Assembly (NCBI GenBank): GCA_048938445.1
Contig: JBHLME010000024.1
Coordinates: 1-42,656, forward strand
Source of the DNA: Promethearchaeota archaeon
GTDB taxonomy: Archaea; Asgardarchaeota; Lokiarchaeia; Sigyniarchaeales; SOKP01
DNA length: 42,656 nucleotides
Direction of reading: 5' to 3'
The position numbers and the translations under genes are program-made. The notes beneath the pieces were generated by a model, which was given only the letters and a program-made list of their open reading frames with translations, did not search any database and had not been told where the DNA came from. Each line of letters opens with the position of its first letter. The stretch's first letter is position 1. Positions 1 through 42,656 of the stretch are shown one piece after another.

Positions 1-207
1 TCAATAAGATATTTATTATTTAACTTCTACAAGATAAACTTAAAATCACTTTATTATAATATTTCTTTATTTTTCAAAAAAAATATTAAGCATTTATCAT
101 TTTTTTTTTTTGATATAAATTAATATTTATTAATAGTTTTAAAATTTAAAGAATTTTAAAAAATAAAATAATTAGGATTTTATAAAATAATTAATGGATT
201 CATAAAA

Positions 208-414
208 ATGTCAAGAAATAAAAAATCAAAAATACTTATTCCACAACCTCAAAGTAGGTTTTTAAGAGTTAAATGTTTGAATTGTGGGAATCAACAAATT
301 ATATTTGGATGTTCTGCTACTGATGTAGAATGTCTTGTATGTGGGAAAACTTTACTTCAATCTACTGGAGGTAAAGCAAGAATTCTTACTAAGATTTTAG
401 AAGTATTAACTTAA
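208..414 (+). CDS. rps27e: Ribosomal protein eS27 (S27e)
   Basis: [11 protein letters not shown]...[16 protein letters not shown] is the eS27 zinc-ribbon signature. Confidence 0.96.
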
Positions 415-627
415 ATAAATAATCCAATGTTTTTATGCTATTTAAATGTAAATTTTATTCTATATTTTATAATTTTTATATCTTAGAAACAAATTTTGAT
501 AGAATTATAAATTTGAAAATTATATTTTTAAGTCAATTCAAAAAGAAACATTAAAATATAACTTTTTTTATTTAATAAATGCTTTAGATGGATAAAAAAT
601 AAGAATTACTTTAGTACTAGTTTTTTT

Positions 628-1812
628 ATGACTCCTCAATATTATTCTAAAAAAAAAAAAACAGAAAGATTAAGTTTTACGATAACTCCAGCATTAAAAA
701 ATGATCTAAATGATTTTGTTGAAAAAATGAGAAGTCAAGATCCTAATAATGTGGAGTTCAAGAGTATTTCTTCTTTTTGTTATTATTCAATTAAAAATAT
801 ACTTGATATAAGGAAAAAAGGTATTGAATTAACTTCTATAAATGAATTACCTGATAAAAATACACAAAATTTCTATGAACACATTTCATTTCAAGCAGTT
901 ATACCCATATTTGAACTTGGAATGGCTTTAAATAAATATAGTGATGAAAATATCAAATCTCAAAATTTATTATTTAATTTTAGAAAATGGGTACTAAATG
1001 ATTTAAAAGTAGAGGATAGGAAAAATATTAAAATCTTAATTAGCAGATTAAAAAATTATTTAGTCTCAAACAATTTAACAAGAGAATTAAAATTAGATGT
1101 ATCAAAATCTTCTAGAGAGAACTACAAAGCTATTATAGAATATATTGGTAACTATAAAAACCTCCATTACAATAATCTTAAGGGTATGGCGGGTATTCTG
1201 GGTATACTTGGTTTTAAAATAGAGGATTTTACACTTTCTGATAATGACTTGTATGGTAGGTTTGATTTTATTGAAACCGAGCTATTTAAAAGAAGTGATT
1301 CTGCAAAGAAAGAGAGAAAAAAACTATTAGAAGATAATTTAAAATTCCTTATAAATTATCATAGGATTATAAATGATAAAGAACATTATTTATGGATAAA
1401 ATTAGCTGAAAATAAAGATATTGCAATAAAATTCATTACACCAATAACATATAAAAAATATTTAGATAAAATTATTGACGATATTAATATTTTTGGTGAT
1501 AAGGAGGATTTCCTTTTAGACTTATTAAAAATTTTTGAATCTTTCCATTGGATTTCTATTGAAGACAGTGACGCGTTATCTTTTAGATTAAAAACTTTTA
1601 AATATCCTACTTCTAGTAAAATTGAATCCGCTGAAAATGATTTAAAAAACTACATTAATAAGAATTATAGTGAAGATAAAGAACTGAAAAGATTATTGAA
1701 TGAAATATTAGATGAAAAACCAAGTATAGAAGAAGAATATATTGTAGAAATAATTGAACAATTTGCTATAATTAGGCGTGAAGATGATATATATTATTTA
1801 GAAAAAAAATGA
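628..1812 (+). CDS. Hypothetical protein with possible N-terminal ribbon-helix-helix DNA-binding domain
   Basis: 394-aa ORF. RLSFTITPALKNDLNDFV...SISSFCYYSI fits the RHH strand-helix-helix pattern; the rest is unrecognised. Confidence 0.55.
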   Translation: MTPQYYSKKKKTERLSFTITPALKNDLNDFVEKMRSQDPNNVEFKSISSFCYYSIKNILDIRKKGIELTSINELPDKNTQNFYEHISFQAVIPIFELGMALNKYSDENIKSQNLLFNFRKWVLNDLKVEDRKNIKILISRLKNYLVSNNLTRELKLDVSKSSRENYKAIIEYIGNYKNLHYNNLKGMAGILGILGFKIEDFTLSDNDLYGRFDFIETELFKRSDSAKKERKKLLEDNLKFLINYHRIINDKEHYLWIKLAENKDIAIKFITPITYKKYLDKIIDDINIFGDKEDFLLDLLKIFESFHWISIEDSDALSFRLKTFKYPTSSKIESAENDLKNYINKNYSEDKELKRLLNEILDEKPSIEEEYIVEIIEQFAIIRREDDIYYLEKK

Positions 1813-1814
1813 TA

Positions 1815-3356
1815 TTATCTTTTTTTATTTATTAATGTTTTTTCTATAATTTTATCCAGATTAGATCTATAAACTTGTGTTATATCAATTGGCATCCTAG
1901 TTTTAAATGACTCAAAATTTTTTTTACTTAGTTCTATTAGAACATTGAAAGCAGACTTCAATTTTCTGGAGTTAGTAAATGAATAGAGGTCAAAAATTTT
2001 ATCTGCTAGATTAGAATAAACATCGATTATCTTTTTTTCACATTCATAATACGCTTTAAATGCATATGGAAGGATGTCAAACCCAAAACCTAAATTTGGA
2101 TGTTTAAATGGCATATATCCTTCCATATATAAAAATTCTGGGGGTAAATCTTCAATGAGAATTCTATTTTGTTTATTTAATTCTTTATAAATTATGGTTT
2201 TCGGTATTGGTTTGAAGGTATTAATAGATATTATATCTGATTTTAAATTGATGTTATTATTGATATCTTCAATAATATTTTGTCTTGTATGTATTGGAAG
2301 TCCTATTATACAAGTATGAAAAGTAATGATACCATTTTTATTCAATCTCTCAATTACTTTATCAGCTATATCCTTATTTTTCGCATATCCACCATATAAT
2401 GTGCTTTCGATTCCATAACTAATTCCAATGAATTTCATTGGGGAATTTTGTTGAATATTTTCAATATTAAATTTATTAATATGTTCTAATGAAGCTAATC
2501 CAAAAATAAATATGTTTTTGTCCGTCTCTTTATAGTTTTTAAGAAAATAATCAAATACATCCCTCCATATTTGTTCTGGATAAAAACCATTTGGATCACA
2601 TAAATAAACAAATATGTCTTTTTTAGAAGTCGAAATGAGTTCTTCAAAAAAACTTATGATTTTTTCTCTGTTTGAAAAAGGAAGATAATTATAAAAGTTA
2701 GGAGTTATGCAGAAATTACAATTATGAGGGCATCCTAATTGTGTTACCATATAAGCGGCTTTCATTGAAATTGGGATGGTTGAAACATTTCCAAAGATTT
2801 TAGGAATTTTAAAATCTTTTCCAGCTAATAGTTTTAAACCGAACTTCTTACGAATAAAATTAACACCTTCACCTATACATAGATTATTTGGAGGGATTAG
2901 TCTTTGTATATGAGAATAGACAGATCCTATTCCACCTACTAATAATTCAATATGAGAAAATTCTTTTTTTATAGTATTGATTATTTCTATTGAATTTTCC
3001 ATTCCAAAAGCATATGTACTTAGGGCTATATGGGTGATATCACTATTCTTATCTAATATATCATATAATTTCTTTTTAGAACATTCTTCATTAATGACAA
3101 TATTAGGTATTTCAGGAATATTTTCAGCAATAAAATTTCCTTCAATATTTACATTAGTATTTGTTAAAGCTGGTAATACTTCTTTATTTAAAGGATTTAA
3201 TTCTTTTCCATATTGATTAAAAGCTTTAATTATTGCTTCTTTATTAATCAAAGGATTATTATCATAACTATCATTATTTAAAACATTTAAAGCAATTCCT
3301 TCTGTGGTTATAGAATTTGGGGGATTTGCTTTAACATATAAAATCTTATGATTCAT
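1815..3356 (-). CDS. Radical SAM protein with N-terminal B12-binding-like domain
   Basis: GCPHNCNFC (CxxxCxxC); LLVGG and CIGEG motifs upstream; YGIES and IIGLP motifs downstream. Confidence 0.85.
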   Translation of the reverse strand: MNHKILYVKANPPNSITTEGIALNVLNNDSYDNNPLINKEAIIKAFNQYGKELNPLNKEVLPALTNTNVNIEGNFIAENIPEIPNIVINEECSKKKLYDILDKNSDITHIALSTYAFGMENSIEIINTIKKEFSHIELLVGGIGSVYSHIQRLIPPNNLCIGEGVNFIRKKFGLKLLAGKDFKIPKIFGNVSTIPISMKAAYMVTQLGCPHNCNFCITPNFYNYLPFSNREKIISFFEELISTSKKDIFVYLCDPNGFYPEQIWRDVFDYFLKNYKETDKNIFIFGLASLEHINKFNIENIQQNSPMKFIGISYGIESTLYGGYAKNKDIADKVIERLNKNGIITFHTCIIGLPIHTRQNIIEDINNNINLKSDIISINTFKPIPKTIIYKELNKQNRILIEDLPPEFLYMEGYMPFKHPNLGFGFDILPYAFKAYYECEKKIIDVYSNLADKIFDLYSFTNSRKLKSAFNVLIELSKKNFESFKTRMPIDITQVYRSNLDKIIEKTLINKKR

Positions 3357-3384
3357 TTTTCTTCATTTTTATTATATTTAATTA

Positions 3385-4296
3385 TTATCTAATTTTTGAC
3401 ATACCTAATAAAATAGCATCTTTTGTAAGAAAATACAATGGTAAATAACCATAAAATTGAAATTTAAGATTTAAAAGGATTTCTTGTAATGATGCATCAT
3501 CAATATCAACAATGATAGAAAAAGAGGTGATATTTGTAGAATTTTTAAATTTGATCACCATCTCTTTAAGAATTACATCCTTTAATTCTATTGATATATT
3601 ATCTGAAAACTTTAAATCATACCAAGAATAAGTATAAATATTTTCAGAAAACTCTCCACATAATATATCATCATTGAAGATGTGATATTTTTTTGGAAAA
3701 TTTCTAGTAACTTGTTCGATTTTTATGTTATAAGAAGAATTATTGATAAAAATACTTATATAGGATTTATTTTCAATAAAATTCCTTGGTAATTTTAAGC
3801 GTTTTATCATATCATTTATTACTTTCCATATGATTTTATGAGGATGAATAGTAATTGTAGAATGGTTAAACACAATTTTATTAAAAATTTCAAAATTTTC
3901 ACCAATATCATAAGGTGGAACTGTACCAACTCTCTTAAATTTGAATTGATTAAGAATTTTTAATATTGGAGTATTTTCAGGATGGACAAATGCAAATATA
4001 CTTGTGAAATCAGAAGCTCCAAAATCATCTATAACTTTTATCATAGAAGCACTTAGCATCATCATCAATCCTAAATTTCTGTATTCTTCCTTGATCATTG
4101 TCAATTTTAAAATAACATGATTGTTTTCTATAAGTGCTGCCATTTGAGCAATTAACTCATCATTTATGAATATACCTTTCCAAGCAGCACCTTTTTCATA
4201 ATTAATTAATTTTATATAGTATTCAACTACATTTTTATCATAGAACTCTTTTTCTAAGTAATTATCCCCATAAATAGATTTTATTAGATTTATCAC
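3385..4296 (-). CDS. GNAT-family N-acetyltransferase (true start probably upstream)
   Basis: MIKEEYRNLGL acetyl-CoA motif, ENTPILKILNQFKF, and a second degenerate GNAT-like half; the frame stays open about 30 codons upstream of the GTG. Confidence 0.75.
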   Translation of the reverse strand: MINLIKSIYGDNYLEKEFYDKNVVEYYIKLINYEKGAAWKGIFINDELIAQMAALIENNHVILKLTMIKEEYRNLGLMMMLSASMIKVIDDFGASDFTSIFAFVHPENTPILKILNQFKFKRVGTVPPYDIGENFEIFNKIVFNHSTITIHPHKIIWKVINDMIKRLKLPRNFIENKSYISIFINNSSYNIKIEQVTRNFPKKYHIFNDDILCGEFSENIYTYSWYDLKFSDNISIELKDVILKEMVIKFKNSTNITSFSIIVDIDDASLQEILLNLKFQFYGYLPLYFLTKDAILLGMSKIR

Positions 4297-4522
4297 ATCA
4301 TTAGAATCCTCTAGTGAAAGTTTCTTAATTACTAAATTTTTTGAAATTTCCTTTTTAGTGATTACTTTTATTGTTTCATCACTTAAATGTTTTCAATTTT
4401 GTGTTATATGTTATTTTTGATTTATAAAAGGTTTTTGTTTATCGAATACAAATAATTATATATGGAATTTTGAAATTTCCGATTATCATCATTCTATGTA
4501 CAAAAAAATACTAAAAATTATT

Positions 4523-4534
4523 AAAGTATACTTT
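4523..4534. promoter_or_regulatory. Palindromic putative operator AAAGTATACTTT, copy 1
   Basis: Perfect 12-bp palindrome with variants at 5192-5203 and 5861-5872, each 267-286 bp upstream of a zinc-finger mini-gene. Confidence 0.55.
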
Positions 4535-4696
4535 TTATTTTGTATTAAATCAAATTTATTCTTCTTATTTTTTATATGGCGGATTCTTTATAAAATTATT
4601 TAGAAGGTATTTCTGAATTTTTAAAAATTTGGGTATAACTTCAGCGTTTATTTAAATAAATTCAATATTTTTTTTATTTATTTTTTTGTTTCACGA

Positions 4697-4726
4697 AAAA
4701 AATGACCAATTCGATTTAAATATATA
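4697..4726 (+). promoter_or_regulatory. Putative promoter with TATA box, shared by three zinc-finger genes
   Basis: AAAA(A/G)TGAnnnATTnnATTTAAAT recurs at about 4698, 5367 and 6036, upstream of ORFs 4795, 5459 and 6147. Confidence 0.55.
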
Positions 4727-4794
4727 ATGACTTTTTAGTAGATTAACGAAAAAAAACACTAAATTTATTTATCAAGCGAGGGGATAACGAAAGA

Positions 4795-4983
4795 ATGGTA
4801 ATGAATATAACCGAGAAAGATATACTTAAATCACAAGATCTTTATCTATGCGAAATATGTAAAAAGCAAATTCCTAAGGGCGAGTTAGCTAAAGCATTTA
4901 AGATCACCCATGGGTTTTGGAAAAAGGGTGTATTTATCGAATTTAATTCTCCTATTTTCGTGCATGCAATGTGTTTCAAATGA
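4795..4983 (+). CDS. Small CxxC-x34-HxxC zinc-finger protein (PARP-zf-like), paralog 1
   Basis: CEICKKQIPKGEL...FVHAMCF; purine-rich GAGGGGA upstream; four paralogs in the window. Confidence 0.75.
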   Translation: MVMNITEKDILKSQDLYLCEICKKQIPKGELAKAFKITHGFWKKGVFIEFNSPIFVHAMCFK

Positions 4984-5004
4984 ATTGGAATGCAACTAAC
5001 TAGG

Positions 5005-5062
5005 GATATTTTTTCCTATTCGATTCTGATTCTCTCATTTTACACCGAATAGGAAAAATATC
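5005..5062 (+). terminator. Long stem-loop after zinc-finger gene 1
   Basis: GATATTTTTTCCTATTCG ... CGAATAGGAAAAATATC, about 17-bp stem with one bulge and a 23-nt loop. Confidence 0.5.
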
Positions 5063-5191
5063 TTTTAGGTTAAAATTTTTGGTTCATAACTTGAATAGAC
5101 TCTCAATATTTGAATTTTATTGTTTTGAAAATTTTAAAAAAGGATTCTTGTTTTAGGATTTAATTCTAATTATCTGATTATGAATTATATT

Positions 5192-5203
5192 AAAGTTTAC
5201 TTT
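5192..5203. promoter_or_regulatory. Putative operator copy 2 (AAAGTTTACTTT)
   Basis: Lies within a 25/27 identical repeat (5189-5215 vs 4520-4546). Confidence 0.5.
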
Positions 5204-5458
5204 TTATTTTGAATTTAAAGATTATCAGTCATCTTATCTATTATTTAATAGATTCTTGATCAGAATTCATATTTAGTATTCTATAGATTCTGAAATTTTG
5301 AAAAAATTTTAATGTTTTTATTTAAAAATCTCTACAATTTTACTTTTCTTTTTTTTCCTATAATTAAAAAGTGATCCATTTCATTTAAATAGGAATCTGT
5401 TCATCAATTTAACAAGGTCTTTGGGGTATTTATTATAACAAAAATATATGAGGTATTT

Positions 5459-5719
5459 TTGATAATGCAAGTGATATCAAACAGAATAAATGATCATATT
5501 CCTAATTTTGTATGTGAATTATGTGGAGACGAGCTTACAGAAAAGGAAATGAAAGATATTATAATATTTATACACGGAGATATTGAGCATGATGTTAAAG
5601 AAAGTAAAGCTTTTAAGGAGAACATGCAAACAATCTATATTCATAAAAGTTGCATGGAATTAATTTTAAACGAAAAATTTCACAGTACATGGAAATTATT
5701 TTTCAGTAATTCATTATAA
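5459..5719 (+). CDS. Small CxxC-x39-HxxC zinc-finger protein, paralog 2
   Basis: FVCELC...IYIHKSCM; GAGGT upstream; close paralog of 6147..6395. Confidence 0.8.
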   Translation: MIMQVISNRINDHIPNFVCELCGDELTEKEMKDIIIFIHGDIEHDVKESKAFKENMQTIYIHKSCMELILNEKFHSTWKLFFSNSL

Positions 5720-5746
5720 ATTAGTCTTTTAAATTAAATTGATATG

Positions 5747-5767
5747 AGGGTTATTTGTAATAACCCT
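5747..5767 (+). terminator. Stem-loop after zinc-finger gene 2
   Basis: AGGGTTATT-tgt-AATAACCCT, perfect 9-bp stem. Confidence 0.4.
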
Positions 5768-6146
5768 GAAGTTAAAACATTTTATAATCTTAATTTGCTT
5801 AATTTTAACTTAATTTCCATGTGAGAAATATAATTATTTCCTTATTTATTGAATAATGAAGAGGTATACTTTATAAAAGTAATTTTATGCTTATAAATTA
5901 AATTAACTCCTCAAAAACATTCTTAATATGAATTATATTGGTTTTTAATCATTATTTGCTAAATCTAGCGCTAAATTTTAATAATTTAATGTAATCTAAT
6001 TAGATTTTCATAATATTTATATTAAAATATCAACAAAAAATGATTAAATTAATTTAAATGAATGATTTTTCTTCGATTATGTAAGAACTTAGGGATATCT
6101 ATTGTATATTAGCAACAAATAAAGGAGTAATTTTTTAAATTTAAAA

Positions 6147-6395
6147 ATGATCTCAAGTAATTTACATGAAGAGATCCCCCATTTTGTATGTGAAATATGT
6201 GGGACTAAGCTAGACTGTAATAAAATGAATGATCTCTTCATTTTTGCTCGTGGAAACATTGGAAATGACCTGCGACAAAATATGGCTTTTAATGAACTCA
6301 CGCAAAGGATATATATTCATAAACAATGCATGAAAATACTTATAAACAAAAAATTTAGTAATATACTGCAAGATTCTTATAGTAATTTGCTATGA
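6147..6395 (+). CDS. Small CxxC-x39-HxxC zinc-finger protein, paralog 3
   Basis: IPHFVCEIC...IYIHKQCM, colinear with paralog 2; AAGGAG upstream. Confidence 0.8.
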   Translation: MISSNLHEEIPHFVCEICGTKLDCNKMNDLFIFARGNIGNDLRQNMAFNELTQRIYIHKQCMKILINKKFSNILQDSYSNLL

Positions 6396-6515
6396 TTTGA
6401 AAATTTATAGGCTAAAAAGTAATATTGTTGTTTTTAGAAAGCTGATTAATTGAAGTAATTTCAATTAATTTAAAAGTTTAGAAATAAATAAAGCTTGTAA
6501 AGTTAAATGTGACTC

Positions 6516-6893
6516 TCAACATATCTTTATTTCTTCTCTTGGGACATGCATGAGCATTTTTCTTGGATCTCCTTGGGTGAACATGTCTTTTAATTCTTTA
6601 ATGACAACACTAAAATTTGCTTTATTTAAGTTTCTTTCTGGTCTATGTTCGTCCCTATTAATTTTTTCTATTGGTTGAGCCTTGTGAACGATAATGTTAT
6701 TTTGAGATTGTCTTAATTGCCGTTTTATCATGTTGATTTCACATTTAAGGAAATCAATCTCACTTGTTATTTTTGTTTCTTGAGTTTTTTCTTGTAATTG
6801 AGTGATCTTAAAGCATTTAGGACCATAGCCTCTCTTAATGCTTTCTTGGCTTCTTAAAGCCCTACCACATCTTTTACAATTTGTTTTTTCCAT
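6516..6893 (-). CDS. DUF6011-like zinc finger plus coiled-coil protein
   Basis: CKRCGRALRSQESIKRGYGPKC matches the CxRCGRxLxxxxSxxxGxGPxC pattern, followed by heptads. Confidence 0.75.
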   Translation of the reverse strand: MEKTNCKRCGRALRSQESIKRGYGPKCFKITQLQEKTQETKITSEIDFLKCEINMIKRQLRQSQNNIIVHKAQPIEKINRDEHRPERNLNKANFSVVIKELKDMFTQGDPRKMLMHVPREEIKIC

Positions 6894-7173
6894 GATAAAT
6901 TATTAAATTGATTTCAAATCTTTATTATCCCTAATAATAATAAGTTTTATAATCAATATAAATGATGTAGTTTTTATAAATCAAGATTCTAGATTTTTTT
7001 TTTAAAAAAAATTGTACAAAACATCTTGGCTTCAAAACTATGCACTTCGTGAAACCGTTCTTTCACGAATATATCCACATTTCTCAATATTATGAGGGTA
7101 TTACAGGGATAATACAAGATTTAACTCATATTAATAAATAAAAAAAAAATAGAAAATTCTTTTAAACCTTTCT

Positions 7174-7962
7174 CTATTTTATTCTTTGCTTAAATTTACC
7201 GCTCAAAAACACTGCTAACTTGTCCAATTTACTTGAACTTGCAGAAATTTCTTCCATTGAACTCGATTGTTCTTCAGCAGATGTAGTGATTCCCATGAGA
7301 TCATCAAAAAGTTCTTCTATTTCATATATGATTTCACCAATTTTTACGCTAGAATTTTCAATAGAATTCTTGGACTCTATAGCTAATTTTCTTACTTCGT
7401 CAGCTACAGCGGCAAATCCACGACCATACTCACCTGCCCTACTTGCTTCAATATTAGCATTAATGGCAAGAAGGTTGGTTTGATCAGATATTCTAGTAAT
7501 GACTTCTAAAATTTTTTTAATATATGTTGAAGATTCTCTAATATGCCTACTTTTTTCAAGAATATTTTGAACAGTTGAACTAATTTCTTCCGATGCTGAA
7601 GATACCTCTTCTGAACTCGAAGCTAATTCCGTTGCCATGGTGGATACTTCCGAAGCGGTACTTGAATACTTTCTAATTATTCTTATAATATAAAATTCCA
7701 CAAAAAGTATCATGCCCATAATAGAAGGATATATGATGAGTAGCCCCCCTAAATTCTCTAATTTATATGGTAAGAACGCTACTTGAATTAAAACACCCAA
7801 AACCATTGTAATTACTAATAATGTAACTAGTATTAAAACTTTAATCTCTAAAGATTTATAGGATAATCGATATATTATAATAAAAAATAATGCAAATAAA
7901 AGAAGTATTAACGGGGCGGCAATCATATCCATAAGGAAACTATTAAATAAATCTTGATACAA
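7174..7962 (-). CDS. Methyl-accepting chemotaxis-like protein (about 3 TM plus MCP signalling domain)
   Basis: [37 protein letters not shown] is the MCP hairpin tip; hydrophobic N-terminus. Confidence 0.93.
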
Positions 7963-8353
7963 CGTTTTTATATCACATATAATAAATTTTTTTTTTTAAT
8001 TTAAACAAAAGTTTAAATATTTAAATCTTTCTTAAAGGAAAATTATTTAAAAAAAATATGAGTATTAATTAATTAAATTTTTTTTTATCTAAGTGTGTAG
8101 AGAATCCTATATTTTATTTAATTTTTATAAAAATCATATATATTTAATGTCATCAATTGAATATGATTTGATTTTATAGAAATTATAAAAAAAATAAACT
8201 AGGTTTAATAATTATTACTTTCAGGATATTTGTTATATTGAATTAATAAGTATTAATTTACTCTTATTTTGAAATTATTTATACTATAAATCAATTATTT
8301 AGCAATGTAAGGTAAAATTAAATATATTTTTGATTCAAAAAATCCTATGAATC

Positions 8354-8938
8354 TTAGTGCCATATATTTCCACATTTGCCACACTTGCATTTCTTACCAT
8401 ACATGCGAGGGTAATCCATTATAATATTTTTTTTATCTATTGATTCATAAATCATATTTTGATCATCATTACCACATTTGGGACATTTTCTTCGGCACGA
8501 TGTGTCTTGTTCATCAACTTTTTTTTTTATTTTACTTTGTTTAATTTCAGATTCATTAAATTTTTCGTTTTTTTGCTTAAATTGATTCTGTAATTCATTG
8601 ATTCTCTCTTCTTTATTAGCAAGTTCTTCCCGAAGGATGTTTATTTCCTCCATGAGAGGCTTTGTCATTGCCATTACTTGTTCTTTTGAAAATAAATTTC
8701 CTTCACCAAATTCTTGAATTTCTTGATGCCTGATATGTAAGTCCTTATCAATATAAAGAATTGCTAATACCTCTTTGACCTCACTTCCATTAATGATTGT
8801 ATCGTGAAGAGTAACATAGGGAAAAGGGTATTTACTTCGTCCTTCAGTAATATTTGTATCTAATTCAACTTTATGAGTGGTACCACAATACTTACAGTTA
8901 TAGTGTCTAACAATAATATTTTTATCAACCATGACCAT
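8354..8938 (-). CDS. Hypothetical protein: N-terminal CxxC, coiled coil, C-terminal zinc ribbon
   Basis: YNCKYC; central heptads; CPKCGN...CGKCGNIW; begins 29 bp downstream of tfs on the same strand. Confidence 0.75.
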   Translation of the reverse strand: MVMVDKNIIVRHYNCKYCGTTHKVELDTNITEGRSKYPFPYVTLHDTIINGSEVKEVLAILYIDKDLHIRHQEIQEFGEGNLFSKEQVMAMTKPLMEEINILREELANKEERINELQNQFKQKNEKFNESEIKQSKIKKKVDEQDTSCRRKCPKCGNDDQNMIYESIDKKNIIMDYPRMYGKKCKCGKCGNIWH

Positions 8939-8967
8939 TCCCTATTAAAAATAGTTATTTTTGGATT

Positions 8968-9306
8968 TTAATATTCTCTCCAGGTGTTTTTACATTTCGT
9001 GCATCTAAAGAAACTCGTAGAAGGCTCATCAGCGCTCCTTGTCTGCTCTTGCCACGCTTCAGCTTCATTATGCTTGCATTTCGGACACTGTCTCATTACT
9101 TTAGGATGAACTGAAATCTTATCATTGTCGGATACAACAATTAAATTCTTATCTAAATCTTTTTTCTTTTCTTTTATGCTCTTTTGAATATCATTAGAAT
9201 TACTTTCTGATTCTTGCTTGTAACCACACCTGCAGGCTAAAAAAGATTTGCCATTAAAAGTCTTTTTTCGTAGTAAGCTTGAGCATTCTGGACAAAATTC
9301 AACCAT
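8968..9306 (-). CDS. tfs: Transcription factor S (TFS / RpoM family)
   Basis: FCPEC N-terminal ribbon; CPKC...QTRSADEP...CTKC..W C-terminal ribbon. Confidence 0.95.
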   Translation of the reverse strand: MVEFCPECSSLLRKKTFNGKSFLACRCGYKQESESNSNDIQKSIKEKKKDLDKNLIVVSDNDKISVHPKVMRQCPKCKHNEAEAWQEQTRSADEPSTSFFRCTKCKNTWREY

Positions 9307-9321
9307 GTTATTCTACATTCT

Positions 9322-9657
9322 TTACTGATTCAACAGTTCTTTTTTAATTTCATATAATTTTTCATAATAAGTAAAGTTTAGTTTATTCATGTCTTGAATA
9401 AATTGAGGTTCAACAGACATGTCTCCAGAAAGTTGAATTACTAAATCTCCAATAACGTTAACAAGATCTTCATTTTTAAAATGAAATTCAAAATCTTTAA
9501 TACTTACTTTAATTTTGCCTGTAGTATCATCCAAAATGAAATTATCATTTTCGACATGGTCTTTTACATACCCTGTTACTTGGATCCTGACATCATCGTT
9601 TTTAATGTCTTTTATCATCCTTTGTTTTGCTGTTTGAATTTCCATTACAATAAACAC
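9322..9657 (-). CDS. Small OB-fold protein, RPA small-subunit-like
   Basis: RIQVTGYV, FILDDTTGKIKV and LVNVIG are OB-fold strands; position just upstream of tfs. Confidence 0.75.
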   Translation of the reverse strand: MFIVMEIQTAKQRMIKDIKNDDVRIQVTGYVKDHVENDNFILDDTTGKIKVSIKDFEFHFKNEDLVNVIGDLVIQLSGDMSVEPQFIQDMNKLNFTYYEKLYEIKKELLNQ

Positions 9658-9998
9658 ATTTGATTAAAGCTATACATTAGTAAATTCTTGCTTAATATAA
9701 ATAATTAATCCATTTTGATAAAAAATGCTATTATTGGTTTAAAGTTCAATACTATCTTATTATTTTTTAGATATCTTATTATTCATCAGTCAATGTTGAA
9801 ATTAACAATCGGACTATATAAAATTCTTATATCATTCAATTTATTGATAAATCAATAAATATTTAAAAATCAAATTTAAATATTATAATAAAGTGTATAT
9901 TTGTTATAAGAGTACGAAAATTTTTTACAAATATTATCTTTATATATAATTAGGAGTAAATATTATTTGTCAAAATATAAGGTTTTGAGGGGTAAGGA

Positions 9999-10229
9999 AT
10001 GGAAATGTCTTATTTAATAGATAAATCATTAGTATTGGATCCTGAACGAAGAAATCCATTTAGTAAGACTAGAAATATTTTTTGTCGGGGATGCTTAAAA
10101 CAAATCAAAGAGGAAGATCTAGATAAAGTTTTTAAAATTTCTTTTGGAATGGCGATCGACGACGTGTTTTTCCCTGAGAAAAGAAAATATTATTATCACA
10201 TAAATTGCATGCAAAAAAAGCGCAAATAA
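9999..10229 (+). CDS. Small CxxC-x34-HxxC zinc-finger protein, paralog 4
   Basis: CRGCLKQI...YYYHINC; GAGGGGT upstream. Confidence 0.8.
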   Translation: MEMSYLIDKSLVLDPERRNPFSKTRNIFCRGCLKQIKEEDLDKVFKISFGMAIDDVFFPEKRKYYYHINCMQKKRK

Positions 10230-10312
10230 ATTCAAATAATTAACGTTTAAATACACGGAATTACATGTTTTAATTGAAAAATTGATTAAATTATTTTGAA
10301 AAGTGAAATAAT

Positions 10313-10534
10313 TTGGATAAAGATATAAAAAAAACAGTCATTCTTGACCCTGAAAAAGAAAATCCCTTTACCCCTAAAAAAACTATAAATTGTCGGGCAT
10401 GTAAGAAACCAATTAGCAAACAAGAATTAAATGATGCCATAAGAGTTAATGCTGGGATGTCCGTCGATGATGCGTTCTTTCCAGAAAAAAGAACATATTA
10501 TTATCATAAAAATTGTTATAAAGAAACGGAATAA
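10313..10534 (+). CDS. Small CxxC-x34-HxxC zinc-finger protein, paralog 5
   Basis: CRACKKPI...YYYHKNC; shares LDPE..NPF and DDxFFPEKRxYYYH with paralog 4. Confidence 0.8.
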   Translation: MDKDIKKTVILDPEKENPFTPKKTINCRACKKPISKQELNDAIRVNAGMSVDDAFFPEKRTYYYHKNCYKETE

Positions 10535-10617
10535 TTGGATATTTACTTGCATTAATATTATTATTAATTAAATGATGAATTAACAATAAAAATCTAGAAC
10601 TCAAATGAAAGGATATG

Positions 10618-11589
10618 TTAATAAAATTTTTTAAATAATCCACAGATTAGATAATCGAACCAAAAGTTTAAATCTTTATCTTTCGATCTTAACATACTTA
10701 AATCCCATGTTCCATCTTCTTTTTGTTGGGAGATGAACCAATCTAAAGCTGCTCTAATTTGTTGTTCCTTTTTTGAAAAACCTAATGAGACTAGGGAATC
10801 TAAAGCAGATATTAAATCAGTAAACCAAAATGGGAACGAAAATTTTAACCAATAACTCTTATCCTTCCGATCACTGTACTTATCATTTTGAAAAAAGCGA
10901 CTCATTAATAACCTGCCAGCATGTTGGGTTTCGTCCCTTTTCTGATAATCGGAGTGTATAGCGAAAGGACGTAAAACCACGCCCGTGATCATGTGAGAAA
11001 AAGGTTTTTTTTTGTCCGGAAGTAATGGTTCTGAAAGAGTAAAAGCATCTTCCCATTTAATTTTAAGTGTTCTCAATGCTATTGTCCATCCACCATCATC
11101 TTGTCTAATTGATAAAAGCCAATCCAATCCCTTTCTTATTGTTTCATTATCTTCATATCCTGCTTTTATGAGTTGTTCAAGGATCGCGGCAGTATAGTTA
11201 GGGGAATATTGAGTTGCATAAATCCCTCTAATATCACCTTCCGAAGTTTGCTTAGATAATAAATATTTAGCGGCTTTTTGTATAGAGAGGTGATTTTTAT
11301 TGAATCCAAATTTTTCTACAAGTACCCCTAAATTTCTAAAGGTTTCAATTTGGTTATAATCTTCTTGCCAACGTAAATTTTCCTTTACTTTACCGGGATA
11401 TTTCCAAAATCCCTCCTCTTGTTGCTTTTTAAGAATATCTATAGCGCTTGGTAATTCCCATAGAGATTCAATTGGATTGACCTTTTGTTCTAATAAATCT
11501 CTTTTAACAAAATATATTATTGCTTTATTTTTACATGATAAAAGTGGAGGGATGGGATCATGTTTTAATTGTTCTTTCCAAGATTTCAT
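10618..11589 (-). CDS. Prenyltransferase/squalene-cyclase repeat (alpha/alpha toroid) protein
   Basis: QW-like repeats LKKQQEEGFW, YLLSKQTSEG, WLLSIRQDDGGW, WFISQQKEDGTW. Confidence 0.75.
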   Translation of the reverse strand: MKSWKEQLKHDPIPPLLSCKNKAIIYFVKRDLLEQKVNPIESLWELPSAIDILKKQQEEGFWKYPGKVKENLRWQEDYNQIETFRNLGVLVEKFGFNKNHLSIQKAAKYLLSKQTSEGDIRGIYATQYSPNYTAAILEQLIKAGYEDNETIRKGLDWLLSIRQDDGGWTIALRTLKIKWEDAFTLSEPLLPDKKKPFSHMITGVVLRPFAIHSDYQKRDETQHAGRLLMSRFFQNDKYSDRKDKSYWLKFSFPFWFTDLISALDSLVSLGFSKKEQQIRAALDWFISQQKEDGTWDLSMLRSKDKDLNFWFDYLICGLFKKFY

Positions 11590-11779
11590 TTAATATCATC
11601 CTAAATTTTAAATTTCTTATTTTTTCTTTAAATATTTATACTCTCATATTTTTTAAGTTTAGTTAAAATATTTAGTTCAAAGAAATTAGTGTTATTAAAA
11701 CACTAATATTAAATTTTAAAATGGAATTATGTCTAAGAATATTATCAGAAATATAAATGAATAAATAAATGAAAAAATC

Positions 11780-12580
11780 ATGACATTCAAGTTAAAGTTA
11801 GAAAATAGTCGGATATTAAAGGGCATTATAGAAACATTAGCAAGTATTATCGACGAGACAGAATTTCAAGTTACTCCAAAGGAATTTACAATATCTGCAA
11901 TGGATCCCTCAAGAATTTGCTTGCTAAAATTGTCAATTAAAAAGGAAAATTTTGACGAGTATGATTGCAGTAAAGAGGCAAAAGTTGGACTCAATTTGGA
12001 TGATTTAGATAAAATTTTAAAAAGGAGTTCTACGAATGATTCCGTAGAAATTGATTTTAACGAAGCCGATAACAAGATAAAGATTAAGATGAAGCGTGAA
12101 GGGGCTGCTCGCATTCGAACGTTTAGTTTAGCGTTATTAGACATCGACATTGAAGAAATCCCCATGGAAAACTTGCTTAATATTGAATATCCTTCCGAAT
12201 TTGTTATTGACCCAGAATTTCTCGTTGAAGCCATTAAGGATGCTGAAATATATTCAGAAATCTTAAATATCAAGGCAATGGAAGAACAAGGATTGATATT
12301 CAGTTCAATTGGTCAAATTGGGGAAATGGAATATGATTTGAGCAAGGATGATTTGATTGAAAGTAATCTCAATGATACTAATAGCGGAGCCTACTCGCTA
12401 ACCTTTCTAAAGGCAATTTTAAAAATAGCTTCTATAACTGAAAAGTTAAAAATATCCTTAAGAACTGACCATCCCCTCAAGATGATTTTTAATCTCCTCG
12501 AAGGCGGTGAATTGAGCTACTTTTTGGCACCTCGTGTTGAAGAAGCTGATTTCGATGAAGATGATATGGATGAATTTTAA
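11780..12580 (+). CDS. pcna: DNA polymerase sliding clamp PCNA
   Basis: AMDPSRICL, YSLTFL and YFLAPRVE motifs; acidic C-terminal tail. Confidence 0.97.
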   Translation: MTFKLKLENSRILKGIIETLASIIDETEFQVTPKEFTISAMDPSRICLLKLSIKKENFDEYDCSKEAKVGLNLDDLDKILKRSSTNDSVEIDFNEADNKIKIKMKREGAARIRTFSLALLDIDIEEIPMENLLNIEYPSEFVIDPEFLVEAIKDAEIYSEILNIKAMEEQGLIFSSIGQIGEMEYDLSKDDLIESNLNDTNSGAYSLTFLKAILKIASITEKLKISLRTDHPLKMIFNLLEGGELSYFLAPRVEEADFDEDDMDEF

Positions 12581-12601
12581 GTTTTTTTTCTTGTTTTTTC
12601 A

Positions 12602-13558
12602 CTAAACAATATGGCTTTTCAGCGTCTCATAAGCTGAGGGTCCAGCAGAGAACGGACATACTTTAATACATATGCTACATCCTGCTGTTTTCAAAAATTG
12701 AGGAAAACATTTTTCTCGGTCTATGCATGTCCTCATAGCTCCAAGACCCTCAACGTTATTGATGTTTATCTTCTTTTCCTCTTGAATAGCTCCAGTTGGA
12801 CAGTTTTTTTGACAAATTCCGCAATTTTTACACTGTTCCTCTATCCAGATATGGTCCGAGTTTTCTGTTGTCTCAAAAATTTTCTGTTCAATAAAAATAG
12901 GTGCTAATCGATGGCGAGGACCACATTCAGGTGTTATTAGCATACCGTGCCTTCCTTGCCATCCCATCCCTGCCTTACCAGCAAGAGGTGGAGTACAAAC
13001 GAGACCCCCAAGAGGGTGATTAGCTTGACACCGTACCCCTCTTTTTCTTAACCAACGGGCGATCTCACCAACTGCCGCACCTAAAGTCGAATAAACACGC
13101 ATAACCTCCCTACCAGCGAGAGGTAAAGGAGCCTCATCGATTTTTTCCTTTTTCATTTCTTGAATAAAAACAAGAGCATACTGGAAAAGAACGAATTTAT
13201 TTTTGAAAATTAACTGAGGCGGTAATTCAGTAAATCCAATTTTAATAATATCCCATTTGTTAGATGCATATTCATTCAGTTCCTTCCATAAACTAGTGTT
13301 AACAGTTGGTGTTTTAGTCTCATTATGAATAAAAGTTGATGATTTAATTTTATCCAAATAGGGATTTAAATCTCGAAAACTTCGTTTTCTCCATCTCGTC
13401 AATTTAAACATCAGTTTTCCCATAAACATTAAAAAAGAAATTTTTTTACCTTCCCCTGAAAATTGTTTAAATCTTTCTCTTTTAGATATTTTATATCGTC
13501 CTAAACTAAATAAGTATTCAAATCCTTCGGTTACTGATGATTCGTGACTAGAAATCAC
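12602..13558 (-). CDS. 4Fe-4S dicluster protein of the QueG/reductive dehalogenase superfamily (start moved to GTG at 13558)
   Basis: AGMGWQGRHGMLITPECGPRHRL; CKNCGICQKNCP; C...CSICIKVCP. The ORF-track ATG at 13681 overlaps an inverted repeat. Confidence 0.8.
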   Translation of the reverse strand: MISSHESSVTEGFEYLFSLGRYKISKRERFKQFSGEGKKISFLMFMGKLMFKLTRWRKRSFRDLNPYLDKIKSSTFIHNETKTPTVNTSLWKELNEYASNKWDIIKIGFTELPPQLIFKNKFVLFQYALVFIQEMKKEKIDEAPLPLAGREVMRVYSTLGAAVGEIARWLRKRGVRCQANHPLGGLVCTPPLAGKAGMGWQGRHGMLITPECGPRHRLAPIFIEQKIFETTENSDHIWIEEQCKNCGICQKNCPTGAIQEEKKININNVEGLGAMRTCIDREKCFPQFLKTAGCSICIKVCPFSAGPSAYETLKSHIV

Positions 13559-13672
13559 TTGTTTTGGATAGTTTTGGCAGAAATCTAGGAAATTTAATTC
13601 ATATTTTCCTTGAAAAACAAAACTATTCTTCTTTTCGGACACAATGATAATAAAGAAATTTTGATATTTAAT

Positions 13673-13692
13673 TATTTGCATTTCTGCAAATA
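13673..13692. promoter_or_regulatory. Putative MarR operator (TATTTGCA-N4-TGCAAATA)
   Basis: Perfect 8-bp inverted repeat between divergent genes, followed by a degenerate second copy (TTCCA-AAAA-TGCAA). Confidence 0.65.
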
Positions 13693-13740
13693 TTCCAAAA
13701 ATGCAAAAATATTTAATTCATATAAAGCTTAATTTATTTA

Positions 13741-14205
13741 ATGAGTGGTGAAGAAGAGCAGTTTATAGAGATTTTTACAACTTTTGTTGAACGGTTTACT
13801 CAAGGTATGGAAGCATTTGAATATAACGGAAAACAAATTGGAACTGGAATATTTTTACTTAATTATATTGGGAAACACCCCAATTGTTCCATGTCTGAAA
13901 TTGTTGAATTTTTAAAATTGATTCCCAGTGCTGCCACCAGGAGAATTGATAAATTGGTAAACTTTGGTTTAGTAAACAGAACTAATGATGAAAAAGATCG
14001 TCGAATTGTTAATCTAAATTTATCTGAAGAAGGGTTTGAACTATATAAAAATTTTTTTAAACGTCGATTATTTGCTATGGAAATGATGAAAAAAGTGGTC
14101 GATCCAAATGATTTGAAGACTTTTTTTAAAATTTTAAAAATGGGACTTGAATTAGATTCAAAAATTAAAGATAAACAGGATTTTTTTAAACTAAAGGAGG
14201 AATAA
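13741..14205 (+). CDS. MarR-family transcriptional regulator
   Basis: SAATRRIDKLVNFGLVNR...DRRIVNLNLSEEG. Confidence 0.92.
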   Translation: MSGEEEQFIEIFTTFVERFTQGMEAFEYNGKQIGTGIFLLNYIGKHPNCSMSEIVEFLKLIPSAATRRIDKLVNFGLVNRTNDEKDRRIVNLNLSEEGFELYKNFFKRRLFAMEMMKKVVDPNDLKTFFKILKMGLELDSKIKDKQDFFKLKEE

Positions 14206-14659
14206 TTTCTATTTGTTTAATCTAAAAGAATATATTTAATACAAAATAGAAAATAGTATTCTCCTTATCATTTCACAATTACTTATCTTATTTTGTTTTT
14301 TTTAATGCAATTTTTTGGGTATTTCTTATTGAAGATATTTCATAGAGCATCATAGCTGTACGATTTGTATAAAAGAGTGTCAATTCAATAAACTAGGGTA
14401 TAATTCAACAAAGATGAAAAATCAATAACAATAGTAAATTTGTTTTTTGATGCTTTATAAAGGTATTAAAATATTGTGATTATAGACCCGATCATTTTTA
14501 AATCATATTTATAAAGGAAGATTGCTATATAATAATTTAACAAGAAAATATCCATTAATGTTGAAAATCTAATTCAAAAATTTGATTTTAATTAGATAAT
14601 TTGTCCGATTTTATAAATTTGTCTTTAAAATAATTTTATCAAGAAGAGGGATTCAAGAA

Positions 14660-15463
14660 TTGGACTTAGATAAGTTTGAACGAAATTTAAATAAAATTAT
14701 TTCTATGATGGAAGATAGAAAAACCCACATAATAATTTTAGATAGGATATATCTTCCTGAGTTAATTGATAGTGAATTATGGAAAATTGATGATAAAAAA
14801 GATGGTTTACCTTTAATAGAATTGGATTTTGGGTTATACTTAAGTCAAAAAAGGATTTTAATAGAATATTCAGATTCATTAATTCATTTAATTAGAGTTG
14901 ATAAGGATATAGAAAATTTAGATCAGTATGAAATTCTGAACATTGTAGCAACGATTAATTTTAAAATTAAAGAAAAGATGGATCTGAATATCATCAAACA
15001 AAAAAACAGTGATGCAGAATATAATCCCGAAAGATTTCCCGGATTAGTTATGAGAATATGCAATCCGAAAGCTACTTTTCTCATATTTTCAACGGGAAAG
15101 ATGGTGGTCACTGGAATTCGCAAAGTTGAAGATATTACACGTGGAGTGGACAAAGTAATAAAAAATATTAAAAAAGCAGGAATAAAAGTCGCAAATCCAG
15201 ACATTACAATTCATAATTTTGTCTCTAGTGAAAATTTACATATAAATATAGATTTAAACCTAGCCGCTATTGTAATGGAAAACGTCATGTACGAACCTGA
15301 AGTATTCCCGGGTTTAATCTACCGAATGCAGGATCCCAAAGTTACTTTTTCAATTTTTTCAACTGGTATGCTTATATGTACAGGTGCTAAGGATGAAAAG
15401 ATGCTTAGAAAAGCAATATCAAAATTAAAAGATATAATAGCCACATTGGATCTTTTAAAATAA
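14660..15463 (+). CDS. tbp: TATA-box binding protein paralog with ~90-aa N-terminal extension
   Basis: Two TBP repeats: NIVAT..YNPERFPGL..LIFSTGKMVVTG and YEPEVFPGLIYR..IFSTG..ICTGAK. Confidence 0.9.
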   Translation: MDLDKFERNLNKIISMMEDRKTHIIILDRIYLPELIDSELWKIDDKKDGLPLIELDFGLYLSQKRILIEYSDSLIHLIRVDKDIENLDQYEILNIVATINFKIKEKMDLNIIKQKNSDAEYNPERFPGLVMRICNPKATFLIFSTGKMVVTGIRKVEDITRGVDKVIKNIKKAGIKVANPDITIHNFVSSENLHINIDLNLAAIVMENVMYEPEVFPGLIYRMQDPKVTFSIFSTGMLICTGAKDEKMLRKAISKLKDIIATLDLLK

Positions 15464-15539
15464 GATTATTATTAAAAGATTAATGTGAATGATGAGGATT
15501 GAAAAATATTTTTTATTCTATTATTTTATCAAATTTAAT

Positions 15540-15995
15540 TCAATTATTTTCGGGGATATTCATGTTTTTAGAGAATTTTTCTAAAAATTCATTTACCTCT
15601 TTAATCTCTTCATCCTCTACATCTGGACAATATGCTACTACATCCATTTTAGGATTGTAAAATTGAAATTCTCGTCCTTTTTTAGTGAGCTTTACTAGCC
15701 AACTTCTCCTATCATCTGGATTTAATTCCCGATGAATGAATCCATTTTTTTCTAATGTATCAACAACACCCGTTATTGTAGATCGTGAAGTACCTGTTAT
15801 TTTAGAAAGTTGCTTGCTTTGAAGACCGTCCTTTTTCCATAATTCTCGTAAAATGAGAAATTGAGGAGGAGTGATATTTTCTTCCTTTAAAATATGACGC
15901 TGTATCGTATCGAACTGCCTGCTTAATTTTTTTACAATGCGAAATAATCGATAACAATTATTTTGAATGAGTTCATTGTTATTTAATTTAGACAT
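15540..15995 (-). CDS. MarR-family transcriptional regulator (start moved to MSKLNN)
   Basis: ITPPQFLIL, STITGVVDTLEKNGFI, DDRRSWLVKLTKKG. Confidence 0.92.
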   Translation of the reverse strand: MSKLNNNELIQNNCYRLFRIVKKLSRQFDTIQRHILKEENITPPQFLILRELWKKDGLQSKQLSKITGTSRSTITGVVDTLEKNGFIHRELNPDDRRSWLVKLTKKGREFQFYNPKMDVVAYCPDVEDEEIKEVNEFLEKFSKNMNIPENN

Positions 15996-16099
15996 GATGG
16001 TTAACACGACTATAATATAATTATAAGATTGAATATAGTTGAAAATGAATATAAAGCTAATACTTCTATTAATAATAAGGTCTTCTCTCATATAAAAGT

Positions 16100-16169
16100 T
16101 TTGGTACCAAATAATTCGGGATCGAAATACTTATATATTATGATTAATACTTGATGATTAGGTACCAAA
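16100..16169. promoter_or_regulatory. Three putative MarR operators, consensus TTTGGTACCAAA
   Basis: TTTGGTACCAAA (16100-16111, perfect palindrome), TTCGGGATCGAA (16115-16126), TTAGGTACCAAA (16158-16169), flanking a TTATATA box. Confidence 0.7.
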
Positions 16170-16258
16170 CATTTTAATAACAAACTAGTTTGAAATTTAG
16201 AATGTCAGAGGTCCTACTATAAAATATTAAAAAATAAAAATTGAGAAGTGAAATGTAA

Positions 16259-16843
16259 ATGGTAGAATGCGATAAGCAAATATCGTCTATAACCGATGAG
16301 AATAAAATTGATTTTTTACGAAAAAATTGGTTCTCTCATGACGCTCGATGGCAAATGGAAGTTGTTAAAAATTTTGGATGGGAAGCTGGAAATAAAATCA
16401 ATCAAGCTGTTATTAAAGATATTGGAAAGGTCATGATGTTCAGGATGATGAAAATACTGGGTATATCAGAAGCAACAAATGTTAATGAATTGAGGAATTT
16501 AATATTACCAATTGTCACGCTTAATTTTCCTCCACCTTTAAATGTCTACCAATTAGAACATGTTTCAAGTTCATCACTTTGCATTAAATGCCAGAAATGT
16601 TCTACATATGATAATGTTAAAAAAGTAAATGCTACGAAACTATATGAATGTGGTTGCTTTTCATTACGAAAAGGTTTTTTTGAAGCATTAAACCTCACTC
16701 TCGAACAAGAACTTGAAAGCTGTCTCATGAACGGGGATAAAGAATGTAAAATAATTCTAAAAATCAAGGAATGGGAAAATTTGAAAGAAGGAGCTACAGA
16801 ACAAGTACAAAATTCAGAAAAGCAAAAATCTTCAATGATATAA
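16259..16843 (+). CDS. DUF6125/V4R-like Cys-containing ligand-binding protein
   Basis: WFSHDARW motif; C...YECGC...CLMNGDKEC pattern. Confidence 0.65.
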   Translation: MVECDKQISSITDENKIDFLRKNWFSHDARWQMEVVKNFGWEAGNKINQAVIKDIGKVMMFRMMKILGISEATNVNELRNLILPIVTLNFPPPLNVYQLEHVSSSSLCIKCQKCSTYDNVKKVNATKLYECGCFSLRKGFFEALNLTLEQELESCLMNGDKECKIILKIKEWENLKEGATEQVQNSEKQKSSMI

Positions 16844-17128
16844 CCAATATTAGTTTTTTTAATATCTCTTATTTGATTTATTTTGAAAATTTCCAAGTTT
16901 GGAAAACTACAATGTGAATCTATATAAATATCAAAAGTGAATCTTTTTCTTTAATATGGCATTATAGAAGATTTCATTAGATTTACATAAATTATATTTC
17001 TAATCTATTACCAATAAACGGAAAAAACATAGCTTTTATAAAGAACAAAAGCATTGGGTGTAATTAATATTAAATAAAAATTCAAAAGTTTTTACTGAAT
17101 TATACAAAAAAAAAAAAAGGTCAACAAA

Positions 17129-19072
17129 ATGTCAAAAAAAGTAGTAGCTTTAGCTATTTTTCTAGCTGCATTCGGAGGAATAATGATTTCTGGTGGATTT
17201 ATTGTCAATAATATCATAAGAGATTTAACATACGGATCTATTGATGAAGGTCTTTTAGGAATTAAGGAACAAGGAATTCCAATTGTAGAAGAATCCTTAT
17301 ATCAAATTGGTCCCGCGTCCGCATTAGCCATAATAAAGGAACAAGGAGCAGCTGCTTCAGCACCATTAGCAAATGGAACAATTTGGATGGGGCATGTCTT
17401 AACTGTAGAAAAGCTTAGCATGTATGATCCATTACCAGTTTTACCAGCATTGCCAATACAATCACAATATTTCGACGAGGTTGCAGTACCATTATTTGGA
17501 GGAGGGGCTGAATTTAATTTCAGTGAAGGAGCATCTTTGTTAGGCTATCCTCCTATTAAAGGAGTTTCAGAGTGGTATCGTTCTGATTTGAATTTTACTA
17601 AAGGATTTGAGACATTGGATTTTACTGGTTTAAATAACTTAAAATATGGTGTAAACACCACAGAAATGTGGTGGGGAAAGCGTCTTCCAGGTATATATGA
17701 AGATACTTATAGGAGAGTCGGGGATGCTGAATGGCCTCCTAAAAATCCTAAATACAATTTTTCAGTATCAGTAGCAACTGTAGATCTTAATCAAGATAGA
17801 GGTTTCGGCGTAATGGAGATTTTAAAATTAATTGAGAGTGCAAATAAAAGCCAACTTGAGGAAATGGCAGGTTTAAATGGATATAATCTTACTAATCCTA
17901 CAGATAATTTTACGTATAATGGAGAAGAATACAATAAATTGAGGATATTGTACTTTTATCTTACGGAATATTTCTTTATAGAGGCAATAAGCATGATTGT
18001 CGCTGATTTTAATGATGAAACTTCAACATTATACGATGAATTTCCTCAATATCAACCAAGAGATTGGAATGGTAATGATTTTTCCTATGATGATATCTTG
18101 CTCTATAGTATAATCGAACAATGGGCAAAATGTATCTCATATGACGAAGGAGCGGATTTACACGATTCTGAACCTAAGATCCCCGTTGGAACATATGGAT
18201 TAGAACCTGGTGGACCTGGAAAAGATTCTGGTATTCCCATGGAAGCCGCTCTCCAACTATGGAATGAAACAAATGAATATTCTATTGCGAATTTTCCAAC
18301 AGGTATAGAAAAGTGGTATAATGCTTATTTCGATACTGAAACATACAACGAACTGCTAAATGAATTTTCTCAATATCCGGGATTTGATTATGAGAATGAC
18401 ACGTATGGCACCTTTGGATGGGGCTTTAATGAAACGGATATGGACTTAATTCTTGATTGGCTTTGGGGTAATGGAGGCGGATGGGGGAGTGGTTCATTTT
18501 CTGAATATTTGCTTCCAATACTCATTGAGGCAAATTATGACAAGAAAATAGAAGAATTTAGTTTCCAAATTTTATTAGAACAATGGGCGAATGGAACGAT
18601 AATGGGACGTGGATTGTATCCTGGAGGATTTCCACTTCCTCTAGGATTCATGGAAATCTATGGATTTGAAATAGGGTATCAAGGACCGGGCAAAAATATC
18701 ATTCCAACGAATATGTCATTAGCGTCAGCTTTAGCGTTATGGGATAGCTCAAGTGATTTTTCATTAGTAACAAAAAATGGTTTACAGAAATGGTTTGATG
18801 CGATTGGTGGTGATACTAATGCATATGAAGCATTAAAAACAACAAACGATTTAACCGATGCCGCAATGAATCTAATCATGAACTGGATCCCTAACTTTCA
18901 GCAGAACGTAATGCCATATCTTGCTCAATACCAAATGGGTTTACCAACAGATTCAATATCCTTAGGGAATATAATTCAAGTTGCGGGTATTGGGATGGGT
19001 GCAACGTGTATAGGATTAGCAGCATTAACTATTACAGGTAATATTGTTGCTAAAAGAAAACGGATTGCTTAG
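17129..19072 (+). CDS. Membrane protein with N- and C-terminal TM helices and an internally repeated ectodomain
   Basis: Hydrophobic termini, basic C-terminal tail, EQWA-containing repeats 154 aa apart. Confidence 0.75.
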   Translation: MSKKVVALAIFLAAFGGIMISGGFIVNNIIRDLTYGSIDEGLLGIKEQGIPIVEESLYQIGPASALAIIKEQGAAASAPLANGTIWMGHVLTVEKLSMYDPLPVLPALPIQSQYFDEVAVPLFGGGAEFNFSEGASLLGYPPIKGVSEWYRSDLNFTKGFETLDFTGLNNLKYGVNTTEMWWGKRLPGIYEDTYRRVGDAEWPPKNPKYNFSVSVATVDLNQDRGFGVMEILKLIESANKSQLEEMAGLNGYNLTNPTDNFTYNGEEYNKLRILYFYLTEYFFIEAISMIVADFNDETSTLYDEFPQYQPRDWNGNDFSYDDILLYSIIEQWAKCISYDEGADLHDSEPKIPVGTYGLEPGGPGKDSGIPMEAALQLWNETNEYSIANFPTGIEKWYNAYFDTETYNELLNEFSQYPGFDYENDTYGTFGWGFNETDMDLILDWLWGNGGGWGSGSFSEYLLPILIEANYDKKIEEFSFQILLEQWANGTIMGRGLYPGGFPLPLGFMEIYGFEIGYQGPGKNIIPTNMSLASALALWDSSSDFSLVTKNGLQKWFDAIGGDTNAYEALKTTNDLTDAAMNLIMNWIPNFQQNVMPYLAQYQMGLPTDSISLGNIIQVAGIGMGATCIGLAALTITGNIVAKRKRIA

Positions 19073-19282
19073 AAGCAAGAAAGCACTCCAATTTGAATAA
19101 AATTAACTGTAAAAATTAAATTAAAATAAAAAATTACTTTTTTTTATATCTTCATTATTACAACTCCTTGTACCATTTTTTTATAAAAATTATACTAAAA
19201 TCAATTATTTTTAAAGAAATAATTGAAAATTTTTTATGAAATGAGTAATTTTTATGAATAATTACATTTTTGTGTAATAAAA

Positions 19283-20266
19283 GTGGGTTTAAATACAATG
19301 AAAGAAAGTTCAAAACAAGCACAGATTAATTTAAATTTTCTTGATTTTTCTGTCTTAGATGGTATTATTTTAATGTTATTGTTGCATCATCAAGAACCAA
19401 TAAAAAGGTATAATTTATTCCTAGAAGTAAACCAATTACTACAACATTCGACATTCAATAAATTTAATAAAGCATTATTGAAAAATATTAATGTAATTAT
19501 AGAATCTAATAAAAATATTAAATTTAAAGATTCAATTTCCGCTTCCAGTTTTTATAATCGTCTTTTAAAGTTAAATAGTAGATTATTAGTAAAATTAAAT
19601 AAAAATAAAAATGGGAAAATTCTTACAATCGAAAAAACACCATATACTAGAATTGCAATTAACATGTTGTATCAAAATTATACATCTAACATGCTCTATT
19701 CTAAAAAATTTACTCAAAATTCAATTAAACACGTTAACAAAATGATCAACTATAAACTTGAAAAAATATTAATCTGTGGGGTTTTTGATTATCTATATGC
19801 AAGCACATGGAATACTGAACTAATGTTTGATTATACTGATTCTGTTTATTTTATAACTGAAAAAGAGAGAGATGACGAGTATTTTAAAGCTATCGGATTT
19901 AAGGATATAAAGTTTTCTATAATAGATAATCTCAGAATTGGGGAACCTGATGATATTTTTGATCTTGCACTCGTGCCTAACTATTCTAAAAATCTTAATA
20001 TTAGAGGGCTCTCATGTAATGATATATTAAGTGAATTAGTAAGAGTGACTAAAAGCGACAAAGCTGTAGTTTTAACATGCTTTTCCGAAATAGAATCTGT
20101 TACAAATTATTACGTTAATACGATTTTAACTCAATTAAAAAAGGCTTTATATCCAATGATTTTTACCCCTGGTGAATTAAAACAAGATTTGGAAAAAGCA
20201 GGTTTAGTTAAAATAGAAATTGAGAATTATAAAGGAAAATTAATAGGAATAGGTTGGAAATCTTAA
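19283..20266 (+). CDS. wHTH plus degenerate class I methyltransferase-fold protein
   Basis: ISASSFYNRLLKLNSRLLV (HTH-like); DDIFDL and LSELVRVTK methyltransferase motifs; no intact GxGxG. Confidence 0.6.
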   Translation: MGLNTMKESSKQAQINLNFLDFSVLDGIILMLLLHHQEPIKRYNLFLEVNQLLQHSTFNKFNKALLKNINVIIESNKNIKFKDSISASSFYNRLLKLNSRLLVKLNKNKNGKILTIEKTPYTRIAINMLYQNYTSNMLYSKKFTQNSIKHVNKMINYKLEKILICGVFDYLYASTWNTELMFDYTDSVYFITEKERDDEYFKAIGFKDIKFSIIDNLRIGEPDDIFDLALVPNYSKNLNIRGLSCNDILSELVRVTKSDKAVVLTCFSEIESVTNYYVNTILTQLKKALYPMIFTPGELKQDLEKAGLVKIEIENYKGKLIGIGWKS

Positions 20267-20492
20267 CTAGTTTTATAAATAAGTTATATTTATGTTGAGA
20301 ATCGATTTTTACTTTCAATAATAAGATGTTAATCTAACCATAAATATACTTAAATTTTCTAAAAAATAGTTAATTCTAATATGAGATTGAAATTGATGGA
20401 ATATTATAGTAATTCAGCTTACTCCTATGAATTAAAACATATATATTTCAATTTTTAAATAAAAATGATACTATATTTAGAAAGAGAGGGAT

Positions 20493-21686
20493 GTGAGTAT
20501 ATTGGATATTAGTATAGAACTGATTAATCATTATCCATGGCTTCCTTCTACAAAAGATGTATATTCTGATAAATTACCTGATAATCCAATACAATTCATT
20601 CAAAAAATTTTTTCAAATTATCCTATTGAAGAAATTCGAGAAAGGATTTTCAAAATATTTGCTGCTGCTTTTGAAAATAAAGAAGAGATATTGAACTATA
20701 AGATTGACGATTTAAACGTGTATTTATATTTAATTTTAAATATACTCTTATCCACCTTGAATGATAATGCTATCGCAAACAGAATCGCTAATTTATATTC
20801 AAAAATAAATTATAACGAACTAATGATTGAAAACGATTCTATATTGTATGAAATTTGTAATGATTTGAAATTAAATATATTATATTATCAAGAACCAATT
20901 TCTTACGGCATTAACATAACTAAAGATCTACGAGAGGTCCTTAAAACTAAATTTAAGATTCATTTTACAAATTATTTAGATTTAGCCGCTAGTTTGAGAG
21001 ATGATTATAGAAAACTCATAAATAATCCCCTTTTAGGTGGTTATGTCTTCATTCAAAAAAGAAATTTAATAAGATTATTACAAGAATATGTGAGGAAAAA
21101 GTTAATTCCAAAGCAAAAACTTGATAAAGCTTCCATTGAGAAATTAAAAGAAGATTTATTTAAAATTGATGGATTTAAAGAAATTTATGATAAAATATTA
21201 AATGATTGGGAGCAAATGAAAGGTGATTTTGAACCAATTGAATTTCATTGGGGTTCTGAAATAGAACTTTCCGAAATTGCTCCGCCTTGTCTAAAACATA
21301 TATTACAAAAAGCAAGTGAATCTCAAAACCTTATTCATAATGAGCGGCTATTTTTAGTATTTTTATTACACGCATTAAAAATTCCTATAGAAAAAATCGT
21401 AGATATTTTCTCAACTTTACCCGATTTCGACAGAGATAAAACGTTATATCAGGTAAATTTTGCCTTAAATAAAAAGTATAGCCCTCATAAGTGTGAAACG
21501 TTAAAATCATTAAATCTCTGTATGGCCGAAAAATATAAAGACGAATTGTGCTTAAAAGGATATTTCTCAAAAAAAAAGGAAGAAGAAAAACAAATTTCAC
21601 ATCCACTTACATACATATGGGTCAAACAATATCGCTTATCTAAACATAAGAAATCAGATGAGATGAATAAAGAAAAAGATGAATGA
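20493..21686 (+). CDS. priL: DNA primase large subunit
   Basis: PPCL, HNERLFL, PDFDRDKTLYQV, and a Cys set for a 4Fe-4S cluster. Confidence 0.93.
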   Translation: MSILDISIELINHYPWLPSTKDVYSDKLPDNPIQFIQKIFSNYPIEEIRERIFKIFAAAFENKEEILNYKIDDLNVYLYLILNILLSTLNDNAIANRIANLYSKINYNELMIENDSILYEICNDLKLNILYYQEPISYGINITKDLREVLKTKFKIHFTNYLDLAASLRDDYRKLINNPLLGGYVFIQKRNLIRLLQEYVRKKLIPKQKLDKASIEKLKEDLFKIDGFKEIYDKILNDWEQMKGDFEPIEFHWGSEIELSEIAPPCLKHILQKASESQNLIHNERLFLVFLLHALKIPIEKIVDIFSTLPDFDRDKTLYQVNFALNKKYSPHKCETLKSLNLCMAEKYKDELCLKGYFSKKKEEEKQISHPLTYIWVKQYRLSKHKKSDEMNKEKDE

Positions 21687-22953
21687 AAATAATTATTTAA
21701 AACGACTTTTTCAAAAATATTATAACGAAAAACAAGATTGGATTCCTAAAATAGATTTTTTTGAGAAAAGGGAATTTGGATTCATTCCTTGGGATAAAGA
21801 GATAATGATAAGACACGTAGCATTTAATAATTTAGAAGAGTTTAGGAATAAATTGGCTTTAGACAGTCCAAAACACGTCTATTCGAGTGGAACAATATAT
21901 GAAGAGCCAGATCATTTAAACATGAATGAGAAGGGTTATTTAGGCTGTGATTTGATAATTGATATTGACGTTGATCATTTTTACACTCCTTGTAAAGATG
22001 AACATGATATCTGGTATTGTAAGGAATGTGGAAAATCAGGAAAGGGAATGCATGGAAAAACATGTAAGAAATGTGGAAGTAATAAATTTAAAACCTTAGC
22101 TTGGATTTGCGATGATTGCTTAGAGATTGCTAAAGCTGCTATAAAGAAACTAATTGAAAATTTTTTAATTCCTGACTTTGGAATAGAAGAATCAGAGTTA
22201 AATATTGCATTTTCAGGACATCGTGGATATCACATTAAAATTGAAAATGAAAAGATTCGATTACTTTCAAGTGAAGGAAGAAGAGAAATTGCAGATTACT
22301 TATCTGGCAATAATATTTCTTTTGAAGTCCTGGGATTCAGGTCCTTAAATAACAATATTTTTGGCTTGAGAAAACAAAATATTGGTTGGTCTCAAAAAAT
22401 CATGGAAAAAGTTGAAGAAATATTACATAAATCAAATTTAGAAATTGAACATTTATTAATGAAATTTAACTTTAATAAAAATCAGATACAGAGCTTTAAT
22501 AACTCAAAAGAATATTTTTTAAAGATTATATCTAATGAGAATGGTCCGAATGTTTGGGCAATTGAAGGATTTGACATTACGAGTTGGCTCAACTTTTTAA
22601 ATGGAATAGTGGGCGAAATAGGTGTTGAAATTGATGAGCCAGTTACAATTGATATACACAGGCTCATCCGATATCCCGGTACTTTACATGGAAAAACGGG
22701 CTTTAAAGTTCAAGAATTGAAATTAGAAGAATTAGATTCCTTTTTTCCATTAGATGAATCAAATAAAAATCTTGATCCAATCGTGTTCTACAGTGAAAAA
22801 TTAAACCAAAAGCTTGAAGTGGTTGAAAATGCAATACCTGCTTCCAAAATAAAGGGTGAAACATTTGGACCTTACACTCAAGGAGAAAAAATAGAAGTTC
22901 CAAACCATATCGCTATATTATATCTGTGTAAGGACCTTGCGAGATTATTATAA
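21679..22953 (+). CDS. priS: DNA primase small (catalytic) subunit
   Basis: REFGF, DLIIDID, FSGHRGYH, IDEPVTIDIHRLIRYPGTLHGKTG. Confidence 0.97.
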   Translation: MNENNYLKRLFQKYYNEKQDWIPKIDFFEKREFGFIPWDKEIMIRHVAFNNLEEFRNKLALDSPKHVYSSGTIYEEPDHLNMNEKGYLGCDLIIDIDVDHFYTPCKDEHDIWYCKECGKSGKGMHGKTCKKCGSNKFKTLAWICDDCLEIAKAAIKKLIENFLIPDFGIEESELNIAFSGHRGYHIKIENEKIRLLSSEGRREIADYLSGNNISFEVLGFRSLNNNIFGLRKQNIGWSQKIMEKVEEILHKSNLEIEHLLMKFNFNKNQIQSFNNSKEYFLKIISNENGPNVWAIEGFDITSWLNFLNGIVGEIGVEIDEPVTIDIHRLIRYPGTLHGKTGFKVQELKLEELDSFFPLDESNKNLDPIVFYSEKLNQKLEVVENAIPASKIKGETFGPYTQGEKIEVPNHIAILYLCKDLARLL

Positions 22954-23009
22954 CTCCTCAATAATAAATTATATAACTGATTCATTTCCTCTTTTAATAT
23001 ATAACATTT

Positions 23010-23726
23010 ATGAAAATTTTTATCCTCATGGACTTAAAAAACGATTATAACAAGCTTTACCATCAATGGCTTAAAGAAAGTCGAGAGCTCGAGTTAACAC
23101 ACTTATCTCAAGCGGATTTTGAATATTATAAAAAATCTGTTGAGTATATCAAAAATTATAAATTAGAAAAGGAAGACGCTATACAAAATGAAGTATTAAA
23201 ATCATATAAAGAAAATTTTAAGTATCTACTTTCTGATTTTTTAAAGTCGCGGGAAATTAAAATAATTAACGCAGCATTATCTCTTCATGAAATTAAAATA
23301 GAAAATGTAACTGAAGCAGAGAAATTATTTTTTCAAAACCTAGTAAGTTCCATTAAGGGATTTAAGAAATTAAAAGAACTTACAATTTATGAGGAATTTG
23401 AACCAATAAAGATTGAAGATATTATTGAATTACCAGGAATAGAAAAATCTAACAAGACTTCTAAAACTGTTCAAAAATATGAGACTAGTAATGAAATGGG
23501 AACTGAAGATGATAAAATAATTGATGCTATTGACACTACTGAGAGAGATAAAAACATGTACGATCTCACCCTCTTAAGATTTTTAAAAAAAACTCCACCT
23601 TTAGTTGGAATAGATTTAAAGAATTATGGTCCTTTTGAGAAAGAAGATATTGCTCTCATTCCATATAAAAACGCAAAAATCCTCCTTTCAGAGAAATTTG
23701 CGGAAAAAATAAATTTATCACATTAA
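23010..23726 (+). CDS. gins51: GINS complex subunit (Gins51/Gins15)
   Basis: Helical A domain (REIKII) and C-terminal B domain (VGIDLKNYGPFEKEDIALIP); follows priS. Confidence 0.88.
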   Translation: MKIFILMDLKNDYNKLYHQWLKESRELELTHLSQADFEYYKKSVEYIKNYKLEKEDAIQNEVLKSYKENFKYLLSDFLKSREIKIINAALSLHEIKIENVTEAEKLFFQNLVSSIKGFKKLKELTIYEEFEPIKIEDIIELPGIEKSNKTSKTVQKYETSNEMGTEDDKIIDAIDTTERDKNMYDLTLLRFLKKTPPLVGIDLKNYGPFEKEDIALIPYKNAKILLSEKFAEKINLSH

Positions 23727-23914
23727 TTCTTGTTATATTTTTTTTCAAATTCTTCTTTGAAATATTTAAGTCGATATTTTGCATATTTATCTATTAAGGA
23801 GAATTTTGGGGGATTTACATTAACTAATTGACCTCCACAATGGCGACATTTCGATTCTGGATTTGCTAATCCATATTTATTACATTCTTTGCATTTTTGA
23901 AGGTATTTTGTCAT
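23723..23914 (-). CDS. nop10: H/ACA RNP protein Nop10
   Basis: KCKEC..CRHCGG..PPKFSLIDKYAKYR; downstream of aIF2-alpha. Confidence 0.93.
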   Translation of the reverse strand: MTKYLQKCKECNKYGLANPESKCRHCGGQLVNVNPPKFSLIDKYAKYRLKYFKEEFEKKYNKN

Positions 23915-23944
23915 TCATTATCCCACCAAGAAGGATTTATAAAC

Positions 23945-24763
23945 TTAATCACGAATAAATTCAAATTGACCGTCTAATTGGTGTGATTTTGTTTCTATTA
24001 TTTCAATAACATCGGAAAGAATTGCTTCGGCATCAATATAATCCTTTGAAACTATTTCCAACCTATAATAAGGACTTGCAATATAAGAAATATCTATATT
24101 TCTCGTTTCTTTTGGATTTTTTACCACGCTGAGAGCTTCAAGTAAAGTATCTTTAATAAGTTCTATTCCATTTTCATTGATAAATGATAATTTTATTTTT
24201 CCAATAATATTTACAGTAGAAATCTCTACATTTTCATCGATAATTCTTAAATATTTTTGTTTAATGTCCTCAGGAATGTCGTTTAACCTGCTAAGAATTT
24301 TTTCTCCATTTTCTTTAAGATCATCCAACGCTTCTTGATTACTTCTATACATGTCTAAAATTGGAAAACCAACCTTTTCATATGCCTCATCTAAGGTCAT
24401 CTTTGTCTCTTCAGAAAGAAATTCTAGTAGTGTTTCAAATTTCATGGCAAATTTCCTCTCTTTTTTAACACTGTCTCTTTGAGCGGAATTCACCCTTCTA
24501 AGAGAACAATCCACGTGTCCTTTTTGAGGATCAACTTTCAACACCCTTACTACAATTAATTGATTAATTCTTACAAAATTTCTCATGTTTTTTATCCAGC
24601 GACTGGAAACTTCGCTGATATGAATCAATCCTCTTGCACACGGTTCAGAAGGAAGACCTTCATAATCTATCAAATCGACATATACATATTGATTTTGAAT
24701 CTCAACGACTCGACCCATTACAAAATCTCCTTCCTTTGGAAAGGGTGTTCGGGACTTTACCAT
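23945..24763 (-). CDS. eif2a: Translation initiation factor 2 alpha subunit
   Basis: S1 domain with IHISEVSSRWIKN and VLKVDPQKGHVDCSLRRV; YIASPYY. Confidence 0.96.
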   Translation of the reverse strand: MVKSRTPFPKEGDFVMGRVVEIQNQYVYVDLIDYEGLPSEPCARGLIHISEVSSRWIKNMRNFVRINQLIVVRVLKVDPQKGHVDCSLRRVNSAQRDSVKKERKFAMKFETLLEFLSEETKMTLDEAYEKVGFPILDMYRSNQEALDDLKENGEKILSRLNDIPEDIKQKYLRIIDENVEISTVNIIGKIKLSFINENGIELIKDTLLEALSVVKNPKETRNIDISYIASPYYRLEIVSKDYIDAEAILSDVIEIIETKSHQLDGQFEFIRD

Positions 24764-25015
24764 GATATTGAAGAGTTTTTCTTTTTTTATTATTGTAATT
24801 ACTTAGTTAAAAGTTAAATTATATTTTACTTTTACTATGGTATTTTATTTAAACTAAAAAATACTTTTCGGTTTTTTATTAACGATAATATGGAACGAAT
24901 ATGTCTATTTAAATAATTTAATTCTCGTTTTAAGAGAGAAAATCAACACTCTCATTGATTTTTTTACTTATCATTTATAGTATCATGTATTAAAATAAAT
25001 TCAAGATATTGTTTC

Positions 25016-25765
25016 ATGAAATCTATTGTAAATAAACATGAAGATGGGAATTTAATTGATTCAAAATTAAATAATATTGCATCTTATTCCTATAACTTTA
25101 ATAAGATTCCGCCAATTATTGGTATTATAACTGCTGACCAATTTGGAAATACGATCATTATTTTTGAGCATGAATCTGAAGAAAAGAAAAATTATGGACC
25201 AATCACAACCTATTTAACAGGTGATGATAAAAAATTAATTGAAATAGATTTAATATCAATGTATTTTAGCTCATTTAAAGTTTTTGCTGGTCAGACCAAT
25301 ATTCAAAATTTATCCCACCTTGAAATATATGGTTCTAATATCAAAGTTCAGATATACTTTCTCTTTGAAAAATTTATGGTTATTGTCTTTCTTAATTCTC
25401 ATGCCCAATTAAACTCTAAAGAAAAAAAGGAAATTATTGAATATCTGAAAGAAAAACTAATAAAACACAAACATGCTTTTGAAAATTTTAATGAACCTAA
25501 TTCCAGGAAATTGTTAAGGATGTTGGAGCTTAAAGGCAGAAGTTGGCTCAAAAAATTTAATACCAAATACAAAATTGTTCATAATGAAAACTATATAGAA
25601 AAAAATGAATTTCTTGATAAAATCATAGAGGAAATAGATCCCATTATCCAAACTGAATTACATGAATACCTTACTGGTATTCCAGATCATATTGTAAATG
25701 ATATAACTCTTGAAATCAGGAATAAAATTCAAGACAAACTATTCAATCAAATAAATTTGCTATAA
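25016..25765 (+). CDS. Hypothetical protein with probable longin/roadblock-like fold
   Basis: IIGIITADQFGNTII beta-hairpin, LISMYFSSFKVFA helix, then three strands and a helix. Confidence 0.55.
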   Translation: MKSIVNKHEDGNLIDSKLNNIASYSYNFNKIPPIIGIITADQFGNTIIIFEHESEEKKNYGPITTYLTGDDKKLIEIDLISMYFSSFKVFAGQTNIQNLSHLEIYGSNIKVQIYFLFEKFMVIVFLNSHAQLNSKEKKEIIEYLKEKLIKHKHAFENFNEPNSRKLLRMLELKGRSWLKKFNTKYKIVHNENYIEKNEFLDKIIEEIDPIIQTELHEYLTGIPDHIVNDITLEIRNKIQDKLFNQINLL

Positions 25766-25846
25766 TAAATTTATATATGAAATTTAAAATAAGAAAACAA
25801 ATCAATTAAAACAATTCGAGAATATTGAAGAAAAAAAGAAGATATA

Positions 25847-26287
25847 TTATGAATTTAAGTTTTCTTCTAAGAATTTTCGAATTTTTAAAGGAAGTTTTTT
25901 CCTTTTTTCAAGGGTCAAGCCTTCTCCACCATGATAGTCTATCTTTTTCCCCAAATAATAAAGATCGTGCTTTTCCTCACAAATCTCATTCCAACCTTCA
26001 ATTCCAAGCTTTTTTATCATTTCTAAGTTATACATTTTCGAATTATGTGGTGTATACCATTCAAAATTAACTATTGGCTGGATTCTTTCGCATGGATAAT
26101 CCTCGCATTCATTACAAAAGGTAAGGCCTTTATTGGTGACACACTGGTATGTCTTACAAGTGGGAGCATCTTTAGTTGGTTTTCCTTGTTTATCGCGACA
26201 ACCTGTACAATTTAACTTTTTTACACCCCAACATCGCTTACAATACACTCCACATGGCGCGTGCCATTTTAACAACTCATTATTCAT
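25847..26287 (-). CDS. DUF3795-like Cys-rich protein (start moved to MNNELL)
   Basis: APCGVYCKRC, CTGCR, CKTYQC, FCNECEDYPC. Confidence 0.8.
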   Translation of the reverse strand: MNNELLKWHAPCGVYCKRCWGVKKLNCTGCRDKQGKPTKDAPTCKTYQCVTNKGLTFCNECEDYPCERIQPIVNFEWYTPHNSKMYNLEMIKKLGIEGWNEICEEKHDLYYLGKKIDYHGGEGLTLEKRKKLPLKIRKFLEENLNS

Positions 26288-26554
26288 TGGTATGCATCTA
26301 TTTTTTCTTATTGGGATTTCAGGTAGTATGAAATTAAGTATTAACAATAATAATTAATGATAAAATAAAAATAAACAGAAAAAATTTGAATGATAAAAAT
26401 GATACACTATGTCAAATAGCAGAAACAAAAGACTCAATATAAAGTGAAAAACCGATAAATATAAATTGACAAATTTGTATGTGTCTCAAGGAAACATATT
26501 ATTTTTGGATTTAATAATAAAAAATAATTAAAAACTCGAGGGGATATTTCACAG

Positions 26555-27154
26555 GTGTTTATGGGAGAAATTCACTTGGATTATGAAAGTTTAGTTAATG
26601 AAATGATGACATACGCTCCTGATATATATGCCATGGCAATATTTGAGAATTTAAATGAAATTGTCTTTTCTACTGATAATTGGGACATTTCTGCGGATAT
26701 TAAGAAAATATGTTTGAGTTGGAACTCCTTGAAAATACCCTTTATGATTATTTCCGGCATAAAATATACGGTTTTAGAATGTGAAATTGATAGCATCGTT
26801 GCTACATCCTTACAAGGTGAAGGACATATTGTTGGGGTAAAAGATGAAGAAATCCATATTTTGTCTTATGTAAGACCTGATGGAGATATAAAATCCGCAA
26901 TCGTGGAACTCTCAAGATTCTTACCTCAAATTAATCCTAAGGAACCATACATGGATCCTGATATCGAATTTAAAACATCATACATTGATCCTAAATTGAT
27001 AAGCGAAATTAAAGAATTCTTGGAATGGATAAATGATCCTGAAGGGCTTCAAGGATTTATAACATATTACTTTCAAAATAATGATATTGAAATGATAAGT
27101 GAGTTATCCAAAATTTATTGTCAATTACTCAAGATTTGTCAAGAATCGTATTAA
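26555..27154 (+). CDS. Asgard profilin-like protein with C-terminal helical extension
   Basis: AMAIF..EIVFSTDNWDI..ISGIKYTVL..IVATSLQGEGHIV..LSYVRP parallels Loki profilin motifs as I recall them (QTENW, IQGIKY, GKGH). Confidence 0.75.
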   Translation: MFMGEIHLDYESLVNEMMTYAPDIYAMAIFENLNEIVFSTDNWDISADIKKICLSWNSLKIPFMIISGIKYTVLECEIDSIVATSLQGEGHIVGVKDEEIHILSYVRPDGDIKSAIVELSRFLPQINPKEPYMDPDIEFKTSYIDPKLISEIKEFLEWINDPEGLQGFITYYFQNNDIEMISELSKIYCQLLKICQESY

Positions 27155-27444
27155 AAAATTTAATGGTCCGTAGAGATTAAAAAATATATCTCTAATTTAT
27201 TAATATGATTGTAAATATCAAATAGTTAGGTTAAAATCTTTCCAAAAAAGAATCGGACTTAGATTCATGGTTAATTCTTTAAAGTATTTCTTATTTTAGA
27301 GAGTTGATTATTTAATTTATCTAGAGATTTAACTCACCAAGCATACCAAAAGAAAATAAACTTGAATAAAGAAACAGTAGGGATAAAAATATAAGCTTTT
27401 CCTCCTCGTTTATAAAAAAAAGGAAAAAAAAAAACTTCACAAAA

Positions 27445-27469
27445 AAAAGTGAAATAAAATTTCACTTTT
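27445..27469 (-). terminator. Stem-loop followed by long T tracts on the minus strand
   Basis: AAAAGTGAAAT-aaa-ATTTCACTTTT, 11-bp stem; A-runs on the plus strand at about 27424-27448. Confidence 0.5.
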
Positions 27470-27551
27470 GTATCATCCACAATGATGTGTCCCATCATTA
27501 GCCCTCTCCTGCGTCAATGTCTTTAATAGTCAACGATGATGCCATACATCA

Positions 27552-27686
27552 TCAGCTATAGAAATCTGGTTGTTGCTCTTCTCTTGCAATCATTTCAAAT
27601 ATAATTCTTAAAGCCGCATGGACTTTCTCTAATGATTGAATTATATCTTCAATGAAATCCAAGAGTTCTGAGATTTCAATACTCAA
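27552..27686 (-). CDS. Unlisted 44-aa amphipathic helical peptide
   Basis: TTG start with GGTTGA upstream; MSIEISELLDFIEDIIQSLEKVHAALRIIFEMIAREEQQPDFYS. Confidence 0.4.
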   Translation of the reverse strand: MSIEISELLDFIEDIIQSLEKVHAALRIIFEMIAREEQQPDFYS

Positions 27687-27945
27687 TTTTTTATCAACCC
27701 ATGAAGTTTTTTTATATTTTTATTCCTACCGTTTTTTTTAAAATCACCCGTTCGATCTGTATTAAAAGTTCTCTAATATTTGTTGTTAAAAGTAACTATT
27801 TAAAAGTTTTATTTTAATTCAAATCATCTTATTATGCTTTTGAAAGTTTTTTATTTTTATTTAAAGGATTACGTGATGTATTTATGAAAATCAGAAATCA
27901 ATAAAATTAAGAAAAAAAAATAGTTTTAAATTATTAAATTTGAAC

Positions 27946-30900
27946 TCATTCTCGAAGTACTCTTCTCTTCCTGATGAAAAAAGTCGCCACCGCGACCACG
28001 CCAATACCCAAAGACGCTCCCACGATGATTAATATTGCCTCGAAGAGTCCATCTTGATTTCCGCCGTTATTATCATCATCACCGTCAGCTCCATCAGTTC
28101 CCCCGTTATCATCTTTGTCCAATACCTCGGGGTCCACAGCAAGATACATCTCGTAATACCCATCCAAATACCCTGAAGCAGATATGGACATGTTAAGTAA
28201 GATTGGATCGTCACCGGGAATGACCGTGATCGGGGATAAGAGGACCCTGTATGAACCTCCTCCAAGATTAATGATGTTGCTCGTTGGTAGTTCATCCCCA
28301 TCCCACCACACTTGCATCGTTGCGAAACTAATTCCTTGACCGAACGTGTTTTGAACTAAAAATACGATGATAAACTCATCGGTGGAAAAGGATTGGTCTT
28401 GGATACCAATATTCAGTGAAGTTTCTGGTGAAGGATCTGGCGGTTCCCCGATAGAAAAAAGAAAATCGCTTTCATCAACCGCTTCTCCTCCAAATCCGTC
28501 ATTTACGAGTACTTTAATTAAGACGGAATCGGAATATCCTAAACTGCTTACATCCCAGAGGTAGGAAGTATCGGTTATTCCCGTGTCTAAGAGCCACCAA
28601 CCTACCCCTTCAATGCTATAAGCAAGCGTGTAAGTGAGAGCATCGCCATCAAGATCAAATCCAGACCATTCAATTACTACCGAATCGATGTAGCTCTCAT
28701 TACCATTGGGAGTATTTAGAATAATACTGGGGATTCGATTAATGACCGTGTAGCTAAACGGATTTCCATTCGGGTCGGTACGATTGGAATATCCTCCCTG
28801 GAGATCCCACACTTTCAAGTACCAAACCACTCTTGTACCATGGTCAAAGGCAGGAATCGTGCCTTGCCACGTTCCGGGATTGGTGACTTGCTCTGAAAGA
28901 ATAGCACTATCCCAATTAGTACCATCATTAGTAGAATAAAGGATTAATGCTGATTGAATTTCTCCTTCATCGAAGATTTCTACTATGATGAGTGGTGAAT
29001 CATCCTTACATGGTGCTAGTCCATCTTGTGAAGAATCCAAGTCTATATCGGGAAAACTGATAATGGGAGGAAGATAATCATAGGTATTGTGTTCGAGAGG
29101 GTAAGATGTTTCGCAAATAAATTCATTGGTCCTAAAGATAAAGGTCCCAAAGGTCTGATCGATGCCCCATTCTTGAACTATTGTATCAGTAGATTCATCA
29201 TCTTCAATGGTATACCCTACCGAATACTTATCTGAAATTGTTGCTTCTACATACATTTTCGTTTTCATAGTTATACCAAGAGTCGCTTGTAGACCAGGAA
29301 GCTTTAATATAGTTTCAGAGGATATTTGTATTTCTACTGAGATAGTTGTTGTAAGTGATTCACTTACTTCATAAGTATATTCATAAGCGGCTCCTCCACT
29401 GTCTACTCGAGTATCCATCCATTGAACATCTTGCCACCCGTTATGAACGGGATTTTGCTCTCGCCATTCTTGCGGGGCATTAACATCATTTAGGAATACC
29501 TCTCCACCACGAATGATGCCATATAAAAATTCTACATCTTCATATCTATCCGTTCCGTTAAAATAAGCGCGATGATGTCCTTTAAGTTCATATTTTAAAG
29601 TCCAAGTTTCCCCCCAATATCGATCTCCATATCCCGGACCGATATAATCTTCATTAGAATCATCAGTACTCGACTTGAGTCCCGTGGTGCGTCTCACCTC
29701 ATATCTGCGATCAAATCCCGTTTCTGTTGTCATTTCTAGTTTTAATTCTTCAGTAGCACCATACTCTGTTCCACAAAAGGGCTCCTCAACAAAATCACCT
29801 ATTCTTAGACCAGCTGAAACGCCTGAAGTAATATCAAGCCCGAATGCCATGGAAAGCCCTTCGGACTCCTCGTACCTCGAAAAACTATTATCTCCACTCG
29901 GATCATGCAGTATTAAATATAGTTTTTCCCCGATAAATTTCGTGTCCCGCTCAAGCACTTCATCAACATCCATTACAAGCTTGCTAAAAGTAAAGTTACG
30001 ACTATGACTTACTATAGGAATGGAATTCTCATCCTCATATCCTAAGAGAGTAGCATTTACTGGACCATCAATTTCACTACTATATGGAGATAAGTTGATT
30101 AAATTATCCATTGCGCTTCCATAGTTAATCCCATTAATCACTAGTTTGATATCTAATAGAAAATCATATATACACGAGAAGTTAAAAATTGGATCCCCGA
30201 TAGGAAACATGACGAGAGCATTCTCTTCTGGGGATTCCCATTTTAAATAAGGACCTGCTATGGCCCTAATCTCTTCCGATTCGTTGCTTTCCCCTATGAA
30301 ATTCTCCGCGGTGATTACGTAATAATAATATTTGTTTATTTCAACGCTATCATCAGTATAATTATTTCCTAATGAGTTTCCTACTAGAATCTTAATTCCC
30401 CCAGAATATTCTCCCCTATATATGTTATATTGCGTATTAAGATCAAAATTATCATTTGGAATATCCCAACTTAGATTTATATGATGATATCCAGAATGTC
30501 CTTGAACATTGAAAGGTGCGTCGGGAGGTTGGTCAATAAAATTAGGATCGATGATTTCTAGACCCTCACTTCCATCCGCTAAATAAATTAAATCACCTGA
30601 GAGAAAGATTCCCCATGCTTGATCCTCATCATTATCCGTATATTCTCCTAATTTTTGAGGTTGTGTTGGATCGAATACATCATAAATCTCTAATCCGTAT
30701 GAACCTTCAGCAACATAGGCTATTTTGTTGTCCACGACTTTAATACCTGTTACTACTCCATCAACGAAAAATTCATCCAATTTTTGTATTTCATAAGGAT
30801 AAGATTTATCTGAAATATCTAATATATAACATACATGAAGGCTTCCTAAATAGGCTCTATCTCCTGAAATTTCTATACTCCAATCGCTATAAATAGACCC

Positions 30901-31617
30901 TTCATATGACCAACGATGTTCAAGGGAGATATTATCTCCCATAAAGAAATTTTCAAAGGCTAAAAGACCATTCTGTTGGTCGACTAAATATGTCCAGTTC
31001 CCTGATACCTTTACATCAGTATAAAGTCCAAGGGCAAAAAAAGCCCCTATTCTTTCAGGAGAAGTTGGATCTGTAATATTTACTACAGCAAGTCCAGCAT
31101 CTCCAACCGATAGGAAAGCGTAATTTCCCGAGATGTCGATGCTCATTGGATAGCCTGGAGAACTCCCCATGTCTGTATAACTGTCATAAAAGCCTATCTT
31201 CTCGGGATTGTATGGATCTGAGATATTGATTATCTTTAATCCTAAATCATCACATAAATACGCAAGTTCATCCTTAACATAAATCGCAGTTGCACGCGCC
31301 CCATCATAAAATTCACTTATTTTCTGGGGATTTGAAGGATCTGAAACGTCTATGATTTCCAGACCGTCCTCTCCATCTGCCACGTACGCTAAATTATTTG
31401 AAACAAATATTTCAAAAGCGTATCCTCCGTCATAGAACTGTGCTATTTCAACTGGGTTACACATATCACTTATTTTCAAATTTTCATTAAAATCATTTAA
31501 ACTATTAATTTGAGTTTGATCATCAGTCAACTGAATATTGATCATTGGTATGACTGACATCATTACTAAAACTAACAGTATTGATTTTGTTTTTTGTTTA
31601 AATCTCATTTTATTCAC
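27946..31617 (-). CDS. Cell-surface protein: signal/TM, LVIVD repeats, FN3, Ser/Thr-rich central domain, Ig-like domains, C-terminal TM
   Basis: AYVADGEDGLEIIDVSDPSNP-type repeats; PPDAP..LSW..YNIYR..YYYVITAEN..GES (FN3); acidic Gly linker, TM helix, RKRR. Confidence 0.88.
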   Translation of the reverse strand: MNKMRFKQKTKSILLVLVMMSVIPMINIQLTDDQTQINSLNDFNENLKISDMCNPVEIAQFYDGGYAFEIFVSNNLAYVADGEDGLEIIDVSDPSNPQKISEFYDGARATAIYVKDELAYLCDDLGLKIINISDPYNPEKIGFYDSYTDMGSSPGYPMSIDISGNYAFLSVGDAGLAVVNITDPTSPERIGAFFALGLYTDVKVSGNWTYLVDQQNGLLAFENFFMGDNISLEHRWSYEGSIYSDWSIEISGDRAYLGSLHVCYILDISDKSYPYEIQKLDEFFVDGVVTGIKVVDNKIAYVAEGSYGLEIYDVFDPTQPQKLGEYTDNDEDQAWGIFLSGDLIYLADGSEGLEIIDPNFIDQPPDAPFNVQGHSGYHHINLSWDIPNDNFDLNTQYNIYRGEYSGGIKILVGNSLGNNYTDDSVEINKYYYYVITAENFIGESNESEEIRAIAGPYLKWESPEENALVMFPIGDPIFNFSCIYDFLLDIKLVINGINYGSAMDNLINLSPYSSEIDGPVNATLLGYEDENSIPIVSHSRNFTFSKLVMDVDEVLERDTKFIGEKLYLILHDPSGDNSFSRYEESEGLSMAFGLDITSGVSAGLRIGDFVEEPFCGTEYGATEELKLEMTTETGFDRRYEVRRTTGLKSSTDDSNEDYIGPGYGDRYWGETWTLKYELKGHHRAYFNGTDRYEDVEFLYGIIRGGEVFLNDVNAPQEWREQNPVHNGWQDVQWMDTRVDSGGAAYEYTYEVSESLTTTISVEIQISSETILKLPGLQATLGITMKTKMYVEATISDKYSVGYTIEDDESTDTIVQEWGIDQTFGTFIFRTNEFICETSYPLEHNTYDYLPPIISFPDIDLDSSQDGLAPCKDDSPLIIVEIFDEGEIQSALILYSTNDGTNWDSAILSEQVTNPGTWQGTIPAFDHGTRVVWYLKVWDLQGGYSNRTDPNGNPFSYTVINRIPSIILNTPNGNESYIDSVVIEWSGFDLDGDALTYTLAYSIEGVGWWLLDTGITDTSYLWDVSSLGYSDSVLIKVLVNDGFGGEAVDESDFLFSIGEPPDPSPETSLNIGIQDQSFSTDEFIIVFLVQNTFGQGISFATMQVWWDGDELPTSNIINLGGGSYRVLLSPITVIPGDDPILLNMSISASGYLDGYYEMYLAVDPEVLDKDDNGGTDGADGDDDNNGGNQDGLFEAILIIVGASLGIGVVAVATFFIRKRRVLRE

Positions 31618-31853
31618 GTCTTTTTGGTTAAATTTTTATTGGATTGAGGAATAATGAGACATTTTTGTATATAAATCTATTAGGACTGAATTTTTACATT
31701 TTAGCCCTGGAATTTAGAGGTCATTTTTAGCATGTTTTTAGTGTGAAAACTACTTTTTTCTTTTACACATTTCATTTGAAGGCAAATTATTATTTATTCA
31801 TGTATTTCATTTTTTATTCATCGATCTTGAATGACAAAAGAAAATTGGGGGTG

Positions 31854-32066
31854 CTAAGGCTTGCAGATCCTAATAATATTATCGTTGTTCCCTTCACAAA
31901 GTTGAATGAGATTTTTATTGGCCAAATTCTTGAAGTGATAATAAGAAAATTCGAGACAATCCTTTTCAAGTGCGTCCGTATCAAATTCAATGGCACCAAT
32001 GAATATAATGGTGTCTTTTTTTCCAAGAATTCTTTTCGCTTTAAACTTAAACATTATTTTCATCAT
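31854..32066 (-). CDS. Small hypothetical protein or gene fragment
   Basis: Most protein-like of four overlapping short ORFs; no recognisable motif. Confidence 0.3.
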   Translation of the reverse strand: MMKIMFKFKAKRILGKKDTIIFIGAIEFDTDALEKDCLEFSYYHFKNLANKNLIQLCEGNNDNIIRICKP

Positions 32067-32348
32067 GTTTGAATTAGATTGTGTATACTCATTTTTTGAT
32101 CTATTTTCGACTTTTCTAATTAATAATCAAAAACAAGATAAATATACCTTACTTGGTAATCTACAAAATACCGAAAAAAATATAAAACAGATCTCATTAA
32201 ACTCCTTATTCATTCAATAAAATTCATATCAATCAACACCTAATTGATTCGATATAATAAGATTAAAGTTAATGTAATTGATTGAAAATAAATAAATATT
32301 TAATATAAACAATTGAAAACTAATAAAAATAAAGGAGATTGATGAGTT

Positions 32349-33647
32349 ATGCCTAAAGATAAAGACCATCTAAACCTAGTAATCATTGGCCACATTGATC
32401 ACGGCAAGTCCACCATGATGGGTTGCATGTTAATCAAGACCGGTGCAGTTACAGATCGAGAAGCACGAGAGCTAGAAAAATTAGCAAAGGAATATGATAG
32501 AGAATCATGGTCATATGCATATGTTTTTGATAGATTGAAGGAAGAAAGACAAAGGGGTATTACGATCGACCTTGCCTTTAGAAAATTCGAAACAAAATCA
32601 AAATACTTCACGATTATAGATGCTCCTGGACATGCTGACTTCGTCAAGAACATGATTACCGGAGCTTCTCAAGCAGATGCTGCAATTTTAGTAGTCTCTG
32701 GAAAGAAAGGAGAAATGGAAGTTGGAATTGCCGCAAATGGACAAACTCGAGAACATGCGTATTTAGCACAAACATTAGGTGTCAAGCAATTAGTTGTTGC
32801 TATTAATAAAGCTGATGTGTGGGAGTATAAAGAAGACAGATATAATGAATGCAAGGATGCGGTTTCTGATCTATTAAGAACAATTGGTTTTCCAGTCAAA
32901 AAAATTAATTTCGTACCAACCAGCGGTATGACTGGTGAAGGTTTGGTTGAAAAATGTGAAAAAATGCCATGGTATGACGGTCCCACGTTAATTGATGCTA
33001 TTGACTCATTTGTTATCCCTGAAAAGCCTACTAATAAGCCTCTTAGAGTACCAATTCAAGATGCATATAAAATTAAAGGTACTGGTGTTGTTCCAGTTGG
33101 TAGAGTTGAAACTGGTGTATTGAAGAAAGGGGATAAGATTATCATAAAACCAACCGGCTTCCAAGGCGAAATTCGAAGCATTGAAATGCATCATGAAGAG
33201 ATTCCTGAGGCGCTTCCAGGAGATAATATTGGTTTTAGCATCCGAGGTATCGAAATGAAAGATGTAGGCCGTGGAGATTGCCTGGGTCATCCAAATAATC
33301 CTCCTACAGTAATCAATCCAAGTGGAAGTTGGACGGGGCAAGTAATCGTTATTTGGCATCCAACCGCACTAGCACAAGGATACACTCCAGTTGTTCATGC
33401 TCACACTGCTCAAATCGCTGCTAAATTTTTAGCCTTAGATAAGAAATTAGATCCAAAAACTGGCGCAGTTATCGAAGATAATCCTAAATTCATAAAGAAA
33501 AACGAGACCGCAATCGTTACCTTACAACCTATCAAAAAGATGTGCCTGGAAAAATATACTGAAATTCCAGAAATGGGTAGATTTGCTGTTCGGGATATGG
33601 GTCGAACTGTTGCAGTTGGTATCGTAAAAGATCTTAAAACAGAATAA
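32349..33647 (+). CDS. tuf: Translation elongation factor EF-1alpha
   Basis: GHIDHGKST, RGITID, DAPGH, NKAD, GRFAVRDMGRTVAVG. Confidence 0.98.
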   Translation: MPKDKDHLNLVIIGHIDHGKSTMMGCMLIKTGAVTDREARELEKLAKEYDRESWSYAYVFDRLKEERQRGITIDLAFRKFETKSKYFTIIDAPGHADFVKNMITGASQADAAILVVSGKKGEMEVGIAANGQTREHAYLAQTLGVKQLVVAINKADVWEYKEDRYNECKDAVSDLLRTIGFPVKKINFVPTSGMTGEGLVEKCEKMPWYDGPTLIDAIDSFVIPEKPTNKPLRVPIQDAYKIKGTGVVPVGRVETGVLKKGDKIIIKPTGFQGEIRSIEMHHEEIPEALPGDNIGFSIRGIEMKDVGRGDCLGHPNNPPTVINPSGSWTGQVIVIWHPTALAQGYTPVVHAHTAQIAAKFLALDKKLDPKTGAVIEDNPKFIKKNETAIVTLQPIKKMCLEKYTEIPEMGRFAVRDMGRTVAVGIVKDLKTE

Positions 33648-33851
33648 ACCAACTATTTTTTTTGAATCTTTTTTTAAGAATTATTTAACCTATTTTTATT
33701 TCATTCTTTTTTGAATATTTTAATTCAATTCCTACATGCAAAACAGATAATCTCTGGATATTACCATCGTGTTATCAGTATATTATATGATTTTTTGAAA
33801 GATTTTTTTTTTTTTTTAATTAGGAATATTTTAATTATATGGTAAGAAATT

Positions 33852-34340
33852 TTGATTGCATATAAAAATAAAATTTGTTTTCTAGGGGAAGCGGGTGTTG
33901 GAAAGACATCGTTAATATCTTTACTTAGGGGTGAAGCGATGAATTTATCAAATGATAGAACAAAACCAACGATTGGTTTAGAAATAAAAACTTCAAAAAT
34001 TGGAGATGCAAAATGTACGATATGGGATTTGGCAGGGCAAAGGAGATTTAAAGCAATGTGGGCTGATTTTTTAAAAAATTCTGGATTAGCAGTATTAGTT
34101 TGTGATTCAACTGAAGAAAATCTTGAAAAGACCAAGGAACTCTATAAAAGATATGCAAAGCGTATTGGTGCGAAAATTATAGCGATCGCAAATAAACAAG
34201 ATCTTCCTGGAGCGTTAGGGGCTGAAAAAGTGCAAGAAAAATTAGGTGGAATTCCTACTTATGAAATGAGTGCGATAAAATCAGAATTAAGTGAAAGAAT
34301 GAAAGAGATATTGGAATATGAACTCTCTGTAGACCAATAA
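33852..34340 (+). CDS. Arf-like small GTPase (Ras superfamily)
   Basis: G1 GEAGVGKTS, G2 PTIG, G3 WDLAGQ, G4 NKQD, G5 SAI. Confidence 0.93.
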   Translation: MIAYKNKICFLGEAGVGKTSLISLLRGEAMNLSNDRTKPTIGLEIKTSKIGDAKCTIWDLAGQRRFKAMWADFLKNSGLAVLVCDSTEENLEKTKELYKRYAKRIGAKIIAIANKQDLPGALGAEKVQEKLGGIPTYEMSAIKSELSERMKEILEYELSVDQ

Positions 34341-34343
34341 GAC

Positions 34344-34901
34344 TTAAAATAATCGTCCTATTATGTGAGCCAACCTTGTACATTCGGGTTGTTTTGAATC
34401 AATACACACCTTATTTAATAACAATTCGACCTCATCAATATCAATTCCTATTGCATGAAAATATACCTTAGAATAACCACCCGCTGTTTTAATATCCGTT
34501 TGATATAAATTTCCAGCATTAAAAATGAGCTGTAATTTATCCTTAAAAGAATCCGGAAATTTTTGTATCAACGCTTTTTTCACCGAATCCAGATTGATTT
34601 CTCTATCAACAATCGCTATAATTGGCTTTTTTACTTCTTGGAAGACTCGTTTCATGTCCATTATGTTGAATCCACCAAAAGTGATAGTATCGGTTATTAT
34701 ATATTGCACGTGTTTTTCTTTTTGTTTTACTAACCGAATTAAAACATCAGTAGAGTCATTTCCATCAACATCAATTTCGCCTCTTATCGTATCAACCATT
34801 CTAACTCCTTGACATACGACTCCAATTAATTGTGTCTTTAATGCTTTAAAACCTTGATACATAGCATCATCAACACCCATGACAATAGGATAATCTTTCA
34901 T
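34344..34901 (-). CDS. DUF99 family (endonuclease V-like fold) protein
   Basis: MGVDD, VDGNDST, DTITFGGFNIMD, PECTRLAHIIG. Confidence 0.9.
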   Translation of the reverse strand: MKDYPIVMGVDDAMYQGFKALKTQLIGVVCQGVRMVDTIRGEIDVDGNDSTDVLIRLVKQKEKHVQYIITDTITFGGFNIMDMKRVFQEVKKPIIAIVDREINLDSVKKALIQKFPDSFKDKLQLIFNAGNLYQTDIKTAGGYSKVYFHAIGIDIDEVELLLNKVCIDSKQPECTRLAHIIGRLF

Positions 34902-34905
34902 GTAA

Positions 34906-35358
34906 TCAGATCTCCGGTAGATATTTTTTCACATGGTTTAATAATACTGTAAAAGCTTCTGTTGCTCCCTCAATTTCCTCCCTCCTATTATATAAATTTC
35001 CTGAGAGGTTCTCTGTTAGAATATCGATGATTTCTGTTAAATCAATGTTATTATTTATCCATGTATACGCAATTATTGCTTCTACAGTATCTGCCATATC
35101 GTGAGCATCAGCTCTATTTTTTGCAAAATTCTTCAGATGGGCATTTTTTAACGCGTTAGCGAGTACATCCTTGCTTACTTTTCTCCCAGTTCTAATAATA
35201 GCATTATTTTTATTATTTTTCGTTAAAAAGATCGATTTTGCCATGGAAAATGCTAAATTTACGACGCCATCTCCGATTTTAGCCAAACCTTTATCTATCC
35301 CGATGGCTTTTTTGGATTTCTTTATATCCAAATCTTTAATTAAAAAATCATAAGACAT
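34906..35358 (-). CDS. Archaeal ribonuclease III-like family protein
   Basis: DKGLAKIGDGVVNL and ADTVEAIIAYTW; position between rpoL and DUF99. Confidence 0.85.
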   Translation of the reverse strand: MSYDFLIKDLDIKKSKKAIGIDKGLAKIGDGVVNLAFSMAKSIFLTKNNKNNAIIRTGRKVSKDVLANALKNAHLKNFAKNRADAHDMADTVEAIIAYTWINNNIDLTEIIDILTENLSGNLYNRREEIEGATEAFTVLLNHVKKYLPEI

Positions 35359-35418
35359 TAAGTTAATTTGAATTATGAAATCTTATAAACTTTTATGAAT
35401 AATAAAAAAGACTTTTTA

Positions 35419-35928
35419 TTACATTAATTTTTTAAAAACATCCTGAACTGCTTTGACATTCTCTCTAAGGGAATTTATGCATTTCTGGACGATATCCTTT
35501 ACCTCATGACCATCTTCAATCCTTAGAAAGATTTTTGGTGGGTCAATTCGATTTACTTTGTATGCAGCAGCATTCACACCTTCAATGTTTAATAGATGCT
35601 TCACAAAGATATTGCAAAATCCATGCGATTGACCATCTACAATCAATTCAAAATCATTTTCACTATGAGTCCTAATTATACCAGGTTTAATATATTTATA
35701 ATCGAGGATAAGTGGTTCAAGTTCATCTTCAAAAACTTCATCAAAATCCTCTTCTTCTAAGTCAACTTCTCGTGGTGATGGGACTGGTTGTTCTGGCACA
35801 CCTTCTTTTTTCTTTTGAATATCTGGAAATAAACTATCATCATCTAGTTCTTCTAAATCGTCATCTTCGAGATCAGAAATTTCATCTTCTTCTTCTTCTT
35901 TAGGTTCCACGTTCTTTTTCTTTGCCAT
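35419..35928 (-). CDS. rpoL: RNA polymerase subunit L (Rpo11) with acidic N-terminal extension (start moved to MAKKK)
   Basis: DGQSHGFCNIF..LL..GVNAAAYKV matches the GExHTxxN..V..AxY pattern; conserved gene context. Confidence 0.85.
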   Translation of the reverse strand: MAKKKNVEPKEEEEDEISDLEDDDLEELDDDSLFPDIQKKKEGVPEQPVPSPREVDLEEEDFDEVFEDELEPLILDYKYIKPGIIRTHSENDFELIVDGQSHGFCNIFVKHLLNIEGVNAAAYKVNRIDPPKIFLRIEDGHEVKDIVQKCINSLRENVKAVQDVFKKLM

Positions 35929-36164
35929 GATAATTATAGCAATATTAGATAAATTAAATTTTTTATGGTTATTTATAGTGATTTCATTTTTCATAGAAAT
36001 TAATCTATAGCTACATGATCAAAATTGAAGATGTGCTGATATTTTATTATAGATCTTAGAAAATTTAGACAAAAGTTTATATATTAAATCTAAAACTAGG
36101 GGATTAATCTTTTTATAAGAAATATATGATTTAATCATAAAAAAAGAAAAGGTTTGAAAGATAT

Positions 36165-39100
36165 ATGAATAAAAATAGAACAACAAAACTTAAACACTTA
36201 GTTTTTATACTATTTTTTGCTATAAGTACATTGACAACAGGAGTCTTAATTAATTTCAGTGCATTTAATTCAAATTTAAGCGGTTTAGAAGATATAGCTA
36301 ATCCTGATGATTTAGCTGATGTGGTAACAAGATCATCTGGTATAACTCATGTAGGTGAGATATTGCCTTTAGAGGAATGGTGGAATACTACTTGGTCGAG
36401 TCGAATTGGTATAAAAGTTGAAAATTTATATAATTATGATAGGTATGATCCTGTAAGTATTTACATGACTTTTGGATCAAACGATTATGTTGATGGTACT
36501 GAGAGACTTGTAAGTTATAATCATACGGGTAATAATGAATGGAGCGATCCAATACCCATTCAAGTATGGAACAAGTCATTATCCAGTGGTTATGTTCAAT
36601 CATGTACCATTACATTTCTGGCAAACGTATCTAAAAATAGCAACTCTACTTATTATTTCTATTATAATAGTAATGATAATGATATCGATACTAGTTATGA
36701 TTATAATACAGGATTTACGAATTCCTACAATGGTACCGCACTCACAGTTATAAAAAATGGAGATTATGGTTCAATATACAAGTTAAAGCTTGAGCAAGGA
36801 AAAGGAGTACATTCATTACAAAACGTGAATATCGGCACGGGTGGTACTAATTACCATAATGTTTATTCCCTTGCACCAGAATTATATTATCAACCACCAG
36901 ATTCTACGCCTCCAACACCACTAGTAAATATTAAGATGTCGGAAGGTTCTGGTATTAATGTCGCTGATCAAGCAGGATCCCCTGGACCAGCAGGGACTGG
37001 AACACTTCAAAATGCTGGAGCTGATCCTGAAAGTGAATGGATAACCGGAATAGAAGATTCTGCACTGAATTTCACTAGCAGCAACGCGGAACACGTGCAA
37101 TTTGGTGGTGTGTTAGAAAATACCGGTGAACCATTTGAAAGTGGGGCCACAACTTGGACCATGACGGCCTGGATCAATCCAACAAGCTTATCCACACAAA
37201 GTACGCCCATGGGAACTCAAAATGTCTTTGTTTCGAAAGCAGATAATACTATTGAAGAAATTTTTGAGATTGGAGTAACAAGTGATGGAAGGATTGCCAT
37301 ACATCTTGATTGTGGAAATGGACCATCTGATTCTTTATTCGATAATACCTTTGGAGTTACAAGTAAAGTTCAAACTGGAACTTGGACATTTATAGCCCTT
37401 AAGGTAGATTTGACATTGACCGATAATGCCGTTGGAATTCGATTTAATAATGAGGCTGGAGCTTGGAAATATGGCTCAAATGTATGGAATAAAGCAAACG
37501 GAATAGATGATCCAAATGGTTGCGGATTTAACATTGGAGCCTCTTTAGATGGAACTACACCCGTCTATTTTGACGGGGCTGTTGATGAAGTGAGGTTCTT
37601 TAATACTATCTTATCAGATAATCAACTTAACGCTGTTTATAATTCCACTAATCCTGAGAGACTATATACTTCAAATATTACAAGTATCACTCCAGTGAAT
37701 GTGGGACAAGTTTTTTCAAAATATACTGTTGAATGGAGCCAAATTCAAGATATGCATGTAACAGACACTTGCACTTTCTACTGGGATTATAACTTGTGGA
37801 ATATTGAACGAGTTATTTCATTTGATCAACCCTACGATAATAATGATACTATGATTCCAATGAATACATATTACTCCTTTTATTCCAGCAGTCCTGGGGG
37901 TGTTAAATATATATATGATGATCAAGTTACCACGGGTATAAGTACCGCTGGAAACGTGATTGATCCGATTAATTATACGGTTATTCATGATACAGCAGGT
38001 TTATCTAAGTACGCATTTGGAATATTTACGACAAATTGGACTTTATCTGATGTGGGTACAATGGAAATGAATTATTTTAATGGTTCCGTTGCTTATGAGG
38101 ACAGCAGCGTTAAAATGTATCCTGGAAGAAATAATGATTTCGATAATGGTGGAGGGCCTCAAACAAAGAAATTAACCATCAAATTCTGGGAATTCATCGA
38201 TGTTGTTACGAATACTACAAACGAACAATTAATAAATCATTTTAAGATGATCAATACAAGATTACATTATCCATTAAATATATATTTATACAAATCAGAA
38301 TCACTCAAGTATGATATTAAAGTATATGTTGAAAATCATGATGGTAGACCCGTTCCCATGGCGACTGTGTGGATATGGAATCAAAGTAATACTGCAATCA
38401 ATTGGTCTGACCAAACAGATGAATCAGGTTATGCGACATTTACCGATTTTAGAAATGGTACCATTTATGAAATTAGACCCATTTATGAATTAAATTCGAC
38501 GGTTTCAATAGAAATAACTAGTACTAAAACTTTAACGGATTTAGCTGGAAATGTAAATTCAATGGGTATATATCAAGAAAACTTTACCGATGTTAGTTTG
38601 ACTTCGCTTGAAATTAATTGTTCGAAAAATAATACACCAATGAATTCGGCATACTTAAAAAATGTTCGCTATTATTACAATCAGACATCAACAATTCTAC
38701 TTGGTGATATACAAGCTAATTCATCTGGAGTTGCAATAATCAGGTGGAGAAACTCAACAATTGATGGAAATGTATCCTTTACATTAGAATGGGCGGGTCA
38801 AGCACAAAATCCTCTTCACTGTAATGAAGATGAGGATGGTTTTGATGATGCTTCAATAACACTTAATTTTACAGCATTTGCAAGACATAACGTAACTGTC
38901 CTAAGTGGTACTTGGGAGAATTATACCACTAGAATTGAGCCAATAAATGACATTACTTGTCAACTGAGAAAATCGTTTACCATTACATTAAATTTCAGTT
39001 ATTATGAAAACGGTATATATAAAGCGGGTTTAAATGGGACCGTATCGATGAATTTAAAACTTGATGGACTGGTTATAAATACAAATCCAATATTATTAAG

Positions 39101-40589
39101 TGATATAGTTCCTTTATATGATGGAATTTATAGTGTTACCCTTGATACTTCTTTAGAAATAGAAAGTGGCCTGGCTTGGACGGCAAGGACTTATGATGCT
39201 ATTATTACAGGTACCTCACCAGGATTTGATACTGCTGTTCAAACATTAAATATAAGAATCACTCCATTATCTACGAGGATTACGACTAATACGAGTAGTA
39301 TCACAGCAATCTGGGAAGAAGTATTTGATATCTATGTTCATTATGAATATAATAATTCAGGAGTCTGGACGGGAATCACAGGAGCGGAAGTAAATTTTGT
39401 CGAATCACTATATAGAGTTGGTCCTACAACCATGTCTCATGTTGGAAATGGGTGGTATAAACTTTCAATCAGTACTACTGAGTTTCCTAATGTTGGTATT
39501 TTTAATTTAGATGCAATTGCATCCTTACAAGATTATCAAACTATCAAATTATCGGATTATTCTCCCTCGAGAGTAATTAGCTTAACGATTAATGAGATTC
39601 CAACAAAAATTAATGGCTCCTCCTATGGTTTTCCTTACTTCAGTGATCTTGATATTTATCTCGGAGAATCAGTTATATTTTATTTTGAATATAGTTCAGC
39701 TTTAACTGATGTTGGAATACCTGATGCTTCAGTAATAGCTTCTAGTACATTGGAAAATATCGCAAGTGGCACTATAATATCAGAGAAAACTTTAACTACT
39801 GAGGGAAATGGAATATATTCAGTTGACTTTAATACTGCTACATTGAAAGTTGGTGAATATAGAATAATGGCAACTATAAAAGAAGTTTATTATAAGCAAG
39901 TAGTAGCATATGTTAATCTCGAGATTAAAAAACGGGATTTTTCAACTACAGCACTAACATTTTATTCAGTTGTTTCTGGTGCTCCTGAGGGATTATTAAT
40001 TGAGATTTGTCTTGTAGATAAATTATCAAACAATCCGATAACAGATATTTCTCCAGGAAGGATGAATATAACATTTTTAGGTCAGATTTTTAATTTTGAA
40101 CATAAAGGTGCGGGATGTTATGAAGCACGAATTACAAATATTCCTGCGGGTGTATTAGTGTTTCCTGAATTATATAATGCAACAATTAGAATAAGTCGAG
40201 AAAATTATACTACAATTGAAGATAGAATAACAATACATGTAGCACTAACAGAAATTTTTCCAGGAATGCCCTTAATTTTCTTCTTGTTTATTATTGCCGC
40301 AGCTATCATAGTAGTTGCTAGTGTGGTGACTTATAGAGTCATCCAAGTGCGTAGAATCCCAAAATTCATTAAAAAATCAAAAAATTTGATAAAAGCAATC
40401 TCATCTGAAAGTAATATCTCTGATTCCTTAATGTATCCTTCAAAAGAAGCATTTATAGCAAAGAAATTTGCTGATAATTGGAAAATTCATGATTTATCCC
40501 TTTCTGAAATAATGGGAATAGGAAAAGGTAAGAGATCAAAAAAATTACCCGAAGATAAACTAACAGATGCGAAAGGAGGTGTTGCATGA
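36165..40589 (+). CDS. Large surface glycoprotein: signal/TM, DUF2341-like region, LamG, Ig-like repeats, TM, ~80-aa cytoplasmic tail
   Basis: WWNTTWSSRI; WTMTAWINP..GTWTFIAL..FDGAVDEVRFFNTILS (LamG); repeated GxY strands; many NxS/T sequons; TM then RRIPKF. Confidence 0.88.
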   Translation: MNKNRTTKLKHLVFILFFAISTLTTGVLINFSAFNSNLSGLEDIANPDDLADVVTRSSGITHVGEILPLEEWWNTTWSSRIGIKVENLYNYDRYDPVSIYMTFGSNDYVDGTERLVSYNHTGNNEWSDPIPIQVWNKSLSSGYVQSCTITFLANVSKNSNSTYYFYYNSNDNDIDTSYDYNTGFTNSYNGTALTVIKNGDYGSIYKLKLEQGKGVHSLQNVNIGTGGTNYHNVYSLAPELYYQPPDSTPPTPLVNIKMSEGSGINVADQAGSPGPAGTGTLQNAGADPESEWITGIEDSALNFTSSNAEHVQFGGVLENTGEPFESGATTWTMTAWINPTSLSTQSTPMGTQNVFVSKADNTIEEIFEIGVTSDGRIAIHLDCGNGPSDSLFDNTFGVTSKVQTGTWTFIALKVDLTLTDNAVGIRFNNEAGAWKYGSNVWNKANGIDDPNGCGFNIGASLDGTTPVYFDGAVDEVRFFNTILSDNQLNAVYNSTNPERLYTSNITSITPVNVGQVFSKYTVEWSQIQDMHVTDTCTFYWDYNLWNIERVISFDQPYDNNDTMIPMNTYYSFYSSSPGGVKYIYDDQVTTGISTAGNVIDPINYTVIHDTAGLSKYAFGIFTTNWTLSDVGTMEMNYFNGSVAYEDSSVKMYPGRNNDFDNGGGPQTKKLTIKFWEFIDVVTNTTNEQLINHFKMINTRLHYPLNIYLYKSESLKYDIKVYVENHDGRPVPMATVWIWNQSNTAINWSDQTDESGYATFTDFRNGTIYEIRPIYELNSTVSIEITSTKTLTDLAGNVNSMGIYQENFTDVSLTSLEINCSKNNTPMNSAYLKNVRYYYNQTSTILLGDIQANSSGVAIIRWRNSTIDGNVSFTLEWAGQAQNPLHCNEDEDGFDDASITLNFTAFARHNVTVLSGTWENYTTRIEPINDITCQLRKSFTITLNFSYYENGIYKAGLNGTVSMNLKLDGLVINTNPILLSDIVPLYDGIYSVTLDTSLEIESGLAWTARTYDAIITGTSPGFDTAVQTLNIRITPLSTRITTNTSSITAIWEEVFDIYVHYEYNNSGVWTGITGAEVNFVESLYRVGPTTMSHVGNGWYKLSISTTEFPNVGIFNLDAIASLQDYQTIKLSDYSPSRVISLTINEIPTKINGSSYGFPYFSDLDIYLGESVIFYFEYSSALTDVGIPDASVIASSTLENIASGTIISEKTLTTEGNGIYSVDFNTATLKVGEYRIMATIKEVYYKQVVAYVNLEIKKRDFSTTALTFYSVVSGAPEGLLIEICLVDKLSNNPITDISPGRMNITFLGQIFNFEHKGAGCYEARITNIPAGVLVFPELYNATIRISRENYTTIEDRITIHVALTEIFPGMPLIFFLFIIAAAIIVVASVVTYRVIQVRRIPKFIKKSKNLIKAISSESNISDSLMYPSKEAFIAKKFADNWKIHDLSLSEIMGIGKGKRSKKLPEDKLTDAKGGVA

Positions 40590-41728
40590 TGCCAATAGGA
40601 ATAATAATAATGAGATGGGATGATTTAGTTGGAAACGTCATAGAAAACAGGTATCCTCAAGAAATTAATGTAACAGACCAAACATTAATGCATGTCTATA
40701 GCACTCATGAATATAGCGGAGATATGGGAATCATTAGTTTAATGGTAGGTTCCTTAAACATTGCCTCTTACTATACAGGTCCCGACAAAGGAATTTACAT
40801 TTTGTTATTAATGAATCTAGACGAGGACCCTGATGCATATGAGGGAGGATTAGCGGATGCATCTAGAACCATATTACAAGCTTTAGAAGATGATTCCGTT
40901 GATAAAGTATTACCTGACCTTTACAGGCGCTTGGCGGTTTATCCAACACTAAACATGGAACAACAACTAGCAATCACGTATCAAGATGAGATAAAGCGAA
41001 AAATAATAAACAGGTTAAGAGAAGAAGGAGTCGTATCAAAATCAGAATTGATGATTTGGTTAAAAGATAAATTTAAAGAAGGCTTTGTTGATATTGATGG
41101 AGTTATAATTGATTTAGTAAAACGTGAAATAATCAAGGAGGCTTCAGTAAAGGGAATGCTTTCAGAATTAGTCTTTTTAATCAATGATATCGTGATGATT
41201 CGTGTCCCTCCTTTAAAATTATTGACAAATCCTGCGGATAGGGGCTTGCCAGAAGCATTAGTTCAAGACTATAAAACAGAATCAAAGAAATTCTTTACAA
41301 ATTATCAACCAACAGATGAAGATAACTTGAGTATCATAGAAATCTTTAATGATCCTCAAGTTTATGAAACACTTCGTTTATTAAGGACAGCAATAGTAAC
41401 TAAAAATGACCTTGAAAAACTGAAGAAGAAAGGTGTTGATGAGATTGATGAGGTTTTAAAGAGGTTATGGGGTTTACAATTGGTACACGTATTTCGAGAT
41501 GAACAAAATGTCGAATATTATGGTCTAATTGGCGATTTTCATATAGACCTAATGTTTCCAAAATATCAATTTCAAGTGATTAAGGCAGAATATGAACAAA
41601 AATCAAAAGCGAATAAAGTCCTAATTGAATATGTTAAGGTACTTCAAGATGCATATTATACTATGAGATCAGCTAAAAAATCTGCAAAAAAAGAGAAAAA
41701 ATCAAAAATTAGCAAGACAGAAGCATAA
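40586..41728 (+). CDS. uDENN/longin-like N-terminal domain plus winged-helix-like C-terminal domains
   Basis: IIMRWDDLVGNVIENRYP resembles the uDENN (F/W)DxxxGPxxxxxYP motif; ATGA overlap with the upstream gene. Confidence 0.7.
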   Translation: MMPIGIIIMRWDDLVGNVIENRYPQEINVTDQTLMHVYSTHEYSGDMGIISLMVGSLNIASYYTGPDKGIYILLLMNLDEDPDAYEGGLADASRTILQALEDDSVDKVLPDLYRRLAVYPTLNMEQQLAITYQDEIKRKIINRLREEGVVSKSELMIWLKDKFKEGFVDIDGVIIDLVKREIIKEASVKGMLSELVFLINDIVMIRVPPLKLLTNPADRGLPEALVQDYKTESKKFFTNYQPTDEDNLSIIEIFNDPQVYETLRLLRTAIVTKNDLEKLKKKGVDEIDEVLKRLWGLQLVHVFRDEQNVEYYGLIGDFHIDLMFPKYQFQVIKAEYEQKSKANKVLIEYVKVLQDAYYTMRSAKKSAKKEKKSKISKTEA

Positions 41729-41845
41729 TTTATAATAAAATAATATCATTTTTTTAAAAATTCTTATTTTTTTTTTTACAGAAGTTTTATAAACTAAATC
41801 TTTTATTAATTTTTTATAATATAGAAAAAAAATATATTAGGTATA

Positions 41846-42656
41846 ATGCTTAGACAGGTTTTCATAGTAAAAAGAAACGAAGTCATATATAGTAGGGTTT
41901 TTGGGAATGCTTTAATTAATTCTGAAATGGAAGATCTTTCATTTAAAATTCAAGCTGAAACAAAAAAAAAGTTAGCAAAACTTATCGGATATTATGATTA
42001 TTTAAAATATAGGATCGCTTATCTCATAGATATTGAATCCGACTTAATTTTTGTTTTTGTTACAGGACTGATGGATGATTTTTTTAGGTATGTGAGACCT
42101 GAGCTCGTTAATTTTAAAAATAGATTTGTTAAAATGTTCAAACTCGAAATAGTTAAAAAACAATTAGATCCTTCAAAATTTAACAATCTAGATTCTATTA
42201 TTGATGAAATGCATCAAAATATCCCTACTAAAATAGCAGTAGTGGGTTTTGCAGGAGTAGGTAAAACTACGATTAAATCACTTATCAAAATGGATCAATT
42301 ACCACTTCAACATATTCCTACAATTTCAGGAGATGTTGCTACAATACAAGTTGGCAAGTTAAAGTTTAGATTATTTGATTTTGCGGGTCAGGATGAATTC
42401 AAATATTTATGGAAGGGATTTCTCAGAGGTAGTCAAGCGGTATTAGTAGTTACTGACTCAACTCAATCAAATTTAGATAAAAGTATGTTCTTTATGGATT
42501 TAATACAAAGTGAAGTCCCTCATGCTCGTTCAGCGATTATTGGTAATAAGCAAGATCTTCGCGGAGCCTTAACAATTGAAAAAATTGAAAACTTTTTTAA
42601 ATTGAAAACATATCCCATGGTTGCAAATCGCAGGGAAAATAGAAATAAAATGATTA
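41846..42656 (+). CDS. Longin-like domain fused to an Arf-like small GTPase (truncated by the window end; not in ORF track)
   Basis: Manual translation: MLRQVFIVKRNEVIYSRVFG..LIFVFVTG.., then VGFAGVGKTT, PTI, FDFAGQ, GNKQD. Confidence 0.9.
   Translation, partial: MLRQVFIVKRNEVIYSRVFGNALINSEMEDLSFKIQAETKKKLAKLIGYYDYLKYRIAYLIDIESDLIFVFVTGLMDDFFRYVRPELVNFKNRFVKMFKLEIVKKQLDPSKFNNLDSIIDEMHQNIPTKIAVVGFAGVGKTTIKSLIKMDQLPLQHIPTISGDVATIQVGKLKFRLFDFAGQDEFKYLWKGFLRGSQAVLVVTDSTQSNLDKSMFFMDLIQSEVPHARSAIIGNKQDLRGALTIEKIENFFKLKTYPMVANRRENRNKMI

Follow-up and report, generated by a model that had tools for sequence, protein, structure and literature searches.

In PARP1 and DNA ligase III, a broken DNA strand is first contacted by the zf-PARP zinc finger (Pfam PF00645). 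Passages of a 2014 survey report PARP genes as absent in archaea (PMC4245714). By analogy, a precedent for a PARP-type finger working apart from PARP may be seen in Hpz1 of Schizosaccharomyces pombe, which parts of its description present as built around such a finger, as having no PARP catalytic activity, and as having roles in resistance to UV and hydroxyurea and in how entry into S phase is timed (PMC3435320). Hpz1 shares the first two of these properties with the mini-proteins described here but is eukaryotic, and its authors, in the same passages, describe its homology to the PARP finger as high, whereas that of the mini-proteins is remote. In size and copy number, the closest archaeal parallel is provided by the C(P)XCG micro-proteins of Haloferax volcanii, which portions of two reports describe as smaller than 70 residues, as consisting entirely of one predicted zinc finger in which the C(P)XCG motif occurs twice, and as present in many copies per genome (PMC11241148, PMC10716476).

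Five open reading frames (ORFs) of the window, by which we mean the whole 42,656-nucleotide stretch of Promethearchaeota DNA that was analysed, encode mini-proteins predicted to hold one zinc each (Table 1). All five plus-strand ORFs are listed at the coordinates first given for them, their translations fit the pattern C-x2-C-x3-[IL]-x4-[LM]-x8-G-x(6/11)-F-x9-H-x2-C put forward in an initial annotation, and the CxxC-to-His spacers that it reported (34, 39, 39, 34, and 34 in window order) were confirmed. Alignment of the five leaves C, C, G, F, H, and C invariant. A profile that drew on 41 members of the family outside the source genome, and on none within it, was run over the 535 stop-to-stop frames of at least 30 codons in the window and picked just these ORFs (E = 1e-14, 1e-6, 5e-7, 2e-16, and 8e-15 for ORF1 to ORF5), with the next frame at E = 0.3. 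Two further copies, on contigs C95 and C111, bring the total in the source genome to seven, all of one Cys-Cys-His-Cys (CCHC) family, which agrees with the proposal of an expanded family of free-standing fingers. The ORF2/ORF3 subtype is represented by a single gene at the syntenic place in the related genome G156, and ORF2 carries a five-residue loop insertion and a C-terminal helical tail of 21 residues. ORF4 has a conserved N-terminal peptide, LDPExxNPF, and is 48% identical over 67 residues to its paralogue ORF5.

Table 1. Mini-finger ORFs and neighbouring context genes in the window.
Feature	Coordinates	Strand	Length (aa)	CxxC-to-His spacer	Remarks
ORF1 mini-finger	4795-4983	+	62	34	HxxC 2 residues from C-terminus
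ORF2 mini-finger	5459-5719	+	86	39	86 aa from TTG start; 84 aa from ATG two codons in
ORF3	6147-6395	+	82	39	ORF2 paralogue, 43% identical
OB-fold gene	9322-9657	-	111		Context; transcribed divergently from ORF4
ORF4 mini-finger	9999-10229	+	76	34	First of ORF4/ORF5 tandem pair
ORF5 mini-finger	10313-10534	+	73	34	TTG start
PCNA gene	11780-12580	+			Context; downstream of ORF4/ORF5 pair; Pfam PCNA_N and PCNA_C

On the sequence evidence, all five ORFs are real genes under selection that encode very small proteins, because orthologues exist in other genomes, dN/dS ratios are low, and synteny is conserved. First, 16 foreign relatives were found in one search, and 68 small relatives were found in a library of 1.84 billion proteins. 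Second, dN/dS was 0.07-0.44 in 15 of the 19 pairs compared, the other four being saturated, and 0.07-0.18 in the least saturated pairs (dS 0.48-0.96). Individual values against the G156 orthologues were 0.12 for ORF1 (55% identity), 0.42 for ORF2, and 0.17 for ORF3; ORF2 against ORF3 gave 0.33, and ORF4 gave 0.08-0.10 against G154 and G156. Purifying selection, the absence of which would have counted against the ORFs, is thus indicated by ratios well below 1. Third, synteny was kept in 10 of 13 loci of genera g10-g12 and in all four genomes examined of the window's own genus. Spurious ORFs in AT-rich intergenic DNA might be suspected from a regional GC content of only 23-29%, the long gaps between ORFs, and the TTG starts of two of them, but the conserved orthologues, dN/dS, and synteny, together with the invariant ligand residues and the recovery of those 68 small relatives from a library reduced to representatives at 50% identity, refute this idea for practical purposes. 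The genes had been thought probably unannotated, which proved wrong: exact sequences of four, including ORF1, are in a public protein collection with NCBI as the source, which also contains the fifth from a different start.

The family consists of free-standing CCHC mini-proteins, mostly of 46-86 residues, and, within the sampling, is limited to a single lineage of family rank in the Promethearchaeota (Asgard archaea). Of 400 genomes of this phylum, 75 had a match (74 of 134 in this lineage, f1, and 0 of 265 elsewhere), usually as a single copy per genome. Among 84 members, the first three ligands (C, C, and H) are invariant and the fourth is cysteine in 80 and glutamate in 4. The hydrophobic core is also kept, with isoleucine at +7 and leucine at +12 from the first cysteine and an aromatic pair before the histidine. 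Most members have nothing N-terminal to the CxxC or C-terminal to the HxxC, and the first cysteine is within four residues of the protein start in 39 of 84. One relative (P0024, 124 residues) is two such fingers fused in tandem.

Judged by profile comparison, the results support the PARP/ligase-III-type finger as the sole known family that the mini-fingers consistently resemble. Its fingers in PARP1 (Zn1/Zn2) and DNA ligase III have the same C-x2-C ... H-x2-C order with, by prediction in the mini-fingers, one zinc, and they share the isoleucine at +7, hydrophobicity at +12, and paired aromatic residues ahead of the histidine. Sub-threshold matches to Pfam zf-PARP, a model of 87 positions with a gathering cut-off of 39.3 bits, were found for 42 of the 84 members (best E = 1.6e-5), compared with 7 for the next family. 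ORF5 (E = 0.0011, 20.1 bits) and ORF4 (E = 0.016, 16.4 bits) matched this model, ORFs 1-3 did not, none of the 84 members attained the cut-off, and a scan of the source genome gave three sub-threshold matches and none above it. When the 84-member alignment was compared by hhalign with 21 bona fide Asgard zf-PARP domains, the probability was 94.5% over 49 columns (P = 8e-8), and 94.9% without the one row from f1. None of 200 shuffled controls, in which the four ligand columns were fixed and the rest shuffled, reached the real score of 40.9 (mean 13.6 +/- 3.0, maximum 24.1). The four subfamilies taken separately gave 71-92% and three local zinc-ribbon controls gave 1-2%; comparison with a low-diversity zf-PARP alignment gave just 33-49%. 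Finally, the top PDB sequence match of the family profile was a PARP Zn1 structure (1v9x, E = 0.032). If the mini-fingers were instead an unrelated, lineage-specific treble-clef finger that had converged on the CCHC knuckle-hairpin-helix design, then ligand-preserving shuffles should not fall so far short of the real score, nor should subfamily probabilities be so far above those of the zinc ribbons; we consider convergence improbable for these reasons, for the predominance of zf-PARP among the sub-threshold matches, and for the CCHC order and Ile +7/Leu +12 spacing common to both families. The PARP-finger likeness noted initially therefore stands as remote homology but not as zf-PARP membership, which the scores below the cut-off do not support. 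The shorter spacer ascribed to PARP fingers was also found, at 23-32 residues in the 21 Asgard fingers versus 31-39 in the mini-fingers.

Other families fared less well. AlphaFold models were obtained for ORF2 (mean pLDDT 75.4, core 86-90) and ORF5 (mean pLDDT 68.3). Chains of the eukaryotic ribosomal protein eS21 gave each of the two independent models its best Foldseek match (E = 0.037 and 0.062, TM 0.44-0.49), and the Atlas structure list includes eS21 as well (TM 0.53), as it might if the mini-fingers were relatives of this protein. No Foldseek match had E of 0.001 or less, however, and Pfam Ribosomal_S21e (PF01249) matched neither the five ORFs nor anything else in the genome at E of 10 or less. 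Because the family is multi-copy here and missing from 60 of the 134 genomes of its own lineage and from the 265 others of the phylum, a distribution unlike that of a ribosomal protein, kinship with eS21 is very unlikely and close to refuted. LIM domains (PF00412) have two zinc sites and eight ligand residues; only four ligand columns are conserved in the mini-fingers, and a sub-threshold LIM match was found for 3 of the 84. LIM proteins of the mL90 type gave weak matches over the full span (E = 0.09-0.6). Assignment to the C(P)XCG micro-proteins was rejected as well: the second ligand pair is of HxxC type in all 84 members, counting the four with glutamate as the fourth ligand, and a glycine follows the first knuckle in 15.

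In the mini-fingers, the AKSxR head of zf-PARP is lost, and the C-terminal helical part of the zf-PARP model (positions ~53-87) is unmatched, with the ORF4 and ORF5 matches stopping at positions 52-53. Lysine at +9 is present in 20 of the 21 Asgard zf-PARP domains, with lysine or arginine in 14 of 84 mini-fingers, and arginine or lysine at +13 is present in 21 of 21 versus 18 of 84; we take both positions to be DNA contacts in zf-PARP. The arginine at -3 corresponds to PARP1 R18, described in part of one account as a grip on the phosphate backbone (PMC8150716), and is found in 20 of the 21 Asgard domains versus none of the 84 mini-fingers, 13 of which have lysine. Because the scores lie below the Pfam cut-off, these grip positions are not conserved, and the C-terminal half is missing from most members, the nick-sensing role first suggested for the mini-fingers is unproven, and we regard it as unsupported.

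The explanation that we favour, with a probability of roughly 0.6, is that these real mini-genes encode stripped-down, divergent zf-PARP homologues that are predicted to contact nucleic acid. Each would hold one zinc through Cys-x2-Cys ... His-x2-Cys in a predicted layout of knuckle, short helix, beta-hairpin, and helix, having kept the CCHC core and hydrophobic positions while losing the AKSxR element, the conserved basic positions, and, in most members, the C-terminal helical half. The zinc core would then act as a rigid pad, with putative nucleic-acid contacts from the conserved Lys-Lys that follows the knuckle, the Lys-Lys/Arg that precedes Tyr-Tyr-His, and the near-invariant phenylalanine of the hairpin loop. 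The target would most likely be a DNA structure rather than a sequence, bound more weakly than, and unlike, a nick in the grip of PARP1. By analogy with the tandem fingers of PARP1 and of Asgard finger-finger proteins, ORF4 and ORF5 may form a two-finger unit, and the LDPExxNPF head of this subfamily, in which L13, D14, P15, N19, P20, and F21 are invariant in 15 sequences, may serve as a peptide by which a partner is docked.

That same peptide, together with the loss of the zf-PARP basic positions, is what would be expected if the mini-fingers had descended from zf-PARP but had become protein-binding adaptors or regulators, with the zinc core a mere scaffold and with the surface and LDPExxNPF docking, for example, replication or transcription proteins encoded nearby. 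Some members are acidic (pI below 6 in 13 of 84; 5.4 for ORF2 and 4.8 for the C95 copy), and the tied best VIA matches include the protein-binding PHD, LIM, and RING fingers. Most are basic, however (median pI 8.45, above 8 in 47 of 84), Lys-Lys follows the knuckle in 38-44 of 84, and a nucleic-acid target is suggested both by the parent domain and by the Asgard proteins in which it is fused to an Ssb-like OB fold. No partner was identified, and the genome yielded no EH-type domain, a weak result in that the control search also matched nowhere. We view an adaptor role as a serious but doubtful alternative to nucleic-acid contact.

Full-length zf-PARP is common in other Asgard lineages and absent from that of the mini-fingers. 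Full domains were found in 99 of 400 Asgard genomes, with Heimdallarchaeota and Thorarchaeota metagenome-assembled genomes (MAGs) in the record titles, and the taxonomic ranges of the two forms do not overlap. These fingers score 40-67 bits each, above the Pfam cut-off, and their profile matches PARP1 Zn1-Zn2 (E = 2e-28) and ligase III (E = 2e-12). They belong to proteins of 165-373 residues in which an uncharacterised N-domain, another finger, or an OB fold resembling that of Ssb accompanies the finger, in architectures that include finger-finger and finger-OB-finger. Thus, they share phylum and finger core with the mini-fingers, and the tandem fingers of some parallel the tandem genes ORF4 and ORF5. 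A literature search, with supplementary tables outside it, returned no paper tying a zf-PARP finger to Asgard archaea. Because bona fide zf-PARP domains occur in other Asgard genomes, the suggested relation of the free-standing mini-fingers to the eukaryotic zf-PARP domain, which is part of multidomain enzymes, is plausible.

The mini-fingers themselves are a modest, lineage-restricted family of putative function. The full form of the finger is frequent in Heimdall- and Thorarchaeota MAGs, and a lineage without it carries what is probably a minimal derivative that stands alone and is under purifying selection. Should the mini-fingers bind DNA structures, they would mark out the smallest functional core of the domain; otherwise, a nucleic-acid finger has been re-used as a micro-protein scaffold; either outcome would be a testable addition to the eukaryote-like parts list of Asgard archaea. 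More speculatively, and with the odds well against so extended a scenario, the PARP/ligase-III DNA-break finger may have arisen in Asgard archaea before eukaryotes, with Heimdall- and Thorarchaeota keeping the finger-finger and finger-OB-finger forms and one Lokiarchaeial-type lineage reducing it to free-standing modules of 50-80 residues, here seven genes, paired in ORF4 and ORF5, that would serve as detachable DNA-structure sensors or recruiters beside OB-fold, TFS, and PCNA genes. In that case, the mini-fingers would represent the finger at its smallest in nature and offer an archaeal model in which its recognition of DNA is tractable.

The genes around the mini-fingers had been described as RPA-like, TFS, and PCNA; the OB-fold, TFS, and PCNA assignments hold, but RPA does not, as the OB protein matches models of the BOF/YgiW type (29.4 bits to Pfam BOF and 33.9 bits to NCBIfam stress_OB_fold, the latter under its cut-off of 35). 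Its gene heads a row that continues with TFS and a 194-residue zinc protein and is conserved in the genus. The ORF4/ORF5 pair is kept in three further genomes of the genus, with the second gene cut by a contig end in G156, and in G154 and G155 it is directly followed by the PCNA gene.

Five short ORFs lie on the plus strand in the very AT-rich first 12 kb of the window (21-29% GC), and our ORF listing agrees exactly with the coordinates proposed in the initial annotation. Alignment of the five encoded mini-fingers confirmed the shared motif that had been described, with invariant Cys, Cys, Gly, Phe, His, and Cys residues and CxxC-to-His spacers of 34, 39, 39, 34, and 34 for ORF1 through ORF5. 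When a non-circular profile of 41 relatives, taken only from other genomes and including none from the window's genome, was searched against every stop-to-stop frame of ≥30 aa in the window (535 frames), it recovered the five ORFs at E = 2e-16 to 1e-6, and the next-best frame had E = 0.3. Two extra copies occur elsewhere in the same genome (4.63 Mb in 256 contigs; completeness 96.5%, contamination 8.2%): a 63-aa form on contig C95 and a 60-aa form on contig C111. Scans of the window for tRNAs and Rfam families found nothing.

Coordinates of the mini-finger ORFs and neighbouring features in the window
Feature	Position	Strand	Product or remark
ORF1	4795-4983	+	62 aa
ORF2	5459-5719	+	86 aa, TTG start
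ORF3	6147-6395	+	82 aa
ORF4	9999-10229	+	76 aa
ORF5	10313-10534	+	73 aa, TTG start
DUF6011 protein	6516-6893	-	125 aa, between the two mini groups
MCP-domain protein	7174-7962	-	262-aa membrane protein with MCP signalling domain
Divergent row	8354-9657	-	OB-fold (111 aa), TFS (112 aa), 194-aa zinc protein
Cyclase-like protein	10618-11589	-	323-aa squalene-hopene-cyclase-like repeat protein
TBP ORF	14660-15463	+	267 aa
A/T-rich element	4681-4771, 5350-5387, 6035-6066, 10277-10300		upstream of 4/5 ORFs; families D1, D7, D13

A word-indexed search returned 23 proteins, seven of them the genome's own and one named by NCBI as a Promethearchaeota archaeon hypothetical protein, and an exhaustive search of 1.84 billion representatives gave 73 proteins at E ≤0.001, of which 68 (40-124 aa) were retained. 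The five long matches (P0028, P0051, P0060, P0068, and P0084) were rejected as C2H2/repeat artefacts with many repeats, in which only the CxxC knuckle was covered, and PDB sequence matches to PRDM9, CTCF, and Zif268 were discarded as spurious, their coverage being confined to the repeated CxxC knuckle. Alignment A4 leaves out the five long matches, the fragments P0071 and P0088, and P0024, a 124-aa tandem form of the mini and the one such form found. Every subtype in the window has orthologues in other genomes. Absence of purifying selection, named at the outset as grounds for rejecting the family, was not what we found: dN/dS (Nei-Gojobori) was 0.07-0.44 in the 15 of 19 pairs for which it could be computed, four pairs being saturated, and the least saturated pairs (dS 0.48, 0.60, and 0.96) gave values of 0.15, 0.18, and 0.07. 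At the level of sequence, the minis were shown to be conserved genes with an invariant ligand set. The expectation that they were probably unannotated must be withdrawn. Exact sequences of four of the five ORFs, with NCBI among the sources, and an 84-aa form of ORF2 are in the public protein collection, and the ORFs are thus annotated as hypothetical proteins. A look for RNA sequencing runs covering positions 4500-10800 turned up none.

In the 84-member alignment of the family, the median length is 62 aa, and the first Cys is reached within four residues of the start in 39 members. The spacer is 33 or 34 in 68/84, 31-35 in 78/84, and 39 in 6/84. Conserved features include a Lys-Lys after the knuckle, Ile at position +7 from the first Cys (76/84), Leu/Ile at +12, a Phe-x-[IF]-[TS]-x-Gly strand, a near-invariant Phe 9-10 residues N-terminal of the His, and a Tyr-Tyr-His-x-x-Cys-Leu segment. 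The fourth ligand is Cys in 80 members and Glu in four (P0057, P0076, P0077, and P0091), in which His-x-x-Glu replaces His-x-x-Cys, suggesting either that the Glu may bind zinc or that the metal has been lost. In two AlphaFold models, the knuckle is followed by a short helix, then by a beta-hairpin, and finally by a helix beginning at His-x-x-Cys, a modelled layout that is treble-clef-like; mean pLDDT was 68.3 for ORF5 and 75.4 for ORF2, whose core reached 86-90 and which has two extra C-terminal helices. Foldseek searches with models of 10313-10531 and 5459-5716 found nothing at E ≤0.001, and the structural matches were all separated by no more than one Z unit from LIM, PHD, RING, HNH, and ribosomal zinc proteins. 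The best rows for both models were eS21 chains (E = 0.037 and 0.062, TM 0.44-0.49), and the Atlas structure list also includes eS21 (TM 0.53). We consider this eukaryote-specific ribosomal protein very unlikely to be a relative, as it is without sequence support and does not fit the patchy, multi-copy distribution of the minis.

Several comparisons support descent of the minis from the PARP1/DNA ligase III-type zinc finger (zf-PARP, PF00645), or an origin shared with it. First, the Pfam zf-PARP model matched ORF5 at 20.1 bits (E = 0.0011) and ORF4 at E = 0.016, neither coming near the 39.3-bit cut-off, and did not match ORFs 1-3. Scanned singly, 14/23 minis in a first set and 42/84 in the full alignment gave sub-threshold zf-PARP matches (best E = 1.6e-5), which are not independent trials because the members are related; among other Pfam families, the runner-up matched 7/84 and LIM 3/84. 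Second, hhalign of the 84 minis against 21 Asgard zf-PARP fingers gave a probability of 94.5% (P = 8e-8, 49 columns), or 94.9% without the one row from the window's taxonomic family, and none of 200 column shuffles with the four ligand columns fixed (13.6 ± 3.0, maximum 24.1) reached the observed score of 40.9. Third, of the four subfamilies aligned individually, the ORF4/5 and short types gave 91.5% and 91.6%, and the ORF2/3 and ORF1 types 73% and 71%; controls from the window (TFS, the 194-aa zinc protein, and the DUF6011 protein) scored 1-2%. Finally, the best PDB sequence match of the mini profile was the PARP Zn1 finger 1v9x (E = 0.032). Counting against homology, the probability was just 33-49% when the template was a narrow set of 10 similar fingers.

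Asgard zf-PARP fingers and minis share Ile at +7 (21/21 and 76/84, respectively). By contrast, Arg at -3 is present in 20/21 Asgard fingers and 0/84 minis (Lys in 13), Lys at +9 in 20/21 (Lys/Arg in 14/84 minis), and Arg/Lys at +13 in 21/21 compared with 18/84; the spacer is 23-32 in the Asgard fingers and 31-39 in the minis. Profile alignment equates Arg -3 with R18 of PARP1, and R18 (R122 in Zn2) is described in the review PMC8150716 as a phosphate-backbone grip that is key to DNA binding. The same review identifies F44 as the base-stacking residue of PARP1 Zn1. F44 lies 9 residues N-terminal of His53, and the mini Phe occupies a similar place, 9-10 residues before the His, but hhalign paired it with no conserved column of the Asgard fingers. 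The minis thus retain the ligand geometry of zf-PARP and its hydrophobic core but have lost the known DNA-grip residues and, for the most part, both domain flanks. The minis are outside zf-PARP as curated, falling below the curated score and wanting three defining features. The original PARP-finger interpretation is supported in part. We conclude that the minis probably work like zf-PARP and descend from it.

Full fingers occur elsewhere in the phylum. In a scan of 400 phylum genomes and 14 control genomes with the Pfam model, 99 of the 400 had over-cut-off zf-PARP matches, all outside the window's family; the matches in that family (seven genomes plus the window's) were all sub-threshold, and the 14 controls had no match whatever. 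The full proteins (165-373 aa; loci L011-L020, L039, L044-L053, and named records L055-L093, the named records being Heimdallarchaeota and Thorarchaeota MAGs) are arranged as two fingers in tandem (264 aa), two fingers on either side of an Ssb-like OB fold (316-373 aa), a single finger with an OB fold (197 aa), or a 150-200 aa N-domain of unknown kind plus a finger. A profile of 21 such fingers matched Zn1-Zn2 of PARP1 (E = 2e-28) and the finger of ligase III (E = 2e-12), as expected of true zf-PARP domains, which on this profile evidence they are. The Heimdall/Thor proteins are likely to be annotated as zf-PARP in databases; in the literature searched, no paper tied Asgard archaea to this finger, and supplementary ESP tables of the Asgard genome papers may list the Pfam/InterPro entry. 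A distinct 78-aa free-standing finger in the window's family (L042, G203:C13, 553-786, plus strand; zf-PARP E = 8.6e-4) has a spacer of only 23. It lacks Arg -3 but has both Lys +9 and Arg +13, and it might represent a stage between the full fingers and the minis. The mini family alone is of moderate interest. Greater interest attaches to the wider picture: Heimdall- and Thorarchaeota carry the full finger, in some cases joined to an OB fold, and a lineage without that full form has a minimal derivative. Precedents are Hpz1 for a PARP-type finger acting without PARP (PMC3435320) and the Haloferax C(P)XCG proteins for archaeal one-finger micro-proteins (PMC11241148, PMC10716476).

Each mini chain would bind one zinc. 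From a median pI of 8.45, with values >8 in 47/84 and <6 in 13/84, we infer contact with nucleic acid, which might be made by the Lys-Lys that follows the knuckle and the Lys-Lys/Arg that precedes Tyr-Tyr-His. A purely protein-adaptor role is a serious though less likely rival; the acidic members and the missing grip residues speak for it and the basic majority against it. ORF4 and ORF5 may act as a pair, as their tandem genes are conserved, one relative is a fused tandem, and PARP1 and Asgard proteins carry tandem fingers. The LDPExxNPF head, invariant in the ORF4/5 subfamily, could have a docking role; a search for an EH domain as partner of the NPF peptide gave no match, but its control search matched nowhere either.

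A six-frame scan found minis in 75 of the 400 phylum genomes, the window's included; without it, they were in 74/134 genomes of its family and 0/265 others. By genus, the counts were 5/5 (g1), 5/10 (g10), 20/54 (g11), 41/42 (g12), 3/7 (g13), and 0/16 (eight other genera). Most genomes have one copy, those of the window's genus 1-6, and the window's genome seven. No longer protein (208-2000 aa) matched the 84-member alignment at E ≤0.001, which is weak evidence against fused forms. Of 29 pattern stretches matched by the ORF4/5 subfamily in viral contigs, none was confirmed, and PHROGs gave no match for any of the genome's seven minis; the nearest ESM Atlas clusters were viral 'hypothetical proteins' (0.93-0.94, 146-159 shared features), below the same-family level. 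The sole NCBIfam match was a sub-threshold ECs_2282_CxxC for ORF5 (18.1 bits, cut-off 37).

In genera g10-g12, the single-copy gene lay directly 3' of an alpha/beta-hydrolase gene in 10 of 13 loci fetched, with an N6-DNA-methylase gene on one side and ATP-grasp/Clp1-kinase genes on the other; this neighbourhood gives no hint of function. In the window's genus, the ORF4/ORF5 pair sits between the divergent OB-fold row, kept in four genomes, and PCNA in 4/4 genomes examined, and one genome (G156) also carries an ORF1 gene and a single ORF2/3-type gene, ordered as in the window; this synteny may mirror relatedness only, because the genomes are close relatives. A complex prediction of ORF4 with the neighbouring OB-fold protein, from alignments of 15 and 4 rows, respectively, scored 0.01, 'no answer'. 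The Rosetta-stone idea that the window's OB gene corresponds to the OB of finger-OB-finger proteins was rejected for want of BLASTP similarity (E = 7).

The 194-aa protein of the row, which has no assigned family, carries a CxxC pair near each terminus, with a coiled-coil-like stretch between them. The N-terminal 25 residues of the 125-aa protein match DUF6011 above the cut-off (39 bits), and the protein also matches several PHROG families of unknown function, with a phage-associated zinc-ribbon motif. Three same-genus genomes lack the MCP-domain and cyclase-like genes at their syntenic loci, and these genes are thus local insertions or losses. The A/T-rich element (AAAAAATGA ... ATTTAAAT) may represent a shared promoter/TATA region or a duplication remnant, a weak suggestion, and purine-rich stretches precede some ORF starts; because the DNA is ~25% GC, we count neither as evidence. 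The best TBP repeat match in the TBP ORF falls at residues 181-261, and either the protein has an N-terminal extension of ~85 residues or the true start lies downstream of the listed TTG.
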